This document shows positions 1-64,000 of a stretch of DNA of 64,000 nucleotides, piece after piece (within the stretch, counting starts at the first letter, position 1; each line of letters starts with the position of its first letter). The DNA lies in contig CADCBK010000003.1 of the NCBI GenBank assembly GCA_902799665.1, forward strand, positions 7,566-71,565, in the 5' to 3' direction. The DNA is from an uncultured Spirochaetaceae bacterium (lineage in GTDB: Bacteria > Spirochaetota > Spirochaetia > Treponematales > Treponemataceae). Below the pieces are notes generated by a model. That model saw nothing but the letters and a program-made list of their open reading frames with translations, made no database searches and was not told where the DNA came from. Both the position numbers and the translations under genes were made by a program.

Positions 1-733
1 TCCCTTTAACGCCGAATACGAATTTTTGGGAACGGTACAAGACGGCGAAAAAACTTTTTACAAGTTTGAGGTTCAGTACGAGCTGGAATATTCGGTTGAC
101 CTAAAAAAATACGCTCAAGTAAATGGCGAGGTTCCTATTGCCACGCAAGGCTATTCCCACCAGTACATTTTTTGGGACATAGAAAAAGGCTGCATCGACC
201 ACTACAACGAAGAGTTCAAGATTGAGATGCTGACAAGTTCCAACAACATACTCCGCTTTGAGGGAATCGCCCACGCCGAAGTCACAGAGTTTACCCGCAC
301 CGCTGACGAAACGACAGTCGCCGCCGTCCTGGAAAAAATCACCGACCTTGGAATCGACGACGTAAGCGTAACCGCCGGCGAAAAGGGCCTTACCCTTAGC
401 ATCGAGAACATCCAGTTTATGCCAGACAGCGACATCCTTATGCCGAGCGAAAGGGCCAAGCTTGACAAAATCGCGCAAATCCTAAACGCCTATCCCGAAA
501 ACGACTTGCTAGTTACCGGCCACACAGCCCTCCGCGGAACCAAGGAAAGCCGCCAAAAGCTTAGCGAGGAGCGAGCCCAAGCGGTGGCCAACTACCTTAT
601 CCGCAACAAAGTCCGCGACAAGTACCATGTCTTTACAAAGGGCATGGGCGGAGACGTTCCCGTAGCCGACAACAAGACCGAAGCCGGCCGCGCCAAAAAC
701 CGCCGCGTTGAGATTACGATTATGGACAAATAA
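1..733 (+). CDS. OmpA/MotB-family peptidoglycan-binding protein, 5' partial
   Basis: C-terminal OmpA-like motifs GHTA, LSEERAQAV and NRRVEI. The reading frame appears open to the window edge. Confidence 0.85.
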   Translation, partial: PFNAEYEFLGTVQDGEKTFYKFEVQYELEYSVDLKKYAQVNGEVPIATQGYSHQYIFWDIEKGCIDHYNEEFKIEMLTSSNNILRFEGIAHAEVTEFTRTADETTVAAVLEKITDLGIDDVSVTAGEKGLTLSIENIQFMPDSDILMPSERAKLDKIAQILNAYPENDLLVTGHTALRGTKESRQKLSEERAQAVANYLIRNKVRDKYHVFTKGMGGDVPVADNKTEAGRAKNRRVEITIMDK

Positions 734-822
734 CAAACGCAGAGGGCTTGTTTTTTTTGTAAATATATAAAATCCGCTCTAAAATTTGCAAAAAAATCCC
801 AAAAAAAGCCTATCTTATAGGT

Positions 823-2685
823 ATGGGAAATTTATTCGTAAAACTAAAGGCGTTGTTTGAGCGGAACTCCACCGCATCAAAAAGCGCCGCGAATCTTAGG
901 TTTGCCGACAGCCCGGACGCGGACGGGCTTCCTGAGGCTCTGCGCGGAAAAGTTTTCGCCGCTGAGTCAAGCGAGGTTGACGACCCGGTCTTGTCAGTGG
1001 CCAAAAATGTCTTTGGCGTCTCGCACCTTTATCCTTGGCAGCGGCTTGTAATCGGAAACATTCTTGACGCGGCGGCGGATTCCTTGCAAGCCCAAAACAG
1101 CCCGCAAGCCCAAGATGGCGGCGGCAGTCTTAGTCTTGCAGACAGTTCCGACGTGTTTTGCATGGGCCGGCAAATCGTTTTGCTTCCAACCGGCGCCGGA
1201 AAGTCGATGTGTTTTTTGCTTCCGGCGGTGATGCTTTCGGGGCCGACGCTGATTTTTTACCCCTTGCTCGCTTTGATGGCCGACCAAAAGCGCCGCCTGG
1301 AGCAAAACGGAATTGAATGCGTCGTCTTTAGGGGCGGCCAAAGCGAAGATGAGCGTGAAGAAAATTTTAAGCGCCTTTCCGCCGGAGCAAAAATAATTTT
1401 GGCCAACCCGGAAGTCTTGCAAAGCGAGCGGCTCTTGGAGCGCTTTAAGGCTTGCAATATTTCGCACATTGCCATCGACGAGGCGCACTGCGTGGCGGAG
1501 TGGGGCGACACATTCCGGCCCGCCTACCTTACGCTTGGAAAAATAATCGAGACGCTTTCAGTCCCGCTTGTTACGGCTTTTACCGCCACCGCCTCTCCGA
1601 CTGTGCTGGAACGCGTAAGCCAAGTTTTGTTCGGCGGCTCCTGCCATCTTGTTCGCGGAGAAAGCGACCGGCCCAACATCCATTATTCCGTTCAATATGC
1701 ATGGGCAAAGAAAAAGGCCGTCTGCCGCTTGGCCGTTACGGAGCAAAAGCCAATGATTGTCTTTTGCGGAACCAGAGCCAAGAGCGAAGACATGGCGCGC
1801 GAGCTTTGCGAATGTTTGGGAGCCGACAAAGTCCGCTTTTACCACGCAGGCCTAAGCCGCGAGGAAAAGACCGCCGTCGAAAAATGGTTCTTCCCAAAAA
1901 AGGACGCGGTCCTCTGCTGCACTTGCGCTTTCGGCATGGGAGTCGACAAGCCCGATGTTCGCACGGTCGTTCACCTGGAGCCAAGCGCGACCGCTGAAAG
2001 CTACATCCAAGAGGCGGGAAGGGGAGGCCGCGACAAAAAAGTTTCCAAGGCGATTTTATTGTGGAGCCGCGAGGACTCGGAGGCATTTGAAAAGTTCCCA
2101 AAAAAAAGCCGCGAGCGGGTGATCTTAAGATTCGCGCAAAGCAAAAGCTGCCGCCGGCAAGTTTTGCTTGACGCGCTTGGAGGCGAAAAGGCGATTTGCT
2201 CAGGCTGCGACATTTGCGACTCGCAAGCGGTGGCGCGGCAACGGGGAACCGCTCCCCAGGATTGGAAGGCTCCAAGCGTTTTTGACGCCCAAGACGCGCG
2301 CTTGGTCCACAAGCTGGTCCGCAAAAACCAAAACTACTGCAGCCGCGAAAAAATCGTCAAGCTTGCGATGGAAAAATTGAACGCCATCGACAGGAAAATT
2401 TTTGGACTGAACGTTTGGGATTCAAGCGACATCGACTTGATTTTGGAGCAGTTGGAAAAGTCCGGCTCCGTTTATAACGCGGGCTTTTTGTGGGAGAACG
2501 CTATGGCCGCGCTTAGGGACATCTCTAGCCCTCCGCGCCGTCATCCCCTGTGCCTTCATCCTCGCCCTCTTTCTTCTCTTCTGCCTTCTTTGCGGGCTCG
2601 GGCTTGGGCGCTCTTTTCTTCTTGGGCTTTGCAGGCTTTTTCACATAGCGCGCGACAAAAAAGACAAAATTCAAGTAAAGAATAA
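823..2685 (+). CDS. recQ: RecQ-family ATP-dependent DNA helicase
   Basis: PTGAGKS, DEAHC-WG-FRP, TATA, FGMGVDKPDVR, QEAGRGGRD and Zn motif CRR...CSGCDIC. Confidence 0.9.
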   Translation: MGNLFVKLKALFERNSTASKSAANLRFADSPDADGLPEALRGKVFAAESSEVDDPVLSVAKNVFGVSHLYPWQRLVIGNILDAAADSLQAQNSPQAQDGGGSLSLADSSDVFCMGRQIVLLPTGAGKSMCFLLPAVMLSGPTLIFYPLLALMADQKRRLEQNGIECVVFRGGQSEDEREENFKRLSAGAKIILANPEVLQSERLLERFKACNISHIAIDEAHCVAEWGDTFRPAYLTLGKIIETLSVPLVTAFTATASPTVLERVSQVLFGGSCHLVRGESDRPNIHYSVQYAWAKKKAVCRLAVTEQKPMIVFCGTRAKSEDMARELCECLGADKVRFYHAGLSREEKTAVEKWFFPKKDAVLCCTCAFGMGVDKPDVRTVVHLEPSATAESYIQEAGRGGRDKKVSKAILLWSREDSEAFEKFPKKSRERVILRFAQSKSCRRQVLLDALGGEKAICSGCDICDSQAVARQRGTAPQDWKAPSVFDAQDARLVHKLVRKNQNYCSREKIVKLAMEKLNAIDRKIFGLNVWDSSDIDLILEQLEKSGSVYNAGFLWENAMAALRDISSPPRRHPLCLHPRPLSSLLPSLRARAWALFSSWALQAFSHSARQKRQNSSKE

Positions 2686-2761
2686 TCACCGCCGCCGTAA
2701 TGATAGTAATTGGATTTTTCAACACGCCGAGAACAACCGGCAGCATCGCCCCTATTTTCAT
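2525..2761 (-). CDS. Small membrane protein (one TM helix plus Lys/Glu-rich tail)
   Basis: MKIGAMLPVV start, a hydrophobic helix, then a charged tail. It is the 3' part of ORF 2525..3298. Confidence 0.65.
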   Translation of the reverse strand: MKIGAMLPVVLGVLKNPITIITAAVIILYLNFVFFVARYVKKPAKPKKKRAPKPEPAKKAEEKKEGEDEGTGDDGAEG

Positions 2762-2887
2762 GTCATTATTATCGGCATTTCGCTCTGGCTTGTTGAATAA
2801 ATTTCGTAATGTCGCTATAATAATTTGGCGCAAGGGGAACGGCTGGACTGGGCTTTTTGCGAAATTTATTGATTTTTGAGGCGTAAA

Positions 2888-4114
2888 ATGAACGTTGTCG
2901 TAATGGGAGCCCAGTGGGGCGACGAAGGCAAGGGAAAGATTGTTGACTTTTTGGCGCAGGACGCTAAGTACGTAGTGCGCTTTGCGGGCGGAGCCAACGC
3001 CGGCCACACAATCGTGGTTGACGGAAAAAAATACGCTCTGCACCAAGTTCCGTCCGGAATTTTGTATCCCGGAAAGACTGTTTTCCTTGGCTCCGGAATG
3101 GTCATCGACCCCGAAGCGCTTTTTGCCGAACTTAAAATGCTCAAAGACAACGGAATTGATTGGGAAGGCCGCGTCTTCATCTCTGACCGCGCCCACATCG
3201 TTTTGCCCGGCTACCGCGAAATGGACAAAAAGCGCGACGCCGCCCGCAAGCGCCCGATCGGAACCACAGGCCGCGGAATCGGAACCACATACTCCCAAAA
3301 GTCAGAGCGCGACGGAATCCGCTTGGCCGACCTTGACTGGGACGAAAAAATGGCCGACCTTGACCAGGCCGACAAGGACTTCCTTAAGCCCTATATGGAA
3401 CAGCTTCTTTCAATGCGCGTCAACATCGCCGAAAAAATGTGGGAATTCCGCAAGGAAAACATTTTGTTCGAGGGCGCCCAAGGCGCGATGCTCGACATCG
3501 ACAGCGGAACTTATCCCTACGTTTCAAGCGGAGCCTCTTGTTCCGCCGGAGCGTCAACTGGCTCGGGAATCGGACCGCGCTCTTTGGACAGAATCTTTGG
3601 AGTTTTCAAGGCCTATGAGACGCGCGTCGGAAACGGCCCGATGCCCAGCGAGTTCAACGCCGAAAGCGAGGGCGAGCTTTGCGACTATGTCCGCAAGACT
3701 GGAAACGAGTTTGGCGTCACCACAGGCCGCCCGCGCCGCTGCGGCTACCTTGACTTGGTCGCGCTCCGCTACGCCTGCCATGTCAACTCAATCGACTCGC
3801 TTGTTTTGACGCACCTTGACATTTACGACGACATGGACGAAATCGAGGCTTGCATCGCCTACGAGATTGACGGAAAAATCGTCACTGAATTTCCGACAAG
3901 CATTCCGGCGCTCAACAAGGCCAAGCCTGTTTTGCAAAAGTTTGACGGCTGGAAAAAGGACCTCAAAAAGTGCGGCTCTTATTCCAAGATGCCCAAAAAC
4001 GCCAAGGCCTACATCGAGTTCATAGAAGACTTCACCAATACGCCGGTAGGAATCGTCTCTGTCGGAAGCGACCGCAACGAAACCTACTTGCGCATCAAGC
4101 CCTGGAAAAAATAA
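2888..4114 (+). CDS. purA: Adenylosuccinate synthetase
   Basis: GAQWGDEGKGK, GGANAGHT, EGAQG, GVTTGRPRRCG. Confidence 0.97.
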   Translation: MNVVVMGAQWGDEGKGKIVDFLAQDAKYVVRFAGGANAGHTIVVDGKKYALHQVPSGILYPGKTVFLGSGMVIDPEALFAELKMLKDNGIDWEGRVFISDRAHIVLPGYREMDKKRDAARKRPIGTTGRGIGTTYSQKSERDGIRLADLDWDEKMADLDQADKDFLKPYMEQLLSMRVNIAEKMWEFRKENILFEGAQGAMLDIDSGTYPYVSSGASCSAGASTGSGIGPRSLDRIFGVFKAYETRVGNGPMPSEFNAESEGELCDYVRKTGNEFGVTTGRPRRCGYLDLVALRYACHVNSIDSLVLTHLDIYDDMDEIEACIAYEIDGKIVTEFPTSIPALNKAKPVLQKFDGWKKDLKKCGSYSKMPKNAKAYIEFIEDFTNTPVGIVSVGSDRNETYLRIKPWKK

Positions 4115-4123
4115 AAGCCGCGT

Positions 4124-5050
4124 ATGACAATCCAGCAATTAAAATACGCGCAGGGTATTTCCGAGGCTAAAAGCTTCAACAAGGCTGCGGAAAACCTTTA
4201 CGTTTCCCAGCCTTCGTTGACGGCCGCCATTCACGACTTGGAAGCGGAGTTGGGAATCACGATTTTCAACCGAACTTCCAGAGGAGTGACGCTCACAAGC
4301 GAAGGCCAGGATTTTATCCTTAACGCGCGCGAACTCCTAAGGCATTGGGAGAATGTGCTGGAAAAATACGGCGACGACGGAAAGCGAAAAAAGAAATTCG
4401 CGATCTCGACCCAACACTACACCTTTGCCATCAAGAGCTTTGTCGAGATGGCCAAAAAAATCAACACAGACGAATACGAGCTTGCCGCCCGCGAAACAAA
4501 AACCCGCGACGTAATCGAAGACGTCGCCTCAATGAAAAGCGAGCTGGGCGTCTTGTACCTAAGCGACTTTAACCGCAAGGTAATCACCAACTTGCTTGAG
4601 TCAAAGGAATTGGAATTCAACAAGTTGATCGACTGCGGCGCTTACGTCTATATGTGGAAAAAACATCCGCTCGCCAAAAAAGACCGCATCACTTTTGAAG
4701 AGTTGGAGCCGTACCCTTGCCTTTCGTTTGAGCAGGACGAAGCCAGCGAATTTTATTTTGCCGAAGAAATTTTTTCGGAACGCAAGCACCGCCGCGTCAT
4801 CAAGGTCAACGACCGCGGAACGATTCTTAACATGATGGTCGGCCTTAACGGCTACACTCTTTGCTGCGGAATCATCTCCGAGGAGTTGAACGGTTCCGAC
4901 TACGTTGCCGTTCCCTTTTACGACGGAGCCAAAGAAAACAACCCCGCGATGCAAATCGGCTGGATAAAGAAAAAGAACTTAAGCCTTAGCGCGATCGGCC
5001 AATGCTACGTCGATGAGATGAAAAAGTATTTGGCTTCCTACAAGATTTAG
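4124..5050 (+). CDS. LysR-family transcriptional regulator
   Basis: N-terminal HTH SFNKAAENLYVSQPSLT; 308 aa. Confidence 0.93.
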   Translation: MTIQQLKYAQGISEAKSFNKAAENLYVSQPSLTAAIHDLEAELGITIFNRTSRGVTLTSEGQDFILNARELLRHWENVLEKYGDDGKRKKKFAISTQHYTFAIKSFVEMAKKINTDEYELAARETKTRDVIEDVASMKSELGVLYLSDFNRKVITNLLESKELEFNKLIDCGAYVYMWKKHPLAKKDRITFEELEPYPCLSFEQDEASEFYFAEEIFSERKHRRVIKVNDRGTILNMMVGLNGYTLCCGIISEELNGSDYVAVPFYDGAKENNPAMQIGWIKKKNLSLSAIGQCYVDEMKKYLASYKI

Positions 5051-6585
5051 TTGAAAATCTTCTTGACGGCGGCCATGAACTTGTCTCCGCGGTCAAATTC
5101 ATTCGAGAACATTCCAAACGACGTGCAGCCCGGCGAAAAGACAACCGTGTCGTTTTTGTAAGCCGGAGAATTCGCGTCGCCAAAATCTTTTTTGAGCGCC
5201 AAGAGCAAGTCGTCCAAGCAATTGTAGGGGCCGTTGTATGCGATTTTTCTTTCTTGCAATAATGGCAAAAGTTTGTCGGTTCCGCTTCCGGCCAAAAGAT
5301 AGATTGCGGCCGCCGGCGTTGAAGAAACGATTGTCGGATCCAAAGCCTCGGCCAACGGTTCAAAGGCCAGGCCCTTGTCGGTGCCGCCTGTGATGAATAT
5401 TACGGATTTTCCAAAAGCCGCGCTGGCAGCCGCGGCCGCCTCGGGCACGGTGGAGCAAGAGTCGTTGTAAAAGCGGACGTTTCTTTGCGCGGCGCTTTTA
5501 AAGCTGTGAAAGAATTGCAGGCGGTGAGGAATGCCGTTCCACTCGCCAAGAATTTTTTGTATGTCCTGCGCCTGGACTCCCATCAAGTAAAGGACCAGCG
5601 CCGCGTTCATTACGTTTTGGCGCATGTGGCGGCCAGGCACGTTCACCGCTCCCAAAATTTTCGTGTCGTTAGTTTTTGAAGGAATTCGCGCCAAGGCTTC
5701 CAAATCGTTTTTGTCGTCAAAGCTAAGCCAAACGCCGTATTGGCTGTCGTCAAGCGGGTCTTGCTTGTAGCGCAAAACTTTTGCCTTGCATTCGCTGGCG
5801 AACACGTTTCCCCAAGTCCCGCCTTCCTTTGGGCCGGCGCCAAATGGGTCTTTGTCCGCGTCGCAAATCATATAGTCGTCCGCGTCCTGGTCGGCGTAAA
5901 TCAATTTTTTGTCGGCGATGTAGTCTTCCATGTTGCCGTACCAGTTTTGGTGGTCGGGAACGATTTTTGTAATCAATGAAATTTTCGGCTTTAAAAGGCC
6001 GCGGCCCCTAAGGTCGGCCAGCTGCCAGCTTGAAAGCTCCAAAACAACCGGCGTCTTTTCGTTGGTTTCTTCCAAAAAGTTTAGCGGGCTTACGGTGATG
6101 TTTCCGCCCAAAAAGGCCTTAAAGCCGGCCTTGTTCAAGCCGTAATGGATCGCGCTTACGGTAGACGACTTTCCCTTGCTTCCCGTTACCGCGATGATCG
6201 GCGCCTTTGTGAATTGCAAGAAAAGGCTGATGTCGGTTTCTATCGCCGGGGCGGCGCTTAAAAATTCGTTTCCTTGAATTTTGACTCCGGGATTTTTGAT
6301 TACGCAGTCGGCGTCCCTAAAGTCTTCGATTCTGTGGCCGCCCAAAACATAAGTCAAGCGCTCCTTGTTAAGCGTGTCGTCAAAGGCGATGGAGTTTAGG
6401 GTTGGCTTTAACTGCTCCTCCGTTTTCATGTCGGTGACCAAAACGTAGGCGCCGCGCTTAAGCAAAAAGCGCGCCACGGCCTCTCCGCCGCCGTTAAGCC
6501 CCAAGCCCATTACTGTGATGTGTTTGTCCTTTATGTCGTCAATCGATTTAAAGAAACATCCTTTGGGGTAAACATGGGCTTTCAT
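5047..6585 (-). CDS. murD: UDP-N-acetylmuramoyl-L-alanine:D-glutamate ligase
   Basis: GLGLNGGG, VTGSKGKSST, ELSSWQL, DHQNWY, HRLQ, NDS, SPG..F..RG. Confidence 0.93.
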   Translation of the reverse strand: MKAHVYPKGCFFKSIDDIKDKHITVMGLGLNGGGEAVARFLLKRGAYVLVTDMKTEEQLKPTLNSIAFDDTLNKERLTYVLGGHRIEDFRDADCVIKNPGVKIQGNEFLSAAPAIETDISLFLQFTKAPIIAVTGSKGKSSTVSAIHYGLNKAGFKAFLGGNITVSPLNFLEETNEKTPVVLELSSWQLADLRGRGLLKPKISLITKIVPDHQNWYGNMEDYIADKKLIYADQDADDYMICDADKDPFGAGPKEGGTWGNVFASECKAKVLRYKQDPLDDSQYGVWLSFDDKNDLEALARIPSKTNDTKILGAVNVPGRHMRQNVMNAALVLYLMGVQAQDIQKILGEWNGIPHRLQFFHSFKSAAQRNVRFYNDSCSTVPEAAAAASAAFGKSVIFITGGTDKGLAFEPLAEALDPTIVSSTPAAAIYLLAGSGTDKLLPLLQERKIAYNGPYNCLDDLLLALKKDFGDANSPAYKNDTVVFSPGCTSFGMFSNEFDRGDKFMAAVKKIFN

Positions 6586-6620
6586 TTTAATCCTCCATAT
6601 CGGCGGCTTTATTGCCGCTG

Positions 6621-7751
6621 TTAGCGTGACGTCAAAAGTTTTTTGCCTGCTTCAAAGCGTTCCAAAGCCTCGTCAATCAAAAGGTTGATCAAGTCCTTGT
6701 AGCCAAGGCCGGCGGCTTCGCACATTTTTGGGAACATGCTGATGGACGTGAAGCCTGGAATCGTGTTGATTTCGTTGATGTAAATCGCGCCTGAATCCTT
6801 GTCGATGAAAAAGTCAACGCGGCTAAGTCCCGAGCAGTCCAAGACCGAGTAGGCCTTTACGGCAAGCTCTTTGATGATTTTTGTCGTCGTTTCGTCGATG
6901 TCCGCCGGAATCTTGAGCGCGGCGCCGTCGGGGTCTTTGTATTTTGCGTCGTAGTCGTAGAACTCGTGGGTGGGAAGAATCTCGCCGGGCGTGTAGGCCT
7001 TTACGGCGCTAAAGGCGTTTTCGGGATTTTGAATGATCGCGTTTCCGGTGACGCTGCACTCAACCTCGCGCGCGTTGATCGCTTTTTCGACCAAGACCTT
7101 GTTGTCCCACATAAAGGCTTCGCCAAGCGCCATGCTAAACTCGCGCGCGTTGGAAGCCTTGCTGGCTCCTACAGAAGAGCCTGCGTTGCAGGGCTTTACA
7201 AAAAGCGGAAATCCAAAGTCCGCGATAACTTTTTCGACCAAGGCGTCGTAGCGCTTGTTGTCGTTTATGTCCGCGCGCGTAAAGCAGTAGTAGGGAACGA
7301 CAGAAAGGCCGTTGCTCTTCCAAATGACTTTTGTCTTTTCCTTGTCCATCGTAATGCCGCTGGCCATTACGCCGCAGCCGACGTAAGGAAGCTCGGCCGC
7401 TTCCAGCAAGCCTTGCATGACTCCGTCTTCGCAAAAAGTTCCGTGGACTACGCCAAAGACCGCGTCAACCTGCAATGACTTTCCGCCGACTGAAAGCGCG
7501 TCCTTTTTTCCGCCTGGAATTATGTTCACAAGCTTTGCGGGGTCTTCCTCGATTTTAAACGCGGCGCTTGAATCGCCCTGAACGCGCTTAAGCTCGTCGT
7601 CGCTTTGCAAAAACCACTTTCCGTTTTTTGCGATTCCGATTGGAATGATTTTGTACTTTGCCGGATCCAAGTTGCGGGCCACTGAACTTGCGCTTACAAG
7701 AGAAACTTCGTGCTCGCTTGACTTTCCGCCGAATAAAATCGCTAGATTCAT
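6621..7751 (-). CDS. ddl: D-alanine--D-alanine ligase
   Basis: FGGKSSEHEVS, HGTFCEDG, GSSVG, FYDYDAKY, NEINTIPG. Confidence 0.96.
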   Translation of the reverse strand: MNLAILFGGKSSEHEVSLVSASSVARNLDPAKYKIIPIGIAKNGKWFLQSDDELKRVQGDSSAAFKIEEDPAKLVNIIPGGKKDALSVGGKSLQVDAVFGVVHGTFCEDGVMQGLLEAAELPYVGCGVMASGITMDKEKTKVIWKSNGLSVVPYYCFTRADINDNKRYDALVEKVIADFGFPLFVKPCNAGSSVGASKASNAREFSMALGEAFMWDNKVLVEKAINAREVECSVTGNAIIQNPENAFSAVKAYTPGEILPTHEFYDYDAKYKDPDGAALKIPADIDETTTKIIKELAVKAYSVLDCSGLSRVDFFIDKDSGAIYINEINTIPGFTSISMFPKMCEAAGLGYKDLINLLIDEALERFEAGKKLLTSR

Positions 7752-7752
7752 T

Positions 7753-9447
7753 TTACACTTCCTTATTGTATCCTAGTTCCGCCAGCGCTTTTTTCGCCTC
7801 GGCGATTTCGTCGTATGGCATTGCGTGGTCTTTGTATATGATGGAATTTTCGTGTCCCTTTCCCAAAAGCAAAACTATGTCGCCTCTTTTGGCCATTCCA
7901 AAAGCCTGCCTGATTGCGGTTGGCCTGTCTGGCGTGATGAACAAGTCTTTGCCGAGCGTTTTTCCTTCCTGCAAGGCGCCGGCGGCGATTTGCTCCAAAA
8001 GCGCTTTGGGGTCTTCGCCGCGCGGGTCTTCGTCGCACAAAATTATTATGTCGCAGTACTTGGCCGCGATTTGTCCTTGCAAGGGCCTTTTTGTAAGGTC
8101 GCGCTCGCCGCCGCTTCCAAACAAAGCGAATATCCTTCCTTTGCAGCGCGCGCGGATTGGCGGGAAAATCGCCTCAAAGCTTGACGGCGTGTGCGCGTAG
8201 TCAACGATGACTTCAAAGTCCTGGCCCTTTTCAATCTTTGTCATTCTTCCGGTAATCGGAATCAAGTTGTTCGCGCGGCGGGCAAGTTCGCGCAGCGGAA
8301 CGCCTGCCATCTTGTTGACGACAATCATCGCGGCCATTATGTTCATCGCGTTAAAGGCCCCAACGCAAGTCGAGCGCGCGGTTATGCTTTCGTGGCTTTG
8401 GTCAAAGGCCGAGCCGTGGTCAAACTCAAATTCCAGGTAGTCTTGCGCGGCGTCTATTTTTTTCGCCGACAAATATTCCACGCCGTCAATCGGCTGGACT
8501 TCCTTTGCGGCAAAGCCGTAGCAGGCCGCTTGCGTCGCATGGACAAAATAGGCGGCCGAAGGATCTTCCATGTTCACCACGCCGCAAGGAGTTAAGTCCA
8601 AGGGAACGTTGTTCACAACCTTGTGGTGCTTGTGTTTGTCCAAGGCGCGGAAAAGGTTCGCCTTGTCGTCGCGGTATTGCTCAAAAGTTTTGTGGAACTC
8701 CAAGTGTTCCAGCGTGACGTTCATAAAAACGCCGCAGTCAAAAAGAACGTGGTCCAGGCGGCCAAGTTTTTCGCTTAGCCCGTGGCTTGAGCTTTCGACA
8801 ACCGCGTACTCGCAGCCGTTCTGGACCATCTCGTAAAGCTCGCGCTGGATTATCGGCGCCTCGGGAGTGGTGGAGTGAACTGGATTGGCAACCGCTTCGC
8901 CTCCCAATGAATACTGAACGGTAGAAATAAAGCCGGCCCTTTTTCCCGACAAGCGCAAAAGCTGCCAGATAAAGGAAACTGTCGAAGACTTTCCTTCGGT
9001 TCCGGTCACGCCGATCACTATCAATTTTTTGGAAGGGTTTCCGTAAAACTCCGAGGCTACGGGAGCCATTGCCTTGCGCGCGTCGGCGACTTTTAGTAAA
9101 ACCGGCATCACCAAGTCGGAGAGTTTTTTGTCGGCGCTTCCCATGTTGTCCAATGTTCTGCAAACAATCGCCTTTGCGATTTGAGCGCTTTCTTCTTTGG
9201 TCAACTCGTCTTGGTAAACGATTGCGCTGGCGCCGGAATCAATCGCCTTTGCGATGAAACTGTTTCCGTGGACATGCGTTCCTGGAAGCGCGAAAAAAAG
9301 ATAGTTTTGCTTAACCTCGCGCGAATCAAAGGCAAGGCCTGCGATTGGCGTCGCGCCAATAAGAGACTGGTCAAGCGGGCTAACGCCGTCCGCCGCGACC
9401 GCCTTGCATTCAAAGGAATCCAACAACGAAGACAACTTCTTTTCCAT
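7753..9447 (-). CDS. murE: UDP-MurNAc-tripeptide synthetase (MurE)
   Basis: GVTGTEGKSST, TTPEA, ESSSHGL, DYAHTP, GKGHE. The specificity loop reads DEDPR rather than DNPR. Confidence 0.92.
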   Translation of the reverse strand: MEKKLSSLLDSFECKAVAADGVSPLDQSLIGATPIAGLAFDSREVKQNYLFFALPGTHVHGNSFIAKAIDSGASAIVYQDELTKEESAQIAKAIVCRTLDNMGSADKKLSDLVMPVLLKVADARKAMAPVASEFYGNPSKKLIVIGVTGTEGKSSTVSFIWQLLRLSGKRAGFISTVQYSLGGEAVANPVHSTTPEAPIIQRELYEMVQNGCEYAVVESSSHGLSEKLGRLDHVLFDCGVFMNVTLEHLEFHKTFEQYRDDKANLFRALDKHKHHKVVNNVPLDLTPCGVVNMEDPSAAYFVHATQAACYGFAAKEVQPIDGVEYLSAKKIDAAQDYLEFEFDHGSAFDQSHESITARSTCVGAFNAMNIMAAMIVVNKMAGVPLRELARRANNLIPITGRMTKIEKGQDFEVIVDYAHTPSSFEAIFPPIRARCKGRIFALFGSGGERDLTKRPLQGQIAAKYCDIIILCDEDPRGEDPKALLEQIAAGALQEGKTLGKDLFITPDRPTAIRQAFGMAKRGDIVLLLGKGHENSIIYKDHAMPYDEIAEAKKALAELGYNKEV

Positions 9448-9509
9448 AGCGCCAATTATTTTATCGCAAAGCGCTATGAATTTCAAGCAATGCGCGCTAG
9501 AATGGCGCT

Positions 9510-9884
9510 ATGTTTGAAGTACGAGTGGAAGACGATTTTGCGGCGGCGCATTTTTTGCGCGACTATCACGGTAAGTGCGAGGCCTTGCACGGCCACAACT
9601 ATAAGGTTTTTGTCCATGTTCGCGGCTCGGCCCTTAACGAGGGCGGAATGCTTTTGGACTTTACCCAGCTAAAGGCCGCGCTAAAAAAAGTTTTGGCGGG
9701 CTTGGACCACACCAACCTTAACGACAATCCCTTCTTTGACCAAAATCCCAGCGCCGAGCGCATCGCGCTTTACATTTGCCAAAACGTCCAGGCGGAGCTT
9801 GACGCGCAAAAAAAAGGCGTCCGCCTTTATTCGGTGGACGTTTTTGAAACAGACAGAAATCGCGCCACCTACTATGCGGAATAG
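9510..9884 (+). CDS. queD: 6-carboxytetrahydropterin synthase
   Basis: FAAAHFL, CEALHGHNY, LDH, PSAE. Confidence 0.9.
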   Translation: MFEVRVEDDFAAAHFLRDYHGKCEALHGHNYKVFVHVRGSALNEGGMLLDFTQLKAALKKVLAGLDHTNLNDNPFFDQNPSAERIALYICQNVQAELDAQKKGVRLYSVDVFETDRNRATYYAE

Positions 9885-9989
9885 GAACGGTCAAGGCGCG
9901 CTTGCGCTTAAAGCCTTGACTCGTTCCTTTTGCAGCGCGAGCAAAATTATCGCGCCGCAATAAAAACCGCGCTAGTTACTATGTTGAAT

Positions 9990-10024
9990 AAAAAAAACGC
10001 GGCCATGCGACCGCGTTTTTTTTT
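9990..10024. terminator. Bidirectional intrinsic terminator
   Basis: A-tract, CGCGG stem, T-tract, between convergent queD and MCP genes. Confidence 0.75.
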
Positions 10025-10096
10025 CAACCTTTTGCGAGTTTTCGGCCGCCCGTTGAGCGGTAGAAAACTCGTGTTTGAAACAAAACTTGTTTTGTT

Positions 10097-12169
10097 TCAA
10101 ACTGTAAAATTGTCGATTTCCTTTCCAATCTTGTAGATTGATTCCTTAAGGTTTCCTGCGACGTCGTTCAAGGCCGCGCCAGTCTCGTTGATCTTTTCGG
10201 CGCCTTGAGCCATCTCTTCCATGCTGCCCTTCATTGCAAGAGTGGCGTCCTGCAAGAGGCGGACTTCGTTAAGAATCAACTTGTTGCCTTCGGTCATTTC
10301 CTCGCTGGCGTTGCGGACTTCGATAGAGCCGTCGTTCATGCTCTTAAGGGCTTCGCTGATTTGGCGGCTTCCCTCAGTCTGCTCTTCCATGGCGGTTCTA
10401 ATTTGCATTACAAGCTGGTCGGTGTCGCGAATCTTGTCGGCGACGACGGTGAGCGCCTGGGCCGACTCGTCCGATGCGGTGACGACGTTGCTGATCGATT
10501 CCTTGATTTTCGCCAACTGCTCGCCGATAGTCTTTGACTGGCCGGTTGATGTTTCTGAAAGCTTTCTGATTTCGTCGGCTACAACGCTAAAGCCCTTTCC
10601 GGCGTCGCCAGCGTGGGCGGCCTCGATCGCCGCGTTCATGGCCAAGAGGTTGGTTTGCGCCGCGATGTTCGCGATGGCTTGGTTGGCGTCCTCAAGCATG
10701 GCGGACTGTGTTTCAATCTGCTGAATCTTTTCGTTGACGTCCTGCTGCTTCTTAAAGCCGATGTCGGCGTTTTGGTTAAGCTCTTCAAAAGAGTTGGCCA
10801 TTTTTTCGACGCTCTGGTTGACCGAAGAAATGTTTCCAATCATTTCTTCGACGGCGGCGGAGGCTTGGGTGATTCCTGAAGCCTGGCCTTCAATCATTTT
10901 GTTCAATGAATCGATGTTTGAAGAAATCTGGTTGACGGCGCCGGCGGTTTGGTTTACGCTCTGGCCTTGAGTTTCGATTTGCTGGTGGATTGAGTCGATG
11001 TTGGCGATGATTTCCGTAATCGCGCTGGCCGTGTCTTGGCTGATGGCGCCCATGTTCTCTCCGCCAGACTCCAAATCCTTGTTTTGGTCCTTGACAATCG
11101 TGATGATGTTCTGCAAGCGCTCGATGAACTTGTTGAAGCCGCCGACAACTTCGCCGACTTCGTCCTTGGACTTGGACTCAATGCGCTGGGTAAGGTCGGC
11201 GTCTCCGCTTGAAATTTTAAGCAAGCTGTCGCGGACTGCCAAAACCGGCTTTACAACGACGAATCTAACGACGATTGACGTCAAGATTGAGATGACGACC
11301 AAAAGGAGGAGTATTGACGGAACGACCATCTTTAGCGTCTGTATTGTGGCCTCGGTGATTACATGCAGTTTTTGGGCCATAAAGAGCATTCCGACGATTT
11401 CTCCATTGGGGTTTTTGTGCGGAATGTATACCGCGCGGTAGTTCTGGCCGCCCAGCACAAGGCTAAGCCTTATGGTCTGTCCCTTTCCCAAAACTTCCGT
11501 CAAAACCCGCTTGTTGTCGATTCTTGTTCCGGTCATCGGGTTTCCCTTGCTGTCGCGAAGGGTGGTGGAAACGCGCAAGTCGCCGCGGAATACTGTACAT
11601 TCCGTTCCGTGGGCTTCCTTGACCAAGTTTACGAAATCTTCCTTTACAAAGTCATAGGCCGAAAGGACGGCGCCTACAAATTCGCCCTGGTAGCGAACCG
11701 GCGCGGCGTAGGCCAAGCCCCATGACATCCAGTCTTTTTGAATCCAAGAATAGCTGGTCGTTTCGCCGTTCATTACATTTTGGAAAGCCTGGATGTCGCT
11801 GATGTTTCCGCCCACTCCGACAGAGCCTGCGACAACATTTCCGTCGCGGTCGGCTATAAGAAGGTAGTCGGCGTCCATGCTGCCAACCTGGCCTTTGACA
11901 ACGCCTTCCAAAACCTCCAAGTCCCTGTTGGCCAAGCCGTTTGTCGTGCGGTTAAGGCCCGCGATTGTCTTGGCCTCGGCAGCCAAAGTGTCTTCCCAGT
12001 TCTTTAAGAGAACCTCTCCGCCGTGTCCGGCAACTCTGACATTGTTGTCAACTTCTTCCGCAAAATGCGCCTTGAATGTAAGAATTGAAATCGCGCAAAC
12101 TGTAATCGATGACAAAATGACCATAACGGCCACAATGAAAAAAATCTTGAGGGATAATTTAACCTTCAT
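10097..12169 (-). CDS. Methyl-accepting chemotaxis protein (Cache-HAMP-MCP)
   Basis: Two TM helices, HAMP, and [23 protein letters not shown]. Confidence 0.95.
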
Positions 12170-12253
12170 GTAAACTCCTTGCTTTAAGTGCAATAATTAT
12201 ATCACGCCATTTTTCAAAAAGCAAGAAGAATTTACACTTTAAATTGGCGGGTT

Positions 12254-14347
12254 TTACACCTTGAATTGGTCGATTTGGCCGCCGATTTGGTCAATCGAAT
12301 CCTTGACATCGGCCGCGATTGTCGTGAGCGCGGAGGCCGTTTCGTTGATTTTTTCGGCTCCAATCGACATTTCCTCCATGCTGCCGTTCATCGCGCGGGT
12401 GAATTCCTGCAAGGCGGAGACTTCTCGCAAAATCATCTGGTTTCCTTCGCTCATTTCGCTGGCGGCCGTGCGGACTTCCGAGGCGCTGTTGTTCATGCTG
12501 TGGAGGGCGTCGGTGATTTGCTTTGAGCCTTCCTGCTGCTCTTCCATCGCGCTCTTGATTTGCGTGATGAGCTGGTCGGTGTCGTTGATTTGTTCCGAAA
12601 CCGAAGAGAAGGCCTGGTTTGAGTCCGCCGAGGCCTTTACGACGGCTTCTATCGATTCCTGAATCTTGTTTAGCTGCTCGCCGATTGTCTTTGACTGGGA
12701 GCCGGAAGTTTCGGAAAGCTTTCGGATTTCGTCGGCAACTACCGCAAAGCCCTTTCCCGCGTCGCCAGCGTGGGCGGCTTCGATGGCCGCGTTCATGGCC
12801 AAAAGGTTTGTCTGCTCCGCGATGGCCGAGATCGCGGCGTTGGCTTCCTGCAGCATGGCCGACTGGTTTTCTATGCTGCGGATTTGCTCGTCAACCGCCT
12901 GCTGCTTTACGATGCCGCTTTGTGTGTTTCCCTCAAGGGATTTGAAGGACGCGGCCATCTTTTCTACGGATTGGTTGACCGAGCTGATGTTTCCAATCAT
13001 TTCCTCGACCGCGGCCGAGGCTTGGGTAACGCCCGACGACTGGCCTTCTATCATTCGCTCCAGGGATTCGATGTTGGATGCGATTTGGTTTACGGCCGCG
13101 GCGGTTTGGTCTACGCTCTTGGTTTGGTTTCCGATTTGGCCGCGCATGCTTTGTATGTTGGCGATGATTTGGGTGATCGAAGCGGCGGTGTCCTGCGCGC
13201 TGTCCTGCATTGAAACTCCCGCGCCGCCGAGGTTTTTGTTGGAGTCCTTTATTTGCGCGATTATTTCATGCAGCTTTTCCATGAATTTGTTGAATTCCAC
13301 GACGACGTCGGAAACCTCGTCGTTTCCGCGCTTTTTGATGCGCTTGGTAAGGTCGGCCTCGCCGGAAGCCACGTCCTCAATCGCGGCCTTTACGGTCTTG
13401 AGCGGCTTTAGGCTGATTGACATAGCGGCGCCGACCGCGCAAAAGGCCACGGCAATCATTATAATTGAAAGAATGTAAATCGCGCGCTTCATCGTTTCGA
13501 TTTCAGAATAAAAGTCCTCGTACTGGCAGGCGCCAAAGACCGACCAATCCGTTCCTGGAATCGGGCAAAAGGCCGCGATCATTTTGTTTCCGCCGCCGGG
13601 AAGGCCAAAAACCTGGTGGCCTGTCTCGCCGTTCATCACGCGGGCCAAGACGGGCTTTACGCTTTCGTCGGCGTCGTCGTTCACGTTTTGGAAGCTGGTC
13701 ACTTGCTCAAAGTTGTTGGAGGCGATTGTGTGGCCTGTGGTTCGGCTTATTACCTGGATGTGGGTGTCCGACTCTCCGAACGAAATCGATTCGATTGTCT
13801 TGGAAAGGACGTCGCCGTAAATGTTAAGGCTTATGCAGCCGATGATTTTTTTGTTGTCGTCGTAAACCGGCGCGGCGTAAATTTGAAAAAGAACGTTGGT
13901 GATGGGGTTTACCGCGGGGTCGGTGATGGTGGTCTTTCCAACGGCGGCGTTGTCGATGTAGGCGCGCTTGAGGTTTATCGCGCGGCCGTCGGCAGTGTAG
14001 CCGTTTCCGTCCAAGTCGTAAAAGCCGATGTTTTCGTATTCGTCGCTGACTTTCGCGATTTTGGTAAGCTGGGCGCACTTTTCGCGCAGAGGAAGGCTTT
14101 CGTCCTTTAGGAAGTCCGACAAGGCCAAGGCGTTTAACATTCTGAAATTCTTTTCTTCCTGAGCCTTGATTTTTTCCGAGGCGGATTTTGCCACAGCGTT
14201 CAAGAGCGCGTCAACGGAATCGTTTGTGGATTTTGTAGAGAGGCGCATGGCGACCGTCACGATGACGATGTTGGACGCCAGGAATATTAGGGTTACAATC
14301 GCGATAAGCCTGAATTGGAGGCTTTGGAAAAATTTAGACGCTTTCAT
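12254..14347 (-). CDS. Methyl-accepting chemotaxis protein (dCache-HAMP-MCP)
   Basis: Same signalling motif; tandem paralog with a different sensor domain. Confidence 0.95.
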
Positions 14348-14436
14348 TAGCCGCTCCTTGCAAGTAGAGTTTAGTTGAACTAATAGTTTAGCGCCGTTTT
14401 GCCGAAAAAGCAAGTCTTTTTATAGGCAGTTTTTCG

Positions 14437-15201
14437 TTAGATTCGGACCGGAATGTTTGAGAGGGCAAGTTCCCGCTTTATGGCTTGGATCGTGTATTCG
14501 CCTGAGTGAACCATCGTGGCGATCAGGGCCGCGTCGGCCTTGCCTTTTGTCAAAACGTCAGCCATATGGCCGACAGTTCCGCCGCCGCCGGAAGCGATTA
14601 CAGGAATTTTCAGGCTTTCGGCCATCATTTTTGTAAGCGTTATTTCGTAGCCGGCCTTGGTTCCGTCGGCGTCCATCGAGTTAAGGACGACTTCGCCCGC
14701 GCCCAGGCTTTCGGCTTTTTTCGCCCATTCAAGCGCGTCAAGGTCTGTCTTTACGCGGCCGCCGTTAAGGTAAACCCTGTAGCCGGACGGGCATTCACCG
14801 TCGCGCTTTGCGTCCATTCCAAGGACGATGCACTGGCTTCCAAAGACCCGCGCGCCTTGGCTTATAAGGTCTGGGTTTTTGACCGCCTGCGAGTTGAGCG
14901 AGACTTTTTCCGCTCCGGCAAGTATTGTGGAACGGATGTCTTCCATAGAACCGATTCCGCCGCCGACGCAAAAGGGAATGAAGACTTGGCTTGCCACCTT
15001 GCTTATAAGGTCCAAAATCGGCCTCTCGCCGCGCGCGCTTGCCATGATGTCGTAAAAGACCAGCTCGTCAACGCCCTGCTCGTAGTATTTTTTCGCCATC
15101 TCGACCGGGTCGCCGATGTCCAAGTTGTTCTGGAATTTTACGCCCTTTGTCGTGCGGCCGTCCTTTACGTCAAGGCAAACAATGATTCTCTTTTTTAGCA
15201 T
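14437..15201 (-). CDS. hisF: Imidazole glycerol phosphate synthase, cyclase subunit
   Basis: [32 protein letters not shown]. Confidence 0.96.
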
Positions 15202-15866
15202 TGCAAGTCCCCCTCGACAAAATTCTTTATTATTTGAAGGCCGGCCTTTCCCGATTTTTCCGGGTGGAACTGGCAGGCGTAAACGTTTTCGCTTTGGATT
15301 ACCGCGGGCACCATCGTTCCGTAGTTGGCGTAGCCTTTTATTACGGAAGGGTCGTCGGGCTGAATCACGTAGGAGTGCACAAAGTAAAAGTCGCTTCCTT
15401 CGGGAACGCCTTTTAGAATCGGGCAGCTTCCGGCGTAGTGGACGTCGTTCCAGCCCATGTGCGGAACCTTGCGGGAATTGTCGTCCGGGTCAATGTCGCG
15501 CTCATGCCAAAGGCGGCTAAAGTGGCGGATTGTTCCGGGAATAAGGCCTAAGCATTGGGTGTAGCTTTGCGCTCCGTTTTCAAAAGAGCCGCCTTCCTCG
15601 CTTTTGTCAAAAATGATTTGCGCTCCGATGCAGATTCCCAGCAAGGGCTTTTTGGCCGCGGCCCATTCGCGCAAGAATGTGTCGTAGCCTGTCATCACCA
15701 ATTCGCGCATCGCGTAGGCGGCCTCTCCGTCGCCGGGAAAAATCACGCGGTCAACTTTTGCCAAGTCAGCCGGATTTTTAGAAAGAACGTATTTGGCGCC
15801 CAAAAAGTCCAAGGCGCGCTCGACGCTCTTAATGTTTCCGGCGTTGTAGTCAACGATTCCAATCAT
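15195..15866 (-). CDS. hisH: Imidazole glycerol phosphate synthase, glutaminase subunit
   Basis: DYNAGN, GICIG, VPHMGWN, YFVHSY, QFHPEKS. Confidence 0.96.
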
Positions 15867-15872
15867 GGCTAT

Positions 15873-15926
15873 ATATTAGCGCGCATTGCGGAACGATTGC
15901 AAGAACGCCGCGACTTGCGCTAGAAT
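15873..15926. promoter_or_regulatory. Symmetric divergent sigma70-type promoters sharing a palindromic -35
   Basis: TTGCAA at 15897-15902 lies 18 bp from TAGAAT (+, 15921) and 18 bp from TAATAT (-, 15878-15873). Confidence 0.55.
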
Positions 15927-15932
15927 ACAGGC

Positions 15933-16673
15933 ATGGCTTTAGTTAAAAATAATTCAAGGAAAGAAAACACTCCAACTCCGCACAACGCGGCAAAGAAGGG
16001 CCAAATCGCGCCGACGGTTTTGCTGCCCGGCGACCCCCAGCGCGCCGAATGGATTGCGAAAACATTTTTGACTGGCGCAAAGCTTGTCACCGACATTCGC
16101 GGAATGAAGGGCTTTACCGGAAAAATTGACGGAAAGCCGGTCACTGTCATGGGAAGCGGAATGGGAGCCGGCTCTGCGGGCATTTACATTTACGAGCTTT
16201 ACAACTACTACGGCGTCGAGGCGGTTGTCCGAATCGGAACTTGCTGCTCATTCCAAAAGGGAACAAAGCTTGGCTCGATGATTTTCGCCATGACCGCCTC
16301 GACCGACTCGAATTACGAATACCAGTACGGCTTGCGGGGCCACCTTTCGCCCGCCGCCGACTTTGGCCTTTTGGAGGCCGCCGCGGATTACGCGCGAAAG
16401 AACAAGCTTGCCTTTGAAGCGGGCCCGGTTTTTTCAAGCGACTTTTACAGCGCCTACAACGCTTTGGGCGACCAAGTATGGAAGTCTTGGGCAAAGATGG
16501 GCTGCCTCGCGCAGGACATGGAAACTTATTGCTTGTATTCGCAGGCGGCCTTTGCCAAAAAGAAGGCGCTTTCGATTCTTACAAGCGTTTACGACAAAAA
16601 CACCGACAAGGGAATCGCAAGCGACGCAAAGGCGCTTACGCCGATGGTTCAAACCGCGCTTTCTCTTGTCTAA
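15933..16673 (+). CDS. deoD: DeoD-type purine nucleoside phosphorylase (divergent)
   Basis: TPHN, LLPGDPQRA, GSGMG, RIGTC, SSDFYS, DME. Confidence 0.8.
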   Translation: MALVKNNSRKENTPTPHNAAKKGQIAPTVLLPGDPQRAEWIAKTFLTGAKLVTDIRGMKGFTGKIDGKPVTVMGSGMGAGSAGIYIYELYNYYGVEAVVRIGTCCSFQKGTKLGSMIFAMTASTDSNYEYQYGLRGHLSPAADFGLLEAAADYARKNKLAFEAGPVFSSDFYSAYNALGDQVWKSWAKMGCLAQDMETYCLYSQAAFAKKKALSILTSVYDKNTDKGIASDAKALTPMVQTALSLV

Positions 16674-17994
16674 AGACTCTGGCAAAGCAAAAGGCCAAAA
16701 CGATTCCCGTTATGAGCCACGAGGCGGGGTAGGTGATTAAAAGCCAAAGCGTCGTGTGGAACCTGGGCGTTTGGAAGGCCGTGAAAATCCAGGCCAGACG
16801 GAGGCCGCAGGCTCCCAAAAGAACCACGATTGAAGGCTCCGTTGAGTGGCCCAAGCCGCGCATGTCGGCGGCCAGAGACGACATTATTCCGCACAAAATG
16901 TAGGGCGCGCACAAAATCCTCAAGCGCATGACGCCCTCAGAAATCGCCCGCTCGTTTGAAACGCAAAGCGCAAGGAGCGGCCTCGCGAACAAAACCGTAA
17001 GGCCGCCCAAAAAGGCGCCTGTCGCGCAAATCAAGCCCAGTCCCTGCAAGGCGCTTTTCTTTACGCGCTTAAAATTGCCCGCGCCGTAGTTTTGGCTTAC
17101 AAAGGCAAGCGCGGCCTGTTCCACCGAAATCATAGCGGTCCACGTAAAGTTTTCCAAGTTGCTCGCCGCGGCGTTTCCGGCCATGACGACGGCGCCGAAT
17201 GAGTTTATGGCGGTTTGTATCACAAGGTTTGATATTGTGAACAAGAGGTTTTGAATTACGTTTGGAACGCCTATTCGCAAGATGGCCGCGGCCGTCGCAA
17301 AGTCAAGGCGGATTTTTTTTATTTCCAGGCGGAACTCGCCATCTTCGCTTAAAAGGCAGATGACGATTAAAAGCGCGGCCAAGTATTGGCTTGCGCTTGT
17401 GGCGAGCCCTACGCCGGCCACGTCCATTTTTAGCGCGATGACAAAAATTAAATTTAGCAGGACGTTCACTATTCCGGCGGAAAGCAAAAAGTAAAGGGGC
17501 CGCTTTGTGTCTCCCTTGGCGCGGAGGATTCCCGCGCAAAAGTTGTAGACCGCGATGCCCGGAATGCAAGGAATCAAGCAGTGGACGTATCTTAACGAAA
17601 GGCCAAAAACTTCTTCCGGTATTTGCATCGCGCTCAAAATCTGCGGCATGAAAATCCAGGCGAAAATCGAAAGAGCCGCTCCAAGAACAAGAGCGAGCGC
17701 GGTTGACACATGCAGGACGGACGACACGGCGGACTTTTTCCCGGCCCCGATGAATTTTCCGGCAACGACGGTGGCGCCGCCGCCTAGGCTCATGAACATA
17801 TGGCCAAAAAGGCCCCACAAAATTCCAACGGCTCCAACGGCGGCAAGCGAGTTGTTTGAGCCAAAGCGGCCTATGACCACAATGTCCGCCGCGTTAAAAA
17901 GAATTTGCAGGACGCCCGACAGCGCGAGCGGCAAAGAAAAACGAACGAGTCCCTTGAATATGGACCCGTTCAGCATGTCAATCGAGTTGTTCAT
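16636..17994 (-). CDS. MATE-family efflux transporter
   Basis: LFNAAD, ALAAVG-like motif, GDTKRPL, SQNYGAG; multiple TM helices. Confidence 0.92.
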   Translation of the reverse strand: MNNSIDMLNGSIFKGLVRFSLPLALSGVLQILFNAADIVVIGRFGSNNSLAAVGAVGILWGLFGHMFMSLGGGATVVAGKFIGAGKKSAVSSVLHVSTALALVLGAALSIFAWIFMPQILSAMQIPEEVFGLSLRYVHCLIPCIPGIAVYNFCAGILRAKGDTKRPLYFLLSAGIVNVLLNLIFVIALKMDVAGVGLATSASQYLAALLIVICLLSEDGEFRLEIKKIRLDFATAAAILRIGVPNVIQNLLFTISNLVIQTAINSFGAVVMAGNAAASNLENFTWTAMISVEQAALAFVSQNYGAGNFKRVKKSALQGLGLICATGAFLGGLTVLFARPLLALCVSNERAISEGVMRLRILCAPYILCGIMSSLAADMRGLGHSTEPSIVVLLGACGLRLAWIFTAFQTPRFHTTLWLLITYPASWLITGIVLAFCFARVFRQEKARFEPSA

Positions 17995-18007
17995 TTTATG
18001 TTTTTGT

Positions 18008-18559
18008 TTACGCCAATTCCTTTCCGTCAGAGAACGCGTTTCCGACGCGCTTTCCAAGCTCGTAGTAGCCGTGGCCCGCGCAGTCGTAGGTTATCGGATG
18101 GTATTTTGAAAGGTCAACGTTTCCGTCCGCGCCAAGGATTTTTTCGTCGGCCACGACGTTCACGATTTGGAACAAGTATTTTTCGTCGTCAACGATTTTC
18201 AAGAGGCGGCATTCCAAGGTCAGCGGAAGCTGGTCAAAAATCGGCGCGTTGACGATCTTGCTTTTTGTGACGGTCCAGCCGGCCTTCTTTATTTTGTCGG
18301 CCTCCTTGTTGGCCGAAACGATTCCGACGTAGTCGCAGGCCTTTACGGTTTCTACGGTTCCAAAAGCGATTGTCGCCTCTTTTGTAAGCGCCAAATTTTC
18401 TGTCGTCTTGTGCTTGGACAAGCAAACCCAAACTTGGTTGTCATCGGCGATTCCGCCCCAAGCCGCGTTCATCGCGTCGGCATTTCCGTCTTTGTCGTAA
18501 GTTCCCAAAATCAAAACCGGCATCGGGAACAACATTGTCTTAGCGCCTAAATCCTTCAT
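18008..18559 (-). CDS. Flavin reductase-like (flavoredoxin family) protein
   Basis: PMPVLILGTY, AMNAAWGG, DYVGIVS, PLTLEC. Confidence 0.85.
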   Translation of the reverse strand: MKDLGAKTMLFPMPVLILGTYDKDGNADAMNAAWGGIADDNQVWVCLSKHKTTENLALTKEATIAFGTVETVKACDYVGIVSANKEADKIKKAGWTVTKSKIVNAPIFDQLPLTLECRLLKIVDDEKYLFQIVNVVADEKILGADGNVDLSKYHPITYDCAGHGYYELGKRVGNAFSDGKELA

Positions 18560-18641
18560 TGCAAACCTCCTATCAAGCCGCGCTTGCGCGAAATCCGCTC
18601 GAAACAACAATTATAGTCTTGCCATCGTCGGCACGAGCGGC

Positions 18642-19619
18642 TTATTCCTGAGCGATGACTTCATCAAAGAACTTTGAGTAGTCCGTCCGCTTGTCCTTGC
18701 TAAAGGCCATCGCCGCGCGCGGGTGCTGGTTCAAGTAGCCTGTGACCAAGTAGGGAACGTCGTAGCCCCAAACGACTCCGTCCTTCTTAAGCTGCAGCAT
18801 GTATTTTTCGATGAACTTGAGCGTTTCGTAAACCTTGTACTTGGGGTTTTTAAGGAAGGCCAAAAGGTTTTCCATAAAGCAGTTTCCGGCGCCGCGTCCC
18901 ATTCCGTTGTAAGTCGCGTCAAGCCAGTCAACGCCGTCGCCGCAAGCTTCGATTGTGTTGGCAAAGGCCAGCTGCTGGTTGTTGTGCGCGTGGATTCCAA
19001 GCTGCTTATTGTATTTGTCGGCGTATTCCTTGTAGAGCGCGCAAATGCGCTGCATCTGTTCCGGGAAAATCGAGCCGTAGCTGTCTACGATGTAAATGCA
19101 GTCCACGGGCGACTGTCCTATCATGTCCAGGGCGACCTTTATGTCGCCTTCCTGGGCGGTGCTGATCGCCATGATGTTGCAGCTTACTTCGTAGCCCTTC
19201 TTTTTCGCGTCTTCGATGATTTCCAAGGCTCCGGGAATTTGGTGGACGTAGCAAGCGACGCGGATTAGGTCCACGGGGCTTTCGCTTCTGGGGCGAATGT
19301 CTTCCTTAAAGTCGCAGCGGCCAACGTCGGCCATTACGGCAAGCTTGACCTTTTTGTCGGCGTTGTCGCCAATGACTTTAATTATGTCTTCGTCGTCGCT
19401 GAATTTCCATTTTCCGAATTTGGATTTGTCAAAAAGTTTTTTAGAGGCCTTGTATCCGACTTCCATATAGTCGACGCCGGCTTCGATGTTTGTCTTGTAA
19501 AGCTCCTTTACAAATTCGTCGGTAAAGAAAAAATCGTTTACGATTCCGCCGTCGCGCAAGGTCGCGTCAATCACTCGGATTGATTCGCGAACGCCCATCA
19601 ATGCAGATAGTTCTTTCAT
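18642..19619 (-). CDS. HMGL-like / DRE-TIM aldolase-family protein
   Basis: DATLRDGG, DSYG, HAHNN, GMGRGAGN. Confidence 0.85.
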   Translation of the reverse strand: MKELSALMGVRESIRVIDATLRDGGIVNDFFFTDEFVKELYKTNIEAGVDYMEVGYKASKKLFDKSKFGKWKFSDDEDIIKVIGDNADKKVKLAVMADVGRCDFKEDIRPRSESPVDLIRVACYVHQIPGALEIIEDAKKKGYEVSCNIMAISTAQEGDIKVALDMIGQSPVDCIYIVDSYGSIFPEQMQRICALYKEYADKYNKQLGIHAHNNQQLAFANTIEACGDGVDWLDATYNGMGRGAGNCFMENLLAFLKNPKYKVYETLKFIEKYMLQLKKDGVVWGYDVPYLVTGYLNQHPRAAMAFSKDKRTDYSKFFDEVIAQE

Positions 19620-19718
19620 AAGAATGATACTATCAAAAGAAACATTTTTATGCAAGCGGCCGCTCGTGTTTTTGTTGGCAAGACCTTAAGCGTTTTGTTC
19701 GAGCGGTTCCACCGCGTC

Positions 19719-20390
19719 CTAGTGGACGCTGCGTATATGCGCCATGTCGTTCAGCAATTCTATGCAGGGAACGGAGGCAAGGCCCGGCGTTTGGTCAAAG
19801 CGCAAGGTCGTGATTCCCGTGTGGCCAAAGTGAAATAGCGCGCATGTTTGCGGAAAGGGCATGCCCAAAATGTGGCCGATGGCGGCGGAAGAGGAGCCTC
19901 CGTGGCTAAAGAGCGCGACGGTCTTGTCCTGCTTTTTTCCTTCTACGGCGCGGTAGCCGTTGGCCGTCCGCTCAAGGCCCAAGTCCAAAAGCCACTTGTC
20001 AATGCCGTCTTCGATATTGCTTATGATTTTTGTTACGATGTTGTTCTTAAAGTAGGGGCCGTTTTTCCAGTCGGGATCGTTTAGCGGAAGGTCAAGCCGC
20101 GCCATTTCGTTGGCGCAAAACCAGGGGTGGCCGCCTTCAAAAAGGGGGGAGCCGTCCGCGCTGCCCCATTCAAGCTCGCGCATGAAGTCCAAGGTTTTTA
20201 CAGGAAGGCCCGACAGGTCTGAAAAAGCGGCGGCGGTCTCTTTGGCGCGGCCCATGGTTGACGACCAAACTTCCTCTATGCCTTCGGGCATAAGGCGCTT
20301 TGCGGCGGCCTGGGCTTGCAGCTTTCCCTTGGGCGTAAGGCAGTCTAGCTCGTAGTTTGGCTCTCCGTGACGGATGAACATGATTCTCAT
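19719..20390 (-). CDS. Histidine phosphatase family protein
   Basis: RHGE, RAKETA, SHGG. Confidence 0.88.
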   Translation of the reverse strand: MRIMFIRHGEPNYELDCLTPKGKLQAQAAAKRLMPEGIEEVWSSTMGRAKETAAAFSDLSGLPVKTLDFMRELEWGSADGSPLFEGGHPWFCANEMARLDLPLNDPDWKNGPYFKNNIVTKIISNIEDGIDKWLLDLGLERTANGYRAVEGKKQDKTVALFSHGGSSSAAIGHILGMPFPQTCALFHFGHTGITTLRFDQTPGLASVPCIELLNDMAHIRSVH

Positions 20391-20401
20391 TTTATGCCGC
20401 C

Positions 20402-21259
20402 TTAGTTTTTGGCCATTCTCTTTCTTGCCGCTCCGGCCGCGCAAAAGATTATGAAGGCCGCCAAGTCCGCCGCGACGATTGTGCTTCCTACAGGCGTTCC
20501 CGCCACGATGGAAACCAAAAGGCCCGCGAGCGAGCAGACGACGCTCAAAACGCATGAGCAAATTGTCACCGACAAAAAGCTCCTGAAAAGCCTCATCGCG
20601 CTTAGGGCTGGGAAAATAATCAGAGCGCTTATCAAAAGGCTTCCCACTAAATTCATGGCAAGGACAATTATCACCGCGATGATTACGGCCAAAAGCAAGT
20701 TGTATGCGGCGGCATTCGTGCCGGAGGCCGCGGCGAAGTCTTCGTCAAAGGTGACGGCGAAAATCTTGTTGTAAAAAAACACAAAGACGGCTACAACGAT
20801 TACGGAGAGCGCGGCGCAAAGGTAAACCTCGCCCTTTGTCAGCGTCAAAATCGACGTGCTTCCAAAAAGGGTGGAGCAAACGTCGCCGCTCAAATTGGCC
20901 GACGCGGAGAAAATGTTCATCAGCAAGTAGCCAAAGGCAAGGGCGCTTACGCTAAGCATGGCGATGGCGGCGTCTCCCTTTATGCGGGTCTTGTTTCCCG
21001 CGGCCAAAATCAAGATGGCGCTTAAAACCGTTAGCGGAAGGACAAGGAACATCGTGTTGTTGATTTTAAGAACCGTCGCTATGGAAAGCGCTCCAAAGGC
21101 CACGTGCGAAAGTCCGTCCCCGATAAAGGAAAAGCGCTTTAGAACCAGCGTCACTCCCAAAAGCGACGAGCAGAGCGAAATCAAAACGCCTACAATCAAG
21201 GCGTAGCGCACAAAGGGGAAAGCGAAGTAAGTTGAAAATTGCTCCAGCAGTTCCGTCAT
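20402..21259 (-). CDS. Zn/Mn ABC transporter permease (ZnuB-like)
   Basis: GDGLSHVAFG, LFGS, TFDEDFA. Confidence 0.9.
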   Translation of the reverse strand: MTELLEQFSTYFAFPFVRYALIVGVLISLCSSLLGVTLVLKRFSFIGDGLSHVAFGALSIATVLKINNTMFLVLPLTVLSAILILAAGNKTRIKGDAAIAMLSVSALAFGYLLMNIFSASANLSGDVCSTLFGSTSILTLTKGEVYLCAALSVIVVAVFVFFYNKIFAVTFDEDFAAASGTNAAAYNLLLAVIIAVIIVLAMNLVGSLLISALIIFPALSAMRLFRSFLSVTICSCVLSVVCSLAGLLVSIVAGTPVGSTIVAADLAAFIIFCAAGAARKRMAKN

Positions 21260-21945
21260 AGTCCGCCTCCGTTTTTTTGGCGCTCAAGATACTCTTCTTT
21301 CGTTCCAAAGAAAATTTTTTCGCCGATGTGAAGGATGTGGCTTGCGTTGTTAAGCGCCTCGCGAAGGTCGTGCGAAATCATTATGACGGAAATTCCGTCG
21401 TTCTTGTTAAGGCCTTTTACAAGCTTGTACATTTCTTGGGCGGCGGCCGGGTCAAGGCCGGTAATCGGCTCGTCAAGCAAGAGCATTTTTTGCGTAGCGC
21501 AAAGGGCGCGGGCAAGAAGGACTCGCTGCTGCTGGCCGCCCGAAAGGTCTCGGTAGCATCTTTTTGCAAGCGCAAGGATTCCAAGCCTCTTCATGTTCTT
21601 AAAGGCCGTTTGCTTTTCTTTTCCATTATAAAATGGCCTAAAGCCGGCGACACCTTGGCAGCCCGAAAGGACTATTTCCAAAACGCTGGCCGGAAAGTCG
21701 CGCTGGACTTGAGTTTGCTGGGGAAGATAGCCGATTTGGTTCTTTTCCAAGCCGTCGCCAAAAATTATTTGTCCGTCCATCGCGCGCTGCAGGCCCAAGA
21801 TTGTCCGCATCAGCGTGCTTTTTCCGCTTCCGTTTTCGCCGACAATGCAAAGGTAGTCGCCGGCGTTCACCTTAAACGACAAGTCGCGGACGAGGACGTT
21901 TTTGTTGTAGCCAAGGGATAGCTTCCGACATTCCAAAAGAGGCAT
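21256..21945 (-). CDS. Zn/Mn ABC transporter ATPase (ZnuC-like)
   Basis: GENGSGKST, LSGGQQQR, LLLDEP, ISHD. Confidence 0.9.
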   Translation of the reverse strand: MPLLECRKLSLGYNKNVLVRDLSFKVNAGDYLCIVGENGSGKSTLMRTILGLQRAMDGQIIFGDGLEKNQIGYLPQQTQVQRDFPASVLEIVLSGCQGVAGFRPFYNGKEKQTAFKNMKRLGILALAKRCYRDLSGGQQQRVLLARALCATQKMLLLDEPITGLDPAAAQEMYKLVKGLNKNDGISVIMISHDLREALNNASHILHIGEKIFFGTKEEYLERQKNGGGL

Positions 21946-22010
21946 AAATTTAATTATCCAGCAAACACGGCGCGTTGTCAATAAGAGCCTTGCGCGCTAA
22001 AATAGGGCGG

Positions 22011-22703
22011 ATGAAATTATTGCTTTGCGCCGCCATCTTCTTTTCTCTTTGCGCCGTCTCGCGCGCCGCCGACGTAAAGTACATCTATTACGACGACGAT
22101 TTTTTTACGGAAGACATCAAGGGTCCTAAAAAAGAGAGCGACAAAAAGTTAAAGACGGACTTCATTCCTTGGCTTCGCCAGCAGTTTTACGATTCAAGCG
22201 AAAAGGAAACGATTGCAAAGCAAATGCTCGCCTTTGACTGGTCGATGCTCGCGCGGGGCTTTAGGCATGGCGGAATAGGGGCGGGGATGAGCTTTGAAAA
22301 GCAAATCATTCCCCACCTTTCGGCGAGCGCCTATTTTGGACAAGCCTTTGTCTTTAAGAATTCCGACGGCTGGGGCTGCTACACCTTTTCGCCCGCCGGC
22401 TTTGTCTACTATTACCCAATCAGCCGACAGTTGCGGAAATTCTACATTTCGACCGGATTTTGCTGGGACTTGATTTTGTATTTTGGCGACGTTCCGGAGA
22501 GCGCCAGCGCGTCTTCTTTTTCAATCTATCCGCAGGCGGGCTGGAAGTTTTCATTGCCCTGGCGCTTTTTGCTGGACATTTTCGCGGGCTACAAATTCGC
22601 TTTCAACAAAAACGGAGCCTTTTACGGAAATTCCGCCGACATTTTGGGCTTTGGCTTCCAGTGGGGAATCAGCTTTAAGCATTACATGAAAAAGCGCGAT
22701 TAG
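22011..22703 (+). CDS. Exported protein, probable outer-membrane beta-barrel
   Basis: Signal peptide followed by alternating aromatic beta-strand pattern. Confidence 0.6.
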   Translation: MKLLLCAAIFFSLCAVSRAADVKYIYYDDDFFTEDIKGPKKESDKKLKTDFIPWLRQQFYDSSEKETIAKQMLAFDWSMLARGFRHGGIGAGMSFEKQIIPHLSASAYFGQAFVFKNSDGWGCYTFSPAGFVYYYPISRQLRKFYISTGFCWDLILYFGDVPESASASSFSIYPQAGWKFSLPWRFLLDIFAGYKFAFNKNGAFYGNSADILGFGFQWGISFKHYMKKRD

Positions 22704-24637
22704 CCGGCCAGCTTGTAAAAGCCCGACTGAATTTTTTGCAAGAGCTCGGCTTTTGGCATTGGGCGGCCAAAAAGGTATCCTTGCAGGCGCTGGCAGCCGA
22801 TTGACTTTAAGAAGTCGTAGGCCTCTTGCGTCTCAACGCCTTCAGAAAGGGTTTGCATTCCGATTTTTTGCGCCAGCGAAACTATGCTGGTAATGATAGG
22901 CTCTGCCTTTTTGTTTTGCGAAAATTGCGACAGGAAGGCCATGTCGATTTTCATCAAGTCAAAGCTGTAGTCCTTTAGCGCGTTCAAGCCGGAGTATCCA
23001 GAGCCAAAGTCGTCAAGCCAAAGCGAGTTTCCGTTTTTGCGGAAGGCTTCCAAAGAAAGCTTTAGCTTTTCGTCGTTGGTCGAAAGGGCGCTTTCCGTTA
23101 TCTCCACGTGAATGTCGGACTTTGAAAGCCCGTATTTTTTTATGCGGCTGTCAAGCTCTTCCGCGGGATTGATGAGCTCAAAGTCCAGGCGCGAAAAATT
23201 TATCGAGACTGGAACAAAGGGAATCTTTTTTTCAATGCAAGACTTTATGTCGTTGCAGGCGGTTTCCATCACGCTAAGGTCAAGCTTGTGTATCAAATGG
23301 TATTCTTCAAGCACGGGGACAAAGGCTGCGGGTGAAAGCATTCCAAATTGCGGGTCTTCCCAACGGGCCAGCGCCTCAACTCCGCATAGCTTTCCGTTCT
23401 TGGCCAAGACCACGGGCTGGTAAAAGACTTTTATAAAGCCGTTCTCTATCGCTTGGTCGATGTTGTTTATTATGTACTGCTTTTGGTTGAACACTTTGTC
23501 CATCTTGGAATCGTATTCAACCAAGTCCTTGCCGTAATGCTTTTTGATTGACTCGCACGCGTATCGCGCGTGGTCGCAGGCTAGGTTCGGCGCGCAGTTT
23601 CTTTCCTTAATGCGGTGCGTTCCTACTTTAAGTCCAAGCTGAACCGTGTCCTCGGCCTTGCGTATTTCCTTTTGAACCTTTTTTATTTTGCGGGCAAGGC
23701 TGTAGTGTTTTGCCAAAACGACAAAGTGGTCGTCCGAAAAGCGCGCCAATAGTTCGCCGTCAAAAGCGTCGGTTAAAATTTTAGCGATTGACTTTAGGAA
23801 TTCCGTTCCCGCGACAAAGCCGTATTTTTCATTGTAGTTCTTGAAGTTCTCGACGTCCATAAAGGCAAAGCAATAGTCGTCGATGTTGTTCTTTTGGTCG
23901 GCCAAAAAATCCGCGGCCGCATTGTAGAAAAAGCGCCTGTTTGGAAGTCCTGTCAGGCTGTCGTACAGCGACTGCTTTTCCAAGCGCGCGTTCAGCTTGT
24001 TAAGGCGCTCGTCCTTTTGCGCCTCGATTCTTTTTTGGTGGTGGGAAGTGAGGGCGGCCGCGAAAAAGGCCAGCCATGTCGTGAAGGCGTTTATCTTTAT
24101 GCTTAGGCTAATCGGAATCAGCTTGCTTTGCAAGTAAATGTATGTCAAGAAAACGGTTGTGAGCGAGAAGAATGAAACCAGCGGATGCCAAACCAAAAGG
24201 CAGTTTAAGAAAATGACTATCGTGATGAAGGCGAATACTTGGCCGCCCCTGTCCTTGCTTGTGTATGAAATGTAGAGGCCGAACAAAACCATCGCGACTG
24301 AGAAAAAGGCTTTTATCGCGCGGCCCGCGGCCTTGTTTTTTATTTTTCCTTTTAGATACAAAACTGAGTATGCCAGCATCACGATGGATGAGGCAAGAAG
24401 CGCGATATAGGCTATTAAGTGGGCGAAGAGCCATTTTTGGCTGTAGCTTTCGGAGTTTTGGATTACGCCGCAAAGCATCATTCCGATCATAAAAAGCTCT
24501 AGCGCCGCCACTATCACGCAAACATAGACGCTAGACCTTGCGTTGGCCGTAAAAAGATACTCGCTGACAAAATCGCTGCGCTTGCGGCTAGTTATGAAAT
24601 TCTTGATTTTACTGAATAAACTGCCCTCATTGTCCAT
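22700..24637 (-). CDS. Membrane GGDEF-EAL protein, likely c-di-GMP phosphodiesterase
   Basis: Degenerate GGDEF (SDDHF); intact EAL, DDFGSGYS and EGVE. Confidence 0.9.
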   Translation of the reverse strand: MDNEGSLFSKIKNFITSRKRSDFVSEYLFTANARSSVYVCVIVAALELFMIGMMLCGVIQNSESYSQKWLFAHLIAYIALLASSIVMLAYSVLYLKGKIKNKAAGRAIKAFFSVAMVLFGLYISYTSKDRGGQVFAFITIVIFLNCLLVWHPLVSFFSLTTVFLTYIYLQSKLIPISLSIKINAFTTWLAFFAAALTSHHQKRIEAQKDERLNKLNARLEKQSLYDSLTGLPNRRFFYNAAADFLADQKNNIDDYCFAFMDVENFKNYNEKYGFVAGTEFLKSIAKILTDAFDGELLARFSDDHFVVLAKHYSLARKIKKVQKEIRKAEDTVQLGLKVGTHRIKERNCAPNLACDHARYACESIKKHYGKDLVEYDSKMDKVFNQKQYIINNIDQAIENGFIKVFYQPVVLAKNGKLCGVEALARWEDPQFGMLSPAAFVPVLEEYHLIHKLDLSVMETACNDIKSCIEKKIPFVPVSINFSRLDFELINPAEELDSRIKKYGLSKSDIHVEITESALSTNDEKLKLSLEAFRKNGNSLWLDDFGSGYSGLNALKDYSFDLMKIDMAFLSQFSQNKKAEPIITSIVSLAQKIGMQTLSEGVETQEAYDFLKSIGCQRLQGYLFGRPMPKAELLQKIQSGFYKLAG

Positions 24638-24701
24638 ATTTTTCTATAATACACCTTTTTATTCCAAAACGCAAGGAAAAAACGGCCTTAAAAAACGCCC
24701 T

Positions 24702-26483
24702 TCAAATCTTTATCGTAAGAACATTCATGCCGAAAATGCTTTGCCAGCTTGCGCTTTTTGCCATGCCGTAAATCATTTTTATTCCGACATTCTTGAATTG
24801 GTCGCCGGCTTCCGCCTTTAGCCTGTCTTCCGGGTTGAACGAAACGCAGTCGTCGCGCAACCTAAGAATGACATCCTGGTCCTTGTGAACCACGCGGATG
24901 GAAGCGGAATGCTTTTTTTTGTCTTTGTTAAAGCCATGCGCGACGATGTTTCCAGCCATTTCTTCCAGAGCGAGCGAGGCGACAAAGGAACGGCGGTTGT
25001 CGCAGCAGCGCTCAAGGCAAAAATTATGGGCTGCCTTTGAAATTTCCACAACGTCGTCCATGCTGTTCACTGTCAAATCCATGCGCTCTATTTCGGGAAC
25101 GCCAAAAGAGTCGGGCATGACCATAAGCTCTTCCATGTTGCGCGGAAAGCTGCGGTTTCGAATAATGGAATACAAGACGATTGTCGCGAAGACAAAAATT
25201 CCATTCAAGATGTTGGCGATGTACACTCCGTTCACTCCAAAAGATGGAACCAAGATTGCGGAGAATTCCGCGACAAACAAAACGCCGTCAAGGAAGGACA
25301 AAAGCTGTATGAGGAAATTTTTTCCCGACATTTGCGCGTAGCAGACAAAGTGCTGCAGGATGGAGCCGAGCGCAAGGCAAAGCGGCAACAGCCTAAAGCC
25401 CCAGACTGTCATAATGTAGACTTCCGAAAAAATGTCTTTGTAAAAAATATGCGCGAGCGGTTTTGCGAAAACGATAATCGCGACGGCGAGCAAATTGTTC
25501 ACCAAGCAGAATTTTTTGAACATTACGCGCATGACGTCGCTGACCGAAGCGCGGTCTTCCTCTCCAACGCCGACGCTCATTACCATTCTTGAAACGGCGA
25601 CCATTCCGGTTGGAACGCACCAAGCGAGCGCCATCAAAGTGTTCGCCGCGCAAAAGGCGGATATTCCAACCGTTCCCGCATAGGCTGAAAGCAAAAAGTT
25701 TACGATAAAGCCGCGCAGGGTTTGCCAGCCGTTGGAAAGCGCTCCGGGATAGCCCACGACAAAAATTCTTTTTAGCTCCTTTATGTCTATGTCTTTCGCG
25801 GAAAATTTTAGGCGGCAATTTTTGCTAAAGAAGTACTGCGCCTCTACAAGGAAGTAAATCCAAGCGCCTAGCGCGGACGCGAGCGAAAGCCCCCAAACGC
25901 CCATGCCCATTTTTTGGATGAAGATGAAATTTAGCAAGATGTTTGACGCAATGAAAGAAAGGCTGGCGACAGTGTTGCGCCTCATCTTGTTTTCCAGCGA
26001 CAGGAAGGATGAGAGTTGGCCTCCCATTAAAAAAGGAATCGCTCCGATTGCCTGGCCTGTCAAATAGGTTGCGAAGATTGGCCTTAGCTCTTGGTCTTTT
26101 AGGAAAAGGCCCGCGTTGACAAGGCGGCCGGCCAAAAATAGAATCGCCGCGAAAAGGCTTCCGATGAAAAACGAGCTTGCGATGTCCAGCGAAAAAACTC
26201 CGCGCATTTTTCCGCTTTCGTTCCTTCCCATGTGTTCGCCGCACAAAATCGTGGCGCCGCCCATAAAGGTCAAGTTTATGCATGACATGAGCATTTGAAT
26301 CGGCGCGTAAAGTCCAACGGCGCTCATCGCCTGTATGTCGATGAAGTTGCTGGCGAACAAGGCGGAAATGATTGAATTTAGCGACGCGATCGCGGCGATA
26401 AGAATTTGTATTGGCAAAAGCTTGAACATAAGCTTTGCGATTGACTTTTCGTTGGCGGCTTCGGCAGGGCTTCGTTTTTTCAT
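24702..26483 (-). CDS. MATE-family transporter fused to a C-terminal RsbW-like HATPase domain
   Basis: MATE TM body followed by LALEEMAGNIVAHG, LRDD and GIK. Confidence 0.8.
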   Translation of the reverse strand: MKKRSPAEAANEKSIAKLMFKLLPIQILIAAIASLNSIISALFASNFIDIQAMSAVGLYAPIQMLMSCINLTFMGGATILCGEHMGRNESGKMRGVFSLDIASSFFIGSLFAAILFLAGRLVNAGLFLKDQELRPIFATYLTGQAIGAIPFLMGGQLSSFLSLENKMRRNTVASLSFIASNILLNFIFIQKMGMGVWGLSLASALGAWIYFLVEAQYFFSKNCRLKFSAKDIDIKELKRIFVVGYPGALSNGWQTLRGFIVNFLLSAYAGTVGISAFCAANTLMALAWCVPTGMVAVSRMVMSVGVGEEDRASVSDVMRVMFKKFCLVNNLLAVAIIVFAKPLAHIFYKDIFSEVYIMTVWGFRLLPLCLALGSILQHFVCYAQMSGKNFLIQLLSFLDGVLFVAEFSAILVPSFGVNGVYIANILNGIFVFATIVLYSIIRNRSFPRNMEELMVMPDSFGVPEIERMDLTVNSMDDVVEISKAAHNFCLERCCDNRRSFVASLALEEMAGNIVAHGFNKDKKKHSASIRVVHKDQDVILRLRDDCVSFNPEDRLKAEAGDQFKNVGIKMIYGMAKSASWQSIFGMNVLTIKI

Positions 26484-26531
26484 GGCAGCTCCTTAACCTT
26501 TTTATTATAGCGCGGTTTTGGGAACTTGTGG

Positions 26532-26562
26532 AAAAAAAAGCCCGCTATAAAGCGGGCAAAAA
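26532..26562 (-). terminator. Intrinsic terminator downstream of tRNA-Ile2
   Basis: GCCCGCT stem followed by a T-tract on the minus strand. Confidence 0.75.
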
Positions 26563-26643
26563 TTGGGCCATGCGTCGTATTCGCTCCGCTTGGCCTAGTG
26601 GAAATTACCATACATAACTTTGTCCGCTAAAGCGGACAAAGTT

Positions 26644-26716
26644 TGGGCCATCTAAGATTTGAACTTAGGACCAAAGGATTATGAGTCCTCTGCTCTAACC
26701 GCTGAGCTAATGGCCC
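26644..26716 (-). tRNA. tRNA with CAT anticodon, most likely tRNA-Ile2
   Basis: GGGCCATTAGCTCAGCGGTTAGAGCAGAGGACTCATAATCCTTTGGTCCTAAGTTCAAATCTTAGATGGCCCA folds as a cloverleaf and resembles Ile2 more than Met. CCA is not encoded. Confidence 0.88.
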
Positions 26717-26753
26717 GAATGAGTTTCTATGTTAGCGTTTTTTTTATCTTTAG

Positions 26754-27428
26754 TCAATCGGCGGGCCGCTCTTGCATCTCTTTTGGCGAGGGAGCTTTTT
26801 GCAGATATAGGCTTGCGGCCATAAGAAAGACTCCAACGTAATAGATTCCGAGCGCGATTATGTGCAAGGGGCCGTCTTCAACTTTTATCACAATGTTCAC
26901 CATAAGAAGAATGTCGGAGATTCCGAAAATGATTCCGCCGGCGCGGATAAGTGGCGGCGCGCAAAAAGAAAACGCGACCATCGCGCACATGAAGGTTGAA
27001 TAAACTATGCCCTCGATTTTTTGAATGGCGGATATGTCAAGGAAAAGCAGGGCCGCGCAGATTGCGGATAATAAAATTCCCCACAAGGCAAAGTGAAAGG
27101 CGCCGGGCTTTTTGCAGGAGAAAAAGCTTTTTATGAAAAATGAATGGCCCACAAGGTAAATGCAAATTGAAAGGATGAAAACGATGTTTATGCAAAGGTC
27201 TCCAAGGCAGCAGGCAAAAAGGCCTAGCGTGATGAAAAAGTTGAGCGCGCTTTTTTCTTTTTTTAGGGTTGAGGCGCAAAGCGCGAATGGAATCGAGCTT
27301 ATAAGAAACTTTATCGCGTTTCTAACGGCTGAACTTTCTGGCCAGAAATTCAGCAGCGCTTCGTGCGCGGCGAACAAGGCCAGCGCGACAAGGCAAGATG
27401 CCGTGAAAATTATTTTCTTTGCTTTCAT
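26754..27428 (-). CDS. YhhN/lysoplasmalogenase-family membrane protein
   Basis: LGD, GH, FGISD and YY motifs; polytopic membrane protein. Confidence 0.75.
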   Translation of the reverse strand: MKAKKIIFTASCLVALALFAAHEALLNFWPESSAVRNAIKFLISSIPFALCASTLKKEKSALNFFITLGLFACCLGDLCINIVFILSICIYLVGHSFFIKSFFSCKKPGAFHFALWGILLSAICAALLFLDISAIQKIEGIVYSTFMCAMVAFSFCAPPLIRAGGIIFGISDILLMVNIVIKVEDGPLHIIALGIYYVGVFLMAASLYLQKAPSPKEMQERPAD

Positions 27429-27487
27429 GCCTTGATTTTACTACAGCCCCTTTTTCTTTGCAAGCCTAAAAAGCGCGCGGCCAAAAT

Positions 27488-28732
27488 TCACTTATACAGC
27501 AAGTAGGGCTTTCTGTCCTTTAGGAATTGCTGAACGTCTGGAAGCCAAGTCGCGCGGATTTCTTCCTCGGTCATGCCGCCGTCAATTTGCTCTACAAGCT
27601 TGTCGTTGCCCCACAAGCGCGCGAGGCCGGCCTTTTGGTCAACCATCTTTTCTGCGCTTCCGATTTTCTTTGCAAAGTCGATGAAGTATTTTAGCGTAAA
27701 GATTCCGTCATAACGGTCGGCAAGCCCAAGACTGCCGGCCGCGGCGCTGTTTTCAAGACCATAAAGCGGCTCGCCCGTCAAGTCGAGTCCGTAGCAAGGC
27801 TTTCCTTCATGCTTGGGGTTGGTCGCCATGCCCTTAATGTCTTGGGGCGTGAAGACGTATTGGCCAAAGGACTCGTCTGGATAGCCGATCGCGGTGAAGG
27901 GCTGCAAGGTGCCGCGGCCTTCGCTTATTACAGTCGCCTCGAACAAGCACAAGAATGTGTAAAAGCGGACGGACCTGTGGTTGGGAAGGTTCGGCGAAGG
28001 CGGAACGGGAAGTTCGTAGCGAGTTGCCCTTGTGTAGTTTTTTACAGGGATTACGGTAAGGTCGCAGCGCTCTCCGTCCAAAAGCCAACCTTGGCCGTTT
28101 ATCATTTGAGCCAACTCGCCGCATGTCATTCCGTATATCGCAGGAATTGGGTCAAGGCTTACGAAGGATTTGTATTTTGGGTCGCGGATGGGGCCCGCCA
28201 CGCAATCGATGTTAGGATTTGGCCGGTCAAAAATCACAAGGGGGATTTTGTTTTCGGCGCAGGCTTCCATTATGTAATGCATCGTGCTTATGTAGGTGTA
28301 AAAGCGAGCGCCAACGTCCTGGATGTCGTAGACCATGACGTCTATGTCTTTTAAAAGTTCCGGGTCGGGTTTAAGTGATTTTCCGTAGAGGGAAACGATC
28401 GGAACGCCTGTCTTTTGGTCGATGTCGTTTGCGATTGTTTCTCCGGCTTCTCCTTTTCCTCTAAAGCCGTGCTCGGGAGCGAAAATTTTTATGACGTTGA
28501 TTTTGTTTTGGACCAAAAAATCCAAGTCGTGAATTTTTGTTCCGTCGGAACGGATGACAATGGAAGTTGCGTTTGCGACAAGGCCGACGCGCTTCTTTTG
28601 CAAAAGTTTTTTGTATTTTGAAAATTGCTCGGCTCCAACCATAACTTTTTTTTGCGCGAAGGCCGAGCAGCCAGTAAGCGCGAGAAGGGCGGCGAAAAAG
28701 AGCGCGGCGATTTTTTTGTTTGCAATTTTCAT
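27488..28732 (-). CDS. DUF1343 / NamZ-like exo-beta-N-acetylmuramidase
   Basis: APEHG, DIQDVGARFYTY, DRPNP, PSPNLP, SEGRGT. Confidence 0.9.
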   Translation of the reverse strand: MKIANKKIAALFFAALLALTGCSAFAQKKVMVGAEQFSKYKKLLQKKRVGLVANATSIVIRSDGTKIHDLDFLVQNKINVIKIFAPEHGFRGKGEAGETIANDIDQKTGVPIVSLYGKSLKPDPELLKDIDVMVYDIQDVGARFYTYISTMHYIMEACAENKIPLVIFDRPNPNIDCVAGPIRDPKYKSFVSLDPIPAIYGMTCGELAQMINGQGWLLDGERCDLTVIPVKNYTRATRYELPVPPSPNLPNHRSVRFYTFLCLFEATVISEGRGTLQPFTAIGYPDESFGQYVFTPQDIKGMATNPKHEGKPCYGLDLTGEPLYGLENSAAAGSLGLADRYDGIFTLKYFIDFAKKIGSAEKMVDQKAGLARLWGNDKLVEQIDGGMTEEEIRATWLPDVQQFLKDRKPYLLYK

Positions 28733-30864
28733 TTTAGCATCTCCTTAATCTTTTCGATTTCGGCAGCGTCGCGCGTTGGGTCAAGAAGCGTCGCCGCCTC
28801 GTTGGCCAACTGCGCGGCTTGGTTGGAGCCGTCTGCTTTTGCGCGGCGGACAAAGACTTCTAGTATTGAATAGGCTGCGCGGACAATTGGATGCGCGCTG
28901 TCAGTGACCGGCTCGCCGCTTTTAAGCTGTTCCGCTTCCACAAGACGGAACTTGTCGCGGACCATGTCGGCCAAAAGCAAAAGCCTGGCGTTTTTTTTGT
29001 CGCTTCCCTTTTCCATTCCCTCGTAAAGCAGGGCCGGAACAAAGCCTGGCGCGGCCGCAGTAAAATACGAGCCTTCAAACTCGTAAGCGTTTTCTTCGCG
29101 GTAGGGGGTGTTGCGCTTGCTTGTAAAGTAGGCGAGCGCGAGTTTTTCTTCCGGGTCAAGCATGACAAGCGTTCCTGTCCAGCCGTTGTGGCCGACTGTG
29201 GCTCGGCTCGCGCTTTGGCTAAAGTTCCACGAGCGGCGGTCGTCGCCCTGATGGTACCAGCCGATTGCCCAGTTGGCGCGGCCACTGTCTTGCGGCGAAA
29301 AGAAGGAGTCCAAAACGTCCTTGTCAAAAAATTTATTCTGGCCGTAGCCGCCGTAAAAAAGAGTTGACAAAAGTTTTAGCGCGTCGCTTGCCGTCGTGAA
29401 AAGGCCCGCGTGGCCGGATACGCCCGCCATTGAATAGTAGGCCGTCTCGTCGTGGACCTCTCCTTGGATTGTGTCGCTGCGTCCCGCAAAGTCAAGCAAG
29501 GTTCCGCCGCGAGTGTTTCCGCGAAGTTCCGTGGCCGCGCAGTCGCTTTTTGAAAATCCGTTTTGGAGCGGATTGAAAGCCGTTCGCTTTAAGCCCAGCG
29601 GCTCCCAAAAAGTTTTTTTGCAAAAGTCGTCAAGACTCTCGCCTGTAATCTGTTCCACCACAAAGCCCAAAATCATGTAGTCCGCGTCGGAATACAAAAC
29701 GCGCTTTCCAGGCTCGTAAAGAAGCGGCGTCTTGCAAATGGCCTCAAAGGTTTTCGCGCGTGTTTCTTGGTCGGCGCCGCAACCGGCGTAAAGCTTGTTT
29801 TTTGGAATCTGGTTTTCTTTTTCGCGGCCTTGCGTCGTTGAGTTGAAGTTTTTGTTGTAGTAGGCGGGGCCTGCCGGAAAGCCCGCCGTGTGGCAGGCCA
29901 CGTCGCGCACTGTGAGCGCCGCCTTCCATTTTTTGTTTTGGCCGAGCGAGGCGCCGCTTCCGTTTTTGTATTTTATGTTGATGGTCTTTTTGTAAAAGTC
30001 GTCGCCAAGAACGTCCGCGATTTTTGTGTCCAGCGAAAGTTTTTTTTGCGAAATCAAAAATTCTATCGCCATGTTGGCGGCCAACGCTTTTGTGCAGGAG
30101 GCGATGTCGAACATCGTGTCGTCCGTGATTTTTACGCGCTCGTTTTGCGGGAGCGGGTTTCCGTCCATGTCGTAGGAATTGATGAAACCCCAAGAATTTT
30201 TGTAAAGAATGCGGCCGTTTTTTGCGATTGCAAGTTGCACGCAAGGAAAGCCATGCTCTATGTCGGACTGGATGATTTGTGAGACAAGATCGAGCGCGTC
30301 GGAGTCGATTTCGCTTTGCCCGCCGCCTTCTTCCAGCAACACAGGGTAGGGGACGTAAACCTTGACCGTTGAACTGATTGCTGACTGAGATGCGGCGTCG
30401 GAATCAGAATTGTTCACTGACCAAGAAGCGGCGGCCGCGACGTGAATGTCAGCCGCCTGCAAAATGTTTTTTCCGTTGCGCGCGGCTTTTGAAATGTCAA
30501 TCTTGTATGACTTGCCCGCCGCCATCGTGGAAGTGTCGACGCGCTCTTGGTTTACAAAAAGCGAAAAGGCCTTGACGTCCCTTCCGACTTGTATAAAAAT
30601 ACGGCCCTGGCCTTCAAAAAAATCAAAGGCGTACAAACTGTTGGGCGCGAGCGTGTCCTCAACCTCGCCAAATCGGTCTGGGAACGACAGTTCCGCCTGC
30701 CACTGCGCGTTCTCCGGGAGAGCGGATTCTTCTATCTTAAAGAGCGGCTCTTTGTCTTTCGCTTTTTGCGCGAAGATTGGCGTTTGAGCGAACAAGAGCG
30801 TTAGCGATAGCGCGAGGGCCGCGAGTCTTTTGGTTTTGCGTCCATTTTTTGTAATAAACATCAT
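28729..30864 (-). CDS. Beta-lactamase-fold serine hydrolase (PBP4b/AmiE-like) with N-terminal extension
   Basis: SCTK (SxxK), YSD, GEVHDE, GHAGLF, GHNGWTG; signal peptide. Confidence 0.85.
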   Translation of the reverse strand: MMFITKNGRKTKRLAALALSLTLLFAQTPIFAQKAKDKEPLFKIEESALPENAQWQAELSFPDRFGEVEDTLAPNSLYAFDFFEGQGRIFIQVGRDVKAFSLFVNQERVDTSTMAAGKSYKIDISKAARNGKNILQAADIHVAAAASWSVNNSDSDAASQSAISSTVKVYVPYPVLLEEGGGQSEIDSDALDLVSQIIQSDIEHGFPCVQLAIAKNGRILYKNSWGFINSYDMDGNPLPQNERVKITDDTMFDIASCTKALAANMAIEFLISQKKLSLDTKIADVLGDDFYKKTINIKYKNGSGASLGQNKKWKAALTVRDVACHTAGFPAGPAYYNKNFNSTTQGREKENQIPKNKLYAGCGADQETRAKTFEAICKTPLLYEPGKRVLYSDADYMILGFVVEQITGESLDDFCKKTFWEPLGLKRTAFNPLQNGFSKSDCAATELRGNTRGGTLLDFAGRSDTIQGEVHDETAYYSMAGVSGHAGLFTTASDALKLLSTLFYGGYGQNKFFDKDVLDSFFSPQDSGRANWAIGWYHQGDDRRSWNFSQSASRATVGHNGWTGTLVMLDPEEKLALAYFTSKRNTPYREENAYEFEGSYFTAAAPGFVPALLYEGMEKGSDKKNARLLLLADMVRDKFRLVEAEQLKSGEPVTDSAHPIVRAAYSILEVFVRRAKADGSNQAAQLANEAATLLDPTRDAAEIEKIKEMLK

Positions 30865-30930
30865 TCTGTCATTTTAACAGACTGCGGCGGTTTTTGCTAG
30901 GGTTGGAGATGATATATTTGTTTGCAGAAG

Positions 30931-32118
30931 CTATTTGATAATTTGCATTACAATGCTTGCAACAGAAAAAATCAGCGCAAGAATGGATATTACCAGTGTT
31001 GTTACGCATAATTTTTTGGAAGAAAAATTTTTGATTTTCTTAATTTCGTCTGATTGCTCTTTGTCGAGGATGTCCTTTTGCTTTGTGTATTCGAAAAGGA
31101 CTTTAATGGCTTCCGCGTTTTTGTTGATCGCTTCCTCTTGTTTCTGATCAACTATATCCTTGTTACTTAAGAGCGTTCCCAGTTCTTCAAGCCTTTGTGT
31201 TTGTTCTGCGTCAATTCGTTCTTTTTCAAAAAGACTGTCATGAATTTCAGAAATTCTTTTGTTCTGCTTTTTGTTCTCATTGCTTAGAGAATCAATTTTT
31301 TTTGTTTGCTCAGCATCGATTTGTTCTTTTTCAGAAAGCGTATCGTTAATTTCAGAAATTTTTTTGTTTTGCTTTTTATTTTCATTGCTTAGAGAGTCGA
31401 TTTTTTTTGTCTGGTCGGCATCGATTTGTTCTTTTTCAGAAAGTGTATCGCTAATTTCAGAAATTCTTTCATTCTGCTTTTTGTTTTCATTGCTCAAAGA
31501 ATCAATCTTTTGAGATTGTTCTTTATCTATTTCGTCTTTTTCGTTCAGACGAGAAACGTTATTTTTGACTTGCTCGGTAAGAAATTCTTGCTTTTTTAGA
31601 ATGTCTTCTTGCTCTTTTAATTGACGAACTACATTCATCATTTCTTGTCTTGCTAGTTCAGAAATTTCGCCTTTGCTTGCGCCCTTTAATTTTTTTTCTA
31701 TAGCACGAACTGCAATCCTGTTTACAGTTATATTTGCGCATCCTAATTCAAAAAGGTATTTTGAAGTGTCTGCAAGTTTTTTATGAAATTCAAATGATTT
31801 TTGAAGGGCTTTTACGCTTACTTGTTGCGCGTTCGCAAGATTTTTTATGGCTTCTTGTGTGTCTTCTATTATGTCTTTTGTGTTGCCAGAGCGATGGGCA
31901 AAAATCCCTATGCCTTTTGTTTTGTAGGATTTCATTTCAGTATTGACATATTTCATTGCATTTTTAGCTGAGCTTTCTGAAGCGTTTATGGCTTTTTCTA
32001 GTTCAGAAATTTCTTCTATCCTTCCTGAAACAATTTCAGGAAGTTTGTCTGTATCAATATTTATGGATACAATTTCCTCATCTTTTTGAATTTTTGCAAG
32101 TTCTTTTGTTTTTTTCAT
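30931..32118 (-). CDS. Uncharacterised coiled-coil protein with tandem repeats and C-terminal TM anchor
   Basis: 395 aa, heptad-rich, 35-aa repeats, hydrophobic C-terminus. Confidence 0.8.
   Translation of the reverse strand: MKKTKELAKIQKDEEIVSINIDTDKLPEIVSGRIEEISELEKAINASESSAKNAMKYVNTEMKSYKTKGIGIFAHRSGNTKDIIEDTQEAIKNLANAQQVSVKALQKSFEFHKKLADTSKYLFELGCANITVNRIAVRAIEKKLKGASKGEISELARQEMMNVVRQLKEQEDILKKQEFLTEQVKNNVSRLNEKDEIDKEQSQKIDSLSNENKKQNERISEISDTLSEKEQIDADQTKKIDSLSNENKKQNKKISEINDTLSEKEQIDAEQTKKIDSLSNENKKQNKRISEIHDSLFEKERIDAEQTQRLEELGTLLSNKDIVDQKQEEAINKNAEAIKVLFEYTKQKDILDKEQSDEIKKIKNFSSKKLCVTTLVISILALIFSVASIVMQIIK
31200..31545 (-). repeat. About 3.3 copies of a 105-bp (35-aa) intragenic tandem repeat
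   Basis: Units resembling EKEQIDAxQTKKIDSLSNENKKQNxxISEIxDxLS; DNA matches at 31321 and 31426. Confidence 0.9.
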
Positions 32119-32121
32119 ATT

Positions 32122-33762
32122 CTACCCCCAAATTAGAATGTCTTCTATTTCTTTTTTTAACCCAGGATTAAAATCCTCTGCTTTTTCTACATAATTTCCA
32201 ATGTTGTCGATGCTGTTGAAGATTTCGTCGCAGGATTCAACAAAATACAAAACGCCTTCTTTTGTTGTCTTTTGCAGCGCATTTATTGCTTCTTCTGTGT
32301 CGATAGCTTCTAGCCACATGCCTTCTTGCATATAGAACAACTTTGCTGTTTGAAGCGTATTGTCTACACTGCGGTATTGCATCCGTTTTTTTATGAGTTT
32401 TTGTCCCTTTATGCCCATGCCAACATCGGAGCCAATGGCAATAATAAATCGTCCAACACCAACAAAATTCACTTTAAGAATAAACTTGCTCCAATATGCT
32501 GGCGTTAGTGGAGGTCCAGCTTCTATTGCTGAGCGAATTGCTGCGTCAGCTAAATCTACTGCGGTAAAAGTCCCGCTTTCAATTGTTATCATACGAGCAA
32601 TGGTTCTATTGTTTAAAGGAATTACATTGTTCCAATTCACAGATGACCAGTCTCCATCATTTTTGTGACATTCCTGAATTAATCGTCGTGTGAAATAGAA
32701 TGTTCTTACAAGAACTTCACCAATGATTACGGGAATTGCTTGACGACCTAGTTCATTCAAGACGGCAAGTTCCGCTCTCATGTCCCATTTGCCTTTTACA
32801 TACAAGTCGTTTACTATTTTGGGTAGACTTGTCTTGTTTATTCCTGGCAAGGAAGAAATCTCATGTAGGAGAGAAATGAACAGCCCTGGTATGCCCATTC
32901 CGCCACCCGCCGTGTTTTTAGAGCCGCCCATGTCACTTACAAGATGTCCGGCCCAATTTACAGCTGTTTTCAAGATTGAAATGGCCATTGGTGCCGCTGC
33001 TAGGGCTTTTATTAATTTTTGAATTGGTTTTGGAATTTTTTCATCTATTTTGTCTTTATATTTACTTTCCGCAATATTAATCATCCACATCAAAATGCCG
33101 GAAATAATTACGGGAAGCCATATTTTCAATAATTCTTTTGGTTCTGTACTGATAAAAACAAAATGCCATTCGCCATTTTTATTTACAAAAATGCCCATTC
33201 TAAAGAATTGAACGATAATTGCGGCAGCCAATCCAAGCAGAGTTGGATGATGGGCAAAATCAGCAAGATGATGGTTCTTTGCGTTTACGCCAATGTTAGC
33301 GCCTGACCAAATATTGTCTTGCGCAACAGGGAATTTTTTTTCAAGAAAGGCAATCGCTCCATTTAGGCGTTCGCCTTTGTAGCCATTTAACTTTGCGAAT
33401 TGTGTTATAAATTGATTTACCTGTTTGTGACTCTTTGCTTTTCCTCTTTTAAAATCAAACTCGCCTACAAAAAAAGAGTCAATTAATCCACACAATACCC
33501 CTGCGCCGACAGCTATCGCGTAGTCAAATCCATCTGCATGATTTGTTAATCGTTCTATGTCGTTGTTAAGAGCGTCGATTTTTGCATTTGCTTCTGCTGA
33601 ACGAGCGTCTATTTCGGCTATTTTTTCACTTATTGCTTTTTTTCGTGAGTCAAGGCTTTTTTTATCAAAAGGAGGGGCGATTTCGTATTCAATTTGAAAG
33701 CCGTCTGGCATTTCGTTTTTTAATGCGACAACTATTTCAGAATCAATTTTTGCTTTTGGCAT
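32122..33762 (-). CDS. Uncharacterised helical/membrane protein
   Basis: 546 aa with N-terminal coiled coil, hydrophobic segments and motifs NHHLADFAHHP and WAGHLVSDMGGS..GxGIPG. Confidence 0.8.
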   Translation of the reverse strand: MPKAKIDSEIVVALKNEMPDGFQIEYEIAPPFDKKSLDSRKKAISEKIAEIDARSAEANAKIDALNNDIERLTNHADGFDYAIAVGAGVLCGLIDSFFVGEFDFKRGKAKSHKQVNQFITQFAKLNGYKGERLNGAIAFLEKKFPVAQDNIWSGANIGVNAKNHHLADFAHHPTLLGLAAAIIVQFFRMGIFVNKNGEWHFVFISTEPKELLKIWLPVIISGILMWMINIAESKYKDKIDEKIPKPIQKLIKALAAAPMAISILKTAVNWAGHLVSDMGGSKNTAGGGMGIPGLFISLLHEISSLPGINKTSLPKIVNDLYVKGKWDMRAELAVLNELGRQAIPVIIGEVLVRTFYFTRRLIQECHKNDGDWSSVNWNNVIPLNNRTIARMITIESGTFTAVDLADAAIRSAIEAGPPLTPAYWSKFILKVNFVGVGRFIIAIGSDVGMGIKGQKLIKKRMQYRSVDNTLQTAKLFYMQEGMWLEAIDTEEAINALQKTTKEGVLYFVESCDEIFNSIDNIGNYVEKAEDFNPGLKKEIEDILIWG

Positions 33763-33814
33763 ATGAGCTTAAAACTTGTTGAGTGTTGCCAGTTTTTTCA
33801 CGATTTTTGCGCTA

Positions 33815-34120
33815 TCAATAACCGCTGCCTATTTTTCGCATAAACATATCTATGTCTGTTGCGAATCTAGGGGTTTTTCTAAGCGTAGCAAATTGATTAT
33901 TGCATATTGCCTGATATTGTCTATAATATTCCTTTGTTTTATAGCTGTCTTTTGTTGACAGTGCCAAAATACAGATGACTTTACGAGTGTTATTTGTTTC
34001 GTTTTCAATGTATGAACATAGTGTTCTTGAATCTTGTCTACAAGCTTCTCTGTAGTATGGATAAAATTGATCTGCTACCGCTTTTCCCATGCCGTCAACT
34101 AGTGAACTAAGAAATCCCAT
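33815..34120 (-). CDS. Hypothetical protein
   Basis: 101 aa with GAGG RBS; first gene of the islet operon. Confidence 0.7.
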   Translation of the reverse strand: MGFLSSLVDGMGKAVADQFYPYYREACRQDSRTLCSYIENETNNTRKVICILALSTKDSYKTKEYYRQYQAICNNQFATLRKTPRFATDIDMFMRKIGSGY

Positions 34121-34169
34121 TTTTTTACCTCTCTTTTTTGGAATTCGATAATTGATGCTTATTTTTTTA

Positions 34170-34248
34170 ACATCAATATATTGTTGTCATTGAATTATAA
34201 AACAATATATTAACGTTGTTAAGTTTTAAACATCAAAATATTGATAGT
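34170..34248. promoter_or_regulatory. Putative XRE operator boxes
   Basis: CATCAA-tata-TTGTTG (34171), degenerate AAACAA-tata-TTAACG (34200), CATCAA-aata-TTGATA (34231). Confidence 0.55.
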
Positions 34249-34256
34249 ATGAAATT

Positions 34257-34586
34257 ATGGGATTCAAAGAAAGATTACGGGACGAGATTGAATATCGCGG
34301 GCTTTTGGTAAAAGAAGTCTCCGCGGCTGTTGGAATCAGCAACAGTACCTTTTTGTCCTATATTGACGCGAGGGGCGTTTTGCCTAACGTTGAAACTGCT
34401 GTAAAAATCGCAAGATATCTTGGCGTTTCTGTTGAATACCTTGTTGACGGCGACGCTAAAGTTCCAGAAAAGGCAAAGTCCGCCGTAAATCCAGCAAAGA
34501 AAAAGCTTTCCGAATCTTATGACAAACTTTCCGCCCATGACAAAAAAGTTCTCTTAAAAATCGCTGACGCGATGGGCAAGCATTAA
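34257..34586 (+). CDS. XRE-family HTH regulator
   Basis: Cro/C1 HTH; IARYLGVSVEYLV. Confidence 0.88.
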   Translation: MGFKERLRDEIEYRGLLVKEVSAAVGISNSTFLSYIDARGVLPNVETAVKIARYLGVSVEYLVDGDAKVPEKAKSAVNPAKKKLSESYDKLSAHDKKVLLKIADAMGKH

Positions 34587-34632
34587 CTTGCAAAAATCCA
34601 AAATTGCGCTAAAATTAAACATGGAAGAAAAA

Positions 34633-34770
34633 ATGCCAGTTCTTTCAATGTTTTATGGAATTATTGTCAGAATGCAGAGCGAACACGGCGGCAAACACCA
34701 TGTTCCGCATATTCATGCTATTTGCGGCGATGATGAATCCGTTTTTTTTCTTTGCTTAGACCTACAGTGA
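34633..34770 (+). pseudogene. Truncated DUF4160 (HicA-like) toxin
   Basis: MPVLSMFYGIIVRM...HHVPHIHA is the family N-terminus. The C-terminal half is absent. Confidence 0.75.
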
Positions 34771-34985
34771 CCGCTGTTTTTGCGGAAAACGATTATATTC
34801 TTCTCTTGGAGTTTGACAACGGCGAGCGAAAGCGTTTTGACGTAAAGCCATACATAAAAGGTTCGTGGTTTGGCCAGTTGAACGACAGCGCTTATTTTAA
34901 AAGCGTTCGCGCCAATGGCTTCAATGTTGAATGGCCAAACGGCCAAGACATTTGCCCGGATGATTTGTATTACAACGCTAAGTAA
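34752..34985 (+). CDS. DUF2442-family antitoxin
   Basis: LLLEFDNGE..FDVKPY..VEWPNGQDICPD; TTG start without an obvious RBS. Confidence 0.8.
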   Translation: MLRPTVTAVFAENDYILLLEFDNGERKRFDVKPYIKGSWFGQLNDSAYFKSVRANGFNVEWPNGQDICPDDLYYNAK

Positions 34986-34999
34986 ATATCCCCGTCTTC

Positions 35000-35021
35000 C
35001 CTTTAGTTGAAAAAAAATCCC
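35000..35021 (+). repeat. 22-bp direct repeat, copy 1 (contains a -35 box)
   Basis: CCTTTAGTTGAAAAAAAATCCC, identical to 37973-37994. Confidence 0.9.
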
Positions 35022-35067
35022 ATTTGATGTAATATCCTAAAAAGACCTTGGCTTTTCTTATAAGTTG

Positions 35068-36528
35068 ATGAACAAAAAATATAAACCGACAAAAAATCTT
35101 CTTTTTCTAACCTTGTTGAGTTTGCTTTGCGCGACGCTGAATGTCATTGCTTCCATTGCGGCTGGAGAAACGCATTTCCCGCTTTACATGGACAGTTTTG
35201 CAACTATTGCAATTGCGGCGCTTGGCGGACTTGCGCCGTCGATTTTGGTCGCGATTCTTACAAACGGCTCGCTTTTTTTGCATGGACGGCTCAAGTTGAT
35301 TTTTATGCTTTGCCAGTTGATGACGGCTGTTGGCTCTTGGGCGGTTTTTAAGCTTGCGCGAAAGAGAGACGAAGAAAAACTTTCGCTTGACTTTTTTATG
35401 CTTGCAGGAATTTTAAGCGCGTGCACCAATGGCATTTTTGGCTCGCTTTTTGCGGCTTACTATCATTACAACCTTACTGCGATTGAGCAGGGAATTTTCT
35501 TTGTCACGAAAAACGTTATTGCGGCAAACCTTACAGGCGGTTTTTTGCTGAACCTTGTTGACAAGGCGATCGCGTCTTTTATCGCATACGGGATGTACTT
35601 GTTCGTAAGAACGTCCGACCGCCGTTTGCCAGCGGAAACGCCTAGATTAAAAATCAAGCCTGAATATATATATTTGATGATTTCTTTTTTTGTATTGTGC
35701 GTGTCGTTTGCGTTCAAAAAAAATTCGGACGATAAATTCTCTAGGCTGTACGAAACGGCTGTGATGGATGCGCGGCATGAGGAAATACAAGAAATTCATG
35801 CGCAAGAAAGATTCATAAACAAGGGATTTGATTCAGTTTTGTACGCGTCGTTTTTGCTTGCGGCGATTTCAGGTTTTATAATGCATGTAAAATTAAGCAG
35901 GCAGAAAAGCCAGATTCAAATAATCAAGGCTCGCGATGAAACTCAAAAAGAATTTTCGCGAGATTTACATGACGGAATCATTCAGTCGCTTTCGGTTTTA
36001 AAAATCTGCCTCTCGCAAAACGAAAGCGGCAGGGCGCTTTTGATTGCGGATGAGGCTGTCAAAGAGGCCCGCGAACTTTTGGGACTTTCGAGGCTTGATT
36101 TGTCTTTCGATTTTAAGACGATTGTCAGACAATGCGCGAAGGTTTTTGAAGAGACTTATAAAATTAAGCCTAATGTTTATGAAGCGAGCGAGTTTGCGGA
36201 CGGTTTTTCTTACGCCGCAAAGTATGAGATGCTGAAAATTCTGCAGGAGTCGTTGCGGAATGCGGCAAAACACAGCGGGGCGACGGAAATAGAAATCAGG
36301 ATGATTGACATGACGGACAATTTTATCTTTTCTGTGACCGACAATGGTTGCGGTTTTGCGGATAAGACGGCGGATGAAAAGATGGCGGGCGAAGAGTCGC
36401 AAAATTCCGCAACTCACGCTGGATTGAAGATTATGGAAGAAAGGGCGGCGGCATTAGGTGGAAAACTTAATGTAAAATCTGATCAAAACGGCGCAAGCGT
36501 AAGACTGATAATTCCGATAAAAAAATAG
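35068..36528 (+). CDS. Sensor histidine kinase (HisKA_3/NarX-like) with ECF S-component-like N-terminus
   Basis: N-terminal PLYMDS...NLVDK membrane domain; SRDLHD H-box, ESLRNAAKHS, DNGCGF, GLKIMEER. Confidence 0.82.
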   Translation: MNKKYKPTKNLLFLTLLSLLCATLNVIASIAAGETHFPLYMDSFATIAIAALGGLAPSILVAILTNGSLFLHGRLKLIFMLCQLMTAVGSWAVFKLARKRDEEKLSLDFFMLAGILSACTNGIFGSLFAAYYHYNLTAIEQGIFFVTKNVIAANLTGGFLLNLVDKAIASFIAYGMYLFVRTSDRRLPAETPRLKIKPEYIYLMISFFVLCVSFAFKKNSDDKFSRLYETAVMDARHEEIQEIHAQERFINKGFDSVLYASFLLAAISGFIMHVKLSRQKSQIQIIKARDETQKEFSRDLHDGIIQSLSVLKICLSQNESGRALLIADEAVKEARELLGLSRLDLSFDFKTIVRQCAKVFEETYKIKPNVYEASEFADGFSYAAKYEMLKILQESLRNAAKHSGATEIEIRMIDMTDNFIFSVTDNGCGFADKTADEKMAGEESQNSATHAGLKIMEERAAALGGKLNVKSDQNGASVRLIIPIKK

Positions 36529-36538
36529 GGGCTGAAAA

Positions 36539-37210
36539 ATGAAAGTGCTTTTTATTGATGACCACAATATGTTGCGTGAAAGTCTTTCTCTTGCCTTGCA
36601 AAACGAAATCATGGATTTTGAGTTTTTGCAGGCCTCCAGCGGCAAAGAGGCAGAAGCCGCGCTTCTAAAAAACGCTGACTGTTCTGTTCTTCTTTTGGAC
36701 TTGCGGATTGGAAACGAAAACGGACTTTCGCTTTTGGCGGGTTTGCGGAAAATTCGGAGCGACATACGGACTCTTGTTTGCACGGCGTTTTGCGAGCCGC
36801 TGGTTGTTGAAAATGCTATGAAAATGAATATTCAAGGGTTCATTTCAAAAAATTCCGATCTTTCTGAAATTGCAACAGCCTTAAGAACGGTCGCGCAAGG
36901 CAAGGAGTATTTTTGCGCGGAAGCTGTTTCTGTGATGAAGGCAAATTATGCTAAAATAGCGACCGGACTGGCCGACAGTTCCGACCGCACGACAGAACTG
37001 TTCGCAAAGTATAAAACGCTTTCAAAAAAAGAGCGCGAAATTTTTGAACTGCTTTCAAAAAAAGTTGATCCGGCTGATATTGCCGCTAAGTTAGGAAAAT
37101 CCATAAAAACTGTGGAAAACCAGCGAACGGCAATTTATGCAAAGATGAATATTCATGACAGACTTGAAATCGTTGAAGCCGGGAAGATTTTGGGCGTTTC
37201 AGAAATCTAA
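36539..37210 (+). CDS. NarL/LuxR-family response regulator
   Basis: IDDH, LLDL and C-terminal LuxR HTH (SIKTVENQR). Confidence 0.9.
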   Translation: MKVLFIDDHNMLRESLSLALQNEIMDFEFLQASSGKEAEAALLKNADCSVLLLDLRIGNENGLSLLAGLRKIRSDIRTLVCTAFCEPLVVENAMKMNIQGFISKNSDLSEIATALRTVAQGKEYFCAEAVSVMKANYAKIATGLADSSDRTTELFAKYKTLSKKEREIFELLSKKVDPADIAAKLGKSIKTVENQRTAIYAKMNIHDRLEIVEAGKILGVSEI

Positions 37211-37226
37211 CCCGGCTTTTTAAGGG

Positions 37227-37817
37227 TTACTTTAACTTGTCAAATTTCTTTTGGAAGAAGTCTGCTTCCGCGCTTGCTCCGCTTGAATTTAACTTCATGA
37301 TTCCAAATTCCAGTTTTTCTTTGATCGCATTGTATAAGGCTTTTTGATCCGGAGTCTTAAATCTTGGCAGTGAAGAAATTTGCGTAAAAAGATTTTGAAT
37401 CTGGTTTTGCAAGCCTTCGCTTGTAGTCTCAAATTTAAGGTTTATAATTTCTTCTGTTTTCGCTTTGTTTTCTTTTTTCTGATTCAGCACAGACTTCATT
37501 TCGTCGCCAGCGGAAGAAAAGACAGAGCCAAACATGCTTCCCAATCCGCCCATTCCGCCGCCAGATTCTTGAACGCTTGAATTTCCGTCGGAGCTTTCTG
37601 GATTGGAAGATCCGCCTCCATTTTTAGAATTTTCATATGCCAATTTGCATGCTTTGCTGCAAAAGTTGCGCTTTCCGGCAAGCCTTGCGATGCCTCCGAT
37701 TGCTTTTATGCCGATTCCAAGTCCCATTGCGTCCGCAAAAGCGTTTCCAGCGTCTCTATCCGCTGAAAACATCGGTTTATAGCTTCTTCCGCACCAATCA
37801 CAAGTTTTGTAAGCCAT
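37227..37817 (-). CDS. Hypothetical protein with CxxC...FCSxxC metal-binding motif
   Basis: AGGAGG RBS; CDWC...FCSKAC; Gly/Ser linker; helical C-terminus. Confidence 0.75.
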   Translation of the reverse strand: MAYKTCDWCGRSYKPMFSADRDAGNAFADAMGLGIGIKAIGGIARLAGKRNFCSKACKLAYENSKNGGGSSNPESSDGNSSVQESGGGMGGLGSMFGSVFSSAGDEMKSVLNQKKENKAKTEEIINLKFETTSEGLQNQIQNLFTQISSLPRFKTPDQKALYNAIKEKLEFGIMKLNSSGASAEADFFQKKFDKLK

Positions 37818-37972
37818 ATTAAAGAGCCTCCTTATATTATGTATTTGCATTTTACTGTTTTGTCTTTTTTATGTATTGAACTTTGTAACTCAAAATTTTT
37901 GGGAATTTTTCTCAAAAATTGATGAGGCCAATTTGTCAATAAAGAGGACGCGATATTGCTTTGCATGCCGTT

Positions 37973-37994
37973 CCTTTAGTTGAAAAAAAATCCC
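37973..37994 (+). repeat. 22-bp direct repeat, copy 2 (promoter region of the ABC transporter)
   Basis: TTGAAA-17bp-TATCAT lies 8 nt before ATG 38017. Confidence 0.9.
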
Positions 37995-38016
37995 TTTTGC
38001 TTTATCATCGTTCAGA

Positions 38017-39753
38017 ATGAATTACAACGACTCGTCGATAAAAATCTTTTTCAGCTACTACAAGCCGCACATCGCGATTTTCGCGGCGGACATGGTTTGC
38101 GCTTTTTTCATCGCGGCCATAAACGTAAGCTTTCCGATTTTGACCCGCTATCTTTTAAACACCTTGATTCCGCAAGGCGCCTTTAAGCTTTTTTATTGCT
38201 TCATGGCCGCCGCCCTTGGAATGTATGTCTTGCGCTGGGTCTTTGTTTGGTTCGTCAACTATTGGGGCCATTACTTTGGCGTCAAGGTGGAGACAGACAT
38301 GAGGCGCGACGTTTTTGCAAAGCTGCAGGAGCAGAGCTTTTCGTTTTTTGACACGCATCTCACAGGCCACCTTATGAGCCGCGCCACAAGCGACCTTTTT
38401 GAAATCACCGAGCTCGCGCACCACGGGCCTGAGGACGTTATGGTTTCGCTCCTCACTCTTGTCGGAAGCTTTGTCCTGCTTTTGAGAATTCGCTGGGAGC
38501 TTGCGCTCGTCGTCTTTGTCTTTTTGCTCGCGACTATTTTCATCACGGCGGTAAACCGCAGGCGCCTTTCCGACTCTTCGCGCGTCGTAAAAGAAAAGAC
38601 CTCGTCGATAAACGCGGCCTTGGAAAACTCGCTTACAGGAATCAGGGTGACGCAGAGCTTTACGGCGGAAGATTTGGAAATCCAAAAATTCAAGCAAAGC
38701 AACGAGCGCTACAAGGAAAGCAAAAAAGTTTTTTACAAGGCCATGTCAACCTTCCACGCCAACGTTGAATTTTTAATCGCGCTTCTTTCTGTCCTGGTCA
38801 TCGCGCTTGGCGGCTATTTTATAATGAAAGGCAAGATGACGCTTCCTGACTTGATTGCGGCCAACCTTTTTGTGGCGGCCTTTAGCGCTCCGATTGGAAA
38901 GTTGATTTTCTTTGTGGAACAGTACACTACCGGCATAGCGGGCTTTAGGCGCTTTTTGGAAATCATGCGGACGGACACTTCGATAAAAGAGGATCCTTGC
39001 GCGGTGGAACTTTTGAGCGCCCGCGGAAACATTTCGTTTAAAGACGTATGCTTTTCCTACAATAAAAATGTCAGCGTCTTGGAAAACGTCAATTTGGAAA
39101 TCAAGGCCGGAGAGCACTTTGCGCTTGTGGGCGAAAGCGGCGGCGGAAAGACTACGATTTGCAATTTGCTTCCGCGCTTTTACGAGGCCACAAGCGGAAG
39201 CGTTTTGCTTGACGGAATTGACATAAAAAAAATAAAGCTTCAAAGCTTGCGGAAGCAAATCGGCCTTGTCCAGCAGGATGTTTTTTTGTTCGCCGGAACT
39301 GTCCGCGAAAACATCGCCTACGGAAACCCCAACGCGAGCGAGGACGAAATAATCCTTGCCGCAAAAAGGGCTGAAATCCACGACGACATTCTAAAAATGC
39401 CCGACGGCTACGACACGCTTGTGGGCGAGCGCGGCCTTAAGCTTTCGGGCGGCCAAAAACAGAGAGTCTCAATCGCGCGCTGCTTCCTAAAAAATCCGCC
39501 GATACTGATTCTTGACGAGGCGACAAGCGCGCTTGACTCCGCGACCGAAATGAAAATCCAAAAAGCCTTTGACGAGCTTTCAAAAGGCCGCACCACGCTT
39601 GTAATCGCGCACAGGCTTTCGACAATAAAAAATGCGGACAGCATCGCTGTCGTTGACGGAAAGGGCGTCGTCGAATGCGGAAGCCACGATGAGCTTTTGG
39701 CGCTTGGCAAAAAGTACGCCGCGCTATGGAACACGCAGGCGGCTGTTAGATGA
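38017..39753 (+). CDS. ABC exporter (fused permease/ATPase)
   Basis: GESGGGKT, LSGGQKQR, ILDEATS, IAHRLST. Confidence 0.95.
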   Translation: MNYNDSSIKIFFSYYKPHIAIFAADMVCAFFIAAINVSFPILTRYLLNTLIPQGAFKLFYCFMAAALGMYVLRWVFVWFVNYWGHYFGVKVETDMRRDVFAKLQEQSFSFFDTHLTGHLMSRATSDLFEITELAHHGPEDVMVSLLTLVGSFVLLLRIRWELALVVFVFLLATIFITAVNRRRLSDSSRVVKEKTSSINAALENSLTGIRVTQSFTAEDLEIQKFKQSNERYKESKKVFYKAMSTFHANVEFLIALLSVLVIALGGYFIMKGKMTLPDLIAANLFVAAFSAPIGKLIFFVEQYTTGIAGFRRFLEIMRTDTSIKEDPCAVELLSARGNISFKDVCFSYNKNVSVLENVNLEIKAGEHFALVGESGGGKTTICNLLPRFYEATSGSVLLDGIDIKKIKLQSLRKQIGLVQQDVFLFAGTVRENIAYGNPNASEDEIILAAKRAEIHDDILKMPDGYDTLVGERGLKLSGGQKQRVSIARCFLKNPPILILDEATSALDSATEMKIQKAFDELSKGRTTLVIAHRLSTIKNADSIAVVDGKGVVECGSHDELLALGKKYAALWNTQAAVR

Positions 39754-40487
39754 CGCGGCTTGATCTTTTGCCAAACGGCTATAAAATTTTCCAAGACCCC
39801 GCCGCCTTTTGCTTTGGAGCGGACGCGCGGCTTTTATGCGCCTTTTCAAAAATAAAAAAAGGCCAAAGCGTCATCGACCTTGGAACAGGGAACGGAATCA
39901 TTCCGCTTTTGCTGCATAAAAAATCCTTGGCCCTGCGCTCAAGCCACGCCGCCGGCCCTTGCCGTTTTACCGGGCTTGAAATCCAAGAGGCCGCCGTCCG
40001 CCTTGCAAAAAAAAGCGTCGCGGCAAACGCCTTGGAAGGCGACATAGAAATCGTACATGGTGACATCAGGCATGTTGACGACCTCTTCCAGCCGCAATCA
40101 TTTGACGTTGTCGTTTGCAACCCGCCTTACATGAAAGTCCAAGGCTCCATCCAAAACGAGTCGGAAGCCAAGCGAATCGCGCGCCACGAAATTTTCTGCG
40201 GCCTAAAAGACATCGCGGCGGCGGCCTCCTATCTATTAAAGTCCAACGGAACTTTCTTTATGGTCCACAGGCCGCGCCGCTTGCAAGAAATTTTTGAGGC
40301 CTTTGCCACCTGCAAATTGACGGCTTGTCGCGCGCGGCTGGTCTATCCCGCCGCTGACAAAGCGCCCGAAATGATTTTGATAGAGGCGCGCAAAAATCGC
40401 GCCAAAGAATTGAAGTTTGAGCCGCCGTTAGTTATGTACGAAGGGCGCGACTACACAAAAGATTTTTTGGAATATGTTTCGGATTGA
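39750..40487 (+). CDS. tRNA1(Val) A37 N6-methyltransferase-like SAM methyltransferase
   Basis: DLGTGNG, CNPPY, IARHE. Confidence 0.85.
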   Translation: MTRLDLLPNGYKIFQDPAAFCFGADARLLCAFSKIKKGQSVIDLGTGNGIIPLLLHKKSLALRSSHAAGPCRFTGLEIQEAAVRLAKKSVAANALEGDIEIVHGDIRHVDDLFQPQSFDVVVCNPPYMKVQGSIQNESEAKRIARHEIFCGLKDIAAAASYLLKSNGTFFMVHRPRRLQEIFEAFATCKLTACRARLVYPAADKAPEMILIEARKNRAKELKFEPPLVMYEGRDYTKDFLEYVSD

Positions 40488-40566
40488 CGATGCGGCGGGG
40501 CGGCTTGACCGCGCTTTGGGGGGGCGTTCGCGCTGGCGTCCGCTTGCGCGGCCTTTGATTTTTGCG

Positions 40567-40968
40567 CTATGTCCGCTCGTTCTTTAGGCAAGAGGAACAG
40601 CCGACAATCATCACGTGTTTCTTTCCCTGCGCCTTGTTAAAGAGGCGGGCCACCAAGTGTCCGTCGGGCCCAACGGATTTTCCGCACACGGGGCAAAGGC
40701 GCTTGACTCCGATTTCGCAAACGGGATAGCAGTGCGGGCAGCCGGAAATCACGCAGCGCTGGTCGGGAACGTTCATCGGCCTAAAAACTTTGCTGTAGAT
40801 GTTTTGGCCTTTTTGCAAGCCTGAACCGCACATAGGGCAGTTGACCAGCGCCGGCTTTTGGTTTTGCGCCTCGCTTTTTTTTGCGACCTTGCTCCGCCTT
40901 GAAAAAGCGAAGTATGAAAGCGCCGCGATGAGAATCACGATTCCAACCAACAAAAGAATAAATTCCAT
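40567..40968 (-). CDS. Membrane-anchored Cys-rich (Zn-ribbon) hypothetical protein
   Basis: N-terminal TM helix; CPMC, CPHC, CPVC, CSSC. Confidence 0.7.
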   Translation of the reverse strand: MEFILLLVGIVILIAALSYFAFSRRSKVAKKSEAQNQKPALVNCPMCGSGLQKGQNIYSKVFRPMNVPDQRCVISGCPHCYPVCEIGVKRLCPVCGKSVGPDGHLVARLFNKAQGKKHVMIVGCSSCLKNERT

Positions 40969-41098
40969 TGAATTGATTTTAGCGCGCCGTTTTGCGCAAA
41001 GCAAGACTTGCCGCAAGGCTAAGCTTAAGGCCATGCGCAAGATCCAAAAGGGCGGCAGTTAGTGGACGCTAATCGTTTTTTGCGCTATATTTAAAAAT

Positions 41099-43648
41099 AT
41101 GGAACAGTATCGCGTTACAGGAATGTCTTGCGCCGCTTGCGCCGCGCGCGTGGAGAAGGCCGTTAAAAAAGTCGAGGGCGTCTCTTCGTGCGCCGTGAAC
41201 CTTTTGACAAATTCTCTTGGCGTAGAAGGAAGCGCTTCTCCGCAAAAAATCATCCAAGCCGTCGTTGACGCAGGCTACGGAGCGGAATTAAAAGGCGGAA
41301 CGGCTTCCTCCACGGGCGGCGCGGACAAGCAAAAATCGTTTGCAAGCCAAAGAAGCGGCGCGTCCGACGCGGACGACCTTGCCGACACGCAAAGCCCCGC
41401 GCTTTTAAGGCGCCTTTGTTTTTCGCTGGCCTTTTTGCTTCCGTTAATGTATCTTTCTATGGGCCGCGCGATGCTGGGCTTTCCGCTCCCAAAATTTTTG
41501 GAGCAAAATCCGCTTGCCGTCGGACTTGCGCAACTGCTTTTGTCCGCGGCCGTTCTTGTGATAAACCAAAAATTTTTTACCGGCGGAATCGGCTCGCTTT
41601 TGCGCGGCGGACCCAACATGGACAGCCTTGTGGCGCTTGGAAGCGGAGCCAGTTTTGTTTACAGCGCAGCGGTTTTGTTCAAGATGACCGCCGTGGCCGC
41701 GCCCCCACATTCGGCGCTTGGCGGACAAGCGGCCCATGAGCTTTTGCATGACCTTTACTTTGAAGGCGCCGCGATGATTCTTGCCTTGATAACGGTCGGA
41801 AAATTGCTTGAGGCGCGCTCAAAGGGAAAGACGACAAACGCGCTAAAGGCGTTGATGAAACTTTCGCCAAAGGTCGCCACGCTCGTTCGCGACGGAACGG
41901 AAGTCGCCGTTCCGATAGAAGAAGTAAAAGCCGGAGACGTTTTTGTCGTCCGCCCCGGGCAGAGCTTTCCAGTTGACGGAATCGTTTTGGAAGGAAGCGG
42001 AGCGGTTGACGAGTCGGCCTTGACCGGCGAAAGCCTTGCGGTTGACAAAAAGGCCGGCGACAAAGTCACTGGCGGAACGTTGAACCAAGCGGGCTTTTTA
42101 AAGTGCCGGGCCACTAGGGTAGGCCAAGACACAACGATAAGCCAAATAATAAAAATGGTCGAGGGCGCGGCGGCGACAAAAGCTCCGGCGCAAAAAATCG
42201 CCGACAAAGTTTCGGGCGTGTTTGTTCCTGCGGTAATCGCGATTGCGGCGGTGACCTTGGCGGCGTGGCTTTTTGCAGGAAAAGATTTTGGATTCGCGCT
42301 TGCGCGCGCGATTAGCGTTTTGGTAATCAGCTGTCCTTGCGCGCTAGGACTAGCCACGCCGGTCGCGATTATGGTTGCCAACGGAGTTGCGGCAAAAAAC
42401 GGAATCCTGTTCAAAACCGCCGCCGCTTTGGAGGAAGCCGGAAAGATTAAAGTCGCCGCTTTGGACAAAACCGGAACGATAACCCAAGGCCAGCCGCGCG
42501 TGACTGATATTTTTTGCGCCCAAGGCGTTGAGAAACAAGAATTGCTTGAGGCCGCGCTTGACGTTGAGCAAAACAGCGAGCATCCTCTTTCTAAGGCGAT
42601 TTTGTCTTGCGCAAAAGAATCGGGACTAGCCGCGCGGCCTGTCACAAACTTTACGGCGCTGGCCGGACACGGCGTCAAAGCCCTTGGATCGGACGGCCAA
42701 GAGTTGCTTGCCGGAAGCGTAGATTTTATTGCTGAACTTATGCAAGCCCAAAACATCGCCGCCGCCTTAGATGCCGCCCAAGAATTTTCGGCTCAAGGAA
42801 AAACGCCGCTTGCCTTTGCGCGCGGAAAAAAACTGCTTGGCGTAATCGCCGTTTCCGACACGATAAAAGAAGACTCAGCCGCCGCCGTCCGCGACTTGCG
42901 TTCGCTTGGAATAAAAACCGTCATGCTTACCGGCGACAACAAAAAGACCGCGTCCTTTATCGCAGGGCTTGCCGGCGTGGACCAAACGCTTGCCGGCTTG
43001 CTTCCCGACCAAAAGGCGGCGGCGATTGAAAGCCTTAAAAAAGAAGGCAAGGTCGCGATGGTTGGCGACGGCATAAACGACGCTGTCGCCCTTACCGCCG
43101 CCGACATCGGCGTTGCGATCGGCGCGGGCACGGACGTCGCCATCGACGCGGCGGACATCGTTCTTGCAAAAAATTCTTTAAGCGACGTGGCGACGGCAAT
43201 CCGCTTAAGCCGCGCCGCTCTTCGCAACATAAAGCAAAATTTGTTCTGGGCCTTTTTTTACAACGCGCTTGGAATCCCCTTGGCGGCCGGCGCCTGGATT
43301 TGGCTTTTGGGCTGGAAGATGAACGCGATGTTCGGCGCGGCGGCGATGAGCCTTTCAAGCTTTTGCGTGGTGACCAACGCGTTGCGTTTGAATTTCTTTA
43401 GAGCAAAAAAGAGCCGCGATGCCGGCAAGGAGAAAAATATGAAAAAGACAATCAAAATCGAAGGCTTGATGTGCGGCCATTGCGACGCCCGCGTCAAAAA
43501 GGCGCTTGAAGCCGTTCCCGGAGTAGCCTCGGCCAACGCCGACCACGAAAAAGGCCAAGCCGTAGTTGAGCTTTCCGCCGACGTGGCTGACGACGCGCTC
43601 AAAGCCGCCGTCGAAGCGCAAGACTACAAAGTTTTGGGAATCGACTAG
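41099..43648 (+). CDS. copA: Cu(I)-translocating P1B-type ATPase
   Basis: GMSCAAC, TGES, CPC, DKTGT, GDGIND, YN, MxxSS and a C-terminal HMA (MCGHC). Confidence 0.93.
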   Translation: MEQYRVTGMSCAACAARVEKAVKKVEGVSSCAVNLLTNSLGVEGSASPQKIIQAVVDAGYGAELKGGTASSTGGADKQKSFASQRSGASDADDLADTQSPALLRRLCFSLAFLLPLMYLSMGRAMLGFPLPKFLEQNPLAVGLAQLLLSAAVLVINQKFFTGGIGSLLRGGPNMDSLVALGSGASFVYSAAVLFKMTAVAAPPHSALGGQAAHELLHDLYFEGAAMILALITVGKLLEARSKGKTTNALKALMKLSPKVATLVRDGTEVAVPIEEVKAGDVFVVRPGQSFPVDGIVLEGSGAVDESALTGESLAVDKKAGDKVTGGTLNQAGFLKCRATRVGQDTTISQIIKMVEGAAATKAPAQKIADKVSGVFVPAVIAIAAVTLAAWLFAGKDFGFALARAISVLVISCPCALGLATPVAIMVANGVAAKNGILFKTAAALEEAGKIKVAALDKTGTITQGQPRVTDIFCAQGVEKQELLEAALDVEQNSEHPLSKAILSCAKESGLAARPVTNFTALAGHGVKALGSDGQELLAGSVDFIAELMQAQNIAAALDAAQEFSAQGKTPLAFARGKKLLGVIAVSDTIKEDSAAAVRDLRSLGIKTVMLTGDNKKTASFIAGLAGVDQTLAGLLPDQKAAAIESLKKEGKVAMVGDGINDAVALTAADIGVAIGAGTDVAIDAADIVLAKNSLSDVATAIRLSRAALRNIKQNLFWAFFYNALGIPLAAGAWIWLLGWKMNAMFGAAAMSLSSFCVVTNALRLNFFRAKKSRDAGKEKNMKKTIKIEGLMCGHCDARVKKALEAVPGVASANADHEKGQAVVELSADVADDALKAAVEAQDYKVLGID

Positions 43649-43662
43649 TTCCGCAAAATATT

Positions 43663-44166
43663 ATGAAAGTTGAACTCAAAAAAATCACGCAAGAAAACAA
43701 GGCGGACTTTGTCGCGCTTTGCAATTCCGTTGACAGAAAATATTTGTCCGACCGCCTTCCGCATCCCTACACTGAAAAAGACGCGGATTGGTGGATAGAC
43801 ATGCTTTCCAAGAACGACGGAAAAGAGGGCGTGTGGCGCGCGGTTTACGCCGACGGAAAATTAGTCGGCCAAGTTTCCGTAGAAAAAGACCAAAAGTATC
43901 GGGGCGACGCCGAGATCGGCTATTTTCTTGCGACTGATTTTTGGTCCAAGGGAATCATGACTCAAGCCGCCCGCCTTATTTGCGAGCTTGCCTTTGAACA
44001 GTTGGACATAATCCGAATCACAGGACTCTACTGCGAGCCAAACGCCGCCTCCGGACGCGTTATGGAAAAAATCGGCTTTAAGCGCGAAGGAAAAAAGTTG
44101 AACGGCTTTGTAAAGAACGGCAATGTTTACAACCTTTGCATTATGGGTTTGTTGAAGGGGGAGTAA
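43663..44166 (+). CDS. GNAT (RimJ/RimL-like) acetyltransferase
   Basis: EIGY, WSKGIMT, NAASGRVMEKIGF. Confidence 0.88.
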   Translation: MKVELKKITQENKADFVALCNSVDRKYLSDRLPHPYTEKDADWWIDMLSKNDGKEGVWRAVYADGKLVGQVSVEKDQKYRGDAEIGYFLATDFWSKGIMTQAARLICELAFEQLDIIRITGLYCEPNAASGRVMEKIGFKREGKKLNGFVKNGNVYNLCIMGLLKGE

Positions 44167-44233
44167 ATAAACGAGGCCGCCCTTGCGGGCAGCCCCTATG
44201 TAAACGAAGCCGGCTTTGCCAAGACGCTCCGAG

Positions 44234-44262
44234 AAAAAAAGGCTTGCCTTTCGGCAAGCCTT
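44234..44262 (-). terminator. Intrinsic terminator after tRNA-Cys
   Basis: AAGGCTTGCC stem followed by a T-tract on the minus strand. Confidence 0.8.
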
Positions 44263-44264
44263 AA

Positions 44265-44336
44265 AGGAGTCTAGCGGAATCGAACCGCTGCATAGAGGTT
44301 TTGCAGACCTGTCCCTTACCACTTGGGTAAGACTCC
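44265..44336 (-). tRNA. tRNA-Cys (GCA)
   Basis: GGAGTCTTACCCAAGTGGTAAGGGACAGGTCTGCAAAACCTCTATGCAGCGGTTCGATTCCGCTAGACTCCT; U discriminator. Confidence 0.93.
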
Positions 44337-44355
44337 ATAATGTTCTTGAACTATA

Positions 44356-44841
44356 TCAGTTTTGGCGCGCTTTGTCAAGGGCTTCCAATACTTGCTTGTT
44401 TTCTTCGGGGCTGGCGGTTTGGATTGTGATTTTCTTTCCGTCAACGAGGGCGATTTCCAAATACTGGCCTTCTTTGACTTCCTTGATTTTGCTCCACTCG
44501 ATGTAGGAACCGCCGGCGATAAGCGCGTTTTTGTAAATACCGGTGTTGACGGCACAAGCGTCTTCCTTGCAAACGATAAAAACGGCCAAGGCGCAAATCG
44601 CGCAAACCAAAATAAAAAAGTAGGCGCCGTAGTCGACCAAAAAGGCAAAGGCCAACACGCAAGGGATTGCAAAAAGCGTCATCATCGCCTTGGACTTGGC
44701 GGGCTTTGTAAGTTCGTAAAGAAGGTCGCCGGCCTTTTGCAAAACCTTCGCGCGGCGCGCTTTTTGTGTAAAGAGCATGATTGAATAAAAGGCTGTCGTC
44801 GCCGCGAGGCAGGCCAATTGAACGATTGTTTTTGTTTCCAT
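44356..44841 (-). CDS. Hypothetical membrane protein (3 TM helices plus PH-like tail)
   Basis: GGAG RBS, hydrophobic helices, IEWSKI motif. Confidence 0.7.
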   Translation of the reverse strand: METKTIVQLACLAATTAFYSIMLFTQKARRAKVLQKAGDLLYELTKPAKSKAMMTLFAIPCVLAFAFLVDYGAYFFILVCAICALAVFIVCKEDACAVNTGIYKNALIAGGSYIEWSKIKEVKEGQYLEIALVDGKKITIQTASPEENKQVLEALDKARQN

Positions 44842-44904
44842 TTTAGTTCTCCTTATGATATAGCGGTCCGCCCGCAGTTTTGGTCTTTCAACCGATTTTT
44901 GCCG

Positions 44905-45459
44905 CTAGTTCTCCTTTTGCGCCAGCCACGCGGCCAGCGCTTTTTTTGCCGAGTCAAAGGCCAGCGGCAAACTGTCGATGTCCGCTTGGCTCGCGACTTT
45001 TTTTAGGCAAACGCCGCTCACTTCCTTTGCGTCGGCGGCCAAGCTTTGAAGAAGGCCGTTCGCTTCTTCTTGCGAAAGGCGCGCCTCAAAGAACAAGTCG
45101 CAAGTTTTGTAAACAAAGTTTTTGTAAGGATAAGTGTTGGGAAAGCTTGCAACGTATTTTATCCGCGCGCCGTCGACATTGAAGCCGATTTCCTCAAAAC
45201 ATTCGCGCTTGGCCGCCGATTCCGCCGATTCGTCGGGGTTGCAAAAGCCGCCGGGCAGGGCCAAAAATCCTTTGCGCGGTTCCTTTGCGCGCGTCTCAAA
45301 CAAAACTTTATTGTCAGGCGAGCAAATTATAAGGCCGACGGCCGCGGCGACGTTGCAGTAAAGGTCAAAGCCGCAGTCAGGGCAAGTCCATTTTTTATTT
45401 TGAACGAACTGGATTTTTTTTGAGCCGCATTCCGGGCAAAGCGCAAAGTCGTTAGTCAT
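44905..45459 (-). CDS. NUDIX hydrolase with N-terminal Zn ribbon
   Basis: CPECG...CPDCG and LPGGF...ESAESAAKRECFEEIG. Confidence 0.9.
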   Translation of the reverse strand: MTNDFALCPECGSKKIQFVQNKKWTCPDCGFDLYCNVAAAVGLIICSPDNKVLFETRAKEPRKGFLALPGGFCNPDESAESAAKRECFEEIGFNVDGARIKYVASFPNTYPYKNFVYKTCDLFFEARLSQEEANGLLQSLAADAKEVSGVCLKKVASQADIDSLPLAFDSAKKALAAWLAQKEN

Positions 45460-45847
45460 CGCCTTCTTCCGAATCGGCGTTTGTCCTGACGCGAACGTAA
45501 CGGGCAAGCAGCTTTAGCTCTTCGTCCAATTTGCGCGCGTCGCCGTCCACCAAAATTTTGTCGATGCAAGAGCTGACTTTTGTAATTTGCTGCTGCAAGG
45601 CTTGTTCGAATTTTCCGGCGCGGACGGAGACGCTTGGCTCGATTTCTTTTGCGTCGGAAAAATATTGGCGAATCAACTTTTCCTGCTCTGGAAATTTTTC
45701 TTCCAAGTTCTTTGCTTTTTGGTCAAGCGCTCCAAAGGCGTTGATGATGTTCAACATAGACTCTTGGGCGGCCTTTAGGCTTTCGGGGGAAGATCTTTTT
45801 GAGGACTTGAACTTGTTCAGAAAAAGTTTAAAAACAGATTCGGCCAT
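45452..45847 (-). CDS. Hypothetical helical protein
   Basis: Operonic ORF between ychF and the NUDIX gene. Confidence 0.7.
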   Translation of the reverse strand: MAESVFKLFLNKFKSSKRSSPESLKAAQESMLNIINAFGALDQKAKNLEEKFPEQEKLIRQYFSDAKEIEPSVSVRAGKFEQALQQQITKVSSCIDKILVDGDARKLDEELKLLARYVRVRTNADSEEGDD

Positions 45848-45877
45848 AAAAATCCCGGCGCTTTTCAACTGTTCAAC

Positions 45878-47008
45878 TTAAACGTTGAACTTAAAGAACA
45901 AAACGTCTCCGTCTTTTACGATGTAGTCTTTTCCTTCTTGGCGGTACTTTCCGGCTTCCTTGATTTTAGCTTCCGTTCCGTATTGGCGCAAGTCGTCAAT
46001 CGTGTAGGCCTCGGCTTTGATAAAGCCTTTTTCAAAGTCGGTGTGGATTACGCCGGCCGCCTTGGGAGCGGTGTCGCCCGCGTGAATTGTCCAAGCGCGG
46101 CACTCGTCGGGTCCGCCGGTAAAGAAGGTGGCCAAGCCCATAAGCTTGTAGGTCTGGCGCGCCAAAACGTTGAGTCCAGATTCCTTCAATCCAACCGCGT
46201 CCATAAATTCCTTGCGGTCGGCTTCTTCCTTAATGTCGCTAAGTTCCGCCTCAAACTTTCCGCAGATGACGACAACTTGGCTTCCTTCGTCGGCCGCGAT
46301 TTTTTTCACGACTTCGACGTACTTGTTTGTTCCTTCGGCGATTGAGTCTTCGTCAACGTTGCAAACGTAGAGCGTGGGCTTTAGCGTCAAAAGGTGCATG
46401 TCGTAAAGGGCCAGCTTTTCGTCGTCGGTAAGGTCTGCGACGCGGGCCGGAGTTCCGTTCTGCAAGAGGGGCTTGATTTTTGCCACGCCGCTAGTCCAGG
46501 GCGCGAGCTTTTTTTCTTCCTCTTTTCCGAGAGCGCGGATGGACTTGGTGACTTTTTCTTGGCGCTTGGCGATTGTGTCCAAGTCGGCCAAGGCGAGTTC
46601 CATGTTGATTGTAAGGATGTCGCTTTCGGGATCGACGGCCGCTTCAACCTTGGCGTCGTCTCGGACGTGCATGATGTCGGGGTCGTCAAAGCAGCGGACT
46701 ACGTGCGCGATTACGCTTGTCTCGCGGATGTTGGCCAGGAACTGGTTTCCAAGGCCTTCGCCCTGCGACGCTCCCTTAATGAGACCGGCGATGTCAACGA
46801 ATTTTACGGTGGCCGGAGTTTTCTTTTTGGGCTGGAAAACGCTCGCGATAAAGTCCAAGCGCTCGTCGGGCAAGTCTACGATTCCGATATTGGGGTCGAT
46901 TGTGCAAAAGGGAAAGTTTTCCGCCGCGGCGGGAGCGGCAGTCAGCGCCGAAAAAATAGTGGACTTTCCAACATTCGGAAGTCCAACGATACCACATTCC
47001 AAAGACAT
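45878..47008 (-). CDS. ychF: Redox-regulated ATPase YchF
   Basis: GIVGLPNVGKST, FPFCTIDPN, DIAGL, GEGLGNQFL, IHTDFEKGFI. Confidence 0.97.
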   Translation of the reverse strand: MSLECGIVGLPNVGKSTIFSALTAAPAAAENFPFCTIDPNIGIVDLPDERLDFIASVFQPKKKTPATVKFVDIAGLIKGASQGEGLGNQFLANIRETSVIAHVVRCFDDPDIMHVRDDAKVEAAVDPESDILTINMELALADLDTIAKRQEKVTKSIRALGKEEEKKLAPWTSGVAKIKPLLQNGTPARVADLTDDEKLALYDMHLLTLKPTLYVCNVDEDSIAEGTNKYVEVVKKIAADEGSQVVVICGKFEAELSDIKEEADRKEFMDAVGLKESGLNVLARQTYKLMGLATFFTGGPDECRAWTIHAGDTAPKAAGVIHTDFEKGFIKAEAYTIDDLRQYGTEAKIKEAGKYRQEGKDYIVKDGDVLFFKFNV

Positions 47009-47109
47009 AGCAGTTCCTTATAAAAAAATGATGAATTATTATAGATGAAAAGTGGGGTTTGCGCAAGGGAGCCCGCGAGAATGGAGCAAGGACGCTGCAG
47101 GCGGCGGGG

Positions 47110-47769
47110 TTACAACACCCGCTCCAGCGGCTTTCCGACTAGGGAAATGGCAGGGCCGAGCAAAAAGGACATGGCGATTGAGCCGACGATGGAGCCGCGG
47201 ATTCCGCCGCAAAGGGTTCCCGCGATGACGCCGGCCAGAACCGCTGACAAGTCAAAAATTATTCTTATGACAAAAAACGGAACTTTTGGAATCCAGCCGC
47301 TTATGATTGCCGGCGTCGCGTCGTAGGGAGCAACGCCCATGCGCGCGTTCATGTAAATCGCGGCTACGGCAACAAAGAGCAAAAGGCAGACGGAAAAAAT
47401 CGCAAGGCGCGTCGCGAACGTTCCCTCTTGAATGAATTGCGCGAAGCCGACGTTCCGCCAAAGCCAGCGGCAAAAATCGACGACGTAGCCAATCAAAAAC
47501 ATGTTGGCCAATGTGCCAAAGCCTATCATTTGCGCTCCGAATGCGAACGTGAAAACGAGCATGATTCCGTAGACAAGGACCTGCGTGTTTCCCAAGCCCC
47601 AGCCCAGAGCGGCGGCGATGTTCAAATTCATAAAACTTGCCGGGTCGGTGCCCCAGCCGATTTCAACCAGAACAGAAACAAAGACGCCCATCAAAATCAC
47701 GGCGGGCAGCATGAAGGCCAGCCGCTTTGCGAAGTTTGGAACGATGAATTGATTGAAGGAAAATTTCAT
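47110..47769 (-). CDS. YczE/YitT-like membrane protein
   Basis: GTDP, IGFGT and GVAPYD motifs. Confidence 0.75.
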   Translation of the reverse strand: MKFSFNQFIVPNFAKRLAFMLPAVILMGVFVSVLVEIGWGTDPASFMNLNIAAALGWGLGNTQVLVYGIMLVFTFAFGAQMIGFGTLANMFLIGYVVDFCRWLWRNVGFAQFIQEGTFATRLAIFSVCLLLFVAVAAIYMNARMGVAPYDATPAIISGWIPKVPFFVIRIIFDLSAVLAGVIAGTLCGGIRGSIVGSIAMSFLLGPAISLVGKPLERVL

Positions 47770-47896
47770 GCTTTAATTTTAATGGGCTTGCGTCGCTTTT
47801 TCAATAGCGGTCGTATGCTGACAAAAACTAAAATCTTTTGTATAATTTTTGGAAAAGACGCGAGGCCCTAAGGCAGGCCGCAACAAGGAGCAAAAA

Positions 47897-50302
47897 GTGA
47901 AATACGGTTATTTTGACGATGAAAAACGAGAGTATGTGATTACAAATCCCGCGACTCCTCGACCTTGGGTAAACTATTTGGGCTCGCCGCTTTACGGCGC
48001 GCTTATTTCAAACAACGCGGGCGGCTACAGCTTTGCCAAGTCCGGCGCCAACGGAAGAATCTTGCGCTATGTGTTCAATAATTTTGACCAGCCCGGAAGG
48101 TACATTTACATCAGGGACAACGATTCAAAAGATTATTGGTCTGCGTCATGGCAGCCTGTCGGAAAAGACCTCAAGGATTACAAGAGCGAATGCCGCCACG
48201 GAACGGCCTACACAAAAATGCTGGCGGATTATTCTGGAATCCATTCGGAGGCGCTTTACTACGTTCCGCTTGAATGTGAGCACGAAGTTTGGAATTTAAA
48301 GCTTTCTAACAATTCAGGAAAAAAGAGAAGCCTCACTGTGACAGGCTTTGCCGAATTCACCAACAACAGCAATTACGAAATGGACCAAGTGAACTTGCAG
48401 TACTCGCTTTTCATCGGCCGCACAAAATTTGTTGACAACAGAATCGTTCACACCGTTCACGGAAACCTTGAAGGCCTTCCAGAAGAGGTTGACCACAAGA
48501 CCGCGACCGAAAGAGCCTTCGCGCTTGTCGGCTCAAAAGTCTCTTCTTGGTGCGGAGACAAGGAGGAATTCCTTGGCCTTTACCACAGCTACAAGGATCC
48601 GGTCGGCGTTTTGTCGGGCGACCTTGGAAACATCGCAAGCTACAACGAAAACTCTTGCGGCGCCTTGTCCACTGTGATCGAGCTTGAAGCCGGCGAGACA
48701 AAAGAAATCGCCTTTATCCTTACAATGCAGCAGAACGCCGCCGTTGAAAAAATTCTTTCGTGTTACGCTGACGTGTCCAAAACTTGCGCAAAGGAATACG
48801 AAGCTCTTGTAAAGCAATGGCACGGCCGCTTTGAGCATTTCCAAGTCAAGACTCCCAACGAGCACTTTAACACGATGATAAACACATGGAACGCCTACAA
48901 CTGTTTTATGACTTTCACTTGGTCGCGCGCGGCCTCATACATTTACTGCGGACTAAGGAACGGATACGGCTACCGCGACACAGTTCAGGACATTCAAGGC
49001 GTAATCCATCTTGAGCCTGAGATGGCCGCGGAAAAAATTCGCTTTATGCTTTCGGCGCAGGTTGACAACGGCGGCGGACTTCCGCTCGTAAAGTTCACGC
49101 ACAACGCTGGCCACGAGGACACGCCCGACGACGAGTCTTACGTTCGCGAGACGGGACACCCCGCCTACAGGGCAGACGACGCGCTCTGGCTTTTCCCGAC
49201 TGTCTACAAGTACATCGCGGAATCCGGGAACGCCGCCTTCCTTGACGAAGTGATTCCCTTTGCCAACAAGGACGAAGGAACGGTTTACGAGCACTTGAAG
49301 AGGGCCGTCGATTTTTCCATGAAGCATCTTGGACCGCACGGAATTCCCGCCGGCCTCTACGCCGACTGGAACGACTGCCTGCGCCTTGGCGCCAACGGCG
49401 AGTCTTCTTTTGTCGCGCTCCAGTATTACTACGCGATGACGATTTTGCGCGAGTTTGCCCAAAACAAAAAGGACGCGGAGTATGTCGCCTTCCTTGACAA
49501 GGCTCAAAAGGAGCTTGGCGAAAAAATTCAAAAGCTTTGCTGGAACGAGGACCGCTTTATCCGCGGCTTTACCGAGCGCGGAGAAGTCATCGGAAGCCGT
49601 GGCGATCCTGAAGCGAACATGTGGCTTAACCCTCAGAGTTGGGCCGTTATTTCCGGGCTTGCTTCCAACGAACAGGCTGACGCGGCGCTTGAAAATGTGA
49701 ACAAAAAATTGAACACGGACTTTGGCCTTGTGCTTATGGATCCTCCGTATCAAAAGCATGCCTTTGAAGGAGCGCTCGCCGTAATCTACAACCAAGGCGC
49801 CAAGGAAAACGCCGGAATCTTCTCACAGTCACAGGGATGGATTATTCTTGCCGAAGCGCTTCGCGGACACGGAGACAGGGCTTTCCAATATTTTATGGAG
49901 AACGCTCCGTCCGCCCAAAACGACAAGGCGGAAATCAGAAAGCTTGAGCCGTATTGCTACGGCCAGTTTACCGAAGGAAAGGCAAGCCCCCATTTTGGAC
50001 GCTCGCACGTTCACTGGCTTACAGGAACCGCGTCAACCGTTATGGTCGGCTGCGTTGAAGGAATCCTTGGCATGAGGCCGAATCTTGACGGCCTTAAGCT
50101 TTCTCCTTCTATTCCGTCTTCATGGGACGGCTTTACCGCGCAAAAAGATTTTAGGGGCCGCAAGCTTAACATTACGGTCAAGAATCCTGACCACGTTCAG
50201 TCCGGCTGCAAGGAACTTACTGTGAACGGCAAGAAGATGGAAGGAAACTTTATTCCTGAGTCTGAACTTACCGCGAACACAGAAATCGTTCTTGTGATGT
50301 AA
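47897..50302 (+). CDS. GH94 glycoside phosphorylase (cellodextrin/chitobiose phosphorylase-like)
   Basis: AAGGAG RBS plus GTG; GYFDD..EYVIT, GYGYRDTVQD, ADWNDCL, KENAGIF, WLTGTA. Confidence 0.92.
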   Translation: MKYGYFDDEKREYVITNPATPRPWVNYLGSPLYGALISNNAGGYSFAKSGANGRILRYVFNNFDQPGRYIYIRDNDSKDYWSASWQPVGKDLKDYKSECRHGTAYTKMLADYSGIHSEALYYVPLECEHEVWNLKLSNNSGKKRSLTVTGFAEFTNNSNYEMDQVNLQYSLFIGRTKFVDNRIVHTVHGNLEGLPEEVDHKTATERAFALVGSKVSSWCGDKEEFLGLYHSYKDPVGVLSGDLGNIASYNENSCGALSTVIELEAGETKEIAFILTMQQNAAVEKILSCYADVSKTCAKEYEALVKQWHGRFEHFQVKTPNEHFNTMINTWNAYNCFMTFTWSRAASYIYCGLRNGYGYRDTVQDIQGVIHLEPEMAAEKIRFMLSAQVDNGGGLPLVKFTHNAGHEDTPDDESYVRETGHPAYRADDALWLFPTVYKYIAESGNAAFLDEVIPFANKDEGTVYEHLKRAVDFSMKHLGPHGIPAGLYADWNDCLRLGANGESSFVALQYYYAMTILREFAQNKKDAEYVAFLDKAQKELGEKIQKLCWNEDRFIRGFTERGEVIGSRGDPEANMWLNPQSWAVISGLASNEQADAALENVNKKLNTDFGLVLMDPPYQKHAFEGALAVIYNQGAKENAGIFSQSQGWIILAEALRGHGDRAFQYFMENAPSAQNDKAEIRKLEPYCYGQFTEGKASPHFGRSHVHWLTGTASTVMVGCVEGILGMRPNLDGLKLSPSIPSSWDGFTAQKDFRGRKLNITVKNPDHVQSGCKELTVNGKKMEGNFIPESELTANTEIVLVM

Positions 50303-50389
50303 AATTGCCTGGCGGGGGCTTTGGCCCCCGTGCTGGGCTCCGTTCCCACCGCTTGAATTGCGCGGCAAAATTCGCTAAAATGTTCTTCT

Positions 50390-50698
50390 ATGGAAAACAA
50401 AAAAACGGTTGACAACGACACGCTAGAAAAGTTGCTTTATCTTTCGCGCCTTTCGCCGGAGAGCACCGACTTGGCCACGCTCAAAAAGCAAGTTGACGAC
50501 ATTGTAGGATACTTTGACATTCTTTCTAAATACGACGACAGCGAAAATCCCTATGACGCTTATCCTTCCACCCAGGCCGAGGCCTTGCGCGAAGACAGCG
50601 TGGTCGCCGGCCTTGACATTCCCGACGTGAAGAAAGTCACCGAAAACTTTATGGACGGCTACTTCCAAGTTCCCAAGGTTTTGGGGGAAGGGGCTTGA
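50390..50698 (+). CDS. gatC: Asp/Glu-tRNA amidotransferase subunit C
   Basis: LSRL, LRED, YFQVPKV; directly upstream of gatA. Confidence 0.9.
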   Translation: MENKKTVDNDTLEKLLYLSRLSPESTDLATLKKQVDDIVGYFDILSKYDDSENPYDAYPSTQAEALREDSVVAGLDIPDVKKVTENFMDGYFQVPKVLGEGA

Positions 50699-50795
50699 GA
50701 AAAACACATCCGTGTGTTTTTCTCAAGAATGGAGAATTGCCTGCGTCAATTCTCCAAGTTCATTGGCCGCGCCTCCTGCGCGGCATCGGTTGAGA
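50694..50795. repeat. Three tandem hairpins bracketed by a TTGAGA direct repeat
   Basis: Stems at 50694-50727, 50730-50756 and 50766-50784. Confidence 0.75.
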
Positions 50796-50810
50796 TAATT
50801 AGAGGAATAT

Positions 50811-52382
50811 ATGAACAACATAACACAGGCGCGAGAGGCGCTAAAAAACGGAAGCGTCAGTTCTGAGGCGCTGGTTCAAAAATCTGTGGCCACTTTTGAG
50901 GCGGACAAAAATTCCGCCTTGCCCCTAAACGCCTTTTTGGAAATTTACGACGACGCTTTGGAGCTTGCAAAAGAAGCCGACAAAGAAATCGCGGCCGCCC
51001 GCAGCGCCGGAACGCTTGACGCTCTCTTTGAGCAAAAGCCGCTTTTGGGCTTGCCCTTTGCGGTAAAGGACAACATCAGCGTAAAAGGAAAGCGCCTCAC
51101 TTGCGCGAGCAAAATTTTAAGCGGCTACGTCGCTCCCTACGACGCGACAGTCACCGCTCGCCTTAAGGCCGCCGGAGCCATTCCGCTTGGCCGCTGCAAC
51201 CAGGACGAATTCGCGATGGGCTCGTCAACCGAGTATTCTTCTTACGGCCCCACGCGAAATCCAATAAACCGCCAGTATGTTTCGGGCGGATCTTCGGGCG
51301 GCTCGACAGCCGCCGTCGCCGCAAACCAGGCGCTCTTTGGCTTGGGAACGGAAACAGGCGGCTCGGTGCGCCTTCCAGCTTCCTACTGCGGAGTCTACGG
51401 CCTTAAGCCGACCTACGGCGTTCTTAGCCGTTGGGGAGTCGTGGCCTACGGAAGCTCGCTTGACCAAGTCGGAATCATCGCGCACACGCCTAGCGACATC
51501 GCTCAAACTTTGAGCGTTTTGGCCGGAGCGGATTTTTACGACGACACTTCCGCCGACCTTCCGCAAAAAGAAGATTTGAAAAATCTTACCGCTTTTGGAG
51601 CGGAAGAATTTTCAAAATTGAAAATCGCGATTCCAAAACAATTTTTGGAAAGCAAGGGCCTTTTGCCCGACGTTGGCGTTGTCTTTGAGCAGACAAGAAA
51701 ATGGTTTGAGGAAAAGGGCGCCAAGATTGAAGTGGTTGACCTTCCGATTTTGGACGCGTCAATCGCAAGCTACTATGTCATCGCCTTGTCGGAAGCGGCG
51801 TCCAACCTTAGCCGCTTTGACGGAATCCGCTACGGCGCGCGCGTCGACAAGGGAAACGGCTACGACGAGCTTTACGTTGACACACGAAGCGCGGGCTTTG
51901 GTCCCGAAGTCAAGCGCCGCATCGTTATCGGAAACTATGTTTTGTCGGAACAGTTTTCCGGCGACACTTACAAAAAGGGAATGACCGTGCGCGCCAGAAT
52001 CCAGCGCGAGATGGCGGAACTTTTCAAGAGCTACGATTTGGTTCTTTGCCCCACGTGTCCGACTCCGGCCTTTAAGCTGGGCCAAAAAGTTGACGACCCG
52101 CTTGAGATGTACCTAAGCGACTTGTTCACCACGTTTGTAAACTTGGCGCGCATTCCGTCGCTAAGCGTTCCCGCCGGCCACACAAGCGGAACGGGAGTGC
52201 AAGCCGGAATCACCAAAGGCTTTGACGGAGAATTCGCGGCGGCTGCCAAGCGCGGCGACAGCGACTCAATGCCTGTCGGCATCCAGTTTGCCGGCCCCAT
52301 GTTCAGCGAGGCAAAGATTTTGCGCGTCGCCGCCGCATGGGAAGCCGAGCACCCCGGCTGCGGCTGTCCAGTCGGGGAGTAA
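50811..52382 (+). CDS. gatA: Asp/Glu-tRNA amidotransferase subunit A
   Basis: KDN, DEFAMGSS, GGSSGGS, ETGGSVRLPA, SNLSRFDGIRYG. Confidence 0.96.
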   Translation: MNNITQAREALKNGSVSSEALVQKSVATFEADKNSALPLNAFLEIYDDALELAKEADKEIAAARSAGTLDALFEQKPLLGLPFAVKDNISVKGKRLTCASKILSGYVAPYDATVTARLKAAGAIPLGRCNQDEFAMGSSTEYSSYGPTRNPINRQYVSGGSSGGSTAAVAANQALFGLGTETGGSVRLPASYCGVYGLKPTYGVLSRWGVVAYGSSLDQVGIIAHTPSDIAQTLSVLAGADFYDDTSADLPQKEDLKNLTAFGAEEFSKLKIAIPKQFLESKGLLPDVGVVFEQTRKWFEEKGAKIEVVDLPILDASIASYYVIALSEAASNLSRFDGIRYGARVDKGNGYDELYVDTRSAGFGPEVKRRIVIGNYVLSEQFSGDTYKKGMTVRARIQREMAELFKSYDLVLCPTCPTPAFKLGQKVDDPLEMYLSDLFTTFVNLARIPSLSVPAGHTSGTGVQAGITKGFDGEFAAAAKRGDSDSMPVGIQFAGPMFSEAKILRVAAAWEAEHPGCGCPVGE

Positions 52383-52397
52383 AGCGCGAGGAATGAG

Positions 52398-52431
52398 AAG
52401 GCCGCCCGGTTTTCGGGCGGCCTTTGTTTTT
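52398..52431 (+). terminator. Intrinsic terminator after gatA
   Basis: AAGGCCGCCCG stem followed by a T-rich tail. Confidence 0.8.
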
Positions 52432-52453
52432 GTGGCGGAGGAGGGCTGCGGCT

Positions 52454-53281
52454 TTATGCGGTCGCTTCGGCGCTCACAATTTCTTTTACTTGGGCTTCTG
52501 TCATGCCGAGCGACTTTGCGATTATTTCAACGGAGACGCCGTTGGCGTAAAGGTTTTTGGCGTTCTCAATGGCGGTCTGTTTTGCGCCTTCTTCGCGGCC
52601 CCTGTCATATTCGTAAACTTTTTCGCGTTCCCATTCCATATACTGTTTTCTCCATTGCGTGTTGCGTTTTGCGTCGGCGACAAGCCTTGTGATTTTTTCC
52701 GTAAAATCGTTTGAGCTTGAATTGCTGGTCAACAAGCGCAAGAAAGCCTTTTGCTTTTCGTCCAATAGTTTATCACAATTCTTGGAAATAAAAAAGAGTT
52801 TTTGAGCTCTGTCTCCCAATTTTGTTTTCTTGTCTTCAAGGCAAAGATGTTCAAAAGTGTATTTTGCCAGCCCCTGTTTGAATATGTCGTCAATGCAAAT
52901 AAAAATGATGAACGAGGTTTTTAGGTCTTTGTACTTTTGTCCCGACTTTAAAAGGTCAACGTCAATTACGCCTTGATAGTAGCGCGCGCGTTCCGCCAGC
53001 TCCCCTGTGTTTGTGGTCTGAAGCTCGATGTTGTAAACTTTTTTGCCGTCGCCGTCTTTTACATAAACGTCCATTCTGATTCCCTTGCTGCCAAAGTCAA
53101 TGCCGATTTCTTCTTCTTGCGACATTTGGACGCTTTCTATCTTGAACTCCAAAAGAATTTCCAACAGTTCCTTGCAAACAGCCGGATTATTTCTCATTAC
53201 CTTATAGAAAATGAAGTTGTTGGCAATCGTGGCGTTTTCCCACTTTTCTTCGAGCGTTTGCTCTTTTTGAATTTCGCTCAT
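52454..53281 (-). CDS. Rpn-family PD-(D/E)XK nuclease (PDDEXK_2 'transposase')
   Basis: FIFYKVM, RMDVYV, NIELQ, RARYYQ, and tail GREEG..AKNL..G. Confidence 0.88.
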   Translation of the reverse strand: MSEIQKEQTLEEKWENATIANNFIFYKVMRNNPAVCKELLEILLEFKIESVQMSQEEEIGIDFGSKGIRMDVYVKDGDGKKVYNIELQTTNTGELAERARYYQGVIDVDLLKSGQKYKDLKTSFIIFICIDDIFKQGLAKYTFEHLCLEDKKTKLGDRAQKLFFISKNCDKLLDEKQKAFLRLLTSNSSSNDFTEKITRLVADAKRNTQWRKQYMEWEREKVYEYDRGREEGAKQTAIENAKNLYANGVSVEIIAKSLGMTEAQVKEIVSAEATA

Positions 53282-53287
53282 TGCGAA

Positions 53288-53320
53288 CCTCCTTATAGTT
53301 TTTCTTAACTATAAGGTAGG
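53288..53320 (-). promoter_or_regulatory. Hairpin occluding the rpn RBS
   Basis: Minus strand reads CCTACCTTATAGTT-aagaaa-AACTATAAGGAGG. Confidence 0.65.
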
Positions 53321-53490
53321 AATTTTTATTCATTTTTTAGCGTTTTTTTTGAAAAGTCGTGAAGAATTTTTAGGGAAAAGTTGGCGGAGCGCTTGTTGTT
53401 TGTATGGCGGGCTTTTGCCGATAACATAAAAACACCCTGCAAACCAATGATTTGAAAGGCTCACAGGGTGTTTTATTATGACTTTAATTT

Positions 53491-54138
53491 TTAGCGCTCT
53501 AAGTATTTCCATTCAGGAAAGTGCTTTTCACAATTGAAATCGCCGCCGGATTGTTCTGTTCTTTCATCAGAACTTTCTGTTTTTGGGTATATTCTATAAC
53601 CTATACCTGCAGTGCCAATTTTTTCGGTCATTTGAGAATTCAAGACCCATATTGATTCACTATTTGCAAAAGCTCTATAATTAAGCCCATTTTTCACATA
53701 CGGAATACACTTATAAAAACTCTCACAGTTATTTGATGTTTTTGACTCACAACTGAGTTTATAACCTAGGACATTAGAATAATGATGTTCAAACCATCTG
53801 ATTGGAAGATACTTGATAACAGGGTCAACTTCAGTAAGACTCTTCTCAATAGTTGACTTGCTGATGTAAACCCAGTTAACGCCATATTCTGAATCTTTCG
53901 GAATTTCGTGATAACCTGTCAAGTTAACTTTATCAGTAAAATCAACTTTGTGAGTTCCAGAATTGTCTTCCTGATAAACTGTAGTCTTTTTAGGATACTG
54001 CGTTGTTGTAGTAACTGTCGTTTCAGGCTGCGTAGGAGCAGTTGTCGGAAACGTTGTCAACGCAGGATTTCCTGCTGAATTTGAGCAAGACGCAAGAACT
54101 ACTACACAACCAACCAAACCAAAAATAAGTTTCTTCAT
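53491..54138 (-). CDS. Putative lipoprotein
   Basis: MKK-hydrophobic-LASC lipobox, Thr/Pro linker, AGGAGG RBS, AT-rich codon usage. Confidence 0.8.
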   Translation of the reverse strand: MKKLIFGLVGCVVVLASCSNSAGNPALTTFPTTAPTQPETTVTTTTQYPKKTTVYQEDNSGTHKVDFTDKVNLTGYHEIPKDSEYGVNWVYISKSTIEKSLTEVDPVIKYLPIRWFEHHYSNVLGYKLSCESKTSNNCESFYKCIPYVKNGLNYRAFANSESIWVLNSQMTEKIGTAGIGYRIYPKTESSDERTEQSGGDFNCEKHFPEWKYLER

Positions 54139-54161
54139 ATAATTACCTCCTGAATAACTAT

Positions 54162-54650
54162 TTAAACGGTTTCTCCAGACCAGAGCTCCGAATCATGCAA
54201 ATATAGTTTTTCATCAGATTCTTTGCCTTTTTGCTGTTTCTGTAATTCAGAAATTTTTTCTTGCCATTTCGTTTTGCTCTCGCCTATTTTTAAAGCTTTT
54301 TTTACGTTCGCGTCCCAGATTAGGGGGTAGTCTTTTGGATTAACGATGTGGCAAATTTTTGAGATGAACGATGTCGGCTTTTTTCCAGAAAATTCTTTTA
54401 CGGAAAAAATGTCGTATTTTCCGTCTTCTATTTTTGAAAGATTGCTTCTGACATATTCTGAAAAATTCGGAAAGTCTTTTGTCTTGATGTTTCTTAAGAC
54501 GCCGCTGCCTCTTCCTACAACGTCATGAAGGACTTTTTCAAAATCATTTTTGTTGTCTTTGTATTGGTCGATTAATTTTGCGGACTCAATTTTCCACAGT
54601 TGCGCTGTTTTTGTGTTGTAGTCCTTTACGCTTTTTTCTACGTCGCTCAT
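54162..54650 (-). CDS. Hypothetical protein with SKxxH..P..P.WD.V motif (HhH/glycosylase-like, tentative)
   Basis: SFISKICHIVNPKDYPLIWDANVKKAL; GAGGAG RBS. Confidence 0.65.
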   Translation of the reverse strand: MSDVEKSVKDYNTKTAQLWKIESAKLIDQYKDNKNDFEKVLHDVVGRGSGVLRNIKTKDFPNFSEYVRSNLSKIEDGKYDIFSVKEFSGKKPTSFISKICHIVNPKDYPLIWDANVKKALKIGESKTKWQEKISELQKQQKGKESDEKLYLHDSELWSGETV

Positions 54651-54684
54651 TTTTCATCTCCTCTACATTCTAAATATTGTAAAA

Positions 54685-54733
54685 TACAATAAATAAACTT
54701 GTATTCTGAAATTATACAATCAATAATATTGTA
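54685..54733. promoter_or_regulatory. Putative XRE operator pair
   Basis: TACAA-N9-TTGTA at 54685-54703 and 54715-54733. Confidence 0.6.
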
Positions 54734-54765
54734 TGTCAATGCTAATAACAGTTTAAACTTTGCGC

Positions 54766-55098
54766 ATGGAATTTGAGGATTTTAAGAAGAATTTTTCAGA
54801 CCGTCTGCGAAAATTGAGGAACGACAAAAAAATATCTGCTAGAGAAATGAGCCTGTCGTTGGGGCAAAATGTCAACTATATAAATTACATCGAAAACGGG
54901 CGGAACTTTCCGTCGATGCAAGGCTTCTTTTTGATTTGCGACTACTTGGGAATCTCGCCCGCGGAATTTTTTGAAGGGTCTAGCGCGCGTTCCGGTGGTA
55001 ACAAAAAAAACATTGAAATCTTTCAATCGCTCACAAAAACGCAACAAGACAGCGTTATTATGATGATAAAGGAATTTGACAAGATTCTAAAGGAATAG
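54766..55098 (+). CDS. XRE-family HTH regulator
   Basis: SAREMSLSLG..YINYIENG..PS. Confidence 0.88.
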   Translation: MEFEDFKKNFSDRLRKLRNDKKISAREMSLSLGQNVNYINYIENGRNFPSMQGFFLICDYLGISPAEFFEGSSARSGGNKKNIEIFQSLTKTQQDSVIMMIKEFDKILKE

Positions 55099-55293
55099 TT
55101 AAAAATGATGGTCGATTCCGCTTTGCTTTATTATGGCTTTGGCGGTGTGGCGGGACTTGATTTTTGAATTGACTGTAAAATTTCGTTGTGTCATTGGGCT
55201 GTAATATATGTCATGGTCGCCCTTGCCATGACGGACAAAGCGTCAATTGTTCTTTAGGAGGATTTCCCGAACTTTTTTTTCGTATTCCGCCAT
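55099..55293 (-). pseudogene. hicA: HicA-family toxin with in-frame TGA at codon 17 (absent from the ORF track)
   Basis: MAEYEKKVREILLKNN*RFVRHGKGDHDIYYSPMTQRNFTVNSKIKSRHTAKAIIKQSGIDHHF. Confidence 0.85.
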
Positions 55294-55521
55294 TTACGCA
55301 AATGCCTTTTCGCGTCGTTCCACTTTAAAGAGAATGGATGGCACCTTTTTAGCGGAATTTAAATCCAACAGTTCTGGAGCGGCATAGCGGACACGTTCCA
55401 TAAGAGCGTCCAAAGAACCACCCTCCAAAACAAGGCCTGGAATGTCTTTGCTTTCGGCAATCCATACGCTGGCTTCGGAATCCCATGTAAAATGAACTTC
55501 GTATTCCATATTTGTCTCCAT
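55294..55521 (-). CDS. DUF1902 / HicB-like antitoxin
   Basis: WDSEASVWIAES.DIPGLVLE..S.D.L..R..A.PELL; abuts hicA. Confidence 0.85.
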   Translation of the reverse strand: METNMEYEVHFTWDSEASVWIAESKDIPGLVLEGGSLDALMERVRYAAPELLDLNSAKKVPSILFKVERREKAFA

Positions 55522-55566
55522 TTCTATTATAGCGCATTTTTAAGATTTTGCGCAATTTTCGCGCGC

Positions 55567-55596
55567 AAAAAAAAAGCCGCCCGCAATCGGGCGGCT
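55567..55596 (-). terminator. rib operon terminator
   Basis: AGCCGCCCG stem followed by a T-tract on the minus strand. Confidence 0.8.
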
Positions 55597-55620
55597 CAAC
55601 CAACGCGCTTCCTTGCTGCT

Positions 55621-56085
55621 TCAAATCTGTTCCATCACGTTGACCATCTCTATCGCGCTGAGGGCGCAGTCGTAGCCCTTGTTGCCGCTCTTGGCGCCGG
55701 CGCGGTCGATGGCTTGCTCCAAGTTGTCGGTGGTCAAGATTCCGAACAAGACTGGAACGCCTGTGTTGAACGAGGCTTGCGCGACGCCTTTGCTGACTTC
55801 GGCGCAAACGTAATCGTAGTGGCTGGTGCTGCCGCGGATTACCGCTCCAACGCAAATGACCGCGTCGTACTTTTTGCTGGCCGCCATTTTTTGCGCGACG
55901 ACGGGAATCTCAAACGCGCCCGGAACCCAAGCCGCGCTGATGTTGTCTTGCTCGACTCCGTGGCGCACAAGACCGTCAACCGCTCCGTCCAAAAGCTTTT
56001 GAACGATGAACGCGTTAAAGCGCGACGCCACGATTCCAACCTTCATGCCGCTTTTGGCGACTACCTTTCCTTCAATCAATTTCAT
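55621..56085 (-). CDS. ribH: 6,7-dimethyl-8-ribityllumazine synthase
   Basis: [24 protein letters not shown]. Confidence 0.97.
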
Positions 56086-56093
56086 ATAACCTC

Positions 56094-57308
56094 CTAATTA
56101 ACATTGATATGGTCAAAGATGTGGCCCATTTTTTCCTTCTTGGTGCGAAGGTAAAATTTGTCAAACTTTGACGGCGGAATTTCTATCGACACGCGCTCGG
56201 CGACTTTTATTCCAAAGCCGTCAAGCCCGTAAATCTTTTGCGGATTGTTTGTCAAAAGGCGCAGGGACTTTATTCCCAGGTCGCGCAAGATTTGCGCTCC
56301 GATCCAGTATTCGCGCAAGTCGGGGGCAAAGCCCAACTTTAAATTCGCTTCCACAGTGTCGTAGCCGTTTTCTTGCAGCATGTAAGTCTTTAGCTTGTTG
56401 ATCAGTCCGATGCCGCGCCCTTCCTGGCGCATGTAAAGCAAAACGCCCCGGCCTTCTTTTTCTATCGTCTTCATCGCTTGGCGCAGTTGCGGGCCGCAGT
56501 CGCAGCGCTGGCTTCCAAATACGTCGCCTGTCAAACATTCGGAGTGAACGCGGCACAAAACTTTTTCGCCGTCGCCGATGTCGCCTTTTACAAGCGCGAT
56601 GTGGTGCTCGCCGGTAAGGTCGTCGGTGTAACCGTAAATGTCAAAGTCGCCAAACTCGCTTGGGAGCTTTGCCTTTGCTTCCTGAACGACGTGCTTGTCA
56701 TGGACGCGGCAGTAGTCGGCCAGCGCTTTTATCGTGATGTATTTTAGCCCGAACTTTTGCGCGATTTGGTAAACTTTCTCGCCGCGCGCCATTGTTCCGT
56801 CGTCGTCCATAATCTCGCAGCAAACGCCGCATTCCTTAAGGCCGGCCAAGCGGCAAAGGTCAACGGTGGCTTCCGTGTGCCCGGCGCGGACAAGCACTCC
56901 GCCTTTTTTCGCGATAAGGGGAAAGGTGTGGCCGGGCCTTCTAAAATCTTTTGGCGTGGAATCTGGATCGACGCACGCTTGAATCGTTCGCGCACGCTCT
57001 GCGGCTGAGATTCCCGTCGTGGTGGAAACGTGGTCAATCGAAACGGTGAAGGCCGTCTCGTGGTTGTCGGTGTTCTCGGCCACCATCGGGTAAAGGCCAA
57101 GCCGGTTTGCCATGCCTTCGCTGAGCGGGGTGCAAATCAAGCCCTTTGCGTGCGTCGCGATAAAGTTGATGTTCGCTTGCGTCGCGAACTGCGCTGCGCA
57201 AATCATGTCGCCTTCGTTCTCGCGGTTTTCATCGTCGCTTACAAGAATTATTTTTCCTTGCCGCAATTCCTCAAGCGCCTCTTCGATTGTGTTGTATTTT
57301 ATTTCCAT
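56094..57308 (-). CDS. ribBA: Bifunctional DHBP synthase / GTP cyclohydrolase II
   Basis: [39 protein letters not shown]. Confidence 0.97.
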
Positions 57309-57420
57309 ATTTTCTCCTTGAATTCATTTCGGCTGACCGCGCGCGCCGGTTGGCAAGCACGGTTGTTGCCGCTTATGCGGCTAACAAAAAATTGTTGTCT
57401 TGCTTTAGTTTTCATTGCCG

Positions 57421-58101
57421 CTAAAAACCTCGCTCTCTTAAAAATTCTTCTGTTATGGCGGAACTGTCGCTCTCGCCGGAACGGTAGCCGCCGCCGAAAT
57501 TGCCCGCAAGCCCAAGAAGCCGCTGGACATATTTTCCGACGATGTCGTTTTCCAAGTTCACTTTGTCGCCGGCTTTTTTATCTAGCAGCGTTGTCTCCTC
57601 TCCCGTATGCGGAATGACAGAAACTGCGAATCGCCCCGCCTCAAGTTTTGCGACGGTAAGGCTGATTCCGTCAATCGCAATCGAACCTTTCTCTACGATT
57701 AAGTTTAAGACTGAATCGCTCGCGCTGACGCAAACCCAAACGGCGTTTCCTTCGCGCTCTAGCTTTTCGATAGTTCCCGTGCCGTCGATGTGGCCGCTGA
57801 CGATGTGGCCGCCAAAACGTCCGTCCGCAGCCATCGCGCGCTCAAGGTTCACTTGGCTTCCGACGGCAAGGCTTACAAGATTTGAGCGGCGCAAGGTTTC
57901 GGCCATTACGTCCGCGGTAAAGAAGTCCGCGCCCAAGCTTGTCGCGGTAAGGCAAACGCCGTTTACCGCAATACTGTCGCCGACTTTTGTTCCTTGTAAA
58001 ATTTTTTGCGCGCGGATTTTTATTCTGGCTCCCTTGCCGTCCGCCGCTCCCATTTCAAGGCTGGCCACCGCGCCTTTTTCTTCTATTATTCCTGTGAACA
58101 C
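57421..58101 (-). CDS. ribE: Riboflavin synthase (alpha chain)
   Basis: GGAGG RBS plus GTG; FTGIIEE, NGVCLT, GGHIVSGHID. Confidence 0.96.
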   Translation of the reverse strand: MFTGIIEEKGAVASLEMGAADGKGARIKIRAQKILQGTKVGDSIAVNGVCLTATSLGADFFTADVMAETLRRSNLVSLAVGSQVNLERAMAADGRFGGHIVSGHIDGTGTIEKLEREGNAVWVCVSASDSVLNLIVEKGSIAIDGISLTVAKLEAGRFAVSVIPHTGEETTLLDKKAGDKVNLENDIVGKYVQRLLGLAGNFGGGYRSGESDSSAITEEFLRERGF

Positions 58102-58261
58102 TATGTCCTCCATAAAGCGCCGCTGTTCGCGCGAGCCATTTGCGAGCGCGATTGCCCGCTCGCGTAAGCGAGCAAGTGAATGACTCCTTTGCGCAAAACG
58201 GCAACGCCGTAATGTTGCGGCTTATGCGGCAATCCTTCGTTTATGGGCTTGCCATCGTTAT

Positions 58262-59404
58262 TCATTGCCGCTTGTATTCAATCAAAACGTCGCTTCCGAT
58301 TTTACGCGCGTCGATTTGTGCAAGGCTAAAAGCGTCGGCCACTTCCAAAACGCCGCTTCCAGCCACCGGACTGGGGGCGGCGGCCCCGCCAAAAATTTTT
58401 GGCGCCACAAAAGAGTAAACGCGCTGGACAAGACCCGCCTGCAAAAGCGAAAAGTTTAGTTGGCCGCCGCCTTCGACCAATACGCTGTCAAGATTTTGCG
58501 CGCCAAGCTTTTGCATTAAAATCGAAAGGTCCACGCGCTTCGTTCCGCAGCGGATTATTTGAACGCCTTTTTGGGCGAGCGCTTTTTCTTTTTGCAAAAA
58601 GTTTTGGGCGGGGAGGGCGGCCCCTTCTTGGGCTTGCAAGCAATCTGGTTCCGCGCAGGCGACAATCGTTGGAACTTCGGCCGCGGTTTGGACAAGCTGC
58701 GAGTCAAGCGGAAGGCGCAAGGAACTGTCGCAAATTACGCGCGTGGGGTTCCGGCCGCCGGGGATTCGGCAAGTCAAAAGCGGATCGTCGGCGAGTGCCG
58801 TTCCGATTCCTGCCATAATGCAAGAATACTTGTTCCGCAATTGGTGGACAAAGTCGCGCGACTCTTGCGAAGATATCCACTTGGACTTTCCGGCAGCCGT
58901 GGCGATTTTTCCGTCCGCGGTCATCGCGTACTTTAGCGCGACATATGGCGTTCGATTTGTAATGTAATGGAAGAAAATAAAATTGAGCGTGTCGCATTCC
59001 GAGCGCAAAAAGTCTTCCTCAACCTCAACGCCCCGTTCGCGCAAAAACGCGGCGCCCTTTCCGCTTACCAAAGGGTTTGGGTCTCGGCTTCCGACAACTA
59101 CTTTTTTGATTCCGGCCTGGACGATGGCCTCGACGCAAGGCGGCTGCTTTCCTGTGTGGCAGCAGGGTTCCAGCGTGACAAAAATTGTCGCGCCGCTTGG
59201 ATCGTTTCCCCGCTCGCGGCAATCGCGCAAAGCGTCCCGTTCCGCGTGCAAGTCGCCGTACTTGTGGTGCCAGCCTTGGCCTATGATTTGATTTTCTTGG
59301 ACGATGACGGCGCCGACCAGAGGGTTGGGATTCGTTCGGCCTTCGCCTTTTTTTGCGAGCGCGACAGCAAGCCGCATAAAGCGCTCTTTAGAGTCGTTTT
59401 CCAT
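58262..59404 (-). CDS. ribD: Riboflavin deaminase/reductase
   Basis: PNPLVG, HAE, TLEPCCH..PPC, DGKIAT, VEGG. Confidence 0.96.
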   Translation of the reverse strand: MENDSKERFMRLAVALAKKGEGRTNPNPLVGAVIVQENQIIGQGWHHKYGDLHAERDALRDCRERGNDPSGATIFVTLEPCCHTGKQPPCVEAIVQAGIKKVVVGSRDPNPLVSGKGAAFLRERGVEVEEDFLRSECDTLNFIFFHYITNRTPYVALKYAMTADGKIATAAGKSKWISSQESRDFVHQLRNKYSCIMAGIGTALADDPLLTCRIPGGRNPTRVICDSSLRLPLDSQLVQTAAEVPTIVACAEPDCLQAQEGAALPAQNFLQKEKALAQKGVQIIRCGTKRVDLSILMQKLGAQNLDSVLVEGGGQLNFSLLQAGLVQRVYSFVAPKIFGGAAAPSPVAGSGVLEVADAFSLAQIDARKIGSDVLIEYKRQ

Positions 59405-59406
59405 AA

Positions 59407-59526
59407 TACCTTCTTCCATCCAGACTTTACTGTCGGCCGCGGAATCACACCGCGTCATGCTCTGGCAACGCCATCGCTTGCTGGCTATACAGCCGGTGGG
59501 GAATTGCGCCCCGCCTTGAAGTTTAT
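59407..59526 (-). ncRNA. FMN riboswitch (RFN element) with variant core
   Basis: CUUCAAGGCGGGGCGCAAUUCCCCACCGGCUGUAUAGCCAGCAAGC...UGACGCGGUGUGAUUCCGCGGCCGACAGUAAAGUCUGGAUGGAAGAAG, directly 5' of ribD. Confidence 0.92.
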
Positions 59527-59566
59527 GCAATTATTTTAGCGCATAGGGGGAAATTGCGCAAGACGC

Positions 59567-60946
59567 TTACTCCACAAAATATCCGTTCATAAGGCCCTTG
59601 CCCTTGACTTCCACTTGGACGGGGCCTTGCCAGTCAAACTTGTCGCTGGCTTGCTTTTGCGCGGCTTCGGAGACGTGAATCTTCATCGGCTGGCCGGAAC
59701 TTTCCATGCGGCTGGCCACGTTCACCGTGTCGCCCCAAATGTCGTAAATGAATTTTGTCTTTCCAATAACTCCGGCCACAAGCTCTCCGCTGTTTATTCC
59801 CACTCGGATTTGAAGGGGCTTTTCCGCCGTCTTGTTGAACTCTTCCACGTCGCGCAAAAGGCCTTGGGCAAAACGGACCATTTTTTCGACGCCGCCGTTT
59901 TGCGCGTTTTCGTCCAAGCCCGCCGCGGCCATGTAGGAGTCGCCGATCGTTTTTATTTTTTCAACGCCTTCGCGCGCGGCCCGTTCGTCAAAAAGGCTGG
60001 TCAGCTTATTCAGCATTTTTACGGTTTGGTCGGCGGTCATGTCGGAGCTCATTTTTGTAAAGCCCACGATGTCGGTGAACAAAACGGTGGCGTTGGGGTG
60101 CTCCGTCAATTCGCGCGCGACGTCGGCGGGCAAAATGTTCAGCAATAGCCGCTCGACTTTTTGGTTTGCAACCCGCAGTTCCTTTGTGCGCTCGTCAACC
60201 GTTTGCTCCAGCTCCTTTTGGTAGCGGGCGAGCATTTCTATTTCAAGGCGGTGCGCGCGCTCCACCTTTTTGTTCATTTCCTTTAAGTCAAAAATATACA
60301 AAAGAATCGCCATTCCGGCGGAAGAAATTCCCGTTATGTAAAAGCCTTTCATGCGGAACTGAATCGCGCTTGCGGCTATTGGAATCGCGATGAAGAACAA
60401 AAGCGGAAAGGCCGTTTCATGCGGAATCCTTTTAAAGTTCCGCAGAATGCAAATGAATTGCAGCAAAAGCGCGGCGCATGGAAAAATATAGGCCAGCGGG
60501 CGGGCGGGGCCGCGTATGTAATTGTTTCGCGCGTCTATCGTGTAGTAAAGGCCGGTGAACTGAGAAATGATGACCAGTGCGATTTCGGTTAGCAAAAAGA
60601 TTCCAGCGACGTAAAATTCCCAAGGCATCTTTTTGAGCTCGCCTTCGTTTTGGAACAAGTCTTTTAAATAGAAGTTCAAGTTCAAAATCAAAAAGGCCGG
60701 AAAAAAGTAGTCGCCGAATTTTGCGATTTTTGTGATAAAGACCGCCGTTCCGTTCATCATAAAGCTGTATGCGGTAAAGGCAAGCTGCGACGACAAAATG
60801 CCCGTGGCGCTCAGTTCCAAAAAAATTATCGCGGCCTTTCTCCTTCTTGAAAGGTTGTTTGTCCTCAAAGTCAAAAAGGCTGTCAAAAGGCAAATCGCCT
60901 GCAGCGCGATCATCAAGTCATGCTGGTGCCGGATCAAAAAATTCAT
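59567..60946 (-). CDS. Membrane-bound class III adenylate/guanylate cyclase
   Basis: About 7 TM helices; LFTDIVGFT, KTIGDSYM, YDIWGDTVNVASRMES, KGKG. Confidence 0.92.
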   Translation of the reverse strand: MNFLIRHQHDLMIALQAICLLTAFLTLRTNNLSRRRKAAIIFLELSATGILSSQLAFTAYSFMMNGTAVFITKIAKFGDYFFPAFLILNLNFYLKDLFQNEGELKKMPWEFYVAGIFLLTEIALVIISQFTGLYYTIDARNNYIRGPARPLAYIFPCAALLLQFICILRNFKRIPHETAFPLLFFIAIPIAASAIQFRMKGFYITGISSAGMAILLYIFDLKEMNKKVERAHRLEIEMLARYQKELEQTVDERTKELRVANQKVERLLLNILPADVARELTEHPNATVLFTDIVGFTKMSSDMTADQTVKMLNKLTSLFDERAAREGVEKIKTIGDSYMAAAGLDENAQNGGVEKMVRFAQGLLRDVEEFNKTAEKPLQIRVGINSGELVAGVIGKTKFIYDIWGDTVNVASRMESSGQPMKIHVSEAAQKQASDKFDWQGPVQVEVKGKGLMNGYFVE

Positions 60947-61021
60947 TCTTATATATCACTAAAAAAAGCGCTTATTGTCAAGATTTCTTCTTTGCGGTAA
61001 AATCCTTGCAAGAGGTACATC

Positions 61022-62002
61022 ATGTCTGTTTTAGAAAAAATCGGAAACTTCTTTGGAAAGTTCATGGCCCTGATTATTTTGGCCGTGGCCGCTCTGGCGC
61101 TTTTTGTTCCGCAGAGTTGTCTTTGGATTCAGCCGTCTTGGATCAACCCGCTTTTGATGCTGGTCATGTTCGGAATGGGACTCACGCTCAAAATCGAAGA
61201 CTTCGCGCTTGTCTTTACCCGCCCCAAGGACATCATCATCGGTTGCGTCGCGCAGTTCACAATCATGCCGCTTTTGGCCTTTGCTTTGGGAAAAATCTTT
61301 GGCCTTGAGGTAGGGCTTTTGGCCGGAGTCATTCTTGTCGGAACTTGTCCCGGCGGAACCGCCAGCAACGTAATCACTTATCTTTCCAAGGGCGACGTCG
61401 CTCTTTCTGTCGGAATGACAAGCGTCAACACTTTGCTCGCTCCGCTTCTCACTCCCGCCATCACTTACTTGCTTTTAAAAGAGAGCGTCCATGTTGACGT
61501 CGTTTCGATGTTCCTTTCAATTGTAAAGGTTGTCATCGTTCCGATTGGCTTGGGCTTTGTCATCAACAAGTTCTTCGGAAAGTTCACGCAAAAAATCGGA
61601 GCGATATTGCCGGCGATTTCTGTAATCGCGATTGCCTTGATTGTCGGAGCGGTTGTCTCGCGCAACTCGCAGAAAATTCTCACGACAGGCGCGATTGTCT
61701 TTGCCGTCGTTATCTTGCACAACCTTTTGGGCTACGCTTGCGGCTTTGGCCTTGGAAAGCTTTTGCGCTTGAACGTCGCAAAGACAAAGGCGCTTTCCAT
61801 CGAAATCGGAATGCAGAATTCAGGACTTGCCACAAGCTTGGCGGGAACGGCCTTCCCGGCTCTTGCGATGGCTACTGTTCCCGGCGCGATCTTTAGCGTT
61901 TGGCACAACTTGTCCGGCGCCGTGCTTGCCAACTTTTACCGCAAATGGGAGGAGAAGGATGAGGCCGCTTCTTCGGAAAACTCAAGCGGCAATGCGCAAT
62001 AA
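61022..62002 (+). CDS. Bile acid:sodium symporter (BASS) family transporter
   Basis: MFGMGLTL, CPGGTASNV, EIGMQNSGLA. Confidence 0.92.
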   Translation: MSVLEKIGNFFGKFMALIILAVAALALFVPQSCLWIQPSWINPLLMLVMFGMGLTLKIEDFALVFTRPKDIIIGCVAQFTIMPLLAFALGKIFGLEVGLLAGVILVGTCPGGTASNVITYLSKGDVALSVGMTSVNTLLAPLLTPAITYLLLKESVHVDVVSMFLSIVKVVIVPIGLGFVINKFFGKFTQKIGAILPAISVIAIALIVGAVVSRNSQKILTTGAIVFAVVILHNLLGYACGFGLGKLLRLNVAKTKALSIEIGMQNSGLATSLAGTAFPALAMATVPGAIFSVWHNLSGAVLANFYRKWEEKDEAASSENSSGNAQ

Positions 62003-62039
62003 ACTCAAGTCTAAGGTTTGTTTGATTGTTTAAGGTTTT

Positions 62040-62068
62040 GCCCCGCCGTTTTTGGCGGGGCTTTTTTT
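62040..62068 (+). terminator. Intrinsic terminator
   Basis: GCCCCGCC stem followed by a T-tract. Confidence 0.8.
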
Positions 62069-62074
62069 CGGCGC

Positions 62075-63679
62075 TTATTTCATCACGACGTTTTTAAACG
62101 AATTTTCCACTTTCTTAAAGTACAAATTCTTAAACGGGTGAATGTCCATCGCGTTGGAAACCCAGCCGCCAACAAGGTTCAAGTCAATCACGGCGCATGT
62201 GACAGGGTGGCTTATCGGAATCACTTCGCCGCTTGAAAGCAGTATGTCTTCCGCCTTTGCGAGCAGCGCGTTTCGCTCTTTGCTTTCGTTTGTCCACGCG
62301 GCTTCGTCCAGCAGTTTGTCAAAATTTTCGTCTTTCCAATGCGAGTCGTTCATGGAAGAGTTTCCGCGGAACAGCTCCAAAAAAGCCAGCGGGTCTGAAT
62401 AGTCGCCAACCCAAGTGTAAAGGAAAAGATCCGCCTTTGTTGAAGCGATTGAAGTCAAGTAAAGCTGCTGGGGAATTTTCATTGTCTTAAGCTCAACGCC
62501 TATTTCTTCCAAGGCTCCGCGCAAAAGTTCCGCGCGGTTTGAAAGGTATTCTGTGTCGGGGATGGCGAATAGCAATTCGATTTTTTCGGAGGCCATCGCG
62601 CGCTTTTGCTTGGCCGCTTCCAGCATAAGCTTGGCTTCCTCCGCGTCGGTGTAGTCAAGCCCCTCAGGGCTTTTGTAGCCGGCCACAGGGCATACAAGGG
62701 TTTCGGCGGGGAACATGTTTCCGTCGCGAAGCTGCTTCCAAGGAACGGCTGTAAGGACCGCGTTCCTAAAGTCGGCTTCCTTCCAAATAGGGGAGTCATT
62801 CTTAAAGAACAAGTATTCGGTTCCAAATTCCGCCGAAAGCTGAATGGCCTTTCTGTCCAGAATTTTTTTCAGTTCGTCTCCGCCGTCAATCCAATCCGCG
62901 GCGCCTGTGTTAAATGCGTGCGCTTTTGCCGACCCGTCGTTGGTAAGGTGGATGGCGATGGACGGAATGTGAACAGACTCCGCGTTCCAATAGTTTGGGT
63001 TTTTTTTAAGCTGAACCTTGAAAGGCGTGACGCTTTCTATCATGTAGGCGCCGCTCGCGCTGGAATCGTCAAGGACCGCCGAAAATGCGTGGTGGCACAA
63101 AAGCTTGTTAAAATGGCTTGTGGGCTTTGTAAGCTCGACGCTAAGCTTTTGGCCGTTTGCGTAAATGGCCACGTCCTCGCGCTTTCCGTTTCCAAGACGG
63201 TATTCGCGGGCGCCCTTTATCACGTCAAGCAGGGAAGAGTAGTAGGCGCCCTTGTTGGCTATAAGGTTAAGCCAAGACTCCTTGACAGTCTGGGCGTTTA
63301 TTTCCTTGCCGGAAGAGCTTTTGGCGCCTTCGCGGATTGTGAAGGTCCACCTGAATTTGTCGCGCGAAATTCTATAGTCTTTCGCAAGCGCGTTGTCAGG
63401 TTCAAGCGTGGCCGGGTTGTACGAAAAAAGGCCTTCGTAAACGCCGTTCAATATCTGAGCCTCAAAGACATAAGCGCTTGTGTGCGGGTCAAGGTTCAAG
63501 TTGGAAAGAGAATGAAAAATGACAAGCTCCCTTTGGATGGAGTCGTCGATCTTGTCGCCGGCAAAAAAATCTTCGCAAAAGCTTGGCGAAAGATTGGCGG
63601 CCAAAAAAAAGACGCAGGCAAAAAAAGCGCCCGCGTGTTTTTTGTGTGTTCTAAAAAAAGCGTTATTTGTCCATTCCAA
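62075..63679 (-). CDS. Peptide ABC transporter substrate-binding protein (OppA-like)
   Basis: LDP, YEGL, SGAY, KNPNYW, WVGDYSDP. Start codon uncertain. Confidence 0.88.
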   Translation of the reverse strand: MEWTNNAFFRTHKKHAGAFFACVFFLAANLSPSFCEDFFAGDKIDDSIQRELVIFHSLSNLNLDPHTSAYVFEAQILNGVYEGLFSYNPATLEPDNALAKDYRISRDKFRWTFTIREGAKSSSGKEINAQTVKESWLNLIANKGAYYSSLLDVIKGAREYRLGNGKREDVAIYANGQKLSVELTKPTSHFNKLLCHHAFSAVLDDSSASGAYMIESVTPFKVQLKKNPNYWNAESVHIPSIAIHLTNDGSAKAHAFNTGAADWIDGGDELKKILDRKAIQLSAEFGTEYLFFKNDSPIWKEADFRNAVLTAVPWKQLRDGNMFPAETLVCPVAGYKSPEGLDYTDAEEAKLMLEAAKQKRAMASEKIELLFAIPDTEYLSNRAELLRGALEEIGVELKTMKIPQQLYLTSIASTKADLFLYTWVGDYSDPLAFLELFRGNSSMNDSHWKDENFDKLLDEAAWTNESKERNALLAKAEDILLSSGEVIPISHPVTCAVIDLNLVGGWVSNAMDIHPFKNLYFKKVENSFKNVVMK

Positions 63680-64000
63680 GTTTTTTCATTTGCTCCTGTT
63701 CTTCTATATAAGATATGTATTCCGCGCGTCGTTGGTTTGTGTTCACGCTGTTGTTTTTTATCGCCATCAATTCCATTGAAAGGCCTTTTATTTTTGAGCG
63801 CTTTTCCGCGGGCGCGTTGTTCTTAAAATAATCGTCCAAGGCCTTTAGCAGCACTGAAATTTTCTGCAAGTCGGAGATTTGCTTGTTCAAGAATTCCAAA
63901 AGCTTTTGCTCGTCGGCGTTTACGAATTTTTTATAGGCCAAGCTGTTCTTTAGCGAGAATGAGTTGAAGAAGCTCGCCTTTTTTTGAATGTCAGTCACAA
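63663..64000 (-). CDS. Hypothetical protein, 3' portion only
   Basis: Open frame running off the window end. Confidence 0.65.
   Translation of the reverse strand, partial: VTDIQKKASFFNSFSLKNSLAYKKFVNADEQKLLEFLNKQISDLQKISVLLKALDDYFKNNAPAEKRSKIKGLSMELMAIKNNSVNTNQRRAEYISYIEEQEQMKKLGMDK

Follow-up and report, generated by a model that had tools for sequence, protein, structure and literature searches.

A covarying A•A pair at positions 10 and 47 of an FMN riboswitch ahead of a spirochaetal riboflavin operon

The window, a 64,000-nucleotide stretch of DNA from an uncultured Spirochaetaceae bacterium, harbors a full-length FMN riboswitch aptamer in which the guanines at positions 10 and 47 of the Fusobacterium nucleatum aptamer are both replaced by adenine. 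The element is quite probably a working riboswitch of the standard FMN class, with a covarying A•A swap, FMN still as its ligand and a translational shut-off based on P1. That FMN remains the ligand is, judging from sequence and gene context, the most likely reading, and A10 and A47 would represent one coupled exchange of G•G for A•A rather than independent hits.

A cmscan of the window returned an RF00050 match that spans the full model (positions 1–138) and scores 95.2 bits where the gathering score is 66.2, with an E-value of 1.1e-20. This is the single RF00050 match in the genome, a 2.6-Mb metagenome-assembled genome (MAG) of 85 contigs that is 83% complete. The first-pass annotation had placed an FMN riboswitch at 59407–59526; the element itself stands, while its ends and strand required adjustment to 59404–59527 on the minus strand. 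The six-helix junction (P1, P2, P3, P4, P5 and P6) was recovered entirely in the minimum-free-energy fold of the leader, together with the conserved junction sequences; the fold z-score of the leader is unremarkable at -0.87, so that the fold by itself is no proof. P1 is short, with just four uninterrupted Watson-Crick pairs that pairing of CAUAA with UUAUG could extend; in P3 the pair at model positions 37–58 is U-A in place of G-C, the compensatory pair that had been noticed at first pass. In the RF00050 alignment the aptamer is canonical at G11, G12, G32, G33, A48, G62, G84, A85 and A99, as had already been read for all of these but G12 and G33. The flavin contacts (A48, A85 and A99), the phosphate-pocket guanines (G11, G32, G62 and G84) and the Mg2+ position G33 are thus present. 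The coordinates of the aptamer and of its surroundings are compiled in Table 1.

Table 1. Features of the window discussed in the text, in window coordinates.
Feature	Position	Strand	Basis
FMN riboswitch aptamer RF00050, P1–P6, 124 nt	59404..59527	-	cmscan and minimum-free-energy fold
A in place of F. nucleatum G10 (J1/2; position 12 of the Rfam model)	59516	-	RF00050 alignment
A in place of G47 (J3/4; position 61 of the Rfam model)	59479	-	RF00050 alignment
GAAGG, P1 3' strand, pairs with CUUC (59518–59521); likely Shine-Dalgarno (inferred)	59409..59413	-
AUG start codon of ribD, on whose A the aptamer ends	59402..59404	-
ribD (deaminase/reductase), 380 aa	58262..59404	-	PF00383, PF01872
ribE (riboflavin synthase)	57421..58113	-	PF00677, two repeats
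ribBA (DHBP synthase/GTP cyclohydrolase II)	56094..57308	-	PF00926, PF00925
ribH (lumazine synthase)	55621..56085	-	PF00885
ORFs of 215 and 162 aa downstream of ribH, without Pfam match	53491–54138, 54162–54650	-
459-aa protein with C-terminal adenylate/guanylate cyclase domain	59567–60946	-	PF00211
Sodium/bile-acid symporter family gene, beyond the cyclase gene	61022–62002	+	PF01758
Two tRNA genes	26644–26716, 44265–44336	-	73.1 and 59.7 bits
Candidate weak promoter-like stretch, TTGCGC-17 nt-TAAAAT	59533..59561	-	by eye

The genes for riboflavin biosynthesis lie directly downstream of the aptamer, and Pfam assignments bear out the complete operon that had been proposed from the reading frames, in the order ribD-ribE-ribBA-ribH; no other operon for riboflavin biosynthesis was found in the window genome. 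On the upstream side, the gene with the cyclase domain ends 39 nt before the aptamer on the same strand. The candidate promoter noted by eye in this interval would start the transcript at the first bases of the aptamer, and its -35 hexamer matches the consensus at three of six positions; a sigma-70 consensus scan ahead of the aptamer called no promoter.

To relate the two substitutions to the published aptamer, F. nucleatum (3F2Q) numbers were used throughout, to which 2 is added in the 5' part to obtain the Rfam model position; this mapping draws on the Rfam consensus together with what PMC7573352 and PMC12219259 describe for the junctions. The G and A of the junction that follows P3 are G47 and A48, in agreement with the J3/4 of PMC7573352 (G47-A48-A49) and with Table 3 of PMC12219259. 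Both G-to-A changes read in the core at first pass were recovered in the RF00050 alignment, where the consensus UCaGGGC becomes UCAAGGC around position 10 and CCGCGA becomes CAGCAA around position 47. An alignment artefact at position 47 is ruled out, as G•G relatives of the same length in the genus align base for base. G10 is listed with the guanines that form hydrogen bonds to the phosphate of FMN (PMC6298564, PMC5049679, PMC12550836), and the position is more than 97% conserved as G (PMC6298564); furthermore, G10 and G47 have been reported to form a non-canonical G-G pair (PMC12219259). The window aptamer carries A at this conserved phosphate contact, which is read as the swap of a pair rather than the loss of a feature because its partner at position 47 is replaced with it.

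The frequency of these substitutions was estimated with a covariance model built from nine aptamers with the Rfam structure, to which two collections from a one-genome-per-species library were aligned. The first collection was selected solely by the conserved 3' motif CCGACNGUANAGUCNGGAUG, which carries no information on positions 10 and 47. Among its 118 aligned riboswitches, position 10 was G in 112, U in one and a gap in five, with no A, and position 47 was G in 108, A in five (~4%) and U in two. A10 was accordingly found in none of the 113 rows aligned at that position, or in about 1/114 if the A•A locus L010, which the 3'-motif scan also matched, is counted. A10 is rare, and G is preferred at position 10; how common A10/A47 is within RF00050 had been raised by the first-pass annotation as a point on which its reading hinged, and the combination is not common. 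At least one deviation at eleven core positions was present in 19 of 112 ordinary motif-chosen switches (for example, G12A or G62A before ribD), which makes one core change on its own a poor indicator of new specificity.

The second collection was obtained with a 5'-half pattern carrying A at position 10, which matched at least 120 stretches. This pattern also fixed G11, G12, C13, G32 and G33, and the A10 set is for that reason uninformative on those positions. Among the matches listed, 68 of 120 loci held a real A10 riboswitch at the match; the remaining ones lacked an aptamer there and were treated as chance. The A•A combination was found, among the same listed matches, in Spirochaetota, in several Bacillota families and in one Eggerthellaceae genome (Actinomycetota).

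When the two collections were pooled (211 aligned riboswitches, the A10 rows being those among the matches listed), positions 10 and 47 were found in the states GG (131), AA (62), GA (7), AG (5), AT (4), TA (1) and GT (1). A47 thus accompanied 62 of 71 A10 (87%) as opposed to 7 of 139 G10 (5%), again with A10 rows from among the matches listed. Columns 10 and 47 are each other's best partner, with a mutual information of 0.61 bit against 0.09–0.11 for the next-best partner, and among all 7626 column pairs, headed by the Watson-Crick pairs of the stems, theirs takes rank 19. The share of A47 was higher with A10 in all ten taxon groups that hold both G10 and A10, for which a two-sided sign test gives ~0.002, the bins being partly overlapping and some of them unclassified. 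Contrasts on the aptamer tree, of which only five are independent on supported branches, showed position 47 following position 10 in three to four cases and the opposite in zero to one (median p 0.125). Comparison of the A•A and G•G sets at the other core columns revealed none that differs. G62 is kept in 57 of 59 aligned A•A members, and G84, A85 and A48 are also kept, none of these having been imposed by the search pattern. Two independent hits in the ligand core, as the changes might be taken at first sight, are thus not what the alignments suggest: the positions covary as G•G or A•A and are reported to pair (PMC12219259), and A10 and A47 are best regarded as one coupled swap. No description of A•A covariation at 10/47 was found in the literature searched, and it constitutes a small new observation about a well-known class.

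Two further covarying pairs lie outside the Rfam stems. At aptamer index 44-91 (window 59484/59437) the covariation is nearly exceptionless, with U-A in 102 rows and C-G in 100, while index 16-30 (window 59512/59498) is G-C, A-G or A-U. In each case a known tertiary pair or stem extension is the probable explanation.

Within the Treponema-like genus of the window, an FMN riboswitch was found in 29 of 151 genomes. Most of these switches are G•G and have terminator-type platforms before ribE, ribBA or ribD, while three loci are G•A (L007, L252 and L260) and one is A•U (L269). A clade of seven species, consisting of the window, L262, L265, L266, L267, L011 (Treponema sp. UBA4377) and L038 (an uncultured Treponema sp.), shares A•A, the 124-nt aptamer and a ribD AUG at offset 0. 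Identity to the window across this clade is 93–96% for the aptamer, 73–86% for ribD DNA, 58–78% for third codon positions and 42–58% for the 120 nt upstream of the aptamer, which are not conserved in the clade. The differences between the aptamers are confined to the 5' tail, L2, the P4 stem and loop, L5 and the 3' tail. Since the aptamer is more conserved than ribD and the flank, and since A10 and A47 are common to seven species, the aptamer, including both adenines, is under purifying selection. An assembly error behind A10 and A47 is excluded by the identical bases in six further species-level genomes of the genus.

Some variation within the clade and genus was also recorded. The L2 T-loop of the window aptamer (59504–59508, minus strand) reads CGCAA, where six of the seven A•A clade members depart in this way from the consensus UGAAA and L262 retains it; C as first L2 position occurs in 6 of 112 sampled riboswitches. 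The order of the rib operon and the type of switch vary within the genus (L003, L005, L253, L254, L255, L256 and others), with terminator-type switches before ribE or ribBA and platform-less ones that abut ribD or ribBA.

The aptamer ends on the A of the ribD ATG (59404), so that no terminator could fit between aptamer and gene, and none was found there. In the minimum-free-energy fold, UUAUG (59402–59406), which includes the start codon, pairs with CAUAA (59523–59527) and extends P1, and the spacing between GAAGG and AUG is short, at 4 nt. The N-terminus of RibD lies at offset 0 in all seven clade members according to tblastn. The same AUG-abutting layout occurs before ribBA in L248 and L270, which are G•G relatives; the platform-less arrangement is therefore not tied to A•A.

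This anatomy points to an RNA without a separate expression platform, in which the 3' strand of P1 would itself contain the ribosome-binding site, for which GAAGG is the likely candidate. Binding of FMN would lock J6/1 and P1, hide the ribosome-binding site together with the start codon and turn translation off; when FMN is scarce, P1 would open and ribD would be translated. It is most likely, then, that FMN blocks initiation of ribD translation, i.e., that the element is a translational OFF switch. The shortness of P1, the 4-nt spacing and the failure of the scan to call a promoter count against this overall picture. Within such an RNA, positions 10 and 47 would be the partners of one non-canonical purine-purine contact, present as A•A in ~1% of FMN riboswitches, and A•A would preserve the tertiary contact that G•G makes. 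As the swap would keep this contact, the RNA most likely still senses FMN.

The genes that follow A•A switches are of the same kinds as those controlled by canonical FMN-sensing switches. Among the matches listed, the first ORF after an A•A switch was an ECF S component in 42 cases, ribD in 11 and an ABC permease in two; after motif-chosen G•G switches it was an ECF S component in 44 cases, ribD in 26, and otherwise ribB, EamA, TonB-type and other genes. A tblastn search with the window proteins showed ribD operons behind 18 A10 switches among the matches listed. The ECF S components gave only sub-threshold matches to NCBIfam, while the two that were tested in a PDB sequence search are homologues of solved RibU riboflavin importers. 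RibU-type genes follow 71% of the A•A switches among the matches listed as against 42% of the G•G switches, an enrichment that may reflect phylogeny or tuning. Furthermore, in five other genomes where the A•A switch precedes ribD it is, as in the window genome, the sole FMN riboswitch found.

The alternative that best withstands these data, although it is itself unlikely, is that the A•A pair retunes the sensor by weakening the phosphate contact, with weaker FMN binding or less discrimination against riboflavin and a higher threshold for shut-off. Adenine lacks the same donors as G10, and some loss of affinity is therefore plausible given the phosphate contact reported for that guanine (PMC6298564, PMC5049679, PMC12550836). 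The rarity of A10, i.e., the preference for G, and the enrichment of A•A before RibU-type importers are also in keeping with such retuning, as is the presence of A10/A47 in the altered-specificity aptamer Csp (PMC12219259 Table 3) and in Lactobacillaceae RNAs with a variant J6/1. Translational switches moreover work near equilibrium and can tolerate a different KD. The covariation of 10 and 47, however, points to a structural swap, the remaining phosphate and Mg2+ contacts are all retained, and the A•A pair is conserved across seven species. The gene contexts are of the canonical type, the A•A switch being the only flavin sensor in six genomes, and natural G84A aptamers, in which another pocket guanine is changed, bind FMN at normal affinity (PMC12219259). 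Somewhat more speculative still, and rather improbable, is the broader proposal that A10•A47 constitutes a distinct, selectable tuning state, with a looser phosphate pocket and either a raised FMN threshold or some tolerance of riboflavin, and that it would be the permissive background out of which the altered-specificity flavin-like riboswitches, namely the Clostridium subtypes and the Lactobacillaceae RNAs with rebuilt J6/1, evolved.

A change of ligand, by which the RNA would belong to, or be a step towards, the altered-specificity variants and would sense riboflavin, lumichrome or another flavin-like compound, is very unlikely. It draws on a likeness to the Breaker variants, whose pocket has adenines in place of guanines (PMC6298564). 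Those variants, however, have most of the ribityl-phosphate pocket changed and are never linked to biosynthesis genes (PMC6298564), whereas the window RNA differs only at the 10/47 pair and precedes ribDE(BA)H. The riboflavin-shifted specificity suggested by the first-pass annotation is consequently not supported, as the other phosphate-pocket guanines are kept, the gene contexts are canonical and the switch is the sole FMN switch in six genomes. That the element is decaying, or results from a sequencing or assembly error, scarcely deserves credence: the genome is an incomplete, fragmented MAG and the aptamer scores lower than its relatives (95 bits versus 104–112), but A10/A47 recur in six other species, and the aptamer, whose differences fall in loops and tails, has stayed much closer in sequence than either ribD or the flank upstream.

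The reading of a standard FMN riboswitch with a covarying A•A swap has consequences for annotation and beyond. The locus is to be annotated as an ordinary rib operon under FMN control in a spirochaete of the gut type, and it should be kept apart from the altered-specificity variants. That G•G and A•A covary in nature lends comparative support to the 10-47 tertiary contact and suggests that G10, commonly given as an invariant contact to the phosphate, is replaceable if its partner changes too. This replaceability is relevant to the design of orthogonal FMN aptamers and to screens in which variants are flagged by single core substitutions.

With canonical RF00050 members, such as the F. nucleatum impX aptamer (PDB 3F2Q) and the B. 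subtilis ribD leader, the window RNA has in common the six stems, the junctions and the flavin, phosphate and Mg2+ contacts, and it also shares with canonical RFN elements the control of a rib biosynthesis operon. It differs from them in that the contact between J1/2 and J3/4 is A10•A47 instead of G10•G47, in that L2 reads CGCAA instead of UGAAA, and in that it has no terminator or sequestor hairpin, the ribD AUG abutting P1.

The comparison with variant subtypes 1 and 2 is based on signatures taken from the text of PMC6298564 and Table 3 of PMC12219259. In these subtypes most pocket guanines are changed and FMN is rejected, and they are found solely before COG3601, EmrB or NorM transporter genes and never before biosynthesis genes (PMC6298564), which agrees with the first-pass statement that such variants mostly control transporters. 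The likeness lies in the G-to-A changes at phosphate/ribityl contact positions, and the Csp aptamer also combines A10 with A47 (PMC12219259 Table 3). In the window, by contrast, only the 10/47 pair differs where the subtypes have most ribityl-phosphate pocket guanines replaced, and a biosynthesis operon takes the place of the exclusive COG3601/EmrB/NorM association. By these marks of sequence and neighborhood, the window RNA is not one of the Breaker altered-specificity variants.

Other natural FMN-class aptamers likewise have one or two core guanines changed to adenine. Aptamer HO, which has G10 with A47 and A12, does not bind FMN, while the G84A aptamers AS, CB and MS bind FMN normally (PMC12219259). 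HO differs from the window RNA in that its 10/47 pair is mismatched and accompanied by A12, whereas the window pair is a matched A•A with G12. A binding test of a matched A•A aptamer was not found in the literature searched.

A separate set of A10•A47 RNAs was observed in Lactobacillaceae, where eight loci among the matches listed (L021, L035, L064, L065, L080, L092, L105 and L122) also have a rebuilt J6/1. The canonical GGAUGGAAG is replaced by GGUAUAUAG, GGUAGAUAG or GGUAUGCAG, as a result of which A99, the flavin pseudo-pair partner, is U; two of the eight additionally carry G62A. All eight are followed by an ECF S component, that of L021 being a RibU homologue with an E-value of 5e-33 to S. 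aureus RibU in a comparison with solved structures.

Ribosome-binding sites embedded in P1 are known from translational riboswitches of the SAM-II and preQ1 classes, and part of the action of the E. coli ribB FMN switch is on translation. As in riboswitches with such embedded sites, a ligand-stabilized helix would hide the Shine-Dalgarno sequence or AUG of ribD in the window RNA. The window RNA differs from them in that its own P1 and J6/1 would serve as the sequestor with no extra hairpin, a layout that is also that of the G•G switches L248 and L270.
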